A DNA stretch of 64,000 nt. Origin: Escherichia coli (GTDB taxonomy: Bacteria > Pseudomonadota > Gammaproteobacteria > Enterobacterales > Enterobacteriaceae). The stretch lies in NCBI RefSeq assembly GCF_024298765.1, contig NZ_CP101210.1, one strand, 5' to 3'. Positions within the stretch are counted from its first letter, which is position 1. Every line of letters begins with the position of its first letter. The position numbers were made by a program, and so were the translations under genes. Shown here one piece after another: positions 1 to 64,000 of this stretch. The notes beneath the pieces are model-generated. The model ran no database searches and was not told where the DNA came from. It saw nothing but the letters and a program-made list of their open reading frames with translations.

Positions 1-1142
1 ACGGGTTGAACCGGGTAAAGCTTCAGATTAGCCATATTCTCGTGAGACGGCTCAAACGGCATTTGCAAATCTGGCGCAATGCGCATTGACCAGTTAAAGC
101 TGTAGGCATCGCCTGTGTCGCGGCGATTTTCTTTCACCAGCGGCATCGATTTTTTCATCTGACGAGCGACTTCAGCGGCGTCATCAATGATGATGCGGTA
201 ATGGCGGCGCGCGTTTTCACCCAATGTATGCACGACAAACTCGTCCAGTACGCGGAAGTAGTCGGCGCTCTCTTTCGGGCCGGTGAGGATCAATGGTAAA
301 ACCTGATCTTTGTTGGCCGGGTTCATTAAAATTCCCAGCAAATACAGCAACTCTTCTGCCGTACCCACACCGCCAGGGAAGATAATGATACCGTGAGCGA
401 TACGGACAAACGCTTCCAGACGTTTTTCGATATCCGGCATGATGATCAATTCGTTGACCAGCGGGTTAGGCGGTTCAGCGGCGATAATCGACGGCTCTGT
501 CATACCAATAAAACGACTGTCTTTGTAACGCTGCTGTGCGTGTCCGACCGCAGCGCCTTTCATCGGCGCTTCCATCGCTCCCGGACCACAGCCGGTGCAG
601 ATATTCAGCTCACGCAGGCCCAGCTGATTCCCGACGCGACGGGCATACAAATACTCGTTTTCGTTAATTGAGTGCCCGCCCCAGCAGACCACCATATTTG
701 GCGCTTCACCGACATGCAGTGCGCGAGCGTTACGCAAGATGGAAAAGACCAGGTTAGTGATGTGGACGGAGTTGTCGAGATTCAGGTTGGGAAAACGAAC
801 GGTGTTATGGATTTGCCCGTAAACGAAGAGAATGTCACGCAGAACCGCGAACAAGTTGGCCTGCAAAGCGCGAATAATTCGCCCATCGACAAAAGCCTCT
901 TCCGGGGGATTTATCAGTTCCAGCTTTACGCCGCGTTCACGGCGCAGGACGTTAATATCGAAATTTTCAAAACGAGACAGCAATTCTTTGCTGTTATCGG
1001 TCAAACTACCGGAGTTCAGTACGGCAAGTGAACAGTTGCGAAACAGTTGATAGAGGTCGCTGCTGGCGGTGCGTTTAAGCATATCCACTTCCAGCTGCGA
1101 CAACATATCCATGGAGCCAAGCGGGCTAATATGTGTAATCAA
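1..1142 (-). CDS. ppnN: Nucleotide 5'-monophosphate nucleosidase PpnN (LOG family), 5' portion; 3' end lies beyond the window start
   Basis: Minus-strand frame is open from a TTG start at 1142-1140 (AAGGAG SD 6 nt upstream) to position 1. Reverse complement of 1060-1139 translates [26 protein letters not shown] and of 241-300 [19 protein letters not shown], matching E. coli YgdH/PpnN from memory. Not in the ORF track because it runs off the window. Confidence 0.75.
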
Positions 1143-1253
1143 GAAAAACTCCTTATGGGACGAATATCGTCATTCCCTTTGATTACAATAGCCCTGCCTG
1201 ATGACCTTTCACAACCTTCTGCGTGAATCCAGCACGCAAAATTGAGAAAAAAT

Positions 1254-2102
1254 TTATTGCCGAACCAGTCTTGTGGTCGATGGGACAAAATCGCTATTAC
1301 TGCGCCACGGGTTAATGTCCAGACCGCCACGACGGGTATAACGTGCGTAAACGCTCAATTTCTCTGGCTGGCAGAAGCGTAACAGGTCATTAAAGATGCG
1401 TTCCACGCACTGTTCGTGGAACTCGTTGTGATGACGGAAAGAAACCAGGTAACGCAGCAGTTTTTCTCTGTCAATTTGGCGTCCACGATACTGAATTTGG
1501 ATCGATCCCCAATCTGGTTGATGGGTGATCAGGCAATTTGATTTCAGCAGGTGGCTGACGAGCGTCTCTTCTACTACTTTTTCGCCACTGGTGGCATTCT
1601 CCAGATAGTCAGTAGTGAATTCATAGTTATCGATAGTGATATCCTGGTCATCAATGCAAGTGCCATTGAAATGACCTATCGGTTGGCCTTCCAGTTCATC
1701 AAGACGATATAACGCCACGCTAACCTTACCCTGAGCGCAAGTGCTTAAGTCGCGCTCCAGCGTCTGGCGCACCTCATCCCAGTTATTAAAACGCGTCTGG
1801 TTAAAACTGTTGAGATAGAGCTTAAAACTCTTCGACTCAATCAGATTTGCGCTGGTGTAATCAAGTTCAACATGACCGACAGCGACCTGCGGCAAACCTT
1901 TCGCATTCAGCCAGGAAAGTTCATACAGCGTCCAGATATCCGTACCGTGAAAAGGCAGGTTATCCGCTTTCAGACCCAGCGGGTCGCGATTCAGGCTGCG
2001 TGGAACGCCTTGCAGTAGGCTGGCGTCATAGGTATCCCGGTAATCGGTTGATTTTCCAAGAGTCAGGCCCGCAAGTGCCTGATGGTTTGCATAAGAAGAC
2101 AT
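1254..2102 (-). CDS. queF: NADPH-dependent 7-cyano-7-deazaguanine reductase
   Basis: 282-aa ORF, the length of E. coli QueF; synteny next to syd. Confidence 0.9.
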
Positions 2103-2169
2103 GTTTCACCGTCATAAACCAGATAAACTAAACGACAAGTGTATCTGGTTTAAGTGAAGAGAGAAATTA

Positions 2170-2715
2170 GTGGACGATTTGACCGCACAAGCCCTGAAAG
2201 ATTTTACTGCACGCTACTGCGATGCGTGGCATGAAGAGCATAAAAGCTGGCCGTTAAGTGAGGAACTGTACGGCGTTCCTTCACCGTGCATTATTTCAAC
2301 TACCGAAGATGCCGTATACTGGCAACCCCAGCCGTTTACCGGGGAACAAAATGTAAACGCGGTTGAACGCGCTTTTGATATTGTGATACAACCCACGATT
2401 CATACCTTTTATACGACTCAGTTTGCCGGGGATATGCACGCGCAGTTTGGCGATATCAAACTGACATTGCTGCAAACCTGGAGTGAAGACGATTTCCGTC
2501 GGGTGCAGGAAAATCTGATTGGTCATCTGGTGACTCAGAAAAGGCTAAAACTGCCGCCCACGCTATTTATCGCGACGCTGGAAGAAGAGTTAGAGGTCAT
2601 CTCGGTGTGTAATCTCTCCGGTGAAGTGTGCAAAGAGACGCTAGGAACACGTAAACGGACGCATTTAGCCTCAAATCTTGCGGAATTCCTTAATCAACTT
2701 AAGCCTCTTCTGTAA
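2170..2715 (+). CDS. syd: SecY-interacting protein Syd
   Basis: 181-aa ORF, divergent from queF; length and position match E. coli syd. Confidence 0.88.
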
Positions 2716-2734
2716 TCCAAATACCCCATCTGGT

Positions 2735-2752
2735 TGTGAGAGATCTCTTACA
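2735..2752. promoter_or_regulatory. 18-bp inverted repeat TGTGAGAGATCTCTTACA upstream of csrB; candidate UvrY (BarA/UvrY) binding site
   Basis: Near-perfect palindrome about 180 bp upstream of the csrB 5' end; matches the UvrY box described for csrB/csrC promoters. Confidence 0.5.
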
Positions 2753-2934
2753 GACTCTGTAGGAGATCGCCAGGAAATAAGCGAATACTTAAAAAGATAA
2801 GAATCGTTATTCTCATTTAAAAACAACATGTTGCTTGTTAATTCTTAACTTTCATATGAAATTTTCCTTAAGGCATTGTCTGTAAGTGCCTTGTAAGACT
2901 TCGCGAAAAAGACGATTCTATCTTCGTCGACAGG

Positions 2935-3292
2935 GAGTCAGACAACGAAGTGAACATCAGGATGATGACACTTCTGAAGGACACACCAGGATGGTGTTTC
3001 AGGGAAAGGCTTCTGGATGAAGCGAAGAGGATGACGCAGGACGCGTTAAAGGACACCTCCAGGATGGAGAATGAGAACCGGTCAGGATGATTCGGTGGGT
3101 CAGGAAGGCCAGGAACACTTCAGGATGAAGTATCACATCGGGGTGGTGTGAGCAGGAAGCAATAGTTCAGGATGAACGATTGGCCGCAAGGCCAGAGGAA
3201 AAGTTGTCAAGGATGAGCAGGGAGCAACAAAAGTAGCCGGAATGCTGCGAAACGAACCGGGAGCACTGTGAATACAGTGCTCCCTTTTTTTA
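2935..3292 (+). ncRNA. csrB: CsrB small RNA (CsrA-sequestering)
   Basis: About 360 nt with at least nine CAGGAUG/AGGAUG motifs (2957, 2988, 3028, 3060, 3083, 3120, 3168, 3210 and others), ending in a GC-rich hairpin (3259-3284) plus a T7 run (3285-3291). Sits between syd and yqcC as in E. coli. Confidence 0.88.
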
Positions 3293-3336
3293 TTCCTGCT
3301 ATCCTTCGCGGCAGTTTTTCTTATTGAGGTTGCTTT

Positions 3337-3666
3337 ATGACCACTCATGACCGCGTTCGTCTCCAGTTGCAGGCGCTTGAAGCGTTACTGCGTGAACATC
3401 AGCACTGGCGAAACGATAAACCCCAGCCGCATCAATTTAACAGTACCCAACCGTTCTTTATGGACACCATGGAACCACTGGAGTGGTTGCAGTGGGTGCT
3501 GATCCCGCGAATGCACGATTTGTTAGATAACAACCAGCCGTTACCGGGAGCTTTTGCCGTTGCACCCTATTATGAAATGGCGCTGGCGACTGATCATCCG
3601 CAACGCGCGCTTATTCTGGCTGAGCTGGAAAAACTGGATGCTCTTTTTGCGGATGATGCGAGCTAA
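3337..3666 (+). CDS. yqcC: DUF446 family protein YqcC
   Basis: 109-aa ORF; stop overlaps the truC start (ATGA-type coupling at 3666). Confidence 0.85.
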   Translation: MTTHDRVRLQLQALEALLREHQHWRNDKPQPHQFNSTQPFFMDTMEPLEWLQWVLIPRMHDLLDNNQPLPGAFAVAPYYEMALATDHPQRALILAELEKLDALFADDAS

Positions 3667-4448
3667 TGCTGGAAATACTCTATCAGGATGAATGGCTGGT
3701 TGCGGTAAATAAACCCTCCGGCTGGCTGGTTCACCGCAGCTGGCTGGATCGCGACGAGAAAGTAGTGGTCATGCAAACCGTGCGTGACCTGATAGGCCAG
3801 CATGTGTTTACTGCTCATCGTCTGGACCGACCCACTTCTGGTGTGTTGTTGATGGGATTATCCAGCGAGGCCGGACGGCTGCTGGCACAACAGTTTGAAC
3901 AGCACCAAATCCAGAAACGTTACCATGCGATTGTGCGCGGCTGGTTGATGGAAGAAGCGGTGCTGGATTATCCACTGGTGGAAGAACTGGACAAAATCGC
4001 TGATAAATTTGCCCGCGAAGATAAAGGCCCGCAGCCAGCAGTGACGCATTATCGCGGTCTGGCGACCGTAGAAATGCCGGTAGCGACCGGACGTTACCCG
4101 ACCACGCGCTACGGCCTGGTGGAACTGGAGCCGAAAACCGGACGTAAGCACCAGCTCCGTCGCCATCTTGCCCATTTGCGCCACCCGATTATTGGCGACA
4201 GCAAACATGGTGATTTACGCCAGAATCGCAGCGGTGCTGAACATTTTGGCCTTCAGCGGTTAATGCTGCATGCCAGTCAGTTGTCATTGACGCATCCTTT
4301 TACTGGCGAGCCACTGACTATTCACGCGGGCCTGGACGACACCTGGATGCAGGCGTTATCACAATTTGGCTGGCGGGGTCTGCTTCCTGAAAATGAAAGG
4401 GTTGAGTTCAGTGCGCCATCGGGTCAGGATGGAGAGATAAGTTCCTAA
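3666..4448 (+). CDS. truC: tRNA pseudouridine(65) synthase
   Basis: 260-aa ORF with RluA-family motif HRLDRPTSG visible in translation. Confidence 0.9.
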
Positions 4449-4465
4449 TCCAGGGAGAAAACGGT

Positions 4466-4915
4466 ATGGCGGAAATTGGTATTTTTGTCGGCACTATGTA
4501 CGGAAATTCGCTGTTAGTGGCGGAAGAAGCGGAAGCAATTCTGACCGCGCAGGGCCACAAAGCAACGGTATTTGAAGATCCTGAATTAAGCGACTGGCTG
4601 CCCTATCAGGATAAGTATGTTCTGGTGGTTACGTCCACGACCGGGCAGGGCGACCTTCCTGATAGCATTGTGCCGCTCTTTCAGGGAATTAAAGATACCC
4701 TGGGCTTCCAGCCGAATCTGCGTTATGGCGTGATTGCGCTCGGCGACAGTAGTTATGTGAATTTCTGCAATGGTGGCAAACAGTTCGATGCCTTGTTGCA
4801 GGAACAGAGCGCTCAGCGGGTGGGAGAAATGCTGTTGATTGACGCCAGTGAGAACCCGGAACCGGAAACGGAATCAAATCCGTGGGTCGAACATTGGGGC
4901 ACGCTGTTGTCCTGA
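4466..4915 (+). CDS. yqcA: Flavodoxin-like protein YqcA
   Basis: 149-aa ORF; flavodoxin-like [11 protein letters not shown] motif. Confidence 0.85.
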
Positions 4916-4969
4916 TACGTTCAGCGAGCGGTAAATGCCGTTTTAGCAGTGCTGAATCGAATCTTTTCA

Positions 4970-5022
4970 GGCAAATGCCAGTAAAAACTGCTTCATAGTG
5001 CGGATTTTTACTGGCGTTTGCC
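4970..5022. repeat. Long imperfect inverted repeat (18-bp arms, 1 mismatch, about 18-nt loop) downstream of yqcA
   Basis: GGCAAATGCCAGTAAAAA ... TTTTTACTGGCGTTTGCC read directly; no strong U-tract follows. Confidence 0.5.
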
Positions 5023-5349
5023 TGGAGTCAAGCGATCCATTTCATACTCTTCTTTATTTCTTCGTTTTAACCCTTCCTTTCTTGTTCTTGTTTTCATTTC
5101 CGTGAAGTGGATTCCACCGTCCAGGGCTAATGCCAAAATCGGGCCTCATTGAACGCATTAATGTTGTGTTGTTGCACGGTGAGCCGCTATGGCGCGCTTT
5201 TTATACTGCTATTGCCAGATATAAACACGCGCCGCATTCGGCGAACGACCTATAAAAACGGCAAAAAACACCCTACGTCACCTCTGATTTCCTGGCGATG
5301 TCGCAGTCCAGAGTGAGCGTGGCTAACGCGAATTTTCAGGAGTGCAACA

Positions 5350-6702
5350 ATGAGTTCTTTAAGTCAGGCTGCGAGCAGTGTGGAAAAACGCACGAATGCT
5401 CGTTACTGGATAGTGGTGATGTTGTTTATCGTCACATCCTTCAACTACGGCGACCGCGCTACGCTCTCTATCGCCGGTTCGGAAATGGCCAAAGATATCG
5501 GCCTTGATCCTGTGGGAATGGGCTATGTGTTCTCTGCTTTCTCATGGGCTTATGTTATCGGGCAGATCCCTGGTGGTTGGTTGCTGGATCGTTTTGGTTC
5601 AAAACGCGTCTACTTCTGGTCGATCTTTATCTGGTCGATGTTTACCTTGCTGCAAGGCTTCGTCGATATCTTTAGTGGATTCGGCATTATCGTTGCCCTG
5701 TTTACGCTGCGCTTCCTGGTCGGGCTTGCTGAAGCGCCATCTTTCCCTGGCAACAGCCGCATTGTTGCGGCCTGGTTTCCGGCGCAGGAAAGGGGAACGG
5801 CGGTGTCGATTTTTAACTCCGCCCAATACTTCGCAACGGTTATCTTCGCGCCGATTATGGGCTGGTTGACTCATGAAGTGGGCTGGTCACACGTCTTCTT
5901 CTTTATGGGCGGTCTGGGCATTGTCATCAGCTTTATCTGGTTGAAAGTCATCCACGAGCCAAATCAACATCCGGGCGTAAATCAGAAAGAGCTGGAGTAC
6001 ATCGCCGCGGGTGGCGCGCTGATCAATATGGATCAGCAAAACACCAAAGTTAAAGTGCCGTTCAGCGTGAAGTGGGGGCAGATCAAACAGCTGCTCGGGT
6101 CACGGATGATGATCGGCGTTTATATCGGTCAGTACTGTATCAACGCCCTGACTTACTTTTTCATTACCTGGTTCCCGGTTTATCTGGTGCAGGCGCGCGG
6201 GATGTCGATTCTGAAAGCGGGCTTTGTGGCTTCCGTTCCGGCGGTTTGCGGTTTTATCGGCGGTGTGCTGGGTGGGATTATTTCCGACTGGCTGATGCGT
6301 CGCACGGGTTCACTGAACATTGCGCGTAAAACACCGATCGTGATGGGCATGTTGTTGTCGATGGTGATGGTGTTCTGCAACTACGTCAACGTTGAGTGGA
6401 TGATCATCGGCTTTATGGCGCTGGCCTTCTTCGGTAAGGGGATCGGTGCGCTGGGTTGGGCTGTAATGGCTGATACTGCGCCAAAAGAGATCAGCGGTCT
6501 TTCCGGTGGCCTGTTTAACATGTTTGGTAACATTTCTGGCATCGTCACGCCAATCGCAATTGGTTATATCGTTGGCACGACTGGCTCCTTTAATGGGGCG
6601 CTGATTTATGTTGGTGTTCATGCCTTAATCGCGGTACTCAGCTACCTGGTGCTGGTGGGCGATATCAAGCGTATTGAGCTGAAACCTGTCGCGGGGCAAT
6701 AA
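5350..6702 (+). CDS. gudP: MFS transporter for D-glucarate/galactarate
   Basis: 450-aa hydrophobic ORF, first gene of the gudPXD arrangement. Confidence 0.9.
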
Positions 6703-6703
6703 G

Positions 6704-8044
6704 ATGACGACACAATCCAGTCCTGTTATTACTGATATGAAAGTCATTCCGGTCGCCGGACATGACAGCATGTTGCTTAATATTGGTGGTGCACATAACG
6801 CATATTTCACCCGCAATATTGTGGTACTCACCGATAATGCCGGGCATACCGGCATTGGTGAAGCGCCGGGCGGAGAGGTGATTTATCAAACACTGGTCAA
6901 GGCTATTCCGATGGTGCTGGGCCAGGAAGTTGCGCGCCTGAATAAAGTGGTTCAGCAGGTGCATAAAGGTAATCAGGCAGCCGATTTTGATACCTTCGGC
7001 AAAGGTGCCTGGACTTTTGAATTGCGCGTTAATGCCGTGGCGGCGCTGGAAGCCGCCTTGCTTGACCTGTTAGGTCAGGCGCTGAATGTTCCGGTCTGCG
7101 AACTGTTAGGGCCAGGCAAGCAACGTGATGCTATTACCGTTCTCGGTTATCTGTTTTATATCGGTGATCGGACCAAAACCGATCTTCCTTATCTGGAAAA
7201 TACGTCGGGCAACCATGAGTGGTATCAGTTGCGGCATCAGAAAGCGATGAACAGCGAAGCCGTTGTGCGTCTGGCGGAAGCCTCACAGGATCGCTATGGC
7301 TTTAAAGATTTCAAACTTAAGGGTGGCGTGTTACCTGGCGAGCAAGAAATCGACACTGTTCGTGCATTGAAGAAACGCTTCCCTGATGCGCGGATTACCG
7401 TTGATCCCAATGGTGCCTGGCTGCTTGATGAAGCCATTTCTCTGTGCAAAGGGCTGAATGATGTCCTTACCTATGCGGAAGACCCGTGCGGCGCTGAGCA
7501 GGGTTTCTCCGGTCGTGAAGTGATGGCGGAGTTTCGACGGGCGACCGGCTTGCCCGTCGCGACCAACATGATCGCCACCAACTGGCGCGAAATGGGTCAT
7601 GCGGTGATGCTCAATGCGGTAGATATTCCACTTGCCGATCCGCACTTCTGGACGCTTTCCGGTGCAGTCCGCGTGGCGCAACTTTGCGACGACTGGGGGC
7701 TGACCTGGGGCTGCCATTCTAATAACCACTTTGATATCTCTCTGGCGATGTTTACCCATGTGGGCGCGGCGGCACCGGGTAATCCTACCGCTATCGATAC
7801 CCACTGGATTTGGCAGGAGGGCGATTGTCGCCTGACCAAAAATCCGCTGGAGATTAAAAACGGAAAAATTGCCGTTCCTGATGCGCCCGGTCTGGGCGTG
7901 GAACTGGACTGGGAGCAGGTACAAAAGGCGCATGAGGCCTATAAACGTCTGCCTGGCGGTGCGCGTAACGACGCGGGCCCGATGCAGTACCTGATCCCCG
8001 GCTGGACCTTTGACCGTAAACGTCCCGTTTTCGGCCGTCATTGA
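6704..8044 (+). CDS. gudX: Glucarate dehydratase-related protein (enolase superfamily)
   Basis: 446-aa ORF, paralogous to the next gene (shared blocks [37 protein letters not shown]). Confidence 0.9.
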
Positions 8045-8064
8045 TTTTGAAAAAGGACATAAAT

Positions 8065-9405
8065 ATGAGTTCTCAATTTACGACGCCTGTTGTTACTGAA
8101 ATGCAGGTCATCCCGGTGGCGGGCCATGACAGTATGCTGATGAATCTGAGTGGTGCACACGCACCGTTCTTCACGCGTAATATTGTGATTATCAAAGATA
8201 ATTCTGGTCACACTGGGGTAGGGGAAATTCCCGGCGGCGAGAAAATCCGTAAAACGCTGGAAGATGCGATTCCGCTGGTGGTGGGTAAAACGCTGGGTGA
8301 ATACAAAAACGTTCTGACGCTGGTGCGTAATACATTTGCCGATCGTGATGCCGGCGGGCGCGGTTTGCAGACATTTGATTTGCGGACCACTATTCATGTA
8401 GTTACCGGGATAGAAGCGGCAATGCTGGATCTGCTGGGGCAGCATCTGGGGGTTAACGTGGCATCGCTGCTGGGCGATGGTCAACAGCGTAGCGAAGTCG
8501 AAATGCTCGGTTATCTGTTCTTCGTCGGTAATCGCAAAGCCACACCGCTGCCGTATCAAAGCCAGCCGGATGATAAATGTGACTGGTATCGCCTGCGTCA
8601 CGAAGAAGCGATGACGCCGGATGCGGTGGTGCGCCTGGCGGAAGCGGCATATGAAAAATATGGCTTCAACGATTTCAAACTGAAGGGTGGTGTACTGGCC
8701 GGGGAAGAAGAAGCAGAATCTATTGTGGCACTGGCGCAACGCTTCCCACAGGCGCGTATTACCCTCGATCCTAACGGTGCCTGGTCGCTGAACGAAGCGA
8801 TTAAAATTGGTAAATACCTGAAAGGTTCGCTGGCTTATGCAGAAGATCCGTGTGGTGCGGAGCAAGGTTTCTCCGGGCGTGAAGTGATGGCAGAGTTCCG
8901 TCGCGCGACTGGCCTGCCGACCGCAACCAATATGATCGCCACCGACTGGCGGCAGATGGGCCATACGCTCTCGTTACAATCCGTTGATATCCCGCTGGCG
9001 GATCCGCATTTCTGGACGATGCAAGGTTCGGTACGTGTGGCGCAAATGTGCCATGAATTTGGCCTGACCTGGGGTTCACACTCTAACAACCACTTCGATA
9101 TTTCCCTGGCGATGTTTACCCATGTAGCCGCTGCTGCACCGGGTAAAATTACTGCTATTGATACGCACTGGATCTGGCAGGAAGGCAATCAGCGTCTGAC
9201 CAAAGAACCGTTAGAGATCAAAGGCGGTCTGGTTCAGGTGCCAGAAAAACCGGGGCTGGGTGTAGAAATCGATATGGATCAAGTGATGAAAGCGCACGAG
9301 CTGTATCAGAAACACGGGCTTGGCGCGCGTGATGATGCGATGGGAATGCAGTACCTGATCCCCGGCTGGACGTTCGATAACAAGCGTCCGTGCATGGTGC
9401 GTTAA
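8065..9405 (+). CDS. gudD: D-glucarate dehydratase
   Basis: Track ORF 8041-9405 trimmed to the ATG at 8065 ([10 protein letters not shown], 446 aa) with SD AAGGA upstream. Confidence 0.9.
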
Positions 9406-9412
9406 GACAGAA

Positions 9413-9446
9413 AACCAAAACCGGCTCTATCTGGAGCCGGTTTGAG
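9413..9446 (+). terminator. Rho-independent terminator downstream of gudD
   Basis: Hairpin CCGGCTC-TATCTG-GAGCCGG followed by TTTGAG. Confidence 0.6.
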
Positions 9447-9524
9447 ACTGATGCCAAACGCAAAATTGCCTGTTGCGCTACGTATCAGGGCTACATCATT
9501 TTTTAATTCATTGAATTTAATTGG

Positions 9525-9565
9525 TTTTGCAGGCCGGATAAGGCGTTAACGCCGCATCCGGCATA
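9525..9565. repeat. REP (repetitive extragenic palindromic) element
   Basis: GCCGGATAAGGCGTTAACGCCGCATCCGGC palindrome typical of E. coli REP units. Confidence 0.7.
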
Positions 9566-9635
9566 AACACAGGCACTTGTCACCAATCTGAAACCAGCGT
9601 CATAAAAATCCGGTTGCTACTCGACAAGACGTCCA

Positions 9636-12392
9636 TTACCCGAGAATTTTGCTGGCTTCGCGCGCTACATTATCCATCTCGTCCAACAGTTCCAGCAGTT
9701 CCGGCTCCAAATCTTCTTCTTTAGTACCGCTACGTAACTGTTGTTCGATCAGTTGGCAGAGATTCTTCATACGCGGCACACCGCTATAGCCGCAACTGCC
9801 ATGCAGTTTATGAATCAAATCAACCAGGCCTTCCGGGTTTTCTCCAACCAGCTGTTCCTCAACTTTGTTGCGAACTTCAGGCAGGAAATCGAGTAACATT
9901 TGCAGCATATCGCGCGCTAAATCGGTTTTTCCTGCTGCCTGGCGTAGTGCCAGTTGCCAGTCGAGGGTCGCATTCGGGTTCACCACAATTTCGTTGACTT
10001 CGGGCGTCACGACGCGAGAGGAAATACCGCTGCCAGGCTTGTAGCGCAACAACAAATTATGCAATCGCTCTTCTTCAATCGGTTTCGCCAGATAATCGCT
10101 CATCCCTGCGCCAAGCAGCTTCTCTTTTTGCCCGGCCATTGCATGCGCCGTTACCGCGATAACCGGCGTTTGTTGCTGATGGGGGAGCTGGTGGATGAGT
10201 TCGCAGGCCCGAATGCCGTCCATGTCCGGCATTTGAATATCCATTAAGATCAAATCGAACGGCATCTGTTTCGCCCGTTCAACCGCCTGATGCCCGCTAT
10301 CGCAAAGTTCCACATGTTGCACCATATCTTCCAGCAATGCGCCGATAAGTTTCAGGTTAGCGGGGTTGTCATCAACCGCCATGACTGTCATTGCCAGCTT
10401 ACTTTCATCGGTTACAGGCAAAAGCGTGTTTTGTTTGTGATGACAAAATTCCGTCAGGGCAGGCAACAGGCGCGTAGGTGTTAATGGTTTCAGCAGACAC
10501 GCGCCGATACCATCTTGCTTGAGTTTTTCAGCATTGACTTGTGCATGGCAAGGAAGTGCCAGCATCAGGAAATCGGTCATCGATACCGCTTTCGCTAATC
10601 GCTCATGTTGCATTGTTAGCGGCTCGCGGAAGGTCACCGCGATGCCTAACAACATCATGTCGTAATGCGCGGGAGGCAGCGCGGAGAACGTTGGGCTATA
10701 AACCACCTCCAGCGGCGTTTCACTTAAAATATCCAGCGTGCATTGCGCTGCTGCGGAGTTTGGTTCGACATAGGCCAGGCGCTTGCCGGCGAGGCACTGG
10801 GTGGATGGCCCTTCAATAATAATGTTCGGATTCAGATCGAGATTAATGTGGAACCAGAAAGTTGAACCGCGATTCGGCTGGCTATGAAACGAAATATCGC
10901 CGCCCATTTCATTAACCAGTTTTTGTGTAATCACCAGCCCCAGCCCGGTGCCACCATGACGGCGGGAAATACTGGCATCAGCCTGTCGGAAGGCCTGGAA
11001 TAAGCGCGATTGATCGCGTTCAGGAATACCAATGCCGGTATCCCGAATCTGCACTTCAATCTGCACTTTGGTATTACTCAGCGCACGTTTTTCTACCAGA
11101 ATATCAATGTTGCCATTCTCGGTGAATTTAATTGCATTCCCCACCAGGTTAGTGATGATTTGCTGTAATCGTAGTGGGTCGCCGATAACGTTATCAGGCA
11201 CGTCGCTTTTAATATTGAGCGTCAGTTCCAGTCCTTTATCGTGAGAAGAATGTGCCAGCAGGGTAACGACTTCATCCAGCGTGCTGCGTAGTGGGAATGG
11301 AATACTTTCCAGAATCAGCTTACCTGCTTCCAGTTTCGAGAAGTCGAGAACATCATTAATAATTGCCAGCAAATTATTTGCCGAACGTTCAATCGTATTC
11401 AGGTGATCGCGCTGCGTTGGTGTTAATTCTGTTTTCAGCGTCAGGCGGGTAAAGCCAATAACACCATTCAGTGGTGTACGCAGCTCGTGTGACATATTTG
11501 CCAGAAACTCGGATTTAATACGCGCCGCTTCCTGGGCGCGCTTTTTCGCCAGATCCAACTCAACGTTCTGAATTTCCATCTGCTCCAGCGTTTCACGCAG
11601 ATCGGACGTCGCCTGGTCGATATTGTGCTGCATCTCTTCGTGATAAGCAGCCAGCGACATTGCCATCGAGTTGATACCGTTTTTCAGCATATCCAGCTCG
11701 CCGAGCATAAATCCTTCCACCCGGCTGTCGAGTTGCCCGCGACGGATGCGGTCGACAGTATTCACCATGTTGCGAATCGGACCGGTTACATCGCGCATTA
11801 AGCGCCAGCCAAAAATAAGCGCAATACCGATACAAAACAGCATCATCACGCTGGAAATAAAGATCTCTTTATATTGCTGCAAGCGAACCGATTTAAGATC
11901 CAGCTCCAGCGCAATATATCCCAGCATATTTTGACTATTTTTGGCATCGCTACTGGGCGATTCGTCGGGGGAGTAACTTTCAGAAATAATCGGCGTGCGG
12001 AGGATCATTATATCGCCGTCACGAGTGACAGTGAGCTGGCGAGGAAACGGCACGTTGCTGCCGAGCTGCATTGATGAGGGATCAAGATGAAAATTGGAGG
12101 TGACAAAGAGTCGGTTATTTTCATCATAAACCGAAATCGCGCGAACAATATCGGAATGGCGACGATGCAGTACGCTTATTAACTGACCGATAGATTCGCG
12201 ATTTTGCAGGCTCATGCCATATTCAGTAGAAACTGCAAGCGGCTCAATAATGCTGGCTCCGGCATCTTCCAGTTGACGCTGCAAGTCGTTATAGCGATGC
12301 ACAACGAAAAAGATACTCAGCAATAAACCAATAAGGACGGTCGGTGCCAGGATCAGAATCATCATGCGTGCGCGCAGGCTGTAGTTGGTCAT
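9636..12392 (-). CDS. barA: Hybrid sensor histidine kinase BarA
   Basis: 918-aa ORF with HAMP, histidine kinase ([10 protein letters not shown]-box), receiver and HPt domains. Confidence 0.95.
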
Positions 12393-12448
12393 GGAGTTCC
12401 GTTATGGGACAATTAAGGTCACACTGTTAAATTGAGAAAGTCTCGCCA

Positions 12449-25066: not shown

Positions 25067-26344
25067 TTACTTGCTGCTAGCCATTGCGGGGGCGCTATCA
25101 GCAGTACGAATTTTTTGGAACAGCAAAAAGGTAAAGATGATCACCATGGCAAGCGCCGCCATACCCATTAGCCACATGTTGCGGTAGGCTTCTGCAGCGG
25201 GCAGGGTGTCTTGCCAGTAGCCGATAATCGGGTAAACGAAGACATCCGGCAGGAATCCAATCACCGAACAAATACCTACCGTGGTGCCCATAATGTAAGA
25301 CGGTGTTCTCGCTTCGCCAGGGCAGGCCCAGTACAGCCCGCGTGAGGCGTAACAGGTGAATCCCAGCAGTAAAATCAGGCCAATCCCCATCGCGACCGAT
25401 TGCGGGTTAGAGTTCGTGACGAGCAGGGCAGTTAACGCCAGCAAGCCGAGTACGGAAAGGATTTGGATCACGCGGGTAGGGGATTTCACTTTGCTGTAGG
25501 TGGTGATAATGCCACCAAGTGGGCCGCACAGTGCGCGGAAGATTTTGTTGATCACAATCCCCATGTAGCTCGCCGCCACCAGCGACATGCCGTACATTTC
25601 GGTCAGATAGTTGGTGGAGTAACTCAGAATGGCGTAGATAGTGAAGACACCAAAAATCACCATGCTGCAATACCAGGTGGTACTGATACGCAAAACGGCC
25701 AGGATATCGCTAAGCTGGAATGACTGTTTTTCTTCGTTATTGGTACTGCGCAGGTTGTTGTTATCGCTAACAAAAAACCAGCACAGAATCCCCAACAAGA
25801 TGTAAACCACACTGTAGATAATAATGACTGTTTTCAGGCTGGCGCTGTCATCCGGCGCAAAGCGAGAAAAGACCCACATGGTAAACACCGCCAGCGACAT
25901 TACACCGACGCCGCGCAGCCCTTCCATCCAGCCCATAATTTTCCCTTGCTCACTATGATCGCCCAGCAATGAGGCGGCTTTAATCGACACCGACCACAGC
26001 ATTAAAATCGTCGTTATCGCAAAGGCGACCTGAATACAGAGCATTACCCACAGCGGTGGATACGTTGCCATTAACAGACCCAGTAATCCGGTAATGATCA
26101 TCGCGGAAGTAATCATTTTGCGGTGTGAAAATTTATCGGCAATAACGCCGCTGGGGGCATAAAGAATAATAGCTGCAATACCAAAGGTACTCATTATTAA
26201 ACCTATCTCGGTATTGCTGAATCCCATAAATTTCGCCATGGGAATTTGATAAATATAACGTAAATAAGCCAGGTCGAAACTAACGCCGCCGCTAAAACTA
26301 ATTATCGCGAGGGTTATCCAACGGCGATATGAGTTGTGTTGCAT
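25067..26344 (-). CDS. yqcE: MFS transporter
   Basis: 425-aa hydrophobic ORF immediately upstream of ygcE on the same strand (27-bp gap); likely an operon. Confidence 0.85.
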   Translation of the reverse strand: MQHNSYRRWITLAIISFSGGVSFDLAYLRYIYQIPMAKFMGFSNTEIGLIMSTFGIAAIILYAPSGVIADKFSHRKMITSAMIITGLLGLLMATYPPLWVMLCIQVAFAITTILMLWSVSIKAASLLGDHSEQGKIMGWMEGLRGVGVMSLAVFTMWVFSRFAPDDSASLKTVIIIYSVVYILLGILCWFFVSDNNNLRSTNNEEKQSFQLSDILAVLRISTTWYCSMVIFGVFTIYAILSYSTNYLTEMYGMSLVAASYMGIVINKIFRALCGPLGGIITTYSKVKSPTRVIQILSVLGLLALTALLVTNSNPQSVAMGIGLILLLGFTCYASRGLYWACPGEARTPSYIMGTTVGICSVIGFLPDVFVYPIIGYWQDTLPAAEAYRNMWLMGMAALAMVIIFTFLLFQKIRTADSAPAMASSK

Positions 26345-26465
26345 ATCGTATTCCCATTTGTAATAGACAAAAAAAAGAGAAAAGTAAGCCGCCCTTTCAG
26401 GTGGATTACTTTTCTCAGGTCTCTAGTAATTGCAATAAGAAATAACATGGAAAGCAGAGGTGTTG

Positions 26466-26481
26466 TGTGAGAGTAATCACG
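26466..26481. promoter_or_regulatory. Near-consensus CRP site (TGTGA-N6-TCACg) in the yqcE/ygcW divergent promoter region
   Basis: TGTGAGAGTAATCACG read directly. Confidence 0.45.
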
Positions 26482-26522
26482 CTTCTGCTTTTTAAAATTA
26501 TTTGACAATTCGAATATCACAC

Positions 26523-26538
26523 TGTGATTACGATCACA
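26523..26538. promoter_or_regulatory. Perfect-consensus CRP site (TGTGA-N6-TCACA) in the yqcE/ygcW divergent promoter region
   Basis: TGTGATTACGATCACA read directly; overlaps a second palindrome TCACACTGTGA. A TTGACA hexamer lies at 26502-26507. Confidence 0.6.
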
Positions 26539-26592
26539 TTAGCGATTATGCCCTTATGCTAAAAATTATCTCCAGTTACCAGAGATAATGAG

Positions 26593-26638
26593 AAAGGTAA
26601 CTTCCCTCTCGCGGGGGAAGTTACCTTTCTTTTTTTTT
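26593..26638 (+). terminator. Intrinsic-terminator-like hairpin in the ygcW 5' leader (candidate attenuator)
   Basis: 14-bp perfect stem (AAAGGTAACTTCCC / GGGAAGTTACCTTT), 8-nt loop, then a 9-T run at 26630-26638; ends 25 nt before the ygcW ATG. Confidence 0.6.
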
Positions 26639-26662
26639 GCCTTACGGAAATTGGAGCTAACT

Positions 26663-27448
26663 ATGTCAATCGAATCTCTCAATGCGTTCTCAATGGATTT
26701 TTTCTCCCTGAAAGGTAAAACCGCAATTGTTACCGGCGGGAATAGCGGTTTAGGCCAGGCATTTGCCATGGCGCTGGCCAAAGCAGGCGCAAATATCTTT
26801 ATTCCAAGCTTCGTTAAAGATAACGGCGAAACAAAGGAAATGATTGAAAAACAGGGTGTTGAAGTGGACTTCATGCAGGTGGATATCACCGCAGAAGGCG
26901 CACCGCAGAAGATTATCGCTGCCTGCTGTGAGCGCTTCGGTACCGTCGATATTCTGGTTAACAATGCCGGTATTTGTAAACTGAATAAGGTGCTGGACTT
27001 CGGTCGTGCCGACTGGGACCCGATGATTGACGTGAACCTGACCGCCGCATTCGAGTTAAGCTACGAAGCAGCAAAAATTATGATCCCGCAGAAAAGCGGT
27101 AAAATCATTAATATCTGTTCATTGTTCTCTTACTTAGGTGGACAATGGTCACCTGCATATTCTGCCACTAAACATGCTCTTGCCGGGTTCACCAAAGCTT
27201 ATTGTGATGAACTAGGTCAATATAATATTCAGGTAAATGGTATTGCCCCTGGCTATTATGCAACAGATATTACGCTGGCGACACGCAGTAATCCAGAAAC
27301 CAATCAGCGCGTTCTTGATCATATTCCGGCAAACCGTTGGGGCGATACTCAGGATTTAATGGGCGCAGCCGTGTTTCTCGCAAGTCAGGCATCGAATTAT
27401 GTCAACGGGCATTTATTAGTGGTCGATGGCGGTTATTTAGTGCGCTAA
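26663..27448 (+). CDS. ygcW: Short-chain dehydrogenase/reductase (SDR)
   Basis: Track ORF 26588-27448 trimmed to the ATG at 26663 (MSIESLN, 261 aa) with SD GGAG; TGGNSGLG Rossmann motif. Confidence 0.85.
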   Translation: MSIESLNAFSMDFFSLKGKTAIVTGGNSGLGQAFAMALAKAGANIFIPSFVKDNGETKEMIEKQGVEVDFMQVDITAEGAPQKIIAACCERFGTVDILVNNAGICKLNKVLDFGRADWDPMIDVNLTAAFELSYEAAKIMIPQKSGKIINICSLFSYLGGQWSPAYSATKHALAGFTKAYCDELGQYNIQVNGIAPGYYATDITLATRSNPETNQRVLDHIPANRWGDTQDLMGAAVFLASQASNYVNGHLLVVDGGYLVR

Positions 27449-27517
27449 TCCATAACGGTGGTTTCTGTTTTCTCTTATTAATGATTATTCCATTTTTATT
27501 ATCAGGAAGGAATTACT

Positions 27518-28972
27518 ATGTCTTTATCTCGCGCAGCGATTGTCGACCAGCTAAAGGAAATTGTTGGTGCAGATCGCGTAATTACCGATGAAACGGTATT
27601 AAAGAAAAACAGTATTGACCGTTTTCGTAAATTTCCGGATATTCATGGAATTTATACTTTGCCGATTCCGGCAGCGGTCGTAAAACTCGGTTCTACAGAA
27701 CAAGTATCCCGTGTGCTGAATTTTATGAATGCGCACAAAATTAACGGTGTGCCACGTACCGGTGCTTCCGCCACCGAAGGTGGGCTGGAAACCGTTGTGG
27801 AAAACTCGGTGGTGCTCGACGGCTCCGCCATGAATCAAATCATTAATATTGATATTGAGAATATGCAGGCCACGGCGCAATGTGGCGTTCCGCTGGAGGT
27901 GCTGGAAAACGCGTTGCGTGAAAAAGGTTACACCACGGGGCATTCTCCGCAGTCAAAGCCGCTGGCGCAGATGGGCGGCCTGGTGGCGACCCGCAGTATC
28001 GGGCAGTTTTCCACACTCTACGGCGCAATCGAGGATATGGTCGTTGGTCTGGAAGCGGTGCTGGCAGATGGCACCGTCACACGCATTAAAAACGTGCCAC
28101 GTCGCGCGGCTGGCCCGGACATTCGTCATATCATCATTGGCAACGAAGGTGCACTGTGCTATATCACTGAAGTCACAGTGAAAATCTTCAAATTTACGCC
28201 GGAAAACAATCTCTTCTATGGCTATGTGCTGGAAGACATGAAAACCGGCTTCAACATCCTGCGTGAAATCATGGTGGAAGGGTATCGTCCGTCGATCGCT
28301 CGTTTGTATGACGCTGAAGATGGCACCCAACACTTCACCCATTTTGCCGATGGTAAATGTGTGCTGATCTTTATGGCTGAAGGTAACCCTCGCATTGCGA
28401 AGGCGACAGGCGAAGGGATTGCTGAAATCGTGGCACGTTACCCGCAATGCCAGCGAGTGGACAGCAAGCTGATCGAAACCTGGTTTAATCACCTGAACTG
28501 GGGGCCGGATAAAGTGGCCGCTGAACGTGTGCAGATCCTCAAAACCGGCAACATGGGCTTTACCACCGAAGTGTCCGGCTGCTGGAGCTGCATCCACGAA
28601 ATCTACGAAAGCGTTATTAACCGTATTCGTACCGAGTTCCCGCATGCCGACGACATCACCATGCTGGGCGGTCACTCCTCTCATAGCTATCAGAACGGCA
28701 CCAACATGTACTTCGTCTACGACTACAACGTCGTTGACTGTAAGCCGGAAGAGGAAATCGACAAGTACCACAATCCGCTCAACAAAATCATCTGCGAAGA
28801 AACCATTCGCCTCGGTGGTTCGATGGTGCACCACCACGGTATCGGTAAACATCGCGTTCACTGGAGCAAACTGGAACACGGCAGCGCGTGGGCGTTGCTG
28901 GAAGGGCTGAAAAAGCAGTTCGATCCTAACGGCATTATGAATACGGGTACTATCTATCCGATTGAAAAATAA
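27518..28972 (+). CDS. ygcU: FAD-linked oxidase (PCMH-type FAD-binding; alkyl-DHAP synthase / D-lactate dehydrogenase-like)
   Basis: 484-aa ORF. Confidence 0.85.
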   Translation: MSLSRAAIVDQLKEIVGADRVITDETVLKKNSIDRFRKFPDIHGIYTLPIPAAVVKLGSTEQVSRVLNFMNAHKINGVPRTGASATEGGLETVVENSVVLDGSAMNQIINIDIENMQATAQCGVPLEVLENALREKGYTTGHSPQSKPLAQMGGLVATRSIGQFSTLYGAIEDMVVGLEAVLADGTVTRIKNVPRRAAGPDIRHIIIGNEGALCYITEVTVKIFKFTPENNLFYGYVLEDMKTGFNILREIMVEGYRPSIARLYDAEDGTQHFTHFADGKCVLIFMAEGNPRIAKATGEGIAEIVARYPQCQRVDSKLIETWFNHLNWGPDKVAAERVQILKTGNMGFTTEVSGCWSCIHEIYESVINRIRTEFPHADDITMLGGHSSHSYQNGTNMYFVYDYNVVDCKPEEEIDKYHNPLNKIICEETIRLGGSMVHHHGIGKHRVHWSKLEHGSAWALLEGLKKQFDPNGIMNTGTIYPIEK

Positions 28973-29013
28973 TGTGTCAGGCAGCGTTCCGCGATGACGG
29001 GGCGTTGCCTTTT

Positions 29014-29043
29014 CGGCTTCTCAGGCGAGAAGCCGTTCTTATT
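29014..29043 (+). terminator. Terminator-like hairpin between ygcU and ygcS (possible internal attenuator)
   Basis: CGGCTTCTC-AGGC-GAGAAGCCG (9-bp stem) followed by TTCTTATT; 22 nt upstream of the ygcS ATG. Confidence 0.45.
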
Positions 29044-29065
29044 ACCGGACAATGAAGGGGTAAAG

Positions 29066-30403
29066 ATGAACACTTCACCGGTGCGAATGGATGATTTACC
29101 ACTTAACCGTTTTCACTGCCGCATTGCTGCGCTCACTTTCGGCGCACACCTGACCGACGGTTATGTCCTCGGCGTCATTGGTTACGCCATTATTCAGCTT
29201 ACACCCGCCATGCAACTGACGCCGTTTATGGCGGGAATGATCGGCGGCTCGGCGCTACTTGGCCTGTTTATCGGTAGCCTGGTTTTGGGGTGGATCTCCG
29301 ACCATATTGGTCGGCAAAAAATCTTCACCTTCAGCTTTTTGCTGATTACGCTCGCTTCGTTCTTACAATTTTTTGCCACCACGCCAGAGCATCTTATTGG
29401 ACTGCGCATTTTGATCGGCATTGGTCTGGGAGGCGATTACTCAGTCGGTCACACTTTGCTGGCTGAATTTTCTCCGCGCCGCCATCGCGGTGTTTTGCTG
29501 GGCGCATTCAGCGTGGTGTGGACCGTAGGCTATGTGCTGGCAAGTATTGCCGGACATCACTTTATTAGCGAAAGCCCGGAGGCCTGGCGCTGGCTACTGG
29601 CATCGGCAGCTCTGCCCGCATTGTTGATTACGTTATTACGCTGGGGAACGCCAGAATCGCCACGCTGGCTACTGCGCCAGGGGCGTTTTGCAGAAGCTCA
29701 CGCTATCGTGCATCGCTATTTTGGTCCCCATGTTTTACTGGGCGATGAAGTGGCAACGGCGACCCATAAACACATCAAAACCTTGTTCTCTTCGCGCTAC
29801 TGGCGGCGCACAGCGTTTAACAGCGTCTTCTTTGTCTGCCTCGTAATCCCATGGTTTGTGATTTATACCTGGCTGCCGACCATCGCCCAAACTATTGGTC
29901 TGGAAGATGCGCTGACAGCCAGCCTGATGCTTAATGCGTTGTTAATTGTGGGCGCGCTGCTGGGATTAGTTCTGACGCACCTGCTGGCACATCGCAAATT
30001 TTTGCTGGGAAGTTTTTTGCTGCTGGCGGCAACGCTGGTCGTGATGGCCTGTTTGCCTTCCGGCAGTTCATTAACGCTGCTGCTTTTTGTTCTCTTCAGC
30101 ACCACCATTTCGGCAGTCAGTAATCTGGTGGGCATTTTGCCTGCGGAAAGTTTTCCTACTGACATTCGCTCGCTGGGCGTCGGTTTTGCCACCGCCATGA
30201 GTCGACTTGGCGCGGCGGTAAGTACTGGCCTGCTGCCGTGGGTGCTGGCGCAGTGGGGAATGCAAGTCACCTTATTGCTCCTGGCGGCAGTGTTGTTGGT
30301 TGGTTTTGTTGTGACCTGGCTATGGGCACCAGAAACCAAAGCACTCCCGCTGGTGGCGGCGGGAAATGTAGGAGGTGCGAATGAACATTCTGTTAGCGTT
30401 TAA
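29066..30403 (+). CDS. ygcS: MFS transporter
   Basis: Track ORF 28994-30403 trimmed to the ATG at 29066 (MNTSPVRMDD, 445 aa) with SD GAAGGGG. Confidence 0.85.
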   Translation: MNTSPVRMDDLPLNRFHCRIAALTFGAHLTDGYVLGVIGYAIIQLTPAMQLTPFMAGMIGGSALLGLFIGSLVLGWISDHIGRQKIFTFSFLLITLASFLQFFATTPEHLIGLRILIGIGLGGDYSVGHTLLAEFSPRRHRGVLLGAFSVVWTVGYVLASIAGHHFISESPEAWRWLLASAALPALLITLLRWGTPESPRWLLRQGRFAEAHAIVHRYFGPHVLLGDEVATATHKHIKTLFSSRYWRRTAFNSVFFVCLVIPWFVIYTWLPTIAQTIGLEDALTASLMLNALLIVGALLGLVLTHLLAHRKFLLGSFLLLAATLVVMACLPSGSSLTLLLFVLFSTTISAVSNLVGILPAESFPTDIRSLGVGFATAMSRLGAAVSTGLLPWVLAQWGMQVTLLLLAAVLLVGFVVTWLWAPETKALPLVAAGNVGGANEHSVSV

Positions 30404-31160
30404 AGCCGAACCGGATGCCGGAATGCTGGCGGAAAAAGAGTGGCAGGCGGCGGCTCAGGGTAATAGCGGACCGGATGTTTCGCTTCTGCGAAGTTTACTC
30501 GGTGCTGATGAACAGGCTGCCGCCGCGCTGCTGTTGGCGCAGAGAAAAAACGGTACGTCGATGTCTTTAACCGCGTTGAGCATGGGGGATGAACGGGCGT
30601 TGCACTGGCTGCGCTATCTCATGGCTCTTGGGTTTGAGGAAGCTGTAGTGCTGGAGACGGCGGCAGATCTGCGCTTTGCGTCGGAATTTGTCGCTCGCCA
30701 TATTGCCGAATGGCAGCGTCAGAATCCGCTGGATCTGATAATTACCGGCTGCCAAAGCAGCGAAGGGCAGAATGGACAAACGCCATTTTTGCTGGCGGAA
30801 ATGCTGGGCTGGCCCTGTTTCACCCAGGTGGAGCGTTTCACTCTCGACGCGCCGTTTATCACCCTCGAACAGCGTACTGAACATGGGTTGCGCTGTTGCC
30901 GGGTTCGCTTGCCTGCGGTGATTGCCGTGCGCCAGTGTGGTGAAGTGGCCTTGCCAGTACCGGGAATGCGCCAGCGAATGGCTGCGGGGAAAGCAGAAAT
31001 TATCCGTAAAACTGTTGCTGCCGAATTGCCAGCGATGCAGTGTCTGCAACTGGCAAGAGCAGAGCAACGACGCGGAGCGACGCTGATTGATGGGCAAACG
31101 GTAGCAGAAAAAGCGCAAAAGCTATGGCAGAACTATTTACGCCAAAGGATGCAGCCATGA
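30381..31160 (+). CDS. ygcR: Electron transfer flavoprotein beta-subunit-like protein
   Basis: Start at ATG 30381 with SD AGGAGG 6 nt upstream (259 aa); overlaps the ygcS 3' end. Confidence 0.82.
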   Translation: MNILLAFKAEPDAGMLAEKEWQAAAQGNSGPDVSLLRSLLGADEQAAAALLLAQRKNGTSMSLTALSMGDERALHWLRYLMALGFEEAVVLETAADLRFASEFVARHIAEWQRQNPLDLIITGCQSSEGQNGQTPFLLAEMLGWPCFTQVERFTLDAPFITLEQRTEHGLRCCRVRLPAVIAVRQCGEVALPVPGMRQRMAAGKAEIIRKTVAAELPAMQCLQLARAEQRRGATLIDGQTVAEKAQKLWQNYLRQRMQP

Positions 31161-32017
31161 ATATCACAATTGTGACAATAAATCAGGAGAATGCCGCAAT
31201 AGCAAGCTGGCTGGCGGCACAGGATTTCAGCGGTTGTACCCTGGCGCACTGGCAGATTGAACCTCAGCCCGTAGTGGCGGAACAGGTGCTGGATGCGCTG
31301 GTGGAACAGTGGCAGCGAACGCCAGCGGACGTTGTTCTCTTTCCGCCGGGAACGTTTGGCGATGAACTGTCGACCCGGCTGGCCTGGCGTTTACATGGTG
31401 CAAGCATCTGCCAGGTGACTTCGTTAGATATTCCAACTGTAAGCATGCGCAAATCCCACTGGGGAAATGCGCTAACGGCGACGCTGCAAACAGAAAAACG
31501 CCCGCTATGCCTTTCCCTTGCCCGCCAGGCGGGAGCACTGAAAAACGCCACGTTGCCCTCTGGTATGCAGCAACTGAACATTGTCCCCGGCGCGCCTCCA
31601 GACTGGCTTATCAGCGTCGAAAACCTGAAAAATGTTACCCGCGATCCATTAGCTGAAGCCAGACGGGTGCTGGTGGTGGGGCAGGGCGGAGAGGCAGATA
31701 ACCAGGAAATCGCTATGCTGGTAGAAAAGCTGGGAGCCGAAGTGGGCTACAGTCGGGCGCGAGTGATGAACGGTGGCGTTGATGCTGAAAAAGTGATTGG
31801 TATTTCCGGACATCTGCTGGCGCCTGAGGTGTGTATTGTTGTTGGCGCTTCCGGCGCAGCAGCGTTAATGGCGGGCGTACGCAATAGCAAGTTTGTGGTG
31901 GCGATTAATCATGACGCCAGCGCGGCGGTATTTTCACAGGCAGATGTTGGCGTGGTTGATGACTGGAAAGCGGTGCTGGAGGCACTGGTGACAACCATTC
32001 ACGCAGATTGCCAATAA
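31157..32017 (+). CDS. ygcQ: Electron transfer flavoprotein alpha-subunit-like protein
   Basis: Track ORF 31124-32017 trimmed to the internal ATG at 31157 (MNITIVT, 286 aa); overlaps the ygcR stop. Confidence 0.82.
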   Translation: MNITIVTINQENAAIASWLAAQDFSGCTLAHWQIEPQPVVAEQVLDALVEQWQRTPADVVLFPPGTFGDELSTRLAWRLHGASICQVTSLDIPTVSMRKSHWGNALTATLQTEKRPLCLSLARQAGALKNATLPSGMQQLNIVPGAPPDWLISVENLKNVTRDPLAEARRVLVVGQGGEADNQEIAMLVEKLGAEVGYSRARVMNGGVDAEKVIGISGHLLAPEVCIVVGASGAAALMAGVRNSKFVVAINHDASAAVFSQADVGVVDDWKAVLEALVTTIHADCQ

Positions 32018-32115
32018 CGTGCTGCCGGATGATCCTGCCTACGGTTCTGGGCTGGGGACTTGTAAGCCTGATAAGACGCGTCAAGCGTCGTATCAGGCGC
32101 TGAATGTCGGATGTG
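32012..32115. repeat. REP element cluster
   Basis: GCCTGATAAGACGCG ... CGTCGTATCAGGCG palindromic units between convergent ygcQ and ygcP. Confidence 0.7.
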
Positions 32116-32163
32116 GCGTGCAGCCTACAAATCACACAAATTCAACTCGTTACGAGTATCCCG

Positions 32164-32739
32164 TCAAAGCAATTTTTTCGCTAACGTCCAGACCCCGGTA
32201 TTCGTGGTGGAAAGCGCCACAACACCCGCGTTAATCGCATTACGCGCATCTTCTTCATCGCACACCAGCCCGCCGGCAATCAGCGGTTGGCGGATTTTCT
32301 CCGTCACCCAGCCCAGCACTTTAGGCATACAGCCTGGCAGGATCTCAATACAATCCGGATTCGATTGCGCAACTTGCTTATCAATGTTGTGAAACGAAAT
32401 CGAATCAACAATAAACAGGCGATGAATACAGAAAAAACCTTCCGCTCTTGCCGCTTTCAACATTGAGGCTTTGGTACTGATAATGCCGTCCGCCTCAGTC
32501 ACCAGTTTCAAAAACTGAATCACCACTTCTTTATTTGACGCGCCTTCCAGCAAATCAACATGAATAAAAGCATATTTTCCGGCATTTTTAATCTTTTTAA
32601 CGATTTGACTAATGGTGCAGATATTGCCGTACAACACGGAAATAAACTGGCATTCAGAGTCGATTGCCAGTTGCAGGCTGGCATTATCTTTAACGGCAGC
32701 AATCACCGGATTCTGGCGGAGCAGGTGTAAGAGGGGCAT
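32164..32739 (-). CDS. ygcP: GlpP-family (glycerol-3-phosphate responsive) antiterminator-like protein
   Basis: 191-aa ORF. Confidence 0.82.
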   Translation of the reverse strand: MPLLHLLRQNPVIAAVKDNASLQLAIDSECQFISVLYGNICTISQIVKKIKNAGKYAFIHVDLLEGASNKEVVIQFLKLVTEADGIISTKASMLKAARAEGFFCIHRLFIVDSISFHNIDKQVAQSNPDCIEILPGCMPKVLGWVTEKIRQPLIAGGLVCDEEDARNAINAGVVALSTTNTGVWTLAKKLL

Positions 32740-32755
32740 AAATTATCCTTATTAT

Positions 32756-33016
32756 TTATCCAAAACGGTAGGTGATGCCGAATCCGGAAGGCGGATAGCG
32801 CCACTGTTGTAGTGTTGATTCGTCGCACAGCAAACGGCAGGTGCCACACTCCAGGCAGCCGCGATAATCAACGCGTAAGTCACCTTCCGGTGTGAGCGAA
32901 AAAAGACCAGCCGGACAAGCGTTAATCAACCGTTGTACCGTCTGACGCTCAACGGAGTCAGCCGGTACAATGTGCGGCGCATCGGCAACGCGCCAGAGAT
33001 TACGGGCTACAGACAT
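32756..33016 (-). CDS. ygcO: Ferredoxin-like protein (FixX family)
   Basis: Track ORF 32756-33052 trimmed to MSVARNLW (86 aa); cysteine motif CLECGTCRLLC. Confidence 0.8.
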   Translation of the reverse strand: MSVARNLWRVADAPHIVPADSVERQTVQRLINACPAGLFSLTPEGDLRVDYRGCLECGTCRLLCDESTLQQWRYPPSGFGITYRFG

Positions 33017-34278
33017 CGCAGACTCCTGATAACATCGCCCGCCAGATGCCACAGGCCGTGACGACGTAAATGACGCCAGAATAACTGGCGCAGCGGTGGA
33101 ACAGGTTTATCACCCTGATCCCATAAATCGCGGGAAATATCCTGCATTAACGCAGGCCACGCACGGTACCATCCAGGGCGTTGCAAAAGCGCCGGAACAT
33201 GCTGATAACGTTGTAGAACATCCCATAGCAGGCTGCGCTCGACGTTGTGATGATAAAGCGCAAACAGATTTTGCGGCTCGCGGTGCTGGCAGGCGCTTAT
33301 CAGCGTTTGTGCCGCCGCCTGCGTGCCAGTCAGCGCCATATCCATGCCGCGCACGGAAATTCCGGTATTGACGCAACTGCGCAACGCATCGCCCAGCAGC
33401 AGCCAGCCGTTACCGGCGTATTGCACCGGCATACTGTGCAAGCCACCTTCTGGCACCAGATGCGCACCATACTCCAGTGATTCCGTGTTTTTGATAAGCG
33501 GGCGCACTGCCGGATGCGTTTTAAAGCGAGCCAGCAGCTCGCTTGCCGGAACACGACTTTGCGTAAGGGAAGAGAGCGGGCAAACAATCCCTAACGAGAG
33601 CGTTTGTTGATTAGTATAAAGAAATGCGCCGCCGGGTAAGTCATCACAGATCCCGCCGCTGAACAGCAACGCTGCGCCTTCGTTATTCTCCAGATGAAAA
33701 CGTTCTTCAATAGCGGATGTTTCCAGCGACAGCACTTCTTTGATCCCCAACGCCATCGCTTCGCCAGCAGGACGAGTCACTAACCCGTGACGTTCAGCCA
33801 GGACGCTGTTGGCACCTTCTGCCAGCACCACATAACGGGCGCGAAGAATATCGTCACCACAAATGACACCACACACCCTGCCGTTTTCTTCATACAGTGC
33901 ATCTACCGTCGCACCGGGGATGCATTCGACACCTTCTTTTTCGGCTTCGGCAACCAGCCACGGATCGAATCGTGCACGTAATACACTCCAGGATTCACCG
34001 CCGGGCTGTAAGCTGGAAAACGTCGTTGCGCCATCTGGCGTTAACAGAGAAAGACTTTCGTGAGTGATGCGTCGTTCAAGGGGCGCGGTCAGGTGAAATT
34101 GTGGGAGGAGTTCCGCGAGCGCATGGGTGTATAGCCGCCCGCCGGAAAGATTTTTGCTGCCGGGAATTTCCGCTCGTTCCACTAACAAAACGGATAAACC
34201 CGCTCGCGCGCAGCGTAACGCGCAAGCGGTGCCAGCAATTCCGGCACCGATAATAATAATGTCGCAGTCGTCTTCCAT
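33007..34278 (-). CDS. ygcN: FAD-dependent oxidoreductase (FixC / ETF-quinone oxidoreductase-like)
   Basis: Track ORF trimmed to MEDDCDIIIIGAGIAG (423 aa); FAD dinucleotide-binding motif. Confidence 0.85.
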   Translation of the reverse strand: MEDDCDIIIIGAGIAGTACALRCARAGLSVLLVERAEIPGSKNLSGGRLYTHALAELLPQFHLTAPLERRITHESLSLLTPDGATTFSSLQPGGESWSVLRARFDPWLVAEAEKEGVECIPGATVDALYEENGRVCGVICGDDILRARYVVLAEGANSVLAERHGLVTRPAGEAMALGIKEVLSLETSAIEERFHLENNEGAALLFSGGICDDLPGGAFLYTNQQTLSLGIVCPLSSLTQSRVPASELLARFKTHPAVRPLIKNTESLEYGAHLVPEGGLHSMPVQYAGNGWLLLGDALRSCVNTGISVRGMDMALTGTQAAAQTLISACQHREPQNLFALYHHNVERSLLWDVLQRYQHVPALLQRPGWYRAWPALMQDISRDLWDQGDKPVPPLRQLFWRHLRRHGLWHLAGDVIRSLRCL

Positions 34279-34355
34279 GTCATGCCCCAGATATCCAGAA
34301 CACAACACCCTAACATAGCGTTACTTAAGGGAAATTGACCGCCGACACACTCTTA

Positions 34356-34721
34356 TCATTCGCCGCGATAGATACAACCTGCGGTGCAGGTTTCTTTTAC
34401 CATCACCGCACTTAACAGCGGCACAACCGGTTTAACTTGATCCCAAATCCATTTTGCTAAAATTTCGCTGGTTGGGTTTTCCAGACCTGGAATATCATTG
34501 AGATAATGGTGATCGAGACGCTCGTAGGTTGGCTTAAACGCCGCTTTCAGTTCAGCGAAATCGATAATCCAGCCCGTATGCGGATCGACTTCCCCGGTAA
34601 TTTCCAGTCGCACCATAAAGGAATGCCCGTGCAGGCGACCACATTTATGCCCTTCCGGGACGTGTGGTAAGCGGTGAGCGGCTTCGAAGGTGAAATCTTT
34701 AAATAACGTGGTGGACATCAT
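34356..34721 (-). CDS. queD: 6-carboxy-5,6,7,8-tetrahydropterin synthase
   Basis: Track ORF trimmed to [10 protein letters not shown] (121 aa); QueD/PTPS motifs ([15 protein letters not shown]). Confidence 0.88.
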
Positions 34722-35036
34722 AATTTCTCTACATGACGATAAAACCGCCGTAGAGTACCGGAAAGGCTGTTTTTTCGCATTATCTAAAACGACTTTGTTG
34801 CGCAAAATCGCTGATTTATCTTAATGATTGGCTAAATTCATTTGTTTTTCATTGGGTTGGTTAATCTGTTTTGTTGTTAAAGACTATTGCTAAAACAGGT
34901 TAGTCGATTTGGTTATTAGTTATCGCTATCCCGTCTTTAATCCACACCGTTCACCCCGTTAACCTTACCTTCTCTTCTGTTTTATGGGCGCTGACAGGGC
35001 GCAGAAACAGCTTTGCTTACTGGAACATAACGACGC

Positions 35037-36836
35037 ATGACGACACAGGTCCCACCTTCCGCGTTGCTTCCGTTGAACCCGGAGCAACTGGCACGCCTTC
35101 AGGCGGCCACGACCGATTTAACTCCTACCCAGCTTGCCTGGGTTTCTGGCTATTTCTGGGGCGTGCTCAACCAGCAGCCTGCTGCGCTTGCAGCGACGCC
35201 AGCGCCCGCCGCAGAAATGCCGGGTATAACTATTATCTCCGCTTCGCAAACCGGCAATGCGCGCCGGGTTGCTGAAGCATTACGCGATGATTTATTAGCG
35301 GCAAAACTGAACGTTAAGCTGGTGAACGCGGGCGACTATAAATTCAAACAAATCGCCAGCGAAAAACTGCTCATCGTGGTGACGTCAACGCAAGGGGAAG
35401 GGGAACCGCCGGAAGAAGCCGTCGCGCTGCATAAGTTCCTGTTCTCCAAAAAAGCGCCAAAGCTGGAAAACACTGCATTTGCCGTGTTTAGCCTCGGCGA
35501 TAGCTCTTATGAATTTTTCTGCCAGTCCGGGAAAGATTTTGACAGCAAGCTGGCGGAACTGGGCGGTGAACGCCTGCTCGACCGTGTCGATGCCGACGTT
35601 GAATACCAGGCTGCTGCCATCGAGTGGCGCGCCCGCGTGGTTGATGCGCTTAAATCGCGTGCGCCTGTCACGGCACCTTCGCAATCCGTCGCTACTGGCG
35701 CGGTAAATGAAATCCACACCAGCCCGTACAGCAAAGACGCGCCGCTGGTGGCGAGCCTTTCGGTTAACCAGAAAATTACCGGGCGTAACTCTGAAAAAGA
35801 CGTTCGCCATATCGAAATTGACTTAGGTGACTCTGGCCTGCGTTACCAGCCGGGTGACGCGCTGGGCGTCTGGTATCAGAACGATCCGGCACTGGTGAAA
35901 GAACTTGTCGAACTGCTGTGGCTGAAAGGCGATGAACCTGTCACCGTTGACGGCAAAACGCTGACCCTGAGCGAAGCGCTACAGTGGCACTTTGAACTGA
36001 CCGTCAACACCGCGAATATTGTTGAGAACTACGCCACGCTTACCCGCAGCGAAACGCTGCTGCCGCTGGTGGGCGATAAAGCGAAGTTACAGCATTACGC
36101 CGCGACCACGCCGATTGTTGACATGGTGCGTTTCTCTCCGGCGCAACTGGATGCCGAAGCGCTGATTAACCTGCTGCGCCCGCTGACCCCGCGCCTGTAT
36201 TCCATCGCCTCCTCGCAGGCGGAAGTCGAGAACGAAGTACACGTCACCGTTGGCGTGGTGCGTTACGACGTGGAAGGCCGCGCCCGTGCCGGTGGTGCCT
36301 CCAGCTTCCTTGCGGACCGCGTGGAAGAAGAGGGCGAAGTCCGCGTATTTATCGAACATAACGACAACTTCCGCCTGCCAGCCAACCCAGAAACCCCGGT
36401 GATTATGATTGGCCCAGGCACCGGCATCGCGCCGTTCCGCGCCTTTATGCAGCAACGCGCCGCCGACGAAGCGCCGGGGAAAAACTGGCTGTTCTTTGGC
36501 AACCCGCACTTTACGGAAGATTTCCTCTACCAGGTGGAATGGCAGCGCTACGTCAAAGAGGGCGTGCTGACGCGTATCGATCTTGCCTGGTCGCGCGATC
36601 AAAAAGAAAAAATTTACGTACAAGACAAACTGCGCGAACAGGGCGCGGAGCTGTGGCGCTGGATCAATGACGGTGCCCATATTTATGTCTGCGGCGACGC
36701 TAATCGCATGGCGAAAGACGTTGAGCAGGCACTTCTGGAAGTGATTGCCGAATTTGGTGGCATGGACACCGAAGCGGCGGATGAATTTTTAAGTGAGCTG
36801 CGCGTAGAGCGCCGTTATCAGCGAGATGTCTACTAA
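35037..36836 (+). CDS. cysJ: Sulfite reductase [NADPH] flavoprotein alpha component
   Basis: 599-aa ORF with flavodoxin and FAD/NADPH-reductase domains. Confidence 0.95.
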
Positions 36837-38548
36837 TGAGCGAAAAACATCCAGGGCCTTTAGTGGTCGAAGGAAAACTGACAGACGCCGAGCGCATGAA
36901 GCTTGAAAGCAACTACCTGCGCGGCACCATTGCGGAAGATTTAAACGACGGTCTGACCGGCGGCTTTAAGGGCGACAACTTCCTGCTGATCCGCTTCCAC
37001 GGCATGTATCAGCAGGATGACCGCGACATCCGCGCCGAACGTGCTGAACAGAAGCTGGAGCCGCGCCACGCGATGCTGTTGCGCTGCCGTCTGCCGGGTG
37101 GCGTGATCACCACCAAACAGTGGCAGGCGATAGACAAATTTGCCGGTGAAAACACCATCTATGGCAGCATTCGCCTGACCAACCGCCAGACGTTTCAGTT
37201 CCACGGCATTCTGAAAAAGAACGTCAAACCGGTGCACCAGATGCTGCACTCGGTCGGCCTTGATGCGCTGGCGACTGCTAACGACATGAACCGTAACGTA
37301 CTCTGCACCTCGAACCCTTACGAGTCGCAACTGCACGCGGAAGCATATGAATGGGCGAAGAAAATCTCTGAACATCTGCTGCCTCGTACCCGCGCGTATG
37401 CGGAGATCTGGCTCGATCAGGAAAAAGTCGCCACTACTGATGAAGAGCCGATCCTTGGTCAGACCTACCTGCCGCGTAAGTTCAAAACCACGGTAGTGAT
37501 CCCGCCGCAGAACGATATCGATCTGCACGCCAACGACATGAACTTCGTGGCAATCGCCGAAAACGGCAAGCTGGTGGGCTTTAACCTGCTGGTGGGCGGT
37601 GGGCTTTCCATCGAACATGGCAACAAGAAAACCTACGCCCGCACGGCGAGTGAGTTTGGCTATCTGCCGCTGGAGCATACGTTGGCAGTGGCGGAAGCCG
37701 TCGTGACAACTCAGCGTGACTGGGGTAACCGAACCGATCGTAAAAATGCCAAAACCAAATACACGCTGGAGCGCGTAGGGGTTGAGACGTTTAAAGCGGA
37801 AGTTGAACGTCGCGCGGGGATCAAATTCGAGCCGATTCGCCCGTATGAGTTTACCGGACGCGGCGATCGTATTGGCTGGGTTAAGGGCATTGATGATAAC
37901 TGGCACCTGACGCTGTTTATCGAAAATGGTCGCATTCTTGATTATCCGGGACGTCCGCTGAAAACCGGCTTGCTGGAGATCGCGAAGATCCACAAAGGTG
38001 ATTTCCGCATTACGGCGAACCAGAATCTGATCATCGCCGGCGTGCCGGAAAGCGAGAAAGCGAAGATCGAGAAGGTCGCCAAAGAAAGCGGGTTAATGAA
38101 TGCCGTCACGCCGCAGCGTGAAAACTCAATGGCCTGCGTGTCATTCCCGACTTGCCCGCTGGCGATGGCGGAAGCGGAGCGTTTCCTACCGTCTTTTATC
38201 GACAACATCGATAATTTAATGGCGAAACATGGTGTCAGCGATGAGCATATCGTGATGCGTGTAACAGGCTGCCCGAACGGTTGTGGTCGCGCGATGCTGG
38301 CGGAAGTGGGTCTGGTGGGGAAAGCGCCGGGTCGCTACAACCTGCATCTTGGCGGCAACCGCATTGGGACACGTATCCCACGGATGTATAAAGAAAACAT
38401 CACCGAGCCGGAAATCCTGGCGTCGCTTGATGAACTGATAGGGCGCTGGGCGAAAGAGCGCGAAGCGGGTGAAGGCTTCGGCGACTTTACGGTGCGTGCG
38501 GGCATCATTCGCCCGGTGCTCGATCCGGCGCGCGATTTGTGGGATTAA
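36836..38548 (+). CDS. cysI: Sulfite reductase [NADPH] hemoprotein beta component
   Basis: 570-aa ORF with siroheme/4Fe-4S cysteine motifs (CPNGCGRA); start overlaps the cysJ stop. Confidence 0.95.
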
Positions 38549-38564
38549 CCATTAGCCCGGTCTT

Positions 38565-38600
38565 GTAGGCCTGATAAGACGCGTGAGCGTCGCATCAGGC
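38565..38600. repeat. REP element
   Basis: AGGCCTGATAAGACGCGTGAGCGTCGCATCAGGC palindrome between cysI and cysH. Confidence 0.7.
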
Positions 38601-38621
38601 AAGGCAAACAGTGAGGAATCT

Positions 38622-39356
38622 ATGTCCAAACTCGATCTAAACGCCCTGAACGAACTGCCGAAGGTAGATCGCATTCTGGCGCTGGCGGAAACTAACGCCG
38701 AACTGGAAAAACTGGACGCTGAAGGCCGCGTTGCCTGGGCGCTGGATAATCTGCCCGGTGAATATGTACTTTCTTCCAGCTTTGGCATTCAGGCGGCGGT
38801 GAGCCTGCATCTGGTGAATCAGATTCGCCCGGATATTCCGGTGATCCTCACCGATACCGGCTATCTGTTCCCAGAAACCTACCGCTTTATTGACGAGTTA
38901 ACGGACAAACTCAAGCTCAACCTGAAAGTGTACCGCGCTACCGAAAGCGCCGCCTGGCAGGAAGCGCGCTACGGTAAACTGTGGGAGCAGGGTGTTGAGG
39001 GGATTGAGAAGTACAACGAGATCAACAAAGTCGAACCGATGAACCGGGCGCTGAAAGAACTGAATGCGCAAACCTGGTTTGCTGGCCTGCGCCGTGAACA
39101 ATCCGGCAGCCGCGCCAATTTACCGGTGCTGGCAATTCAGCGTGGCGTATTTAAAGTGCTGCCGATTATCGACTGGGATAACCGAACTATTTATCAGTAC
39201 CTGCAAAAACATGGCCTGAAATATCACCCATTATGGGACGAAGGATATTTATCGGTCGGTGATACCCATACAACCCGTAAATGGGAACCCGGCATGGCGG
39301 AAGAAGAAACGCGTTTCTTTGGCTTAAAAAGAGAATGTGGGTTACACGAAGGGTAA
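38622..39356 (+). CDS. cysH: Phosphoadenosine phosphosulfate (PAPS) reductase
   Basis: Track ORF 38583-39356 trimmed to the ATG at 38622 ([10 protein letters not shown], 244 aa); the upstream extension lies inside the REP element. Confidence 0.9.
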
Positions 39357-39374
39357 ATATTGCCGGATAAATTA

Positions 39375-39410
39375 AACGCCCCTGTCAGAAATGATGGGGC
39401 GTTTTTATTT
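39375..39410 (+). terminator. cysH Rho-independent terminator
   Basis: AAACGCCCC ... GGGGCGTTT hairpin followed by TTTATTTT. Confidence 0.75.
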
Positions 39411-39619
39411 TGCGAGCAGCATTCCGGCATTTAAAGGTGAACATCGCAGGGAGAATTAACAGGTATAGAATGGAGTTGGGTGCTTGAGGCTGTCTGGCGT
39501 TAAGCATTCGCGAGGTTCCAGATGGACAAAAGCCCCAGGCGATATTTCTATCAACCTGAGGCCAGCGTTCGAACCTAAGCAATTCGAATGTTAGTCTCTT
39601 CTTTGCAGGGAGGCAAGAC

Positions 39620-39772
39620 ATGCTGACAAAATATGCCCTTGTGGCAATCATCGTACTGTGTTGTACAGTACTGGGATTCACGCTGATGGTAGGCGACTCG
39701 TTGTGTGAGTTGAGTATCAGAGAACGTGGTATGGAGTTTAAGGCAGTTCTCGCTTACGAATCGAAGAAGTAG
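39620..39772 (+). CDS. Hok/Gef-family type I toxin (50 aa), hokX-like
   Basis: ATG at 39620 with SD GGGAGG 7 nt upstream. Translation [50 protein letters not shown]: one TM helix then SLCE...AYES, diagnostic of Hok/Gef. A GC hairpin follows (CGCGGGGG-TAAAA-CCCCGCG, 39778-39797). Below the ORF-track length cutoff. Confidence 0.62.
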
Positions 39773-39829
39773 CCACCACGCGGGGGTAAAACCCCGCGTA
39801 CTGAATTGTGATGGTTTGGTCTCCTGCAC

Positions 39830-40009
39830 CCTTTTTTAATTTATATTGTTTATGTGAATATTATGCCTATGTTTATTATTTATATATATTATGGATGAAA
39901 ATCATTTAATTATTCACAATGTAAATATTTTATTGAAAGATATATGTCACAGATAATTTTTAATATATGCGTGAATATCCTTTAAGTTTTACTGAAGGAT
40001 AAAAATATT
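39830..40009 (+). promoter_or_regulatory. AT-rich cas3 upstream region (probable H-NS-silenced promoter)
   Basis: Strongly AT-rich (TATATATAT, ATTTAATTATT) immediately upstream of cas3. Confidence 0.4.
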
Positions 40010-42667
40010 GTGACTTTCTTTTATTTCTGGGGAAAAACCCGACGCGGCGAGAAAGACGGGGGCGAAGACTATCACCTTCTTTGCTGGCATTCGCTGGATG
40101 TAGCCGCGATGGGCTATTTAATGGTTAAAAGCAATTGCTTCGGACTGGCTGGCTATTTTCGTCAATTAGGTTTCGCTGACACGGAGCTGGCAGCACAATT
40201 TTTCGCCTGGCTGCTGTGCTGGCACGATATTGGAAAATTTGCCCGCTCTTTTCAGCAACTTTACCTGCACCCACAACTCAAGGTTCCGGAAGGCGCAAGA
40301 AAGAATTACGAAAAGATCTCTCATTCAACGCTGGGCTACTGGTTGTGGAACCATTATTTAAGTGAATGTCAGGAGTTGCTTCCTTCATCTTCACTCTCTC
40401 CGCGCAAACTTAAACGGGTGATGGAGATGTGGATGCCCATGACTACCGGGCATCATGGTCGACCCCCTGAGCGTATGGATGAACTGGATAATTTTCTGCC
40501 TGAAGACAAAGGTGCCGCACGAGATTTTCTCCTTGCAATCAAGGTACTGTTTCCGCTCATAGAGATCCCCACATTCTGGGATGATGACGAGGGCGTTGAA
40601 CTTATAAAACAACTTTCCTGGTATATCTCTGCAACCGTCGTACTTGCAGACTGGACGGGATCGTCAACGCGATATTTTCCACGCGTTGCACAGGCAATGG
40701 ATATTGAAGATTACTGGCAGAAAACTTTAGTTCAGGCTCAAAACGCCTTAACCGTCTTTCCTCCAAAAGCAGAAAGCGCGCCTTTCACCGGAATTAATAC
40801 GCTGTTTCCTTTTATTGAGAATCCGACACCGCTACAGCAAAAGGTGCTGGATCTGGATATCAGCCAGCCGGGACCACAGTTATTTATTCTGGAGGATGTA
40901 ACCGGCGCAGGTAAAACAGAAGCGGCGCTTATCCTGGCGCACAGGTTGATGGCTGCGGGGAAAGCGCAGGGTTTGTTTTTTGGCCTGCCAACAATGGCAA
41001 CGGCCAATGCCATGTACGATCGACTGGTCAAAACCTGGCTTGCTTTCTATTCGCCAGAGTCCCGCCCCAGCCTGGTGCTGGCACACAGTGCCCGAACATT
41101 AATGGACCGCTTTAATGAATCACTCTGGTCCGGTGATTTAGTCGGGTCAGAAGAACCGGATGAACAAACGTTCAGTCAGGGATGTGCGGCCTGGTTTGCC
41201 GACAGTAACAAGAAGGCGCTACTGGCTGAAATTGGCGTCGGCACGCTGGATCAGGCGATGATGGCTGTGATGCCGTTCAAACATAATAATCTGCGGCTTC
41301 TGGGACTGAGTAACAAAATCCTGCTGGCTGATGAGATCCATGCCTGTGACGCTTACATGTCATGCATTCTTGAAGGGCTGATCGAGCGGCAGGCGCGTGG
41401 CGGAAACAGCGTCATTTTGCTTTCTGCCACGTTATCTCAACAGCAGCGCGACAAACTCGTCGCCGCCTTTGCGCGTGGTATAGAGGGCCAGCAAGAAGCT
41501 CCGTTGCTGGAAAAGGATGATTACCCCTGGCTGACGCACGTTACGAAATCCGATGTGCATTCACACCGGGTAGCGACGCGCAAAGACGTTGAGCGCAGCG
41601 TGAGTGTGGGTTGGCTTCATAGCGAACAAGAGTGTATTGCGCGTATCGAATCGGCGGTAAGTCAGGGGAAATGTATCGCCTGGATCCGAAATTCTGTCGA
41701 TGACGCCATCCAGGTTCATCGTCAGTTACTTGCCCGCGGCGTCATTCCTGCTTCCAGCCTTTCACTTTTTCATAGCCGCTTTGCTTTTAGCGATCGCCAG
41801 CGAATTGAAACGGAGACGCTGGCACGCTTTGGTAAAGAAGACTGTTCACAGCGTGCCGGAAAAGTCCTCATTTGTACTCAAGTCCTGGAGCAGAGCGTTG
41901 ACTGCGACCTGGACGAAATGATTTCCGACCTTGCCCCTGTTGATTTACTGATCCAGCGGGCGGGGCGATTACAGCGGCATATCCGCGATATTAATGGTCT
42001 GTTAAAGCGTGACGGAAAAGACGAGCGTTCCCCTCCTGAATTTCTGATTCTGGCTCCCGTCTGGGACGACTCTCCGGGTGACGAATGGTTTGGCAGCGCC
42101 ATGCGTAACAGTGCATATGTCTACCCCGATCATGGGCGAATCTGGCTGACGCAGCGTGTGCTGCGTGAGCAAGGCGCTATTCAGATGCCACACGCAGCCC
42201 GGCTTCTTATTGAATCAGTCTACGGTGAAGACGTGGCAATGCCGGAAGGATTTGCCCGCAGTGAGCAGGAGCAAGTGGGCAAATATTACTGCGATCGCGC
42301 AATGGCTAAAAAGTTTGTCCTGAACTTCAAGCCTGGCTATGCCGCCAATATCAACGATTACCTTCCGGAAAAGCTGTCGACACGTCTGGCTGAGGAATCT
42401 GTTTCCCTGTGGCTGGCTACCTGTATTGACGGTGTGGTGAAGCCTTATGCCACCGGTGCTCACGCATGGGAAATGAGCGTTGTCAGAGTGCGTCGAAGCT
42501 GGTGGAAAAAACATCGGGATGAGTTTTCTTTACTGGAAGGGGATGCGTTCAGGCAGTGGTGCATTGAACAGCGGCAAGATCCGGAGATGGCAAACGTGAT
42601 TTTAGTCACCGATGACGAAAGTTGCGGGTATTCGGCTATGGAAGGATTGACTGGCAAGGTTGGTTGA
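40010..42667 (+). CDS. cas3: Type I-E CRISPR-associated nuclease/helicase Cas3
   Basis: 885-aa ORF; HD nuclease motifs (HSLDVAA, CWHDIGKF), helicase Walker A (TGAGKTEA) and DExH box (LLADEIHACD). Confidence 0.92.
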   Translation: MTFFYFWGKTRRGEKDGGEDYHLLCWHSLDVAAMGYLMVKSNCFGLAGYFRQLGFADTELAAQFFAWLLCWHDIGKFARSFQQLYLHPQLKVPEGARKNYEKISHSTLGYWLWNHYLSECQELLPSSSLSPRKLKRVMEMWMPMTTGHHGRPPERMDELDNFLPEDKGAARDFLLAIKVLFPLIEIPTFWDDDEGVELIKQLSWYISATVVLADWTGSSTRYFPRVAQAMDIEDYWQKTLVQAQNALTVFPPKAESAPFTGINTLFPFIENPTPLQQKVLDLDISQPGPQLFILEDVTGAGKTEAALILAHRLMAAGKAQGLFFGLPTMATANAMYDRLVKTWLAFYSPESRPSLVLAHSARTLMDRFNESLWSGDLVGSEEPDEQTFSQGCAAWFADSNKKALLAEIGVGTLDQAMMAVMPFKHNNLRLLGLSNKILLADEIHACDAYMSCILEGLIERQARGGNSVILLSATLSQQQRDKLVAAFARGIEGQQEAPLLEKDDYPWLTHVTKSDVHSHRVATRKDVERSVSVGWLHSEQECIARIESAVSQGKCIAWIRNSVDDAIQVHRQLLARGVIPASSLSLFHSRFAFSDRQRIETETLARFGKEDCSQRAGKVLICTQVLEQSVDCDLDEMISDLAPVDLLIQRAGRLQRHIRDINGLLKRDGKDERSPPEFLILAPVWDDSPGDEWFGSAMRNSAYVYPDHGRIWLTQRVLREQGAIQMPHAARLLIESVYGEDVAMPEGFARSEQEQVGKYYCDRAMAKKFVLNFKPGYAANINDYLPEKLSTRLAEESVSLWLATCIDGVVKPYATGAHAWEMSVVRVRRSWWKKHRDEFSLLEGDAFRQWCIEQRQDPEMANVILVTDDESCGYSAMEGLTGKVG

Positions 42668-42764
42668 GATGCCTGCGACAGGGCTCTCTGAATAGTTGAT
42701 ACACAGAAAAAGATGGAAGGATGGACAACCGGCCAGGGATGGTCTTTTTTACGAGAGGATGCGT

Positions 42765-44327
42765 ATGAACTCGTTTTCACTTCTGACAACCCCGTGGTTG
42801 CCCGTTCGTTTTAAAGACGGAACAACAGGCAAACTGGCGCCAGTCCATCTGGCGGATGAAAATGTTGTCGATATAGCTGCGCCGCGGGCAGATCTCCAGG
42901 GGGCGGCATGGCAGTTTTTGCTGGGGCTACTACAAACCAGCTTCGCGCCAAAAGATCATCGTCGTTGGGATGATATCTGGGAAGACGGACTGGAAGCTGA
43001 AAAGCTACGGGAGGCATTGCTGCCATTAGAGCACGCTTTCCAGTTTGGGCCAGATTCCCCTTCATTTATGCAGGATTTTGAGGCGCTCACGGGAGATAAA
43101 GTTCCGGTCGCTTCGCTACTGCCTGAGATTCCCGGCGTTCAAACAACAAAGTTTAATAAAGACCACTTTATCAAGCGTGGTGTAACGGAACACCTGTGCC
43201 CACAGTGTTCTGCACTAGCCTTGTTCTCTCTACAGTTAAATGCGCCGTCAGGCGGCAAAGGCTATCGCACCGGCTTACGCGGCGGTGGGCCGATGACTAC
43301 TCTGATTGAATTACAGGAATATCAGGGCAATCAACAAACTCCCTTGTGGCGCAAAATGTGGCTCAACGTGATGCCGCAGGATGAAGCCGACTTACCGCTA
43401 CCCAAAAAATTTGACGGTCTGGTTTTCCCCTGGCTTGGCCCGACGCGCACCAGCGAACTGGCCGGTGCGGTGGTAACCGATGATCAGGTTAATAAACTCC
43501 AGGCGTACTGGGGAATGCCGCGGCGTATTCGTATTGATTTTAATACCACGACAGTCGGCAACTGCGATATTTGCGGCGAGCAGAACGACGCGCTCCTGAG
43601 CCTGATGACGACCAAAAATTACGGTGCGAATTATGCCATGTGGCAGCATCCTTTAACGCCTTACCGTATACCACTTAAAGAGGGTGGCGAGTTTTACTCG
43701 GTCAAACCACAACCGGGCGGTTTAATCTGGCGCGACTGGTTAGGCCTTATCGAAACGGGTAAGTCAGAAAACAATACGGAACTTCCTGCACTGGTGGTGA
43801 AACTCTTTAATGCCAGCAGTCTGAAACAGGCAAAAGTGGGCCTATGGGGATTTGGTTATGATTTTGACAACATGAAAGCGCGCTGTTGGTACGAACACCA
43901 TTTCCCGCTACTGCTCAATAAAAAAGAAGGCCAGATACCGAAGCTGCGGCTGGCTGCGCAAACGGCTTCACGGATTCTGAGTCTGTTACGGAGTGCATTG
44001 AAAGAAGCATGGTTCTCCGATCCAAAAGGTGTAAGGGGTGATTTCAGTTTTGTGGATATCGACTTCTGGAACAAAACTCAGCATCGCTTCCTGAGGTTAG
44101 TGCGCCAAATTGAAGAAGGTCAGGATGCGGATGAATTACTCGGCAAATGGCAAAAGGAAATTTGGTTATTCGCGCGTCAGGATTTTGACGAGCGTGTATT
44201 CACTAATCCTTATGAGCCCGTTGATTTGAAACGCGTCATGACCGCGCGCAAGAAATATTTTACAACATCGGCGGAGAAGCAAAGTGCTAAAGCCGCCAGG
44301 GAGAAAAAGCAGGAGGCTGCTGAATGA
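42765..44327 (+). CDS. casA: Cascade large subunit Cse1 (CasA)
   Basis: Track ORF 42696-44327 (TTG start) trimmed to the ATG at 42765 with SD GAGAGG; about 520 aa, second gene of the cas operon. Confidence 0.85.
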   Translation: MNSFSLLTTPWLPVRFKDGTTGKLAPVHLADENVVDIAAPRADLQGAAWQFLLGLLQTSFAPKDHRRWDDIWEDGLEAEKLREALLPLEHAFQFGPDSPSFMQDFEALTGDKVPVASLLPEIPGVQTTKFNKDHFIKRGVTEHLCPQCSALALFSLQLNAPSGGKGYRTGLRGGGPMTTLIELQEYQGNQQTPLWRKMWLNVMPQDEADLPLPKKFDGLVFPWLGPTRTSELAGAVVTDDQVNKLQAYWGMPRRIRIDFNTTTVGNCDICGEQNDALLSLMTTKNYGANYAMWQHPLTPYRIPLKEGGEFYSVKPQPGGLIWRDWLGLIETGKSENNTELPALVVKLFNASSLKQAKVGLWGFGYDFDNMKARCWYEHHFPLLLNKKEGQIPKLRLAAQTASRILSLLRSALKEAWFSDPKGVRGDFSFVDIDFWNKTQHRFLRLVRQIEEGQDADELLGKWQKEIWLFARQDFDERVFTNPYEPVDLKRVMTARKKYFTTSAEKQSAKAAREKKQEAAE

Positions 44328-44860
44328 GTATTGTAAAAGAGGAGCACAAAGCCACGCTGCGTAAATGGCACGAAGAGTTGCAGGAAAAACGCGGCAATCG
44401 TGCCAGTCTGCGGCGTAGCACAACGGTTAATGATGTTTGTCTGTCAGAAGGGTTTCGTTCTCTGCTGATGCAGACCCACACGTTGTGGAAAATTGAATCA
44501 CAGGAGTGGCGTTTTACCGCACTGGCGCTGGTTGCCGCCGTTGCCGCCAATGTAAAAGCCATTGATGAACGGCAGCCTTTTGCCGCGCAGTTGGCGGCGG
44601 TAATGTCTGAGGGGCGTTTTACTCGCCTGTCGGCAGTCAAAACGCCGGATGAATTACTGCGCCAGTTACGTCGCGCGGTCAAATTATTAAATGGTTCCGT
44701 CAATCTTATCTCTTTGGCAGACGATATTTTCCGCTGGTGCCAGGAGAGCGACGATCTGCTCAATCATCACCGCCGCCAGCAGCGGCCAACAGAATTTATC
44801 CGTATCCGCTGGGCGCTGGAATATTACCAGGCTGGCGACGCCGATAACGAACAAAATTAA
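44324..44860 (+). CDS. casB: Cascade small subunit Cse2 (CasB)
   Basis: 178-aa ORF overlapping the casA stop. Confidence 0.85.
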   Translation: MSIVKEEHKATLRKWHEELQEKRGNRASLRRSTTVNDVCLSEGFRSLLMQTHTLWKIESQEWRFTALALVAAVAANVKAIDERQPFAAQLAAVMSEGRFTRLSAVKTPDELLRQLRRAVKLLNGSVNLISLADDIFRWCQESDDLLNHHRRQQRPTEFIRIRWALEYYQAGDADNEQN

Positions 44861-44874
44861 TAAAGGACTATCTC

Positions 44875-45930
44875 ATGACGACATTTATTCAGCTTCATTT
44901 GTTAACCGCTTACCCTGCTGCCAACCTTAACCGTGATGACACCGGTGCGCCAAAAACTGTGGTACTGGGTGGAGCAACGCGTCTGCGCGTTTCCTCACAA
45001 AGTCTGAAACGTGCGTGGCGCACTTCTGCACTTTTTGAACAGGCACTGGCGGGCCATATTGGTATTCGCAGTGGGCGTATTGCGCGTGAGGCGGCAACTA
45101 TCCTGATTGAGAAAGGCATCGAAGAGAAAAAAGCCATCGAATGGGCGGCAAAAATTGCGGATTATCTTGGGAAAGCTAAAAACGACAAAAAACCAAAAGA
45201 TCCGCTCACTAACGCCGAAACTGAACAGCTAGTCCATATCAGCCCGGCAGAATTTGACGCCGTAAAAGCGCTGGCCCATCAACTGGCCGAAGAAAAGCGC
45301 GCGCCAAAAGAGGAAGATCTCGCTTTGTTACGTAAAGATCGCATGGCGGTAGATATCGCTATGTTTGGTCGTATGCTGGCGAATAAACCCGAATTTAATG
45401 TTGAAGCCGCCTGCCAGGTCGCGCATGCATTTGGTGTCAGTGAAACGATTGTCGAAGATGATTTTTTCACCGCCGTTGATGATTTGCGCCAGGCTTCTGA
45501 AGATGCCGGTGCCGGGCATCTTGGTGAAACCGGATTCGGTTCTGCGCTGTTCTACACCTATATCTGCATCGATAAAGATCTGCTGGTCGAAAACCTCGGC
45601 GGTGACGAAGCGTTAGCTAATCAGACCTTGCGCGCCTTTACGGAAGCCGCACTTAAAGTCTCCCCAACCGGCAAACAGAACAGCTTTGCCAGCCGTGCCT
45701 ACGCCTCCTGGGCGCTGGCAGAAAAAGGCACTGAACAACCACGCTCTCTGGCGGCGGCTTTCTATGAACCCATTAATGGCACCCTCCAGTTAGATGTGGC
45801 GGTGCAGCGTATTACAACGCTTCGCGAAAATATGAATACGGTCTATGAACAGAAGACCGAATGTGCAAGCTTTGACGTGATGAACAAACAGGGAAGCATG
45901 AAGGACGTGCTGGACTTTATCTGCGCGTAA
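44875..45930 (+). CDS. casC: Cascade backbone subunit Cas7e (CasC)
   Basis: 351-aa ORF, correct position in the operon. Confidence 0.88.
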   Translation: MTTFIQLHLLTAYPAANLNRDDTGAPKTVVLGGATRLRVSSQSLKRAWRTSALFEQALAGHIGIRSGRIAREAATILIEKGIEEKKAIEWAAKIADYLGKAKNDKKPKDPLTNAETEQLVHISPAEFDAVKALAHQLAEEKRAPKEEDLALLRKDRMAVDIAMFGRMLANKPEFNVEAACQVAHAFGVSETIVEDDFFTAVDDLRQASEDAGAGHLGETGFGSALFYTYICIDKDLLVENLGGDEALANQTLRAFTEAALKVSPTGKQNSFASRAYASWALAEKGTEQPRSLAAAFYEPINGTLQLDVAVQRITTLRENMNTVYEQKTECASFDVMNKQGSMKDVLDFICA

Positions 45931-45940
45931 GGGGCGGCTA

Positions 45941-46687
45941 ATGAGCCAATATTTGATTTTTCAGCTTCATGGGCCAATGGCATCCTGGGGCGTCGATGCC
46001 CCTGGCGAAGTGCGTCATACCCATGAACTGCCTTCGCGCTCAGCATTGCTGGGGCTGCTGGCTGCCGGGGTAGGGATTCGGCGTGATGATACCGAACGAT
46101 TAAACGCGTTTAACCGCCACTATTCACTGGTGGTTTGCGCCAGCCGTAACCCGCGCTGGGCACGGGATTATCACACGGTCCAGATGCCAAAAGAGGTGCG
46201 TAAAGCGCGTTATTTCAGCCGTCGCGAAGAGTTGAGCGCCCCTGATCTTCTGAGCGCGATTATCTCCCGGCGCGACTACTACACCGATGCCTGGTGGATG
46301 GTGGCGGTGGCAACAACCCCCGATGCGCCTTACAGCCTTGAACAGTTGCAGGACGGTTTACGTCATCCGGTTTTTCCGCTTTATCTGGGGCGAAAAAGTC
46401 ATCCGCTGGCGTTACCACTTGCGCCGTTACTGCTCGAAGGCAACGCGTCTGATGTCTTACGTAACGCATACCAACAGTATCAGGATAGTTTCCGCGAACT
46501 GAAAGTCTCACTCCCGAAACTTCAGGATGAATGCTGGTGGGAAGGGGAACACGACGGCCTGGTCGCGAGCAAAATATTACGTCGCCGGGATGTTCCTTTA
46601 AATCGTCAGCAGTGGCTGTTTGGGGAACGCACCATCAATCAGGGGCCGTGGCTCAGCAAGGAGGAACCATGTACCTCTCAAGAATAA
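45941..46687 (+). CDS. casD: Cascade subunit Cas5e (CasD)
   Basis: 248-aa ORF; N-terminal LHGPMASWG resembles the Cas5 glycine-rich start. Confidence 0.85.
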   Translation: MSQYLIFQLHGPMASWGVDAPGEVRHTHELPSRSALLGLLAAGVGIRRDDTERLNAFNRHYSLVVCASRNPRWARDYHTVQMPKEVRKARYFSRREELSAPDLLSAIISRRDYYTDAWWMVAVATTPDAPYSLEQLQDGLRHPVFPLYLGRKSHPLALPLAPLLLEGNASDVLRNAYQQYQDSFRELKVSLPKLQDECWWEGEHDGLVASKILRRRDVPLNRQQWLFGERTINQGPWLSKEEPCTSQE

Positions 46688-47315
46688 CCTTACATACCGG
46701 CCAGCTTTCCCCAGCGCAGTTGCTGCATCTGGTGGATCGCGGTGAATATGTAATGCATCAGTGGCTGTGGGATCTTTTTCCTGGCGGCAAAGAAAGGCAA
46801 TTTCTTTATCGTCGGGAAGAACTCCAGGGGGCGTTTCGCTTTTTTGTCCTGTCGCAGGAACGCCCGGCGGAAAGTGATATTTTCACCATCGAATGCCGAC
46901 CATTTGCGCCAGAGTTGCGTACCGGACAATCCCTTTGTTTCAACCTGCGGGCGAATCCAACAATTTGTAAAGCGGGCAAACGCCACGACTTGCTGATGGA
47001 GGCGAAACGGCAGGTGAGGGGGCAGGTGGAAGGAAGTGATGTCTGGTTGCATCAACAACAGGCTGCGCTGGACTGGCTGGCAGCGCAGGGGGAGAGAAGC
47101 GGTTTTACACTGCTGGATACTTCGGTTGATGCCTACCGACAACAGCAACTGCGGCGGGAAAACTCCCGGCAACTGATCCAGTTCAGTAGCGTGGATTATA
47201 CGGGGATGCTTACGGTCACCGATCCTGGGTTATTTCTGCAACGTCTCAGTCAGGGGTATGGCAAAAGCCGGGCGTTCGGTTGTGGTCTGATGCTGATCAA
47301 ACCCGGAGCAGAGGC

Positions 47316-47319
<4 letters not shown>
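46669..47319 (+). CDS. casE: CRISPR pre-crRNA endoribonuclease Cas6e (CasE)
   Basis: Track ORF trimmed to MYLSRITLHTG (216 aa); C-terminal glycine-rich loop GYGKSRAFGCGLMLI. Confidence 0.85.
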
Positions 47320-48529
<1,210 letters not shown>

Positions 48530-48625
48530 GTTATCCGTTCTTTAAAAATAAGGAAATGTTTTAATTTAGTTGGTAGATTGTTGATGCGGAATAAATTTGT
48601 TTAAAAACAGTTATGTATGCTTAGT
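48530..48625 (+). promoter_or_regulatory. CRISPR leader (AT-rich, between cas2 and first repeat)
   Basis: 96-bp AT-rich spacer between the cas2 stop and repeat 1. Confidence 0.65.
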
Positions 48626-49935
48626 GTGTTCCCCGCGCCAGCGGGGATAAACCGCATTGAAAACATTGCCTTTATTTTATTTTTTGGTGTTCCCCGCGCC
48701 AGCGGGGATAAACCGGTGCCGCCGCTGGGCACTTCCTTCCCGTGAGTGTGTTCCCCGCGCCAGCGGGGATAAACCGCCCTGATAGCGTCCAGTTGAATGC
48801 GCGCCCGCGTGTTCCCCGCGCCAGCGGGGATAAACCGGCAGGCACGGGCAATATCAGACTCGGTCAAAGGTGTTCCCCGCGCCAGCGGGGATAAACCGCT
48901 CGGTTGTTTTCATATTACCGGCCTGCCACTGTGTTCCCCGCGCCAGCGGGGATAAACCGACAATATCCCGGACCGGGCGCTGATTTAGTCAGTGTTCCCC
49001 GCGCCAGCGGGGATAAACCGCGGACGGTGGGAATATAGAAAATCCGTCCACCGTGTTCCCCGCGCCAGCGGGGATAAACCGTTATACTCTTTTCATCGAC
49101 TAAGGAGGGGAGGGTGTTCCCCGCGCCAGCGGGGATAAACCGCAATAACGCAGCATCCAGGAAGCTGTTTCCGCGTGTTCCCCGCGCCAGCGGGGATAAA
49201 CCGCGATCGGTGAAGAGGTCCGCGAAATACTCACTGTGTTCCCCGCGCCAGCGGGGATAAACCGGCGATAGTTGATTCAGCCGCGCCAGCGAATGTGTGT
49301 TCCCCGCGCCAGCGGGGATAAACCGGGGCCGCCGCGAATTTACACACGATTCAATACGTGTTCCCCGCGCCAGCGGGGATAAACCGAACTGGTGCGCGAC
49401 GGCTGGCTAACAAAACGAGTGTTCCCCGCGCCAGCGGGGATAAACCGCGTGGCTGCGCTGGCCGTTGCAGCAGTTTGATGTGTTCCCCGCGCCAGCGGGG
49501 ATAAACCGCGTAAACGCCCCGTCGCCATTAATTTCGGGGTGTGTTCCCCGCGCCAGCGGGGATAAACCGTGGGATGAGCAAATAACGTCGTTTCCTAGAA
49601 AGTGTTCCCCGCGCCAGCGGGGATAAACCGCCGCCGTGCCAGTGATCCTCATACGGCCTGTTGTGTTCCCCGCGCCAGCGGGGATAAACCGAAATTAAGA
49701 ACGGCGTAAACGACGGCAGCATGGTGTTCCCCGCGCCAGCGGGGATAAACCGGTGATGATTCAGAGCAGACATTAGCCCGCGCTGTGTTCCCCGCGCCAG
49801 CGGGGATAAACCGGGTAAAAACACGGTCTGAACCGACATTCATGTGTGTTCCCCGCGTCAGCGGGGATAAACCGGACGCACTGGATGCGATGATGGATAT
49901 CACTTAGAATTCCCCGCCCCTGCGGTAGAACTCCC
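48626..49935 (+). CRISPR. Type I-E CRISPR array, 22 repeats (21 intact and a degenerate terminal repeat) and 21 spacers of 32 nt (cas-proximal array)
   Basis: 29-nt repeat GTGTTCCCCGCGCCAGCGGGGATAAACCG at strict 61-nt period from 48626 to 49846. The repeat at 49846 has a CGTCA variant; the terminal repeat at 49907-49935 is GAATTCCCCGCCCCTGCGGTAGAACTCCC. Confidence 0.97.
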
Positions 49936-49955
49936 AACTCCCATTTTCATACCCA

Positions 49956-50993
49956 TCAAGACGCCTTCGCCAGCTCCTTCACCAGCGGTAGCATTATCCG
50001 CATAACATCACGGCAGCGACGTTCTATTCTTCCTGGAAGTGCCTTATCAATATGTTGTTGATTATCCAGTCTTACGTCATGCCAGCTATTTCCCGCAGGG
50101 AATGCAGCTGTTTTTGCGCGTTGCTGATAACCATCCTTATTCCCAAGATTCCAATTTGTTGCTTCTACCGAAAGTACGGCAATACCGGCTTTGTCGAAAA
50201 CTTCGGCGTCATTACAACAGCCAGTACCCTTCGGATAATTTTTATTCAAACCCGGATTGGTCGTTGCGGCAATTCCATGACTACGCGCAATTGCCAGCGC
50301 CCTGTCGTGCGTTAATTTCCTTACTGCTTCAGGGGTTTTTACACCGCTGTTGAAATACAATTTATCGCCAACAATTAAGTTATCGAGATTAATCACCAGC
50401 AGCGTATTTTTCTTTTCGGTGTCACTCATCCGCTTGAGTAAATTCTCAGCGCCTAATTTTCCTTCCTCTTCGCCGCTGGTCGCCACAAATCGAATACCAT
50501 ACTCGGTAGGCGTATTTTTCAGGCGTTCAGCCAGTTCCAGCATGACACCTAAACCTGCGGCGTTATCATCCATTCCTTGTAACGTTAGCCCGCCGAGATT
50601 GGCATCGGCGTCAGCATCGCTCAGCGGGGCGTAAGTATCCAGATGCGCCATAATGATGATCTGCTGCGGCGCTTTGCCTTCATGAGCGGCAATCACCGTA
50701 CTTCCCGTCACGTTATGCCAGCTCTTGCGATTATCGCGGGCGGTATAAATATACCGACTATTAAATGTCCGAATATCACTGCGATAACCCATTTGCTGAA
50801 ACTGCTGGCGAATATAATCGGCAGATAACATTTCTGCAGGAGTTCCGGTCATGCGTCCCGGAAAGAAAGTAGCAATATGTCGTGCCTGGGTATTAGCAAA
50901 ATCGCCAGGTTTAGGTGACGAGGCGTGTACGGGGAGAATAAAGCATACGCCGAGCGCCAGGGCAGCGGTACGGTGGCGCAATGCGGAAAACAT
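49956..50993 (-). CDS. iap: Alkaline phosphatase isozyme conversion aminopeptidase
   Basis: 345-aa ORF with signal peptide, convergent on the array. Confidence 0.9.
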   Translation of the reverse strand: MFSALRHRTAALALGVCFILPVHASSPKPGDFANTQARHIATFFPGRMTGTPAEMLSADYIRQQFQQMGYRSDIRTFNSRYIYTARDNRKSWHNVTGSTVIAAHEGKAPQQIIIMAHLDTYAPLSDADADANLGGLTLQGMDDNAAGLGVMLELAERLKNTPTEYGIRFVATSGEEEGKLGAENLLKRMSDTEKKNTLLVINLDNLIVGDKLYFNSGVKTPEAVRKLTHDRALAIARSHGIAATTNPGLNKNYPKGTGCCNDAEVFDKAGIAVLSVEATNWNLGNKDGYQQRAKTAAFPAGNSWHDVRLDNQQHIDKALPGRIERRCRDVMRIMLPLVKELAKAS

Positions 50994-51244
50994 AGTGAGT
51001 CCTTAAATACCATGCAAATTTTTTTACCGCCATAGTATGAAACTGCCGCTGCGCTAAAACAATTTCAAATCTTCCTAAACGCCCGAAATCCGGTGCCTTA
51101 AGCACTTTTTGATATTAGCTTTGCCAAATCGTTATTCCGTTAAGGAACTACTCATTCTAATTGGTAATTTCATTCGTTCTCTTACGCTCCCTATAGTCGA
51201 AACATCTGATGGCAAGAAAATAGCGGTATTGCAAAGGAACGGTT

Positions 51245-52153
51245 ATGGATCAAAAACGACTTACTCACCTGCGGCAACTGGAGGCGGAAAGCATCCACAT
51301 TATTCGCGAGGTGGCGGCAGAATTCTCAAATCCGGTGATGCTCTACTCTATCGGTAAAGATTCCAGCGTCATGCTGCATCTGGCGCGCAAGGCGTTTTAT
51401 CCAGGTACGCTGCCTTTCCCGTTGCTGCATGTCGATACCGGCTGGAAATTCCGCGAGATGTATGAGTTCCGCGATCGTACGGCTAAAGCCTACGGCTGCG
51501 AGCTGCTGGTGCATAAAAACCCGGAAGGCGTGGCGATGGGGATTAATCCATTCGTTCATGGCAGCGCGAAACATACCGATATTATGAAAACTGAAGGCCT
51601 GAAACAGGCGCTGAATAAATACGGTTTTGATGCCGCCTTCGGTGGTGCGCGCCGTGACGAAGAGAAATCCCGCGCTAAAGAGCGAATCTACTCTTTCCGT
51701 GACCGCTTCCATCGCTGGGATCCGAAAAATCAGCGCCCGGAGCTGTGGCACAACTACAACGGGCAAATTAACAAAGGCGAAAGCATTCGCGTCTTCCCGC
51801 TCTCTAACTGGACCGAGCAGGATATCTGGCAATACATCTGGCTGGAAAATATCGACATTGTTCCGCTGTATCTCGCTGCGGAACGTCCGGTTCTGGAACG
51901 CGACGGTATGTTGATGATGATTGATGACAACCGTATCGACCTGCAACCGGGCGAAGTGATCAAAAAACGGATGGTGCGTTTCCGTACGCTGGGCTGCTGG
52001 CCGCTGACCGGTGCGGTGGAGTCAAATGCACAAACACTGCCGGAGATCATCGAAGAGATGCTGGTTTCCACCACCAGTGAACGTCAGGGCCGCGTGATTG
52101 ACCGCGACCAGGCGGGGTCTATGGAGCTGAAAAAACGTCAGGGGTATTTTTAA
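51245..52153 (+). CDS. cysD: Sulfate adenylyltransferase subunit 2
   Basis: 302-aa ORF with PAPS-reductase-like fold motifs. Confidence 0.95.
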
Positions 52154-52154
52154 G

Positions 52155-53582
52155 ATGAACACCGCACTTGCACAACAAATCGCCAATGAAGGCGGCGTCG
52201 AAGCCTGGATGATTGCGCAACAACATAAAAGCCTGCTGCGTTTTCTGACCTGTGGTAGCGTCGATGACGGCAAAAGTACCCTGATTGGTCGCCTGCTGCA
52301 CGATACCCGCCAAATCTACGAAGATCAGCTCTCATCGCTGCATAACGACAGTAAGCGTCACGGCACCCAGGGCGAAAAGCTGGATCTGGCACTGCTGGTG
52401 GACGGCCTGCAAGCTGAGCGCGAACAGGGCATCACTATTGATGTGGCCTACCGCTATTTCTCTACCGAGAAGCGTAAATTTATTATCGCCGACACCCCAG
52501 GGCACGAGCAGTACACCCGCAATATGGCGACTGGCGCATCGACATGTGAACTGGCGATCTTACTGATCGATGCCCGTAAAGGCGTGCTCGATCAGACCCG
52601 TCGTCACAGTTTTATCTCCACACTGTTGGGGATCAAACATCTGGTCGTGGCGATCAACAAAATGGATCTGGTGGATTACAGTGAAGAGACGTTCACCCGT
52701 ATTCGTGAAGATTATCTGACTTTTGCCGGGCAGCTGCCGGGTAATCTGGATATCCGCTTTGTGCCGCTCTCCGCACTGGAAGGCGACAACGTGGCTTCGC
52801 AAAGTGAAAGTATGCCGTGGTACAGCGGTCCGACACTGCTCGAAGTGCTGGAAACCGTGGAGATCCAGCGAGTGGTGGATGCTCAGCCAATGCGCTTCCC
52901 GGTGCAGTACGTTAACCGTCCGAATCTCGATTTTCGTGGCTACGCCGGAACGCTGGCATCCGGTCGCGTGGAAGTCGGGCAACGTGTCAAAGTGCTGCCC
53001 TCTGGTGTGGAATCAAACGTCGCGCGGATCGTGACTTTTGATGGCGATCGCGAAGAAGCCTTTTCCGGAGAAGCGATCACCCTGGTGCTGACGGATGAGA
53101 TCGACATCAGCCGTGGCGATCTGCTGCTGGCGGCAGACGAAGCGTTACCGGCTGTGCAGAGCGCGTCGGTGGATGTGGTATGGATGGCGGAACAGCCGCT
53201 TTCCCCGGGCCAGAGTTATGACATCAAAATTGCCGGTAAGAAGACGCGTGCTCGTGTTGATGGCATTCGTTATCAGGTTGATATCAATAACCTTACCCAA
53301 CGCGAAGTTGAAAACCTGCCGCTGAACGGCATCGGCCTGGTAGATCTCACCTTTGACGAGCCACTGGTGTTAGATCGTTATCAGCAAAACCCGGTTACAG
53401 GTGGGCTGATTTTTATCGATCGCCTGAGTAATGTGACCGTAGGTGCCGGTATGGTGCACGAACCAGTTAGCCAGGCAACTGCTGCGCCATCTGAATTCAG
53501 TGCATTCGAACTGGAATTGAATGCCCTGGTTCGCCGCCATTTCCCGCATTGGGGTGCGCGCGATTTACTGGGAGATAAATAA
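52155..53582 (+). CDS. cysN: Sulfate adenylyltransferase subunit 1 (GTPase)
   Basis: 475-aa ORF; G-domain motifs ([22 protein letters not shown]). Confidence 0.95.
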
Positions 53583-54187
53583 TGGCTCTGCATGACGAAA
53601 ACGTCGTCTGGCATAGCCACCCAGTAACTCCGCAACAACGCGAACAGCACCACGGTCATCGTGGTGTTGTGCTGTGGTTTACCGGCCTCTCTGGTTCCGG
53701 TAAATCAACCGTCGCGGGGGCGCTGGAGGAGGCGTTACATAAACTTGGCGTCAGTACGTATCTGCTGGATGGCGACAATGTTCGCCACGGATTATGCAGC
53801 GATCTCGGTTTTAGCGATGCCGATCGTAAAGAGAATATCCGTCGCGTCGGTGAAGTGGCGAATTTGATGGTTGAAGCCGGACTGGTGGTGCTGACCGCAT
53901 TCATCTCGCCACACCGCGCCGAACGCCAGATGGTTCGTGAACGCGTAGGAGAAGGGCGCTTTATCGAAGTGTTTGTCGATACGCCGCTGGCGATTTGCGA
54001 AGCCCGCGATCCAAAAGGCTTATATAAGAAAGCGCGTGCCGGTGAACTGCGCAACTTTACGGGAATAGATTCCGTTTACGAAGCGCCTGAATCGGCAGAA
54101 ATTCATCTCAATGGTGAACAATTAGTAACAAATTTGGTACAGCAATTATTAGATCTGTTGAGACAGAACGATATTATCAGATCCTGA
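53582..54187 (+). CDS. cysC: Adenylylsulfate (APS) kinase
   Basis: 201-aa ORF; P-loop GLSGSGKST; start overlaps the cysN stop. Confidence 0.95.
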
Positions 54188-54236
54188 GACACCACCGGGT
54201 TTCCATGCCCGGTTCGTCAAAGTAACAGGATCAAAT

Positions 54237-54560
54237 ATGCGTAATAGCCATAACATTACACTAACAAATAACGACAGCCTTACTGAGGATGAAGAAACCA
54301 CATGGTCACTGCCTGGTGCCGTGGTCGGTTTTATCTCATGGTTATTTGCGCTGGCGATGCCGATGTTGATTTATGGCTCTAACACGCTGTTCTTCTTTAT
54401 CTACACCTGGCCTTTCTTTCTGGCACTGATGCCTGTCGCGGTAGTGGTGGGGATTGCGCTGCATTCATTGATGGACGGAAAGCTACGCTACAGTATTGTT
54501 TTCACCCTGGTGACAGTAGGCATTATGTTTGGCGCACTGTTTATGTGGCTACTGGGCTAA
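54237..54560 (+). CDS. ygbE: DUF3561 inner membrane protein YgbE
   Basis: 107-aa hydrophobic ORF after cysC. Confidence 0.8.
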   Translation: MRNSHNITLTNNDSLTEDEETTWSLPGAVVGFISWLFALAMPMLIYGSNTLFFFIYTWPFFLALMPVAVVVGIALHSLMDGKLRYSIVFTLVTVGIMFGALFMWLLG

Positions 54561-54753
54561 TTTGTACTTTCTTGTCTCCTCTGTTCATAATTCAAACCGT
54601 AACTAATAATGAGATTATGTTCTGCACGCCCTGGGTATACGTAACAATGGACAAATGTGGTACATTTGCCCGCGTTGTCGCGGTATCCCCAACAGAGGAT
54701 GTAGAGTCGTCTTCGGATGCATGGGATGATGATGCCGTTTTTCAGGGGGCAGG

Positions 54754-55065
54754 ATGGGTAAACTAACGCTGCTGTTGCTGGCTATTCTGGTCTGGCTACA
54801 GTATTCGCTGTGGTTCGGTAAGAACGGTATACATGACTATACTCGCGTCAATAATGATGTGGCGGCACAGCAAGCTACAAACGCGAAACTTAAAGCGCGA
54901 AACGATCAGCTTTTTGCCGAAATTGACGATCTCAATGGCGGCCAGGAGGCGCTCGAAGAGCGTGCGCGTAATGAACTCAGCATGACCAGGCCGGGCGAAA
55001 CTTTTTATCGTCTGGTGCCTGACGCGTCGAAGCGCGCACAGTCTGCGGGGCAAAACAATCGATAA
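54754..55065 (+). CDS. ftsB: Cell division protein FtsB
   Basis: 103-aa ORF with N-terminal TM segment and coiled coil. Confidence 0.9.
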
Positions 55066-55083
55066 ATCAGCCCGGGAATTAAC

Positions 55084-55794
55084 ATGGCAACCACTCATTT
55101 GGATGTTTGCGCCGTGGTTCCGGCGGCCGGATTTGGCCGTCGAATGCAAACGGAATGTCCTAAGCAATATCTCTCAATCGGTAATCAAACCATTCTTGAA
55201 CACTCGGTGCATGCGCTGCTGGCGCATCCCCGGGTGAAACATGTCGTCATTGCCATAAGTCCTGGCGATAGCCGCTTTGCACAACTTCCTCTGGCGAATC
55301 ATCCACAAATCACGGTTGTTGATGGTGGTGAAGAGCGTGCCGATTCCGTGCTGGCAGGTCTGAAAGCCGCTGGCGACGCGCAGTGGGTATTGGTGCATGA
55401 CGCCGCTCGTCCTTGTCTGCATCAGGATGACCTCGCGCGATTGTTGGCGTTGAGCGAAACCAGCCGCACGGGAGGGATCCTCGCCGCGCCGGTGCGCGAT
55501 ACGATGAAACGCGCCGAGACGGGTAAAAATGCCATTGCTCACACCGTTGATCGCAATGGCTTATGGCACGCACTGACGCCGCAATTTTTCCCTCGTGAGT
55601 TGTTACATGACTGTCTGACTCGCGCTTTAAATGAAGGCGCTACCATTACCGATGAGGCCTCGGCGCTGGAATATTGCGGTTTTCATCCGCAACTTGTTGA
55701 AGGCCGCGCGGATAACATCAAGGTAACGCGTCCGGAGGATTTGGCGCTGGCCGAATTTTACCTCACCCGAACCATCCATCAGGAGAATACATAA
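55084..55794 (+). CDS. ispD: 2-C-methyl-D-erythritol 4-phosphate cytidylyltransferase
   Basis: 236-aa [14 protein letters not shown] motif. Confidence 0.95.
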
Positions 55795-56273
55795 TGCGAA
55801 TTGGACACGGTTTTGACGTACACGCCTTTGGCGGTGAAGGCCCAATTATCATTGGTGGCGTGCGCATTCCTTACGAAAAAGGGCTGCTGGCGCATTCTGA
55901 TGGCGACGTGGCGCTGCATGCGTTGACCGATGCATTGCTTGGCGCGGCGGCGCTGGGAGATATCGGCAAGCTGTTCCCGGATACCGATCCGGCATTTAAA
56001 GGTGCCGACAGCCGCGAGCTGTTGCGCGAAGCCTGGCGTCGTATTCAGGCGAAAGGTTATGCCCTCGGCAACGTCGATGTCACTATCATCGCGCAGGCGC
56101 CGAAGATGCTGCCGCATATCCCACAAATGCGCGTGTTTATTGCCGAAGACCTCGGCTGCCATATGGATGATGTTAACGTGAAAGCCACTACTACGGAAAA
56201 ACTGGGATTTACCGGACGTGGGGAAGGGATTGCCTGTGAAGCGGTGGCGCTACTCATTAAGGCAACAAAATGA
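55794..56273 (+). CDS. ispF: 2-C-methyl-D-erythritol 2,4-cyclodiphosphate synthase
   Basis: 159-aa [15 protein letters not shown] start; overlaps the ispD stop. Confidence 0.95.
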
Positions 56274-57299
56274 TTGAGTTTGATAATCTCACTTACCTCC
56301 ACGGTAAACCGCAAGGCACCGGGCTGCTGAAAGCCAATCCGGAAGACTTTGTGGTGGTGGAAGATTTGGGCTTTGAGCCTGATGGTGAAGGTGAGCATAT
56401 TTTGGTTAGAATCCTCAAAAACGGCTGCAATACCCGTTTTGTGGCGGATGCACTGGCGAAATTCCTGAAAATTCATGCCCGTGAAGTCAGCTTCGCTGGG
56501 CAAAAAGACAAACATGCTGTTACGGAACAGTGGTTATGTGCTCGCGTGCCGGGCAAGGAAATGCCCGATCTGAGCGCCTTTCAACTGGAAGGCTGCCAGG
56601 TGATGGAGTATGCGCGGCACAAGCGCAAGCTGCGTTTAGGCGCGCTGAAAGGTAACGCCTTTACCCTGGTTCTGCGCGAAGTGAGCAATCGCGATGACGT
56701 TGAACAACGTCTGATCGATATTTGCGTAAAAGGTGTACCGAACTACTTCGGTGCCCAACGTTTTGGGATTGGCGGTAGCAACTTGCAGGGCGCGCTGCGC
56801 TGGGCGCAAACCAATACTCCGGTGCGCGATCGCAATAAACGTAGTTTTTGGTTGTCGGCAGCCCGCAGTGCGTTGTTTAATCAGATTGTTGCTGAGCGCC
56901 TCAAAAAAGCAGACGTTAATCAAGTTGTTGACGGCGATGCGCTACAATTAGCCGGACGTGGTAGCTGGTTTGTCGCAACCACCGAAGAACTGGCGGAATT
57001 ACAGCGTCGCGTCAACGATAAAGAGCTGATGATAACCGCCGCATTGCCGGGCAGTGGCGAATGGGGAACTCAGCGTGAAGCGCTGGCATTCGAACAAGCA
57101 GCTGTCGCCGAAGAAACTGAATTACAAACCTTACTGGTGCGCGAAAAAGTTGAAGCCGCGCGCAGAGCGATGCTGCTGTATCCGCAACAATTAAGCTGGA
57201 ACTGGTGGGATGACGTCACCGTAGAAATCCGTTTCTGGCTTCCGGCGGGAAGTTTTGCAACCAGCGTTGTCAGGGAACTTATCAACACAACAGGTGATT

Positions 57300-57319
<20 letters not shown>
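56270..57319 (+). CDS. truD: tRNA pseudouridine(13) synthase
   Basis: 349-aa ORF overlapping the ispF stop. Confidence 0.9.
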
Positions 57320-58681
<1,362 letters not shown>

Positions 58682-58820
58682 AACGTGAGGAAATACCTGG
58701 ATTTTTCCTGGTTATTTTGCCGCAGGTCAGCGTATCGTGAACATCTTTTCCAGTGTTCAGTATGGTGCCTTGCACGGTAATTATGTCACTGGTTATTAAC
58801 CAATTTTTCCTGGGGGATAA

Positions 58821-59960
58821 ATGAGCGCGGGAAGCCCAAAATTCACCGTTCGCCGCATTGCGGCTTTGTCACTGGTTTCGCTATGGCTGGCAGGCTGTTC
58901 TGACACTTCAAATCCACCGGCACCGGTCAGCTCCGTTAATGGCAATGCGCCTGCAAATACCAATTCTGGTATGTTGATTACGCCGCCGCCGAAAATGGGG
59001 ACGACGTCTACAGCGCAGCAACCGCAAATTCAGCCGGTACAGCAGCCACAAATTCAGGCTACTCAACAACCGCAAATCCAGCCAGTACAGCCAGTAGCTC
59101 AGCAGCCGGTACAGATGGAAAACGGACGCATCGTCTACAACCGTCAGTATGGGAACATTCCGAAAGGCAGTTATAGCGGCAGTACCTATACCGTGAAAAA
59201 AGGCGACACACTTTTCTATATCGCCTGGATTACTGGCAACGATTTCCGTGACCTTGCTCAGCGCAACAATATTCAGGCACCATATGCGCTGAACGTCGGT
59301 CAGACCTTACAGGTGGGTAATGCTTCCGGTACGCCAATCACTGGCGGAAATGCCATTACCCAGGCCGACGCAGCAGAGCAAGGAGTTGTGATCAAGCCTG
59401 CACAAAATTCCACCGTTGCTGTTGCGTCGCAACCGACAATTACGTATTCTGAGTCTTCGGGTGAACAGAGTGCTAACAAAATGTTGCCGAACAACAAGCC
59501 AACTGCGACCACGGTCACAGCGCCTGTAACGGTACCAACAGCAAGCACAACCGAGCCGACTGTCAGCAGTACATCAACCAGTACGCCTATCTCCACCTGG
59601 CGCTGGCCGACTGAGGGCAAAGTGATCGAAACCTTTGGCGCTTCTGAGGGGGGCAACAAGGGGATTGATATCGCAGGCAGCAAAGGACAGGCAATTATCG
59701 CGACCGCAGATGGCCGCGTTGTTTATGCCGGTAACGCGCTGCGCGGCTACGGTAATCTGATTATCATCAAACATAATGATGATTACCTGAGTGCCTACGC
59801 CCATAACGACACAATGCTGGTCCGGGAACAACAAGAAGTGAAGGCGGGGCAAAAAATAGCAACCATGGGTAGCACCGGAACCAGTTCAACACGCTTGCAT
59901 TTTGAAATTCGTTACAAGGGGAAATCCGTAAACCCGCTGCGTTATTTGCCGCAGCGATAA
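58821..59960 (+). CDS. nlpD: Murein hydrolase activator lipoprotein NlpD (LysM plus M23 peptidase domain)
   Basis: 379-aa ORF; lipobox LAGCS, Q/P-rich repeats, LysM and M23 domains. Confidence 0.92.
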
Positions 59961-60022
59961 ATCGGCGGAACCAGGCTTTTGCTTGAATGTTCCGTCAAGG
60001 GATCACGGGTAGGAGCCACCTT

Positions 60023-61015
60023 ATGAGTCAGAATACGCTGAAAGTTCATGATTTAAATGAAGATGCGGAATTTGATGAGAACGGAGTTGAGGTTTTTGAC
60101 GAAAAGGCCTTAGTAGAAGAGGAACCCAGTGATAACGATTTGGCCGAAGAGGAACTGTTATCGCAGGGAGCCACACAGCGTGTGCTGGACGCGACTCAGC
60201 TTTACCTTGGTGAGATTGGTTATTCACCACTGTTAACGGCCGAAGAAGAAGTTTATTTTGCGCGTCGCGCACTGCGTGGAGATGTCGCCTCTCGCCGCCG
60301 GATGATCGAGAGTAACTTGCGTCTGGTGGTAAAAATTGCCCGCCGTTATGGCAATCGTGGTCTGGCGTTGCTGGACCTGATCGAAGAGGGCAACCTGGGG
60401 CTGATCCGCGCGGTAGAGAAGTTTGACCCGGAACGTGGTTTCCGCTTCTCAACATACGCAACCTGGTGGATTCGCCAGACGATCGAACGGGCGATTATGA
60501 ACCAAACCCGTACTATTCGTTTGCCGATTCACATCGTAAAGGAGCTGAACGTTTACCTGCGAACCGCACGCGAGTTGTCCCATAAACTGGACCACGAACC
60601 AAGTGCGGAAGAGATCGCAGAGCAACTGGATAAGCCAGTTGATGACGTCAGCCGTATGCTTCGTCTTAACGAGCGCATTACCTCGGTAGACACCCCGCTG
60701 GGTGGTGATTCCGAAAAAGCGTTGCTGGACATCCTGGCCGATGAAAAAGAGAACGGTCCGGAAGATACCACGCAAGATGACGATATGAAGCAGAGCATCG
60801 TCAAATGGCTGTTCGAGCTGAACGCCAAACAGCGTGAAGTACTGGCACGTCGATTCGGTTTGCTGGGGTACGAAGCGGCAACACTGGAAGATGTAGGTCG
60901 TGAAATTGGCCTCACCCGTGAACGTGTTCGCCAGATTCAGGTTGAAGGCCTGCGCCGTTTGCGCGAAATCCTGCAAACGCAGGGGCTGAATATCGAAGCG
61001 CTGTTCCGCGAATAA
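60023..61015 (+). CDS. rpoS: RNA polymerase sigma factor RpoS (sigma-38)
   Basis: Track ORF 59987-61015 trimmed to the ATG at 60023 ([17 protein letters not shown], 330 aa); no internal stop. Confidence 0.96.
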
Positions 61016-61030
61016 GTAAGCATCTGTCAG

Positions 61031-61067
61031 AAAGGCCAGTCTCTTATGAGGCTGGCCTTTTTCTTTT
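61031..61067 (+). terminator. rpoS Rho-independent terminator
   Basis: AAAGGCCAGTC-TCTTATGAG-GCTGGCCTTT hairpin followed by a T-run. Confidence 0.8.
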
Positions 61068-61135
61068 GTATGGGGAGTTGGTATGTTTCGTCGCCTGGAT
61101 AAGACACGTCAGCGTCCCATCCGGCAATCAACATC

Positions 61136-61576
61136 CTATTTGCTCATCATCTTGCGCACCAGCTGCATAAACAGCTCCTGCTCTTCTCCACTCAAACGCC
61201 CCAAAAATTCCTCATCCACACTGTCACCTATCGGTATCGCCGCAGCAAGTATCTTTTCGCCTTCGGCAGTCAGCCAGACAAAGCGTCGCCGCTTGTCAGC
61301 GGCGTCATGTTCACGTCTGACTAAGCCACGATTTTCCATTCTTGCCAACATTTCTGCCAGCGTTGCTTTGGTGCTGACTGCTGCTTCTATCAGTGCCACC
61401 TGTTCGATACCAGGCTTATCAGCAATGGCGCGCATCACCGCGTACTGTGGTTTGGTCAGGTCAGGTAACTCGTGCTGCCAGCGAGCTGTATGCTGCTGAA
61501 AAAGCTGTCGTAACTGATGGAACGCTTTATTTCGTAACGCCATGTAAACTCCGGGCAAACTATCTGCCGCTATCAT
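61136..61576 (-). CDS. MarR/SlyA-family transcriptional regulator (rpoS-mutS variable region)
   Basis: 146-aa ORF with a winged-helix MarR-like core; divergent from the downstream decarboxylase genes. Confidence 0.8.
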   Translation of the reverse strand: MIAADSLPGVYMALRNKAFHQLRQLFQQHTARWQHELPDLTKPQYAVMRAIADKPGIEQVALIEAAVSTKATLAEMLARMENRGLVRREHDAADKRRRFVWLTAEGEKILAAAIPIGDSVDEEFLGRLSGEEQELFMQLVRKMMSK

Positions 61577-61689
61577 AGCGGTTTTTCAGTGACGAAGAAG
61601 ATGTTGTTACTTTTCAGCGCTTGCCGCGATGAAAACAGAGGCGTATTTTAATAATAACGTTCGTATACGAACAATTTAGAGAGTAAGCA

Positions 61690-62283
61690 ATGAAACTGAT
61701 CGTCGGGATGACAGGGGCTACCGGTGCGCCTCTTGGTGTGGCATTACTGCAAGCGCTGCGGGAGATGCCGAATGTCGAGACTCATCTGGTGATGTCGACG
61801 TGGGCGAAAACCACCATTGAACTGGAAACGCCTTACAGCGCCCGCGATGTTGCTGCCCTCGCAGACTTCAGCCATAACCCGGCGGATCAGGCGGCGACCA
61901 TCTCCTCAGGTTCCTTTCGTACCGACGGCATGATCGTTATTCCGTGCAGTATGAAAACGCTCGCCGGTATCCGTGCCGGTTACGCCGATGGCCTGGTGGG
62001 GCGCGCGGCGGACGTCGTGCTCAAAGAAGGCCGCAAACTAGTGCTGGTGCCGCGTGAAATGCCGCTTAGCACCATCCATCTCGAAAATATGCTCGCACTT
62101 TCACGCATGGGCGTGGCGATGGTGCCGCCGATGCCTGCCTTTTATAACCATCCCGAAACGGTAGATGACATTGTCCACCACGTGGTAGCCCGCGTGCTGG
62201 ATCAATTTGGCCTCGAACATCCCCACGCCAGGCGCTGGCAAGGATTGCCGCAGGTCCGGAATTTTTCTCAGGAGAATGAATAA
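61690..62283 (+). CDS. UbiX/Pad1-family flavin prenyltransferase (hydroxyarylic acid decarboxylase subunit B-like)
   Basis: 197-aa ORF; MKLIVGMTGATGA N-terminus typical of UbiX. Confidence 0.85.
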   Translation: MKLIVGMTGATGAPLGVALLQALREMPNVETHLVMSTWAKTTIELETPYSARDVAALADFSHNPADQAATISSGSFRTDGMIVIPCSMKTLAGIRAGYADGLVGRAADVVLKEGRKLVLVPREMPLSTIHLENMLALSRMGVAMVPPMPAFYNHPETVDDIVHHVVARVLDQFGLEHPHARRWQGLPQVRNFSQENE

Positions 62284-63710
62284 TGGCATTTGATGATTTA
62301 CGCAGCTTTTTACAGGCGCTTGATGACCACGGCCAGTTACTGAAAATCAGCGAAGAGGTGAACGCGGAACCGGATCTGGCAGCCGCAGCCAACGCCACCG
62401 GGCGTATCGGCGACGGCGCGCCCGCGCTTTGGTTTGATAATATTCGCGGCTTTATCGATGCCCGCGTGGCAATGAACACCATCGGTTCCTGGCAGAACCA
62501 CGCGATTTCCCTCGGCCTGCCGCCAAACACCCCGGTTAAAAAACAGATTGATGAGTTTATCCGCCGCTGGGATAACTTCCCCATTGCCCCGGAGCGCCGC
62601 GCCAATCCAGCCTGGGCGCAGAACACCGTCGATGGCGACGAGATCAACCTGTTCGATATTCTGCCACTGTTTCGTTTAAACGACGGTGATGGCGGTTTCT
62701 ATCTCGACAAAGCGTGCGTGGTTTCCCGCGATCCGCTTGATCCGGATAACTTCGGCAAGCAGAACGTCGGCATCTACCGTATGGAAGTGAAGGGTAAGCG
62801 TAAGCTCGGTCTGCAACCGGTGCCGATGCACGATATCGCCCTGCATCTGCATAAAGCGGAAGAGCGCGGTGAAGATCTGCCGATTGCAATCACGCTCGGT
62901 AACGATCCGATCATCACCCTGATGGGGGCCACGCCGCTGAAATACGATCAGTCTGAGTATGAAATGGCAGGCGCGCTGCGCGAAAGCCCGTACCCGATCG
63001 CCACCGCCCCGCTGACCGGTTTTGATGTGCCGTGGGGCTCGGAAGTGATCCTCGAAGGGGTCATCGAAAGCCGTAAACGCGAAATCGAAGGGCCGTTCGG
63101 TGAGTTTACCGGGCACTACTCCGGCGGGCGTAATATGACCGTCGTGCGCATTGATAAAGTCTCTTATCGCAGCAAACCCATTTTTGAATCGCTCTATCTC
63201 GGGATGCCGTGGACGGAAATCGACTACCTGATGGGGCCAGCCACCTGCGTGCCGCTGTATCAGCAACTGAAAGCCGAGTTCCCGGAAGTGCAGGCGGTGA
63301 ACGCCATGTACACCCACGGCCTTCTGGCGATTATCTCCACCAAAAAACGCTACGGCGGCTTTGCCCGCGCGGTGGGCCTGCGTGCGATGACCACGCCGCA
63401 CGGTCTGGGCTACGTGAAGATGGTGATTATGGTCGATGAAGACGTTGATCCGTTCAACCTGCCGCAGGTGATGTGGGCGCTCTCCTCGAAAGTGAACCCG
63501 GCAGGGGATTTGGTGCAGTTGCCGAATATGTCCGTGCTGGAACTCGACCCCGGCTCAAGCCCGGCCGGTATCACCGACAAGCTGATTATCGACGCCACCA
63601 CGCCTGTCGCTCCGGACAACCGTGGTCACTACAGCCAGCCGGTGGTGGATTTACCGGAAACCAAAGCCTGGGCTGAAAAACTGACCGCTATGCTGGCCGC
63701 ACGTCAATAA
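62283..63710 (+). CDS. UbiD-family reversible decarboxylase (hydroxyarylic acid decarboxylase subunit C-like)
   Basis: 475-aa ORF whose start overlaps the preceding stop. Confidence 0.85.
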   Translation: MAFDDLRSFLQALDDHGQLLKISEEVNAEPDLAAAANATGRIGDGAPALWFDNIRGFIDARVAMNTIGSWQNHAISLGLPPNTPVKKQIDEFIRRWDNFPIAPERRANPAWAQNTVDGDEINLFDILPLFRLNDGDGGFYLDKACVVSRDPLDPDNFGKQNVGIYRMEVKGKRKLGLQPVPMHDIALHLHKAEERGEDLPIAITLGNDPIITLMGATPLKYDQSEYEMAGALRESPYPIATAPLTGFDVPWGSEVILEGVIESRKREIEGPFGEFTGHYSGGRNMTVVRIDKVSYRSKPIFESLYLGMPWTEIDYLMGPATCVPLYQQLKAEFPEVQAVNAMYTHGLLAIISTKKRYGGFARAVGLRAMTTPHGLGYVKMVIMVDEDVDPFNLPQVMWALSSKVNPAGDLVQLPNMSVLELDPGSSPAGITDKLIIDATTPVAPDNRGHYSQPVVDLPETKAWAEKLTAMLAARQ

Positions 63711-63720
63711 GGAGAACAAG

Positions 63721-63957
63721 ATGATTTGTCCACGTTGTGCCGATGAACAGATTGAAGTGATGGCGAAATCGCCGGTAAAAGATGTCTGGATGGTCTACCA
63801 GTGCCAGCATTGCCTCTATACCTGGCGCGATACCGAACCGCTACGCCGCACCAGCCGCGAACATTATCCCGAAGCGTTCCGCATGACGCAGAAAGATATT
63901 GATGACGCGCCGATGGTGCCGAGCATCCCGCCGCTGCTGGCGGAAGGTAAGCGCTAA
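63721..63957 (+). CDS. Small zinc-ribbon subunit of the UbiD-type decarboxylase (subunit D-like)
   Basis: 78-aa ORF with CPRC...CQHC cysteine pairs. Confidence 0.75.
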   Translation: MICPRCADEQIEVMAKSPVKDVWMVYQCQHCLYTWRDTEPLRRTSREHYPEAFRMTQKDIDDAPMVPSIPPLLAEGKR

Positions 63958-63960
63958 ATA

Positions 63961-63990
63961 AAAGGTCCGATGCCCATCGGACCTTTTATT
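63961..63990 (+). terminator. Rho-independent terminator after the decarboxylase operon
   Basis: GGTCCGATG-CC-CATCGGACC hairpin followed by TTTTATT. Confidence 0.75.
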
Positions 63991-64000
63991 AAGGTCAAAT

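Follow-up and report, generated by a model that had tools for sequence, protein, structure and literature searches.

An apparently intact Escherichia coli type I-E CRISPR-Cas locus, very probably of the majority cas-E1 form, whose cas3 is labelled frameshifted in close relatives

The 64-kb stretch of DNA analysed here (the window) comes from an E. coli chromosome near-identical to that of strain MSHS 133 and carries, in the cysH/iap interval, a CRISPR-Cas locus (40010-49935) whose proteins diverge from those of K-12 and whose cas3 gene has been labelled as frameshifted in relatives of the same sequence. Is this an unusual system, and can a functional one still be read from it? Our analysis shows a complete, apparently intact and ordinary locus of a kind that is already known. 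The genes lie in the order cas3, casA, casB, cas7, cas5, cas6e, cas1 and cas2, followed by a 96-nt leader and the array, and the surrounding synteny (cysJIH - hok/sok - cas3...cas2 - array - iap - cysDN) matches annotated E. coli genomes. The features are as follows.

22408-22924, plus strand: second array (CRISPR2.3), queE/ygcF side; 9 repeats starting GAG, 8 spacers
23392-23516, plus strand: degenerate array remnant (CRISPR2.2), ygcE side; one truncated and two complete or near-complete repeats
39773-40009, plus strand: AT-rich region upstream of cas3; 27.8% GC
40010-42667, plus strand: cas3, fused HD nuclease and SF2 helicase; GTG start, 885 aa, probably intact
42668-42764, plus strand: cas3-casA intergenic spacer; 97 nt (K-12 counterpart 414 nt)
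42765-44327, plus strand: casA/cse1, large Cascade subunit reading the PAM; 520 aa
44324-44860, plus strand: casB/cse2; 178 aa, start overlapping the casA stop in ATGA
44875-45930, plus strand: cas7e/casC; 351 aa
45941-46687, plus strand: cas5e/casD; 248 aa, NCBIfam match and exact protein in public databases
46669-47319, plus strand: cas6e/casE, pre-crRNA endonuclease; 216 aa, His30 and G-rich loop
47316-48239, plus strand: cas1e; 307 aa, GTG start overlapping the cas6e stop, 84.9% identity to K-12 Cas1
48236-48529, plus strand: cas2e; 97 aa, 86.2% identity to K-12 Cas2
48530-48625, plus strand: leader; 96 nt, 26% GC, aligning along its length with the K-12 CRISPR1 leader
48626-49935, plus strand: main array (CRISPR2.1 / CRISPR1); 22 repeats of 29 nt, 21 spacers of 32 nt

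A first-pass annotation had described a complete type I-E locus with a 21-spacer array, and profile searches corroborated this, since all eight Cas proteins exceeded the NCBIfam type I-E cut-offs. The signature genes stood above theirs (TIGR02547, casA, 606.8 bits with a cut-off of 70; TIGR02548, casB, 105.4 bits with a cut-off of 28.5), Cas3 was recognized as a fusion of an HD domain and an SF2 helicase (TIGR01596, 87 bits; TIGR01587, 214 bits), and Cas7e, Cas5e and Cas6e (TIGR01869, 445 bits; TIGR01868, 159.6 bits; TIGR01907, 287.8 bits) were joined by the adaptation pair Cas1e/Cas2e (TIGR03638, 380.9 bits; TIGR01873, 133 bits). The eight ORFs contain no internal stop and every length is divisible by 3. 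Apart from cas3, which is discussed below, the seven cas genes are intact and their products identical to widely distributed proteins, with the exact CasA found on at least 1000 contigs in public databases and the exact Cas5 likewise on record. The earlier description of all eight genes as intact and translationally coupled therefore stands for integrity, with cas3 probably included, but not for coupling: only casA-casB, cas5-cas6e, cas6e-cas1 and cas1-cas2 overlap, casB and cas7 are separated by 14 nt, cas7 and cas5 by 10 nt, and cas3 and casA by 97 nt. The catalytic motifs reported for Cas3 (HD and DExH) and Cas6e (Gly-rich loop) were found and could be aligned to K-12. In Cas3 they are H72/D73 of the HD domain, K302 of Walker A, DEIH at 441-444 and SAT at 472-474, and alignment showed conservation of the K-12 residues H74/D75, K320, D452 and S483/T485. 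Cas6e has His30, the equivalent of K-12 H20, together with a GYGKSRAFGCG loop, and Cas1 retains the active-site residues of K-12, E141/H208/D221. Searches with Rfam at the gathering threshold gave no curated RNA family inside the cas genes or the array, the sole match being sok, upstream of the cas genes, and a promoter consensus scan was uninformative (3 sites, 9.8 expected).

The repeat of the main array, GTGTTCCCCGCG(C/T)CAGCGGGGATAAACCG, occurs in 21 copies with an exact 61-nt period between 48626 and 49874, where 0 are expected by chance. Repeat 21 carries a C-to-T change, repeat 22 (49907-49935) is degenerate, and the repeat can be folded into a hairpin with a 7-bp stem (-15.2 kcal/mol, z = -3.2). 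The array on the queE side does begin with GAG, as had been noticed from its repeats, and its five leader-proximal repeats are altered from G to A in the stem and from C to T in the loop. The earlier count of 21 + 8 + 2 spacers is reasonable given the third remnant at 23392-23516.

Divergence of the Cas proteins from K-12 had also been proposed, and alignment bears it out: Cas3, CasA, CasB, Cas7, Cas5 and Cas6e share 24-35% identity with their K-12 counterparts (24% for CasA, whose ORF begins MNSFSLLTTPW, as first read), as opposed to 85-86% for Cas1 and Cas2. The K-12-type equivalogs of Cas3 and CasA were missed (NF007248 at 421.9 bits with a cut-off of 569; NF007247 at 106 bits with a cut-off of 576). 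This divergence is not peculiar to the strain. It is the published dichotomy between a majority cas-E1 and a minority cas-E2 form, in which K-12 is the exception (Almendros 2014, mBio, PMC3903273), the cas-E1 form being defined by cas genes of ~53.5% GC, the cysH-iap site and a grouping with Salmonella and E. albertii and not with K-12 (PMC3903273). Here, the cas genes' GC content (51.9%, compared with 44.8% measured for K-12), the synteny, and a Cas3 with 93-94% identity to the E1 proteins of E. coli and E. fergusonii, 74% to the Salmonella protein and 32.5% to that of K-12 all correspond to cas-E1, and we regard the locus, with considerable confidence, as this majority form of the adaptive type I-E CRISPR-Cas immune system that E. 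coli carries on its chromosome. Of 5426 complete E. coli genomes, 2407 contain at least 80% of the 10.6-kb stretch, and the standard locus is present in about half of the strains sequenced. Site, gene order, GC content (~52-53%), GTG-type repeat and leader are the same as in the cas-E1 loci of O157:H7, E. albertii and Salmonella enterica (PMC3903273), the companion CRISPR2.2 and CRISPR2.3 arrays are also common to both, and the only differences are at the level of the lineage, namely a T4 allele lying upstream of the GTG of cas3 and the set of spacers.

In relation to the cas-E2 system of K-12, architecture, site and catalytic residues are the same, the leader aligns along its length, the repeat differs by 1 nt and the oldest spacer, sp21, is shared, but the 97 nt between cas3 and casA replace an interval of 414 nt. 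In K-12 that interval houses the H-NS/LeuO-controlled Pcas, and the CRISPR-Cas system of that strain is silenced by H-NS. Because of this difference, what is established for K-12 regulation may not transfer to the locus described here. The system is a textbook one and the species has been sampled well, so the locus matters little alone. Knowledge of CRISPR mechanism in E. coli, however, comes mostly from the minority E2 variant, and the majority E1 effector has ~30% identity to it and a very different cas3-casA control region.

The integrity of cas3 requires closer consideration. RefSeq/PGAP annotates the gene as 'frameshifted' in MSHS 133, FDAARGOS_1286 and strain 104, whose sequence is identical here, and the flag arises from one extra T in the run at 39986-39989 (T4 here, T3 in most strains) when the gene is read against an 899-aa model starting at ATG 39967. 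The T4 allele is rare: among 2752 genomes sharing this 5' end of cas3, 74 carry it. A frameshift in any cas gene had been named beforehand as evidence against an intact locus; the RefSeq flag formally provides one, but the N-termini of orthologues favour an intact gene starting at GTG 40010. The protein opens with M-x(1-4)-[YF]WGK in 19 orthologues, among them those of Salmonella, Citrobacter, Klebsiella, Raoultella and Cronobacter. This start matches GTG 40010 (MTFFYFWGK), and the 14-aa N-terminal extension is found in E. coli models only. On 385 contigs the identical 885-aa protein carries the annotation Cas3, and E. fergusonii, too, has a form of 885 aa. In five other genera the orthologous proteins begin where GTG 40010 lies, so the 885-aa Cas3 is probably intact, and since the extra T lies upstream of this conserved start, a gene model beginning at GTG 40010 is to be preferred. 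The RefSeq 899-aa model of E1 Cas3 thus probably begins 14 codons too early, and Cas3 is probably produced from GTG 40010. If translation from ATG 39967 were real, it would run through a short frame (39967-40002, MREYPLSFTEG*) and would require re-initiation at GTG 40010 for Cas3 to be made.

The flag could also be taken at face value, in which case the +1 T at 39986-39989 truly inactivates cas3, Cascade and Cas1-Cas2 remain, and the array is the fossil of a decaying, interference-dead system. The confinement of the T4 allele to 74 genomes, the three PGAP calls, and the internal stop in casA of strain 104 and IS421 insertions in related loci, which indicate that decay of the locus occurs in this lineage, speak for such a reading. 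We consider it unlikely, because the frameshift touches only 14 codons, which no orthologue outside Escherichia possesses, the other 885 codons are open with all catalytic motifs kept, the other seven cas genes are intact, and the TAA at 40000-40002 is followed by AAGGA-N10-GTG, a normal start context in which the Shine-Dalgarno-like AAGGA (39995-39999) precedes GTG 40010 by 10 nt. As the 899-aa model is probably too long, an intact cas3 appears to have been labelled a pseudogene in at least the three closest complete genomes compared here, of the 74 with the T4 allele, and such mislabelling could bias surveys of CRISPR-Cas integrity.

With an intact Cas3, the locus would be expected to work as characterized type I-E systems do. 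The AT-rich leader would drive transcription of the array, Cas6e would cleave each repeat hairpin, and the resulting 61-nt crRNA would assemble with CasA, CasB, Cas7, Cas5 and Cas6e into Cascade. A protospacer beside an AWG-type PAM would then be found by Cascade and the HD-helicase Cas3 recruited to degrade the DNA, while Cas1-Cas2 would add new spacers next to the leader. By the same analogy, the locus may be expressed and still capable of interference.

The spacers store fragments of past invaders. The first-pass annotation had proposed that they be searched for targets beside AWG PAMs and had raised the possibility of self-targeting. Six of the 21 main-array spacers (sp1, sp4, sp14, sp16, sp19 and sp20) match mobile elements, which are prophages, P1/P7 phage-plasmids and a Salmonella plasmid.

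48655-48686: sp1, siphovirus-type prophage of E24377A; PAM ATG
48838-48869: sp4, siphovirus-type prophage of E24377A; perfect matches with PAM CTG or CTT, depending on the prophage
49448-49479: sp14, P2-like prophage of strain 40EC; PAM ACG
49570-49601: sp16, Salmonella Dublin IncFII/IncX1 plasmid pSD_77, 30/32; PAM ATG
49753-49784: sp19, P2-like prophage of strain 40EC; PAM ATG
49814-49845: sp20, P7, SJ46 and P1-like plasmids, 32/32; PAM CTG
49875-49906: sp21, ancestral trailer spacer, common even to K-12

Matches for sp16 and sp20 came from a phage and plasmid search with the arrays at E <= 1, as did that of CRISPR2.3 spacer 6 to phage vB_EcoM-569R10 (29/32, PAM AAG), and the prophage matches of sp1, sp4, sp14 and sp19 were in E. 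coli chromosomes only. The protospacers of sp1 and sp4 lie in one E24377A prophage, on the same strand and 3.5 kb apart, and those of sp14 and sp19 likewise share a strand, in a single P2-like prophage of 40EC. The remaining 15 of 21 spacers had no match in a search whose megablast step depends on 28 identical bases and would therefore overlook diverged protospacers. Self-targeting was not found: no spacer had a match at 9 or fewer mismatches in the 64-kb window outside the arrays, and in the relatives D10 (21 spacers) and MSHS 133 (18 spacers queried) the array was the sole matching place.

The PAMs followed the expected motif in part. In this small sample of seven spacers, the commonest PAM was ATG, seen at sp1, sp16 and sp19, and AAG stood at CRISPR2.3 spacer 6, but CTG/CTT at sp4, CTG at sp20 and ACG at sp14 departed from AWG. 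CTG (or CTT) is listed as non-interfering in the K-12 system (PMC3737346). A slipped AAG behind the CTG PAMs did not account for them consistently, as it is present 3 nt further upstream for sp20 and absent for sp4. Since CasA is only 24% identical to that of K-12, within a Cascade that has strongly diverged overall, one could suppose that the E1 PAM repertoire is altered and CTG licensed, so that P7-like phage-plasmids and ST131-type prophages are live targets and not escapers; two of the three spacers with perfect matches examined first have CTG. This appears very improbable in view of the tiny sample, in which ATG flanks sp1, sp16, sp19 and also the P1 version of the sp20 target (4 mismatches) and AAG flanks CRISPR2.3 spacer 6. 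The CTT beside the sp4 protospacer in another prophage suggests that the position is polymorphic or under escape selection, and natural spacers were themselves the source of the E. coli AWG consensus (PMC6568314). Taken as one proposition, that the extra T is a lineage-specific knock-down of Cas3 (many of the isolates being from poultry) or that the E1 Cascade PAM set differs from that of K-12 has a slim chance of being true. If the knock-down were real, Cascade and Cas1/Cas2 would bind DNA without degrading it, and the perfect matches flanked by CTG in P7-like elements and prophages would be tolerated.

An intact E1 system with an ordinary PAM preference remains the reading we favour. The spacer set is common in part to ~60 complete genomes, many from poultry. 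Among the close relatives compared there was no gain of spacers at the leader end, only internal losses, and because strains sharing the array differ in this way alone it looks like an old record that is not actively growing, a pattern of deletions that also speaks for the reading as a decaying system. In CRISPR2.3, the spacer at 22437-22468 is absent from MSHS 133, but recent acquisition was discarded as an explanation: for the leader-proximal repeat-spacer-repeat unit, at least 40 other complete genomes were listed with 100% identity across the whole unit, and 80 genomes lie in the band of at least 99%. Being so widespread, the spacer was lost by MSHS 133. An apparent replacement of three spacers relative to MSHS 133 (76 mismatches) likewise comes down to each of the two strains having independently lost one spacer.

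The cas locus can be regarded, judging from its sequence, as a complete type I-E system, and lies in an E. coli chromosomal segment that is 100% identical to strain MSHS 133 (NZ_CP041304.1) over 22.4 kb and 99.994% identical over 17.5 kb. Gene order is cysJ-cysI-cysH, a hok/sok locus, eight cas genes, leader, CRISPR array, iap (minus strand) and cysD/cysN. The cas genes are listed here with the identity of each product to its K-12 counterpart.

40010-42667, plus strand: cas3, GTG start, 885 aa; 32.5%
42765-44327, plus strand: casA, 520 aa, N-terminus MNSFSLLTTPW; 24%
44324-44860, plus strand: casB; 27%
44875-45930, plus strand: cas7; 33%
45941-46687, plus strand: cas5; 35%
46669-47319, plus strand: cas6e; 31%
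47316-48239, plus strand: cas1, GTG start; 85%
48236-48529, plus strand: cas2; 86%

All eight Cas proteins scored above the curated cut-offs of the corresponding NCBIfam I-E models, and alignment to the K-12 proteins, in which the catalytic residues were experimentally defined, showed that these residues are kept in Cas3 (HD H72/D73, Walker A K302, DEIH 441-444, motif III SAT 472-474), Cas6e (His30) and Cas1 (E141/H208/D221). These results corroborate the first-pass annotation, which had described a complete system with catalytic motifs. It had also called the genes translationally coupled, and four junctions do overlap by 4-19 nt, but two are gaps of 10-14 nt and cas3 and casA are 97 nt apart.

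A frameshift in any cas gene would have undermined this reading, and RefSeq does flag cas3 as a frameshifted pseudogene, from an ATG equivalent to 39967, in the three complete genomes nearest to this one, all identical to it here. Genomes with an "intact" 899-aa Cas3 carry TTT where the window has TTTT (39986-39989), an allele found in 74 of the 2752 complete genomes having this cas3 5' end. In the window, the frame of ATG 39967 ends after 11 codons (TAA at 40000-40002) and the long cas3 ORF opens at GTG 40010 in the +1 frame, with AAGGA 10 nt upstream. However, Cas3 orthologues retrieved by homologue search from Salmonella, Citrobacter, Klebsiella, Raoultella, Phytobacter, Intestinirhabdus, Atlantibacter, Enterobacter and Cronobacter (56-75% identity, 877-892 aa) all begin M-x(1-4)-[YF]-W-G-K, as in MSIFNYWGKT, and the GTG start gives MTFFYFWGKT, the same position. 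Among the sequences inspected, the 14-residue extension MRKYPLSLLKDKNI occurs in E. coli models only; 385 contigs have the exact 885-aa protein on record as Cas3, and an 885-aa model exists in E. fergusonii too. Since the orthologue starts match GTG 40010, the frameshift question is resolved: we infer an intact Cas3, with the extra T located in the 5' untranslated region, and a true cas3 pseudogene is quite improbable. In close relatives the same locus shows real decay: strain 104 has an internal stop in casA, and in several relatives, most of them from birds, IS421 (IS4-family) insertions fall inside the matched cas-CRISPR stretch.

The reported divergence from K-12 was borne out for Cas3 and Cascade (24-35% identity) and is smaller for Cas1/Cas2 (85-86%), and the window's proteins did not attain the cut-offs of the K-12-specific NCBIfam equivalog models. 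The cas genes have 51.9% GC, compared with 44.8% in K-12. The cas3-casA spacer is 97 nt rather than 414 nt, so the Pcas/H-NS/LeuO regulation of K-12 may not carry over to this locus. The divergence has been described before as the cas-E1/cas-E2 dichotomy: the E1 genes, the primary cas-E set of E. coli (53.5% GC), cluster with those of Salmonella and E. albertii, and the E2 variant (45.6% GC) replaced them in a minority including K-12 (Almendros et al. 2014, PMC3903273). The same two variants appear in a 2025 survey (PMC12736100). Of 5426 complete genomes, 2407 carry 80% or more of this 10.6-kb stretch; therefore the divergence is real but well known, with K-12 as the exception. The locus was correctly read, but the system is already known and very common, and our additions are limited to the E1 Cas3 start with its probably false pseudogene calls, a matter of annotation, and to spacer targets of a routine kind.

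The main array contains 21 copies of a 29-nt repeat with an exact 61-nt period (48626-49874; 0 expected by chance) and a degenerate terminal repeat (49907-49935), which makes 21 spacers, each 32 nt long. The repeat forms the expected 7-bp hairpin (-15.2 kcal/mol), and the leader (96 nt, 26% GC) can be aligned with that of K-12. The queE-side array, CRISPR2.3, has 8 spacers (22408-22924), and an array remnant lies at 23392-23516. The first-pass annotation was right on the locus coordinates (40010-49935), the spacer count, the CasA N-terminus and the difference between GTG and GAG repeats. The five leader-proximal CRISPR2.3 repeats (22408-22680) carry a G-to-A change in the stem and C-to-T in the loop (GAGTTCCCCACGTCAGCGGGGATAAACCG), with which the predicted hairpin is less stable (-9.7 instead of -15.1 kcal/mol), and this variant is common to about 100 complete genomes. 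The pattern suggests that several spacers joined the array after a mutation in the first repeat.

As had been proposed, we looked for spacer targets, taking the arrays as queries against 50,697 phage records, 72,556 plasmids and 5,426 complete E. coli genomes, and then read the flanks. Targets were found for 6 of the 21 main-array spacers (sp1-sp21, numbered from the leader); these are temperate phages and plasmids, as would be expected.

Spacer targets, matches and PAMs
sp1: siphovirus-type prophage at tRNA-Ser, E24377A; 32/32; ATG
sp4: same E24377A prophage as sp1, same strand, 3.5 kb away; 32/32; CTT
sp4: related prophage adjoining a tRNA-Leu gene, ST131 and other strains; 32/32; CTG
sp14: P2-like prophage, strain 40EC; 32/32; ACG
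sp16: intergenic site, Salmonella Dublin IncFII/IncX1 plasmids, e.g. pSD_77; 30/32; ATG
sp19: same 40EC prophage as sp14, same strand; 32/32; ATG
sp20: lxr/upf94.2 gene of P7, SJ46 and many P1-like phage-plasmids; 32/32; CTG
sp20: canonical P1; 4 mismatches; ATG
CRISPR2.3 spacer 6: Escherichia phage vB_EcoM-569R10; 29/32; AAG

The anticipated AWG was the commonest PAM, present at sp1, sp16, sp19, the P1 copy of sp20 and CRISPR2.3 spacer 6, but not at sp4, sp14 or the P7-type sp20 target; the -1 base is G, as expected for I-E, at all sites but the CTT copy of the sp4 target. For the K-12 system, CTG is listed among the PAMs that do not support interference (PMC3737346). Target variants differ at the PAM position, as could result from escape or from an original target that was not sampled, and a new PAM cannot be claimed from only seven protospacers. 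No self-targets were found in the window outside the arrays at up to 9 mismatches, or in the relatives D10 (all 21 spacers queried) and MSHS 133 (18 spacers queried).

The trailer spacer, sp21, is in most of about 4,400 genomes with any match, K-12 included. One internal spacer of MSHS 133 is missing from the window, and sp4 is missing from MSHS 133; the D10 array contains the full set of 21 together with three additional internal spacers, and subsets of the array occur in about 60 complete genomes, of which many come from chickens, turkeys or other birds. Recent gain of the CRISPR2.3 leader-end spacer, absent in MSHS 133, was considered and rejected, since at least 40 other genomes listed carry it at 100% identity, indicating loss in MSHS 133. 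No sign of recent acquisition was seen in comparisons with MSHS 133, D10, the array-sharing genomes or the CRISPR2.3 carriers, in keeping with the idea that E. coli arrays are records that decay slowly.

Other features of the window were also observed. An intact hok/sok-type toxin-antitoxin locus (39478-39772; Rfam sok match of 111.7 bits at 39478-39635, 50-aa Hok/Gef ORF at 39620-39772) lies between cysH and cas3 and is followed by a GC-rich hairpin, whereas in K-12 nothing but the sRNA remnant sokX is annotated there. Between relA (13798-16032) and mazG (16128-16919) there are 95 nt (16033-16127) without the mazEF toxin-antitoxin pair, which lies there in K-12. GC is low (39-45%) from 20 to 24 kb. 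In MSHS 133, 100% identical to the window here, RefSeq calls ygcG (TPM-domain protein) and an adjacent small ORF (about 20229-21258) frameshifted pseudogenes. A 24-nt tandem repeat (2.7 copies, 59019-59083) encodes QQPQIQPV repeats within a 379-aa ORF (58821-59960), presumably nlpD-like since it lies between a pcm-like ORF and rpoS; the rpoS-like ORF downstream (59987-61015) is open.

Follow-up and report, generated by a model that had tools for sequence, protein, structure and literature searches.

The nlpD gene of Escherichia coli contains a Gln/Pro-rich stretch whose DNA appears to be repeated in tandem, and this raises the questions of whether the repeat is real, whether its length differs between strains, and what such differences would mean for the lipoprotein that carries it and for rpoS, the gene located downstream. 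We have addressed these questions in a window of E. coli DNA, i.e., the whole stretch of 64,000 nt that was analyzed, and in complete E. coli genomes and related species. All the features described below lie on the plus strand unless otherwise stated.

The repeat array in the N-terminal linker of NlpD

The ORF list contains a CDS at 58821-59960 that encodes 379 amino acids plus the stop codon, and the RefSeq genomes label this region nlpD. A preliminary description of this DNA, made from the sequence alone, had assigned the gene to nlpD, and this assignment holds. The product is an exact match of NLPD_ECOLI in a sequence cluster look-up, and its translation contains a lipobox L-A-G-C (residues 23-26; 58887-58898) with the lipid-anchored Cys26 (58896-58898) as residue 1 of the mature protein. 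A LysM domain (residues 123-165; 59187-59315; Pfam PF01476, E = 2.7e-12) is followed by a C-terminal Peptidase_M23-like domain, i.e., a degenerate LytM domain (residues 279-372; 59655-59936; Pfam PF01551, E = 4.6e-33). Both in the ORF list and in the RefSeq genomes, the gene is flanked by surE and pcm upstream and by rpoS downstream, giving the order pcm-nlpD-rpoS. G25 and C26 are invariant among the 34 Enterobacteriaceae orthologues that we have aligned. The N-terminal linker that connects the lipid anchor with the LysM domain (residues 27-122; 58899-59186) contains no Pfam domain.

According to the accessible part of the work of Tsang, Yakhnina and Bernhardt (2017; PMC5533458), NlpD is a lipoprotein of the outer membrane and serves, at the division site, as an activator of the septal amidase AmiC. 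Its LysM domain is both required and enough for localization to the septum, and an NlpD(1-115) fusion, carrying the N-terminal linker alone, shows weak enrichment at midcell. In the same part, both linkers of NlpD are predicted by DISOPRED to be disordered, and long linkers are expected to allow NlpD to contact the wall from the outer membrane.

Concerning the start codon, all 16 fetched RefSeq records (16/16) place the nlpD start downstream of 58821, at a TTG located 45 nt further on (58866; 364 aa) or, in the case of OkiPb01695, slightly later. A later start would truncate the signal peptide; the ATG at 58821 yields the 379-aa NLPD_ECOLI sequence.

Within the linker, the translation, TRF, a repeat search and shuffling delimit a Gln/Pro-rich imperfect array that encodes residues 66-98 (59016-59114). 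It is composed of three imperfect 24-bp units, i.e., CAGCAACCGCAAATTCAGCCGGTA (QQPQIQPV; 59016-59039), CAGCAGCCACAAATTCAGGCTACT (QQPQIQAT; 59040-59063) and CAACAACCGCAAATCCAGCCAGTA (QQPQIQPV; 59064-59087), followed by a 12-residue tail made of QPV plus QPVAQQPVQ. With TRF, 59019-59083 was recognized as an array of period 24 (2.7 copies, 70% matches, score 67), and the repeat search yielded three 28-nt copies spaced by 24 nt with 71-89% identity. Units 1 and 3 share 21 of their 24 nt and encode the same octapeptide with 3 synonymous differences, while neighbouring units match at 15-17 of 24 nt. The best in-frame self-match of the whole gene has a period of 24 and lies near 59010, with 33 of 48 positions matched. 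Shuffling the codons of the gene gave 24.5 +/- 1.3 matches with a maximum of 29 (n = 300), and shuffling the linker codons alone gave 23.7 +/- 1.6 (n = 300); none of the 300 shuffles reached 33/48 in either case. The period-24 match is thus beyond all the shuffles, and the repeat is confirmed.

The tandem repeat that had been reported earlier was therefore real, and the peptide quoted for it corresponds exactly to residues 66-98; the tract was also rightly placed in a Gln/Pro-rich linker of NlpD, the N-terminal one, which is predicted to be disordered in the accessible part of PMC5533458. Its span of 58975-59115 does contain the repeat, but the left edge was set about 40 nt too early, since 58975-59015 encodes 14 non-repeat residues.

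Shorter direct repeats are embedded in the array. Direct-repeat enumeration detected an 11-nt homology, CAACCGCAAAT, in unit 1 (59019-59029) and again in unit 3 (59067-59077), both copies being seen also in alignments of the -48 bp alleles described below. TRF revealed an exact 9-bp tandem duplication of CAGCCAGTA, encoding QPV QPV (59079-59096), at a site where most other strains carry the imperfect CAGCCAGTG CAGCCAGTA rather than two exact copies. Finally, the 12-nt sequence CAGCCGGTACAG is present in two exact copies (59031-59042 and 59103-59114), and the repeat search found a third copy with one mismatch at 59079. The stretch with the array is bounded by the sequences CCGAAAATGGGGAC and TGGAAAAYGG. 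A 22-nt direct repeat with 73% identity, GAAAATGGGGACGACGTCTACA / GAAAACGGACGCATCGTCTACA, brackets the array at 58991-59012 and 59118-59139; its copies are 127 nt apart, which does not preserve the frame, and none of the alleles observed has its breakpoints in them.

Length alleles and their breakpoints among E. coli genomes

The sample comprised 5,426 complete RefSeq E. coli genomes, which are a biased sample, and the region was present in 5,420 of them. One length is shared by 98.6% of these genomes, and about 74 of the 5,420 (1.4%) have a non-standard length. In about 61 genomes the three units are reduced to one (-48 bp), the region spanning 213 nt versus 261 nt in the standard allele, and the RefSeq nlpD CDS is intact and 48 nt shorter. 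Five units (+48 bp) were found in a single genome of the search, PapRG-04-4, of baboon source. Seven genomes have lost one copy of CAGCCAGTA (-9 bp), reducing QPV from two copies to one; a 3.47-kb alignment of three of these seven carriers (from Germany, the USA and Japan) showed a single differing base, and hence the -9 bp genomes are, on this comparison, one clone. Four genomes have gained one copy of CAGCCAGTA (+9 bp), and thus the QPV sub-repeat is seen at one, two and three copies. The strain Z142-6 is the single genome with a 72-bp loss (-72 bp). Every length allele seen is a multiple of 3, with the RefSeq CDS intact at the matching length. Hence, the strain-level length polymorphism anticipated in the preliminary description exists, though the alleles are rare, and the repeat number, whose identity in all strains had been named as the refuting observation, takes values of one, three and five units.

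The number of units steps by two (48 bp) and not by one. Single-unit (24-bp) alleles were bridged at 85-87% identity in blastn mode in a simulation, and no such change was detected in the 80-90% band of the blastn census or in the 90-95% band of the duplication-query search, both of which were empty. The census is blind to changes of 3 or 6 bp and, besides the alleles named above, one further record was present in the 90-95% band of the deletion query. These queries carried a synthetic 45-nt deletion or duplication and were run in blastn mode, where the true indel alleles outrank the standard one, as simulated locally beforehand. The identity bands obtained with the standard allele recover the -9, +9 and -72 bp alleles and miss the -48 and +48 bp alleles entirely, because the latter align as two pieces with about 98% identity and 88-100% coverage. 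This is a warning about the method, since summaries of BLAST identity and coverage conceal changes in repeat copy number when each half gives a near-perfect alignment of its own.

Other search designs were discarded. A composite query of 169 junction-specific probes was non-discriminating because the units resemble each other, and all the genomes matched it via gapped or mismatched alignments. A synthetic +48 bp query in megablast mode was uninformative, the standard alleles scoring 100% coverage in two pieces. Outlier records corresponding to alleles of E. albertii or of cryptic Escherichia clades were rejected; these alleles are carried by no E. coli genome.

Among the -48 bp genomes, 28 have the sequence of TW14359 throughout the 213-nt query, and those labelled with a serotype are all O157:H7; about 33 others make up the remainder. 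The O157:H7 group includes TW14359, EC4115 and SS17, three strains assigned to clade 8. SS17 has been assigned to this clade and clusters with the spinach-outbreak strains in a study that does not mention nlpD (PMC4321836). The -48 bp allele may be a simple marker of an O157:H7 sublineage to which the spinach-outbreak strains belong. Position 58956 has C instead of A in both O157 alleles, i.e., in the three-unit ATCC 43894 and the one-unit TW14359, changing Asn to His (ANTNSG to AHTNSG); this change looks like an O157-lineage substitution older than the 48-bp loss.

The flanking sequences show that the losses and gains are recurrent. The SNP haplotype that flanks the -48 bp allele of TW14359 is that of the three-unit O157 strain ATCC 43894; P276M has flanks identical to those of the three-unit K-12-like strain 2A; PEC145 has K-12-like flanks, a different junction (GTGCAGC) and the unit-1 codons ATT CAG CCG GTG retained; and OkiPb01695 represents a third flanking haplotype. 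Since both the flanking haplotypes and the junctions differ, the -48 bp allele has arisen at least four times, one of them within O157:H7. The +9 bp allele is found in two different flanking backgrounds with different codons, and therefore has at least two origins.

All the length changes are in frame and occur at short direct repeats. The commonest -48 bp junction, i.e., that of the TW14359, P276M and OkiPb01695 types, falls within CAACCGCAAAT; the -9 and +9 bp changes occur at the CAGCCAGTA duplication; and the -72 bp deletion of Z142-6 extends exactly between the two exact copies of CAGCCGGTACAG, with its left breakpoint in the first and its right breakpoint in the second. Misalignment of units 1 and 3, by two units, yields the -48 and +48 bp alleles, and the step is of two units rather than one because these units are the most alike (21/24 versus 15-17/24 nt). 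In the same way, the 9-bp QPV duplication gives rise to the -9 and +9 bp alleles, and the two exact 12-nt copies to the -72 bp allele. The cause could be replication slippage or unequal recombination, either of which fits the sequence.

Two explanations would deprive these observations of their meaning. The apparent repeat could reflect a mere Gln/Pro composition bias without true periodicity, as Gln plus Pro amount to 57% of residues 55-100 (from GMLIT to the NG of MENGRIVY); nevertheless, the linker-codon shuffles never reach the period-24 match (0/300), which refutes this explanation, and the breakpoints of the natural alleles coincide with the predicted direct repeats, so that we grant it practically no probability. 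The length variants could also be artefacts of assembling or aligning a repetitive stretch, E. coli being in fact monomorphic. BLAST does split these alleles into pieces, and the -72 and +48 bp alleles, each present in one genome, could in principle be assembly errors. Against this, the same -48 bp allele is found in 28 separately assembled complete genomes of the O157:H7 type and in about 33 others, the -9 bp allele occurs in seven genomes and three countries and also in an independent 376-aa protein record, and the units have diverged enough (15-21/24 nt) to be assembled unambiguously. That the variation is artefactual is thus extremely improbable.

Six of the 5,426 complete genomes gave no match to the nlpD repeat region. 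In the O55:H7 strain DEC5A there was a spurious 49-nt match in another gene, which suggests that the 5' part of nlpD has been lost. In addition, in one record with the label E. coli the 5' part of nlpD is only 80-90% identical over 580 nt and unlike that of E. albertii, which may be due to an error in the label or to import of the allele.

Conservation of the tract and its position relative to rpoS

The comparison across species used loci from 80 Enterobacteriaceae species, 34 orthologues of which were included in the alignment. Three units are present in three other Escherichia lineages and four in E. albertii. In the other genera the outer motifs PQIQPVQ ... QPVQ are all that is present, and unit 2, whose QIQAT part is Escherichia-specific, is missing; in fact, residues 77-81 of this unit are gaps in 31 of the 34 aligned orthologues. 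When a metagenome collection was scanned for exact flanking anchors separated by an additional 1-31 nt, two contigs were recovered; the two are E. albertii-like (about 91% identity to the window over 10-14 kb) and carry the four-unit allele. The distance from Cys26 through the residue before LysM ranges from 83 to 107 aa in the 80 species (median 93). In E. coli, the same distance is 97 in the standard allele, 81, 94, 100 and 113 in the variants, and 73 in Z142-6.

We aligned six full-length E. coli alleles (that of the window and five fetched). Five of them encode the same tract peptide despite differing by 2-6 nt over the 161-nt repeat query region; the sixth, from ABU 83972, has one V-to-M change. 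Compared with E. whittamii, the tract shows pS = 0.58 and pN = 0.05. In the 34-sequence alignment, Q90 and V97 are invariant, and Q71, P72, P76, Q85 and P96 are at least 90% conserved. Because the substitutions in the tract are almost all synonymous, the peptide is, as far as these comparisons tell, under selection while its copy number is tolerated. The conservation of the peptide while the DNA drifts argues against a function at the DNA level and for a constraint on the residues.

These observations are compatible with a tract whose main role would be that of a flexible spacer, connecting the lipid-anchored Cys26 with the peptidoglycan-binding LysM domain, where changes from -24 to +16 residues would be tolerated and the residue pattern would still be selected. 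The synonymous bias and the family-wide conservation of PQIQPVQ and QPVQ count against a pure spacer, being more than it needs. The linker is predicted to be intrinsically disordered, both by the DISOPRED result in the accessible part of PMC5533458 and from its 57% Gln/Pro composition; AlphaFold2 run on the 34-sequence alignment gave a mean pLDDT of 33 over the whole protein, poor even in the folded domains. Taken together, we propose with a probability of about 0.85 that the feature is a protein-coding minisatellite in the N-terminal tether of NlpD, in which length variants of the flexible spacer are tolerated and the residue pattern is selected.

Since the array lies in the gene that precedes rpoS, its position relative to the rpoS signals was also determined. 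The rpoS leader is 567 nt long (PMC10948607), and subtracting it from the rpoS ATG at 60023 places the expected start site at about 59456. An internal rpoS promoter can be read from the sequence at the corresponding position (59422-59456), i.e., TTGCGT (59422-59427), a 17-nt spacer and TATTCT (59445-59450), with the start at about 59456; the consensus promoter scan did not call TTGCGT-17-TATTCT. The last position of the array is 59114, which precedes the expected start site by 342 nt; with the -35 match at 59422, the array overlaps neither the rpoS core promoter nor its known upstream sites. Scans of the region found no promoter-like or terminator-like sites and no Rfam matches in the array. 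The earlier statement that the tract lies upstream of the internal rpoS promoter is therefore true by position only, 342 nt away, and no role in rpoS transcription is indicated.

The proposal of a tolerated spacer has to be weighed against three alternatives. QQPQIQPV could be a functional short motif that contacts a partner or the septal peptidoglycan, its copy number tuning the strength of the contact, an idea that overlaps with the main explanation. The nearly exclusive synonymous substitutions, the invariant Q90 and V97, the highly conserved Q71, P72, P76, Q85 and P96 and, in the accessible part of PMC5533458, the weak midcell enrichment of NlpD(1-115) would all fit such a motif; but one-unit alleles have at least four origins and are present in a large group of O157:H7 genomes, genera other than Escherichia lack unit 2, and the putative contact has no known partner, so that the motif is possible but rather doubtful. 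A repeat acting on nlpD-rpoS expression at the DNA or RNA level, e.g., as a protein-binding array, would take advantage of its location, since it is part of the nlpD-rpoS transcription unit and precedes the internal rpoS promoter. This is very improbable considering the 342 nt that separate the array from the expected start site, the lack of promoter-like or terminator-like sites and of Rfam matches in the array, and the drift of third-codon positions across strains and species with a fixed peptide, which is the opposite of the pattern of a DNA motif; moreover, the authors of the Salmonella UK-1 study place their nlpD deletion outside the rpoS promoter region (PMC3391293). It is also conceivable that the length of the tether is itself under selection, the recurrent loss of two units (16 residues), which an O157:H7 group with clade 8 strains carries, altering the reach of NlpD to the septal wall, and we regard this as unlikely. 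If true, selection on length would alter AmiC activation, envelope robustness or, via the shared transcript, RpoS output, and the array would be a slow tuning knob and not neutral drift.

Some observations concern the neighbourhood of rpoS rather than the array. The synonymous divergence from E. whittamii is 0.35-0.58 in codons 65-165 of nlpD (59013-59315) and about 0.07 in codons 166-379 (59316-59957). The slow half of the gene (codons 166-379) comprises the 567-nt leader of rpoS as well as the internal promoter, and its low divergence could reflect a double DNA constraint or a recombination boundary. The rpoS gene of the window (60023-61015) is intact and has Glu at codon 33, unlike K-12 MG1655, which has Gln at this codon. 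In the strain 13E0780 of the -9 bp clone, which is set apart from the other members of the clone by one base in 3.47 kb (locus position about 2771), RefSeq flags rpoS as a pseudogene with an internal stop. Directly downstream of rpoS there is an ORF of 146 aa on the minus strand (61136-61576) that presumably resembles a MarR/SlyA-type regulator. The rpoS-mutS interval varies among E. coli lineages.

Relation to known repeats and linkers

Coding VNTR or minisatellite repeats are known in bacterial envelope proteins, and the spacers of Lpp, TolA and TonB act as length-dependent periplasmic tethers. The NlpD array shares with these systems the in-frame low-complexity spacer units, the variation of copy number between strains and the changes mediated by direct repeats. 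It resembles a VNTR in that its copies exceed chance, its copy number differs at the strain level, and its changes are recurrent and have their breakpoints in the repeats; it differs in that there are only 1-5 units, which have diverged, in that alleles other than the standard one are rare (1.4%) and not known to be linked to a phenotype through their length, and in that the polymorphism, with 98.6% of the genomes sharing one length, does not reach the high level used for typing. Phase-variable simple-sequence contingency loci also have repeat-driven variation. Those loci switch by frameshift, whereas the units found here are long and imperfect, the alleles stay in frame, and no on/off switching of frame or promoter was observed; the array does not belong to that class. 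The feature is therefore an ordinary kind of variation, i.e., a coding minisatellite located in a linker of low complexity. In the searchable literature we found neither this spectrum of alleles nor the step of two units nor the recurrence of the -48 bp allele, including its occurrence in the O157:H7 sublineage, and they are a minor new observation.

The linker studied by Tsang et al. is the same region (residues 27-122), leading from the lipid anchor to the septum-targeting LysM domain. In the accessible part of PMC5533458 it is treated as a single block, with no mention of the internal repeat or of the natural length alleles seen here; the question of tether length is raised there, and in that part the linker length was not varied. 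The alleles described above provide a natural allelic series, with 1, 3, 4 and 5 units plus an allele without the middle of the array, for testing the effect of tether length in amidase activation.

A strain-specific 12-bp in-frame deletion in nlpD has been described in Salmonella Typhimurium UK-1 (PMC3391293) and is, like the alleles reported here, a strain-level in-frame indel of this gene. It differs from them in the species, in its size and in being a single event, recurrence being shown only for the E. coli alleles. Read by eye, the sequence deleted in UK-1 (reverse complement CGCCGCAACAAG) would correspond to QQAPQ, a stretch found in Salmonella at the matching position.

Follow-up and report, generated by a model that had tools for sequence, protein, structure and literature searches.

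A probable HosA-controlled hydroxyarylic acid decarboxylase operon beside rpoS in Escherichia coli

The segment that follows rpoS in the E. coli DNA analyzed here, a stretch of 64,000 nucleotides (hereafter the window), raises the question of what its four genes, missing in K-12, do for the strain, and of whether they were acquired as a genomic island or are what K-12 has lost. We consider it very probable that the segment is a HosA-controlled non-oxidative hydroxyarylic acid decarboxylase operon, with the HosA/4-hydroxybenzoate (4-HBA) mechanism and the Enterobacteriaceae ancestry proposed below. The cassette is already known and is ordinary in E. coli, all its essentials having been published under names that include hosA/'slyA' with pad1-yclC-yclD, kpdBCD, VdcBCD and the 'HAD operon'. 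Gene content, protein families, catalytic and zinc motifs, the sequence, position and conservation of the operator, and genomic distribution were observed here.

Gene content and limits of the segment

The 64-kb window contains four intact reading frames downstream of the rpoS terminator, and the RefSeq annotation of a 100%-identical region in strain 104 has the same gene calls. Junctions were read by eye and by DNA alignment. The rpoS stop codon lies at 61015 and precedes the intrinsic terminator hairpin of rpoS (61029..61062, + strand), which was detected by the terminator scan (fold −25.1 kcal/mol, z = −6.2), is also present in K-12, and serves as the landmark on the left side of the variable segment. 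The right landmark is a bidirectional terminator hairpin shared by the subunit D gene and the convergent ygbN (63957..63990), folding at −21.5 kcal/mol on the + strand (z = −6.9) and −21.0 kcal/mol on the − strand (z = −6.0); the terminator scan had no entry for this hairpin because its A/T runs pair into the stem, and folding confirmed it. In K-12, the identical sequence comes after the rpoS terminator. Junction sequences place the segment missing in K-12 at 61066..63951 (approximate boundaries, ∼2.9 kb), its K-12 counterpart being about 8-11 nt (CTGTGCAC...), and its GC content is 55.7% compared to 51.3% for the whole window. In MG1655, the match to the query is limited to about 99 nt, corresponding to the two terminators, and rpoS is followed directly by ygbN, in agreement with the initial annotation, which had described the block as absent from K-12 at this position.

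The leftmost gene, hosA (61136..61543, − strand), codes for a MarR-family winged-helix repressor of 135 amino acid residues. This start is the one used by RefSeq and by the crystallized protein; a longer ORF extends to 61576. The product matches Pfam MarR PF01047 (45.5 bits, cut-off 24.6, 7e-12) and PDB 8AGA, 'Transcriptional regulator HosA', over residues 1-134 (134/135; E = 2.9e-83), and it retains F15 and D110, both of which are named in a preprint on the HosA/4-HBA structure. A MarR domain and near-identity to a characterized HosA identify the regulator, left unnamed in the initial annotation, as HosA, whose ligand (4-HBA), operator and structure are published. SlyA, as older mutS-rpoS papers call this gene, was considered and rejected: the regulator scores 28.6 bits against the NF002926 equivalog (cut-off 120), and SlyA structures match it at about 1e-7 only. 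Judged by these scores, the hosA product is a homologue of SlyA and not SlyA itself.

Divergent from hosA are three co-linear genes that form one operon, with a TAATG overlap, a 10-nt gap and a single terminator after the last gene. Subunit B (61690..62283, + strand, 197 amino acid residues) is a UbiX-family flavin prenyltransferase that scores above the curated cut-offs of NCBIfam VdcB NF041206 (311.4 bits, cut-off 290) and TIGR00421 (245 bits, cut-off 109), matches Pfam Flavoprotein at 5e-44, and aligns over all 197 residues with PDB 1SBZ, the Pad1 protein of E. coli O157:H7 (E = 3.9e-128). The BagM/BagN identities fell below their curated cut-offs, with BagM/FevK reaching 339.9 against 420 for subunit B.

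Subunit C (62283..63710, + strand, 475 amino acid residues), the start codon of which overlaps the stop codon of B, is a UbiD-family decarboxylase dependent on prenylated FMN (prFMN). It carries the N-terminal (UbiD_N), Rift (UbiD) and C-terminal (UbiD_C) Pfam domains, scores 788.5 bits against NCBIfam VdcC NF041204 (cut-off 650), and matches VdcC of PDB 7AE4 over residues 3-471 (E = 1.2e-159). E. coli UbiD structures match it at about 1e-46, and AroY and other family members at 1e-25 to 1e-27. The Glu-Arg-Glu network and the metal- and prFMN-binding motifs were found in C: it carries N161-VGIY-R166 and E269-GPFG-E274, which align with ShVdcC, and R166, E269 and E274 are taken as the Glu-Arg-Glu (ERE) triad from what is described for the family (PMC5818171). 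Compared with an O157-like copy, the gene has 67 nucleotide differences while the protein is 99% identical, which indicates purifying selection.

Subunit D (63721..63957, + strand, 78 amino acid residues), a zinc-ribbon activator of C, begins after the 10-nt gap, which contains AGGAG. It exceeds the cut-off of NCBIfam VdcD NF041205 (119.8 bits, cut-off 30) and matches PDB 7AE4 chain a (E = 4.8e-11); a hit to Pfam DUF1062 was sub-threshold (21.8 bits, cut-off 23). Its Cys3, Cys6, Cys28 and Cys31 make up two CxxC knuckles with the same numbering as the zinc ligands of ShVdcD, which binds zinc via C3, C6, C28 and C31, D being needed for activity (PMC8379154). The initial annotation had proposed a MarR gene divergent from a UbiX/UbiD/zinc-ribbon operon of the reversible 4-hydroxybenzoate/vanillate decarboxylase family. 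This assignment holds throughout: the family matches are well beyond what chance would give, B and C (matching 1SBZ and 7AE4 VdcC) belong to the UbiX and UbiD families, and all three subunits exceed the Vdc cut-offs.

The spacer between hosA and the operon contains a perfect 14-bp palindrome, GTTCGTATACGAAC (61659..61672), that matches the published HosA site and ends 17 nt upstream of the subunit B start codon (ATG). This is the sole match in the 64-kb window with two mismatches allowed, and the hosA-B spacer holds no second HosA site with up to five mismatches. Both the core and the flanks (CAGAGGCGTATTTTAATAATAAC...AATT) are the same as in the HosA binding-site oligonucleotides (PMC6261655, supplementary table S1), a site tested by EMSA and BLI in that study. 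The operator is kept with at most two mismatches in 72 of the 72 species loci with a readable hosA-operon spacer; in some other genera, the best HosA site sits 73-88 nt upstream instead. A sigma-70 scan of 60950-64000 returned no promoter. Reading the sequence, we noted a candidate sigma-70 promoter of the BCD operon, TTGCCG-17 nt-TATTTT (61621..61649, + strand), that agrees with the consensus at 8 of 12 positions and falls under the scanner threshold. Its hexamers are weak, and its position fits the published placement of the HosA site just downstream of the transcription start (bioRxiv 10.1101/2024.04.24.590444).

Distribution and age of the cassette

The block was found in 2380 complete E. 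coli genomes out of 5426, with hosts of every kind represented. Only 71 of the 5426 match the allele of the window at 99% or more, most other full-length E. coli matches having 95-97% identity. The block is followed by ygbN (D-ygbN junction) in 1592 genomes and by pphB in 806, and four rpoS-mutS layouts occur in E. coli. According to Ewers et al. 2014 (PMC4209514), the EPEC-type layout corresponds to 'pattern IV' and that of O157:H7 to 'pattern I', with the cassette abutting pphB. The window has the EPEC-type, ygbN-retaining layout and not that of O157:H7, because its last six bases (63995..64000, − strand) are the last two codons of ygbN, coding for a GntP-family transporter and cut by the window end, as annotated by RefSeq in the 100%-identical strain 104 (rpoS-hosA-BCD-ygbN...pphB-mutS). 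The link to O157:H7-type lineages made by the initial annotation is correct as to the presence of the cassette in these strains; the layout seen here is a different one. For strain typing at the rpoS-mutS region, the cassette serves as a reliable marker.

Across species, 56 of 80 species loci have rpoS and/or mutS no more than 8 kb away from the cassette. Citrobacter, Klebsiella, Enterobacter, Kluyvera, Kosakonia and Salmonella are among the genera that carry the cassette between rpoS and mutS, and most of the Enterobacteriaceae genera sampled have it in this interval. Cassette variants without subunit B occur in some genera. The pairing of HosA with its operator is conserved from Escherichia to Vibrio, including in cassettes that have lost subunit B. 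At the segment and its junctions, which the four genes fill, we found no mobility genes, integrase, transposase, tRNA gene, att site or flanking direct repeats, and an origin as a mobile element was rejected for lack of mobility genes and repeats. Because of the conserved rpoS-mutS position, the missing mobility genes and the conserved operator, the state of K-12 is most likely a loss. The cassette would then be an old resident of the rpoS-mutS interval of Enterobacteriaceae that certain E. coli lineages, including K-12, have lost or replaced. The word 'island' in the initial annotation, with its overtone of acquisition, is the one misleading term. Together with the variants lacking subunit B, the conserved position and operator usefully amend the view of a 'pathogen-specific island', though they are no new discovery.

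A further reading, to which we give a low probability, is that the patchiness stems from an ancient and maintained polymorphism, of alleles as well as of presence and absence, at the rpoS-mutS recombination hotspot and not from a gain by pathogens. This reading is prompted by the four layouts, by an allele divergence of ∼4% (relative to the O157-like copy) compared to ∼0.6% in the flank, and by the conservation of HosA with its operator. If true, losses would be adaptive trade-offs, for example sparing the ubiquinone precursor 4-hydroxybenzoate or avoiding toxic phenol. Older work on the mutS-rpoS region had probably argued much of this already, and the reading contradicts the claim of transfer from Shigella made in a 2024 preprint.

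That the block is instead a horizontally acquired genomic island marking pathogenic lineages, with HosA acting mainly as a virulence or motility regulator, we regard as improbable. This view is implied by the old 'slyA' label and by the claim of transfer from Shigella, the preprint arguing for horizontal acquisition, and it could draw on the absence of the block from K-12 and its presence in EPEC and EHEC, on the elevated GC content of the segment, on a divergence between strains ∼7 times that of the flank, and on reported effects of HosA on fliC expression and motility in EPEC. It is opposed by the lack of mobility genes, tRNA gene and direct repeats noted above, by the occurrence of the cassette in genomes from all kinds of hosts, and by a score far below the SlyA equivalog cut-off. 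An island would be expected to occur patchily, and at differing positions, in related species, which is not what the 56 loci near rpoS and/or mutS reveal, the rpoS-mutS position being shared across genera. The reported link to EPEC motility means that the HosA regulon may be wider than this operon.

Proposed mechanism and substrate

For the ligand, the repression, the cofactor chemistry, the substrates and the part played by D, we rely on published work on proteins that are near-identical or homologous. HosA of UMN026 releases DNA upon binding 4-HBA, with a Kd of 4.7 µM (PMC6261655), and, in the summary of Roy & Ranjan 2016 given in bioRxiv 10.1101/2024.04.24.590444, HosA represses the operon and itself while 4-HBA induces. 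By analogy, DNA binding by HosA of this strain should be relieved by 4-HBA. We propose that a MarR-type HosA dimer on the palindrome would block transcription of BCD, and reportedly of hosA too, until 4-hydroxybenzoate entering the cell binds HosA and causes release of the DNA. UbiX-type subunit B would then prenylate reduced FMN to prFMN, with which a UbiD-type hexamer of C would reversibly decarboxylate 4-hydroxybenzoate to phenol and vanillate to guaiacol, while the zinc-ribbon subunit D would bind C and keep its Glu-Arg-Glu catalytic loops active. Reversible decarboxylation of 4-hydroxybenzoate/vanillate that depends on prFMN and on D is described for the Sedimentibacter hydroxybenzoicus and Bacillus subtilis enzymes (PMC8379154). 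For the E. coli enzyme, the substrate range is an extrapolation from such relatives, since the solved VdcCD comes from a Firmicute.

On this basis, the strain is predicted to turn 4-hydroxybenzoate, which occurs as a plant phenolic and arises from the breakdown of parabens, into phenol, a conversion of relevance to phenol production in the gut and to phenolic-acid tolerance. We infer a physiological role in relief from phenolic-acid stress or in phenol formation in the gut. Phenol itself is toxic. HosA and its operator are already in use as a 4-HBA biosensor.

Substrate ranges within the UbiD family overlap and the reactions are reversible, and AroY and other members do match subunit C, so that the true substrate could be another aromatic acid (protocatechuate, as for AroY, or gallate, as for LpdC) or the enzyme could work physiologically as a phenol carboxylase. 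We hold this to be very improbable, given that, among solved relatives, the 4-HBA/vanillate enzyme VdcC is nearest, with an E-value lead of more than 100 orders of magnitude, that D is of the VdcD and not the LpdD type, two proteins without sequence similarity (PMC8379154), and that the cognate regulator senses 4-HBA. Practically no weight attaches to the idea that B and C serve ubiquinone biosynthesis as a spare UbiX/UbiD pair, with prenylated 4-hydroxybenzoate and not free phenolic acids as the substrate: although both proteins belong to these superfamilies, E. coli UbiD structures match C and the inducer is also the ubiquinone ring precursor, C passes the VdcC cut-off and falls far short of the housekeeping UbiD equivalog for 4-hydroxy-3-polyprenylbenzoate decarboxylase (NF008175, 173.5 bits, cut-off 788), the cassette has a dedicated VdcD subunit, it is dispensable, being missing from K-12 and from about one in two E. 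coli genomes, and the operon is reportedly repressed until free 4-HBA is present. Decarboxylation of free hydroxyarylic acids thus remains our preferred assignment.

Comparison with known systems

The nearest known system is the E. coli HosA/'HAD' operon of UMN026, EPEC E2348/69 and O157:H7 (pad1-yclC-yclD), also named kpdR-kpdBCD or slyA-kpdBCD in mutS-rpoS typing papers, which has the same four genes in the same order and orientation at the same site beside rpoS. HosA is near-identical to 8AGA, B is near-identical to Pad1 (1SBZ), and the operator core and flanks are identical, whereas the DNA of this allele is ∼4% diverged from the O157-like copy. The three-subunit architecture is common to VdcBCD/ShdBCD/BsdBCD of S. 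hydroxybenzoicus, B. subtilis and Streptomyces sp. D7, for which 7AE4, 7AE5 and 7AE7 are VdcCD structures. C aligns end to end with its ShVdcCD counterpart (1e-159) and keeps the ERE motif, and D has the four zinc cysteines at identical positions and keeps R36 and E39, which belong to the C:D salt bridges, but position 12 of D is a Glu where ShVdcD has a salt-bridge Arg. Unlike these systems, the cassette resides in a Gram-negative enteric host and is under the control of HosA and a palindromic operator. With the housekeeping UbiX/UbiD of ubiquinone biosynthesis, it has in common the two superfamilies and the prFMN cofactor chemistry; it differs from this pair by its extra zinc-ribbon subunit, by being dispensable and inducible, and by a subunit C that scores below the UbiD equivalog. 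SlyA of Salmonella and E. coli shares with HosA the MarR winged-helix fold.

Gene content and protein identities

Downstream of pcm (58055-58681), nlpD (58821-59960) and rpoS (60023-61015), all on the plus strand, a hairpin with a T-run 3′ of rpoS (61029-61062; −25.1 kcal/mol, z = −6.2) precedes a minus-strand gene coding for a 135-aa MarR-family regulator (61136-61543). A 146-nt spacer separates this gene from three closely packed plus-strand genes coding for UbiX-type subunit B (61690-62283, 197 aa), UbiD-type subunit C (62283-63710, 475 aa), whose ATG overlaps the stop codon of B (TAATG), and zinc-ribbon subunit D (63721-63957, 78 aa), with AGGAG ahead of its start. A symmetric hairpin follows (63957-63990; −21.5 and −21.0 kcal/mol on the two strands), and the window closes with the last six bases of the convergent gene ygbN. 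Because the mapped genes, hairpins and ygbN end agree, the initial annotation, which had placed these four genes at 61136-63990, was correct in both coordinates and gene description. An alternative hosA start 11 codons further upstream (to 61576) is possible; RefSeq and the crystallized protein begin at 61543. A 138-aa plus-strand ORF antisense to hosA (61083-61499) was dismissed as an unsupported shadow ORF.

Pfam matches were MarR for the regulator, Flavoprotein for B, and UbiD_N, UbiD and UbiD_C for C. The curated NCBIfam models, more specific here, assigned B to VdcB (311.4 bits, cut-off 290), C to VdcC (788.5 bits, cut-off 650) and D to VdcD (119.8 bits, cut-off 30). C contains N161-VGIY-R166 and E269-GPFG-E274, which we take to be the UbiD-family Glu-Arg-Glu (ERE) network and metal-site motif. 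Models for housekeeping UbiD (C, 173.5 bits, cut-off 788), SlyA (regulator, 28.6 bits, cut-off 120) and the bagremycin/ferroverdin proteins BagM/FevK (B, 339.9 bits, cut-off 420) and BagN/FevL (C, 116.4 bits, cut-off 1000) were rejected. Among solved structures, the regulator matched "Transcriptional regulator HosA" (8AGA and six more entries; 2.9e-83, 134 residues), B matched E. coli O157:H7 Pad1 over its full length (1SBZ; 3.9e-128), and C (residues 3-471; 1.2e-159) and D (4.8e-11) matched the VdcC and small chains of 7AE4. The regulator, left unnamed in the initial annotation, is HosA. Cysteines of D occupy positions 3, 6, 28 and 31, exactly those of the four zinc ligands of Sedimentibacter hydroxybenzoicus VdcD (PMC8379154); of the residues forming C:D salt bridges in that protein, R36 and E39 are retained, whereas position 12 has Glu in place of Arg.

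The HosA operator and proposed mechanism

The hosA-B spacer contains a perfect 14-bp palindrome, GTTCGTATACGAAC (61659-61672), that ends 17 nt ahead of the start codon of B and is the sole match in the 64-kb window with up to two mismatches; no second operator-like site was found in this spacer at up to five mismatches. Cao et al. 2018 used oligonucleotides with the same core and flanks, CAGAGGCGTATTTTAATAATAAC...AATT, as HosA binding sites (PMC6261655, supplementary table S1); they observed binding of HosA and its release by 4-hydroxybenzoate (ITC, Kd 4.7 uM). The portion of a 2024 preprint that summarizes primary work on UMN026 reports that HosA represses its own gene and the decarboxylase operon, that 4-hydroxybenzoate induces the operon several-fold, and that transcription begins just upstream of the palindrome. 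A weak candidate promoter below the promoter-scan threshold (TTGCCG-17-TATTTT, 61621-61649) would fit this position of the palindrome.

A one-genome-per-species scan for C returned 353 relatives, of which the best 80 loci were fetched. All 72 of these with a readable spacer keep the operator, with no more than two mismatches and usually 15-19 nt ahead of the first start codon. In L005, L008, L023, L039, L063, L068 and L070, the best operator-like palindrome is farther from B, 73-88 nt upstream, and may be a second site nearer hosA.

Taking this analysis and the literature together, HosA would keep the operon off until released by 4-hydroxybenzoate. B would then supply prenylated FMN to C, a predicted hexamer decorated with D that would reversibly convert 4-hydroxybenzoate to phenol and vanillate to guaiacol. 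D would be a strictly required allosteric activator stabilizing the ERE loops, as described previously (PMC8379154). Phenol made by gut bacteria, Enterobacteriaceae among them, is predicted to stem from two enzymes, one of which is hydroxyarylic acid decarboxylase (PMC6424909).

Layout and allele divergence in E. coli

The block occurs in 2380 of 5426 complete E. coli genomes (at least 80% of the 2985-nt query). K-12 MG1655 matches the query over only ~99 nt, corresponding to the two terminators, and carries ygbN directly after rpoS; the absence from K-12 claimed initially is thus borne out, the missing segment spanning ~2.9 kb (roughly 61066-63951). Junction-specific queries detected the D-ygbN junction of the window in 1592 genomes, the D-pphB junction of O157:H7 type in 806 and the rpoS-ygbN junction of K-12 type in 1944. 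The other ~1,080 genomes presumably carry the B2-type insert of Ewers et al. 2014 (PMC4209514), who described slyA-kpdBCD followed by o454/ygbN as "pattern IV" (EPEC type) and the O157:H7 type as "pattern I". The window is of pattern IV, not pattern I; O157:H7-type lineages, initially said to carry the cassette, do carry it, in the other layout.

RpoS codon 33 (60119-60121) is Glu (GAG) in the window and in an O157-like strain and Gln (CAG) in K-12 MG1655, a further non-K-12 marker. The Gln/Pro-rich repeat of nlpD (59019-59066, QQPQIQPV units) is full length in the window and K-12; in O157-like strain 148, 48 nt are deleted in frame there. The chicken isolate E. coli strain 104 is 100% identical to the window. 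Upstream of iap (48744-49511) is a CRISPR array whose type I-E repeat is GTGTTCCCCGCGCCAGCGGGGATAAACCG; it is annotated as CRISPR in that identical genome.

Compared with the O157-like copy (L003), the whole block shows ~95.7% identity (hosA 96.3%, B 98.0%, C 95.3%, D 96.6%, rpoS-hosA spacer 86.7%) and the pcm-nlpD-rpoS flank 99.4%, so that the cassette (61016-63957) has diverged about seven times more than the flank (about 4.3% vs 0.6%). C differs at 67 nucleotides yet retains 99% protein identity and is therefore under purifying selection. Only 71 of the 5426 genomes carry the allele of the window at 99% identity or more. Such divergence and rarity are in keeping with the mutS-rpoS region being a known mosaic (PMC4209514).

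Ancestry of the cassette and comparison with known systems

In 56 of the best 80 loci, the cassette has rpoS and/or mutS within 8 kb (both genes in 43, rpoS only in 8, mutS only in 5), across Citrobacter, Pseudocitrobacter, Klebsiella, Enterobacter, Kluyvera, Leclercia, Kosakonia, Atlantibacter, Franconibacter, Mangrovibacter and Salmonella; the other 24 are mostly from non-Enterobacteriaceae (Pantoea, Erwinia, Rahnella, Vibrio) or on short contigs. Acquisition is disfavoured because the segment contains no mobility genes, its junctions no repeats, its GC content is only mildly raised (55.7% vs 51.3%) and the operator is conserved. An ancestral cassette, lost or replaced in K-12 and other lineages, explains these data most economically; the initial label of "island" suggests acquisition and is, given this synteny, misleading. 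The 2024 preprint's claim of transfer from Shigella, based on high identity and shared flanks, conflicts with an ancestral cassette, and both observations are explained equally well by descent from a common ancestor within the E. coli/Shigella species.

Variants occur in other species. The cassette is inverted, with D rather than hosA facing rpoS, in Salmonella enterica arizonae and diarizonae (L019, L020) and in Phytobacter (L022, L048, L049). Enterobacter, Leclercia, Lelliottia and the Klebsiella oxytoca group have ~2.6 kb of extra DNA between rpoS and hosA (L013, L017, L021, L023, L024, L028, L041, L044, L060). B was not detected in the cassettes of L037, L051, L053, L064, L072-L074, L077 and L081, in which hosA adjoins C and the operator is retained; the cofactor presumably comes from housekeeping UbiX. 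Records labelled Martelella alba, an alphaproteobacterium (L070), and Vibrio salinus (L079), with C 91% and 88% identical to that of the window, may reflect mislabelling, contamination or real transfer.

The initial finding is real and was correctly read. Our analysis refines it by naming the regulator HosA, pinpointing its operator, assigning the layout to the EPEC rather than the O157 type, and giving evidence for an ancestral cassette over an acquired island. Nothing essential about the system is new, its genes, structures, regulator, ligand, operator and strain distribution having all been described before.
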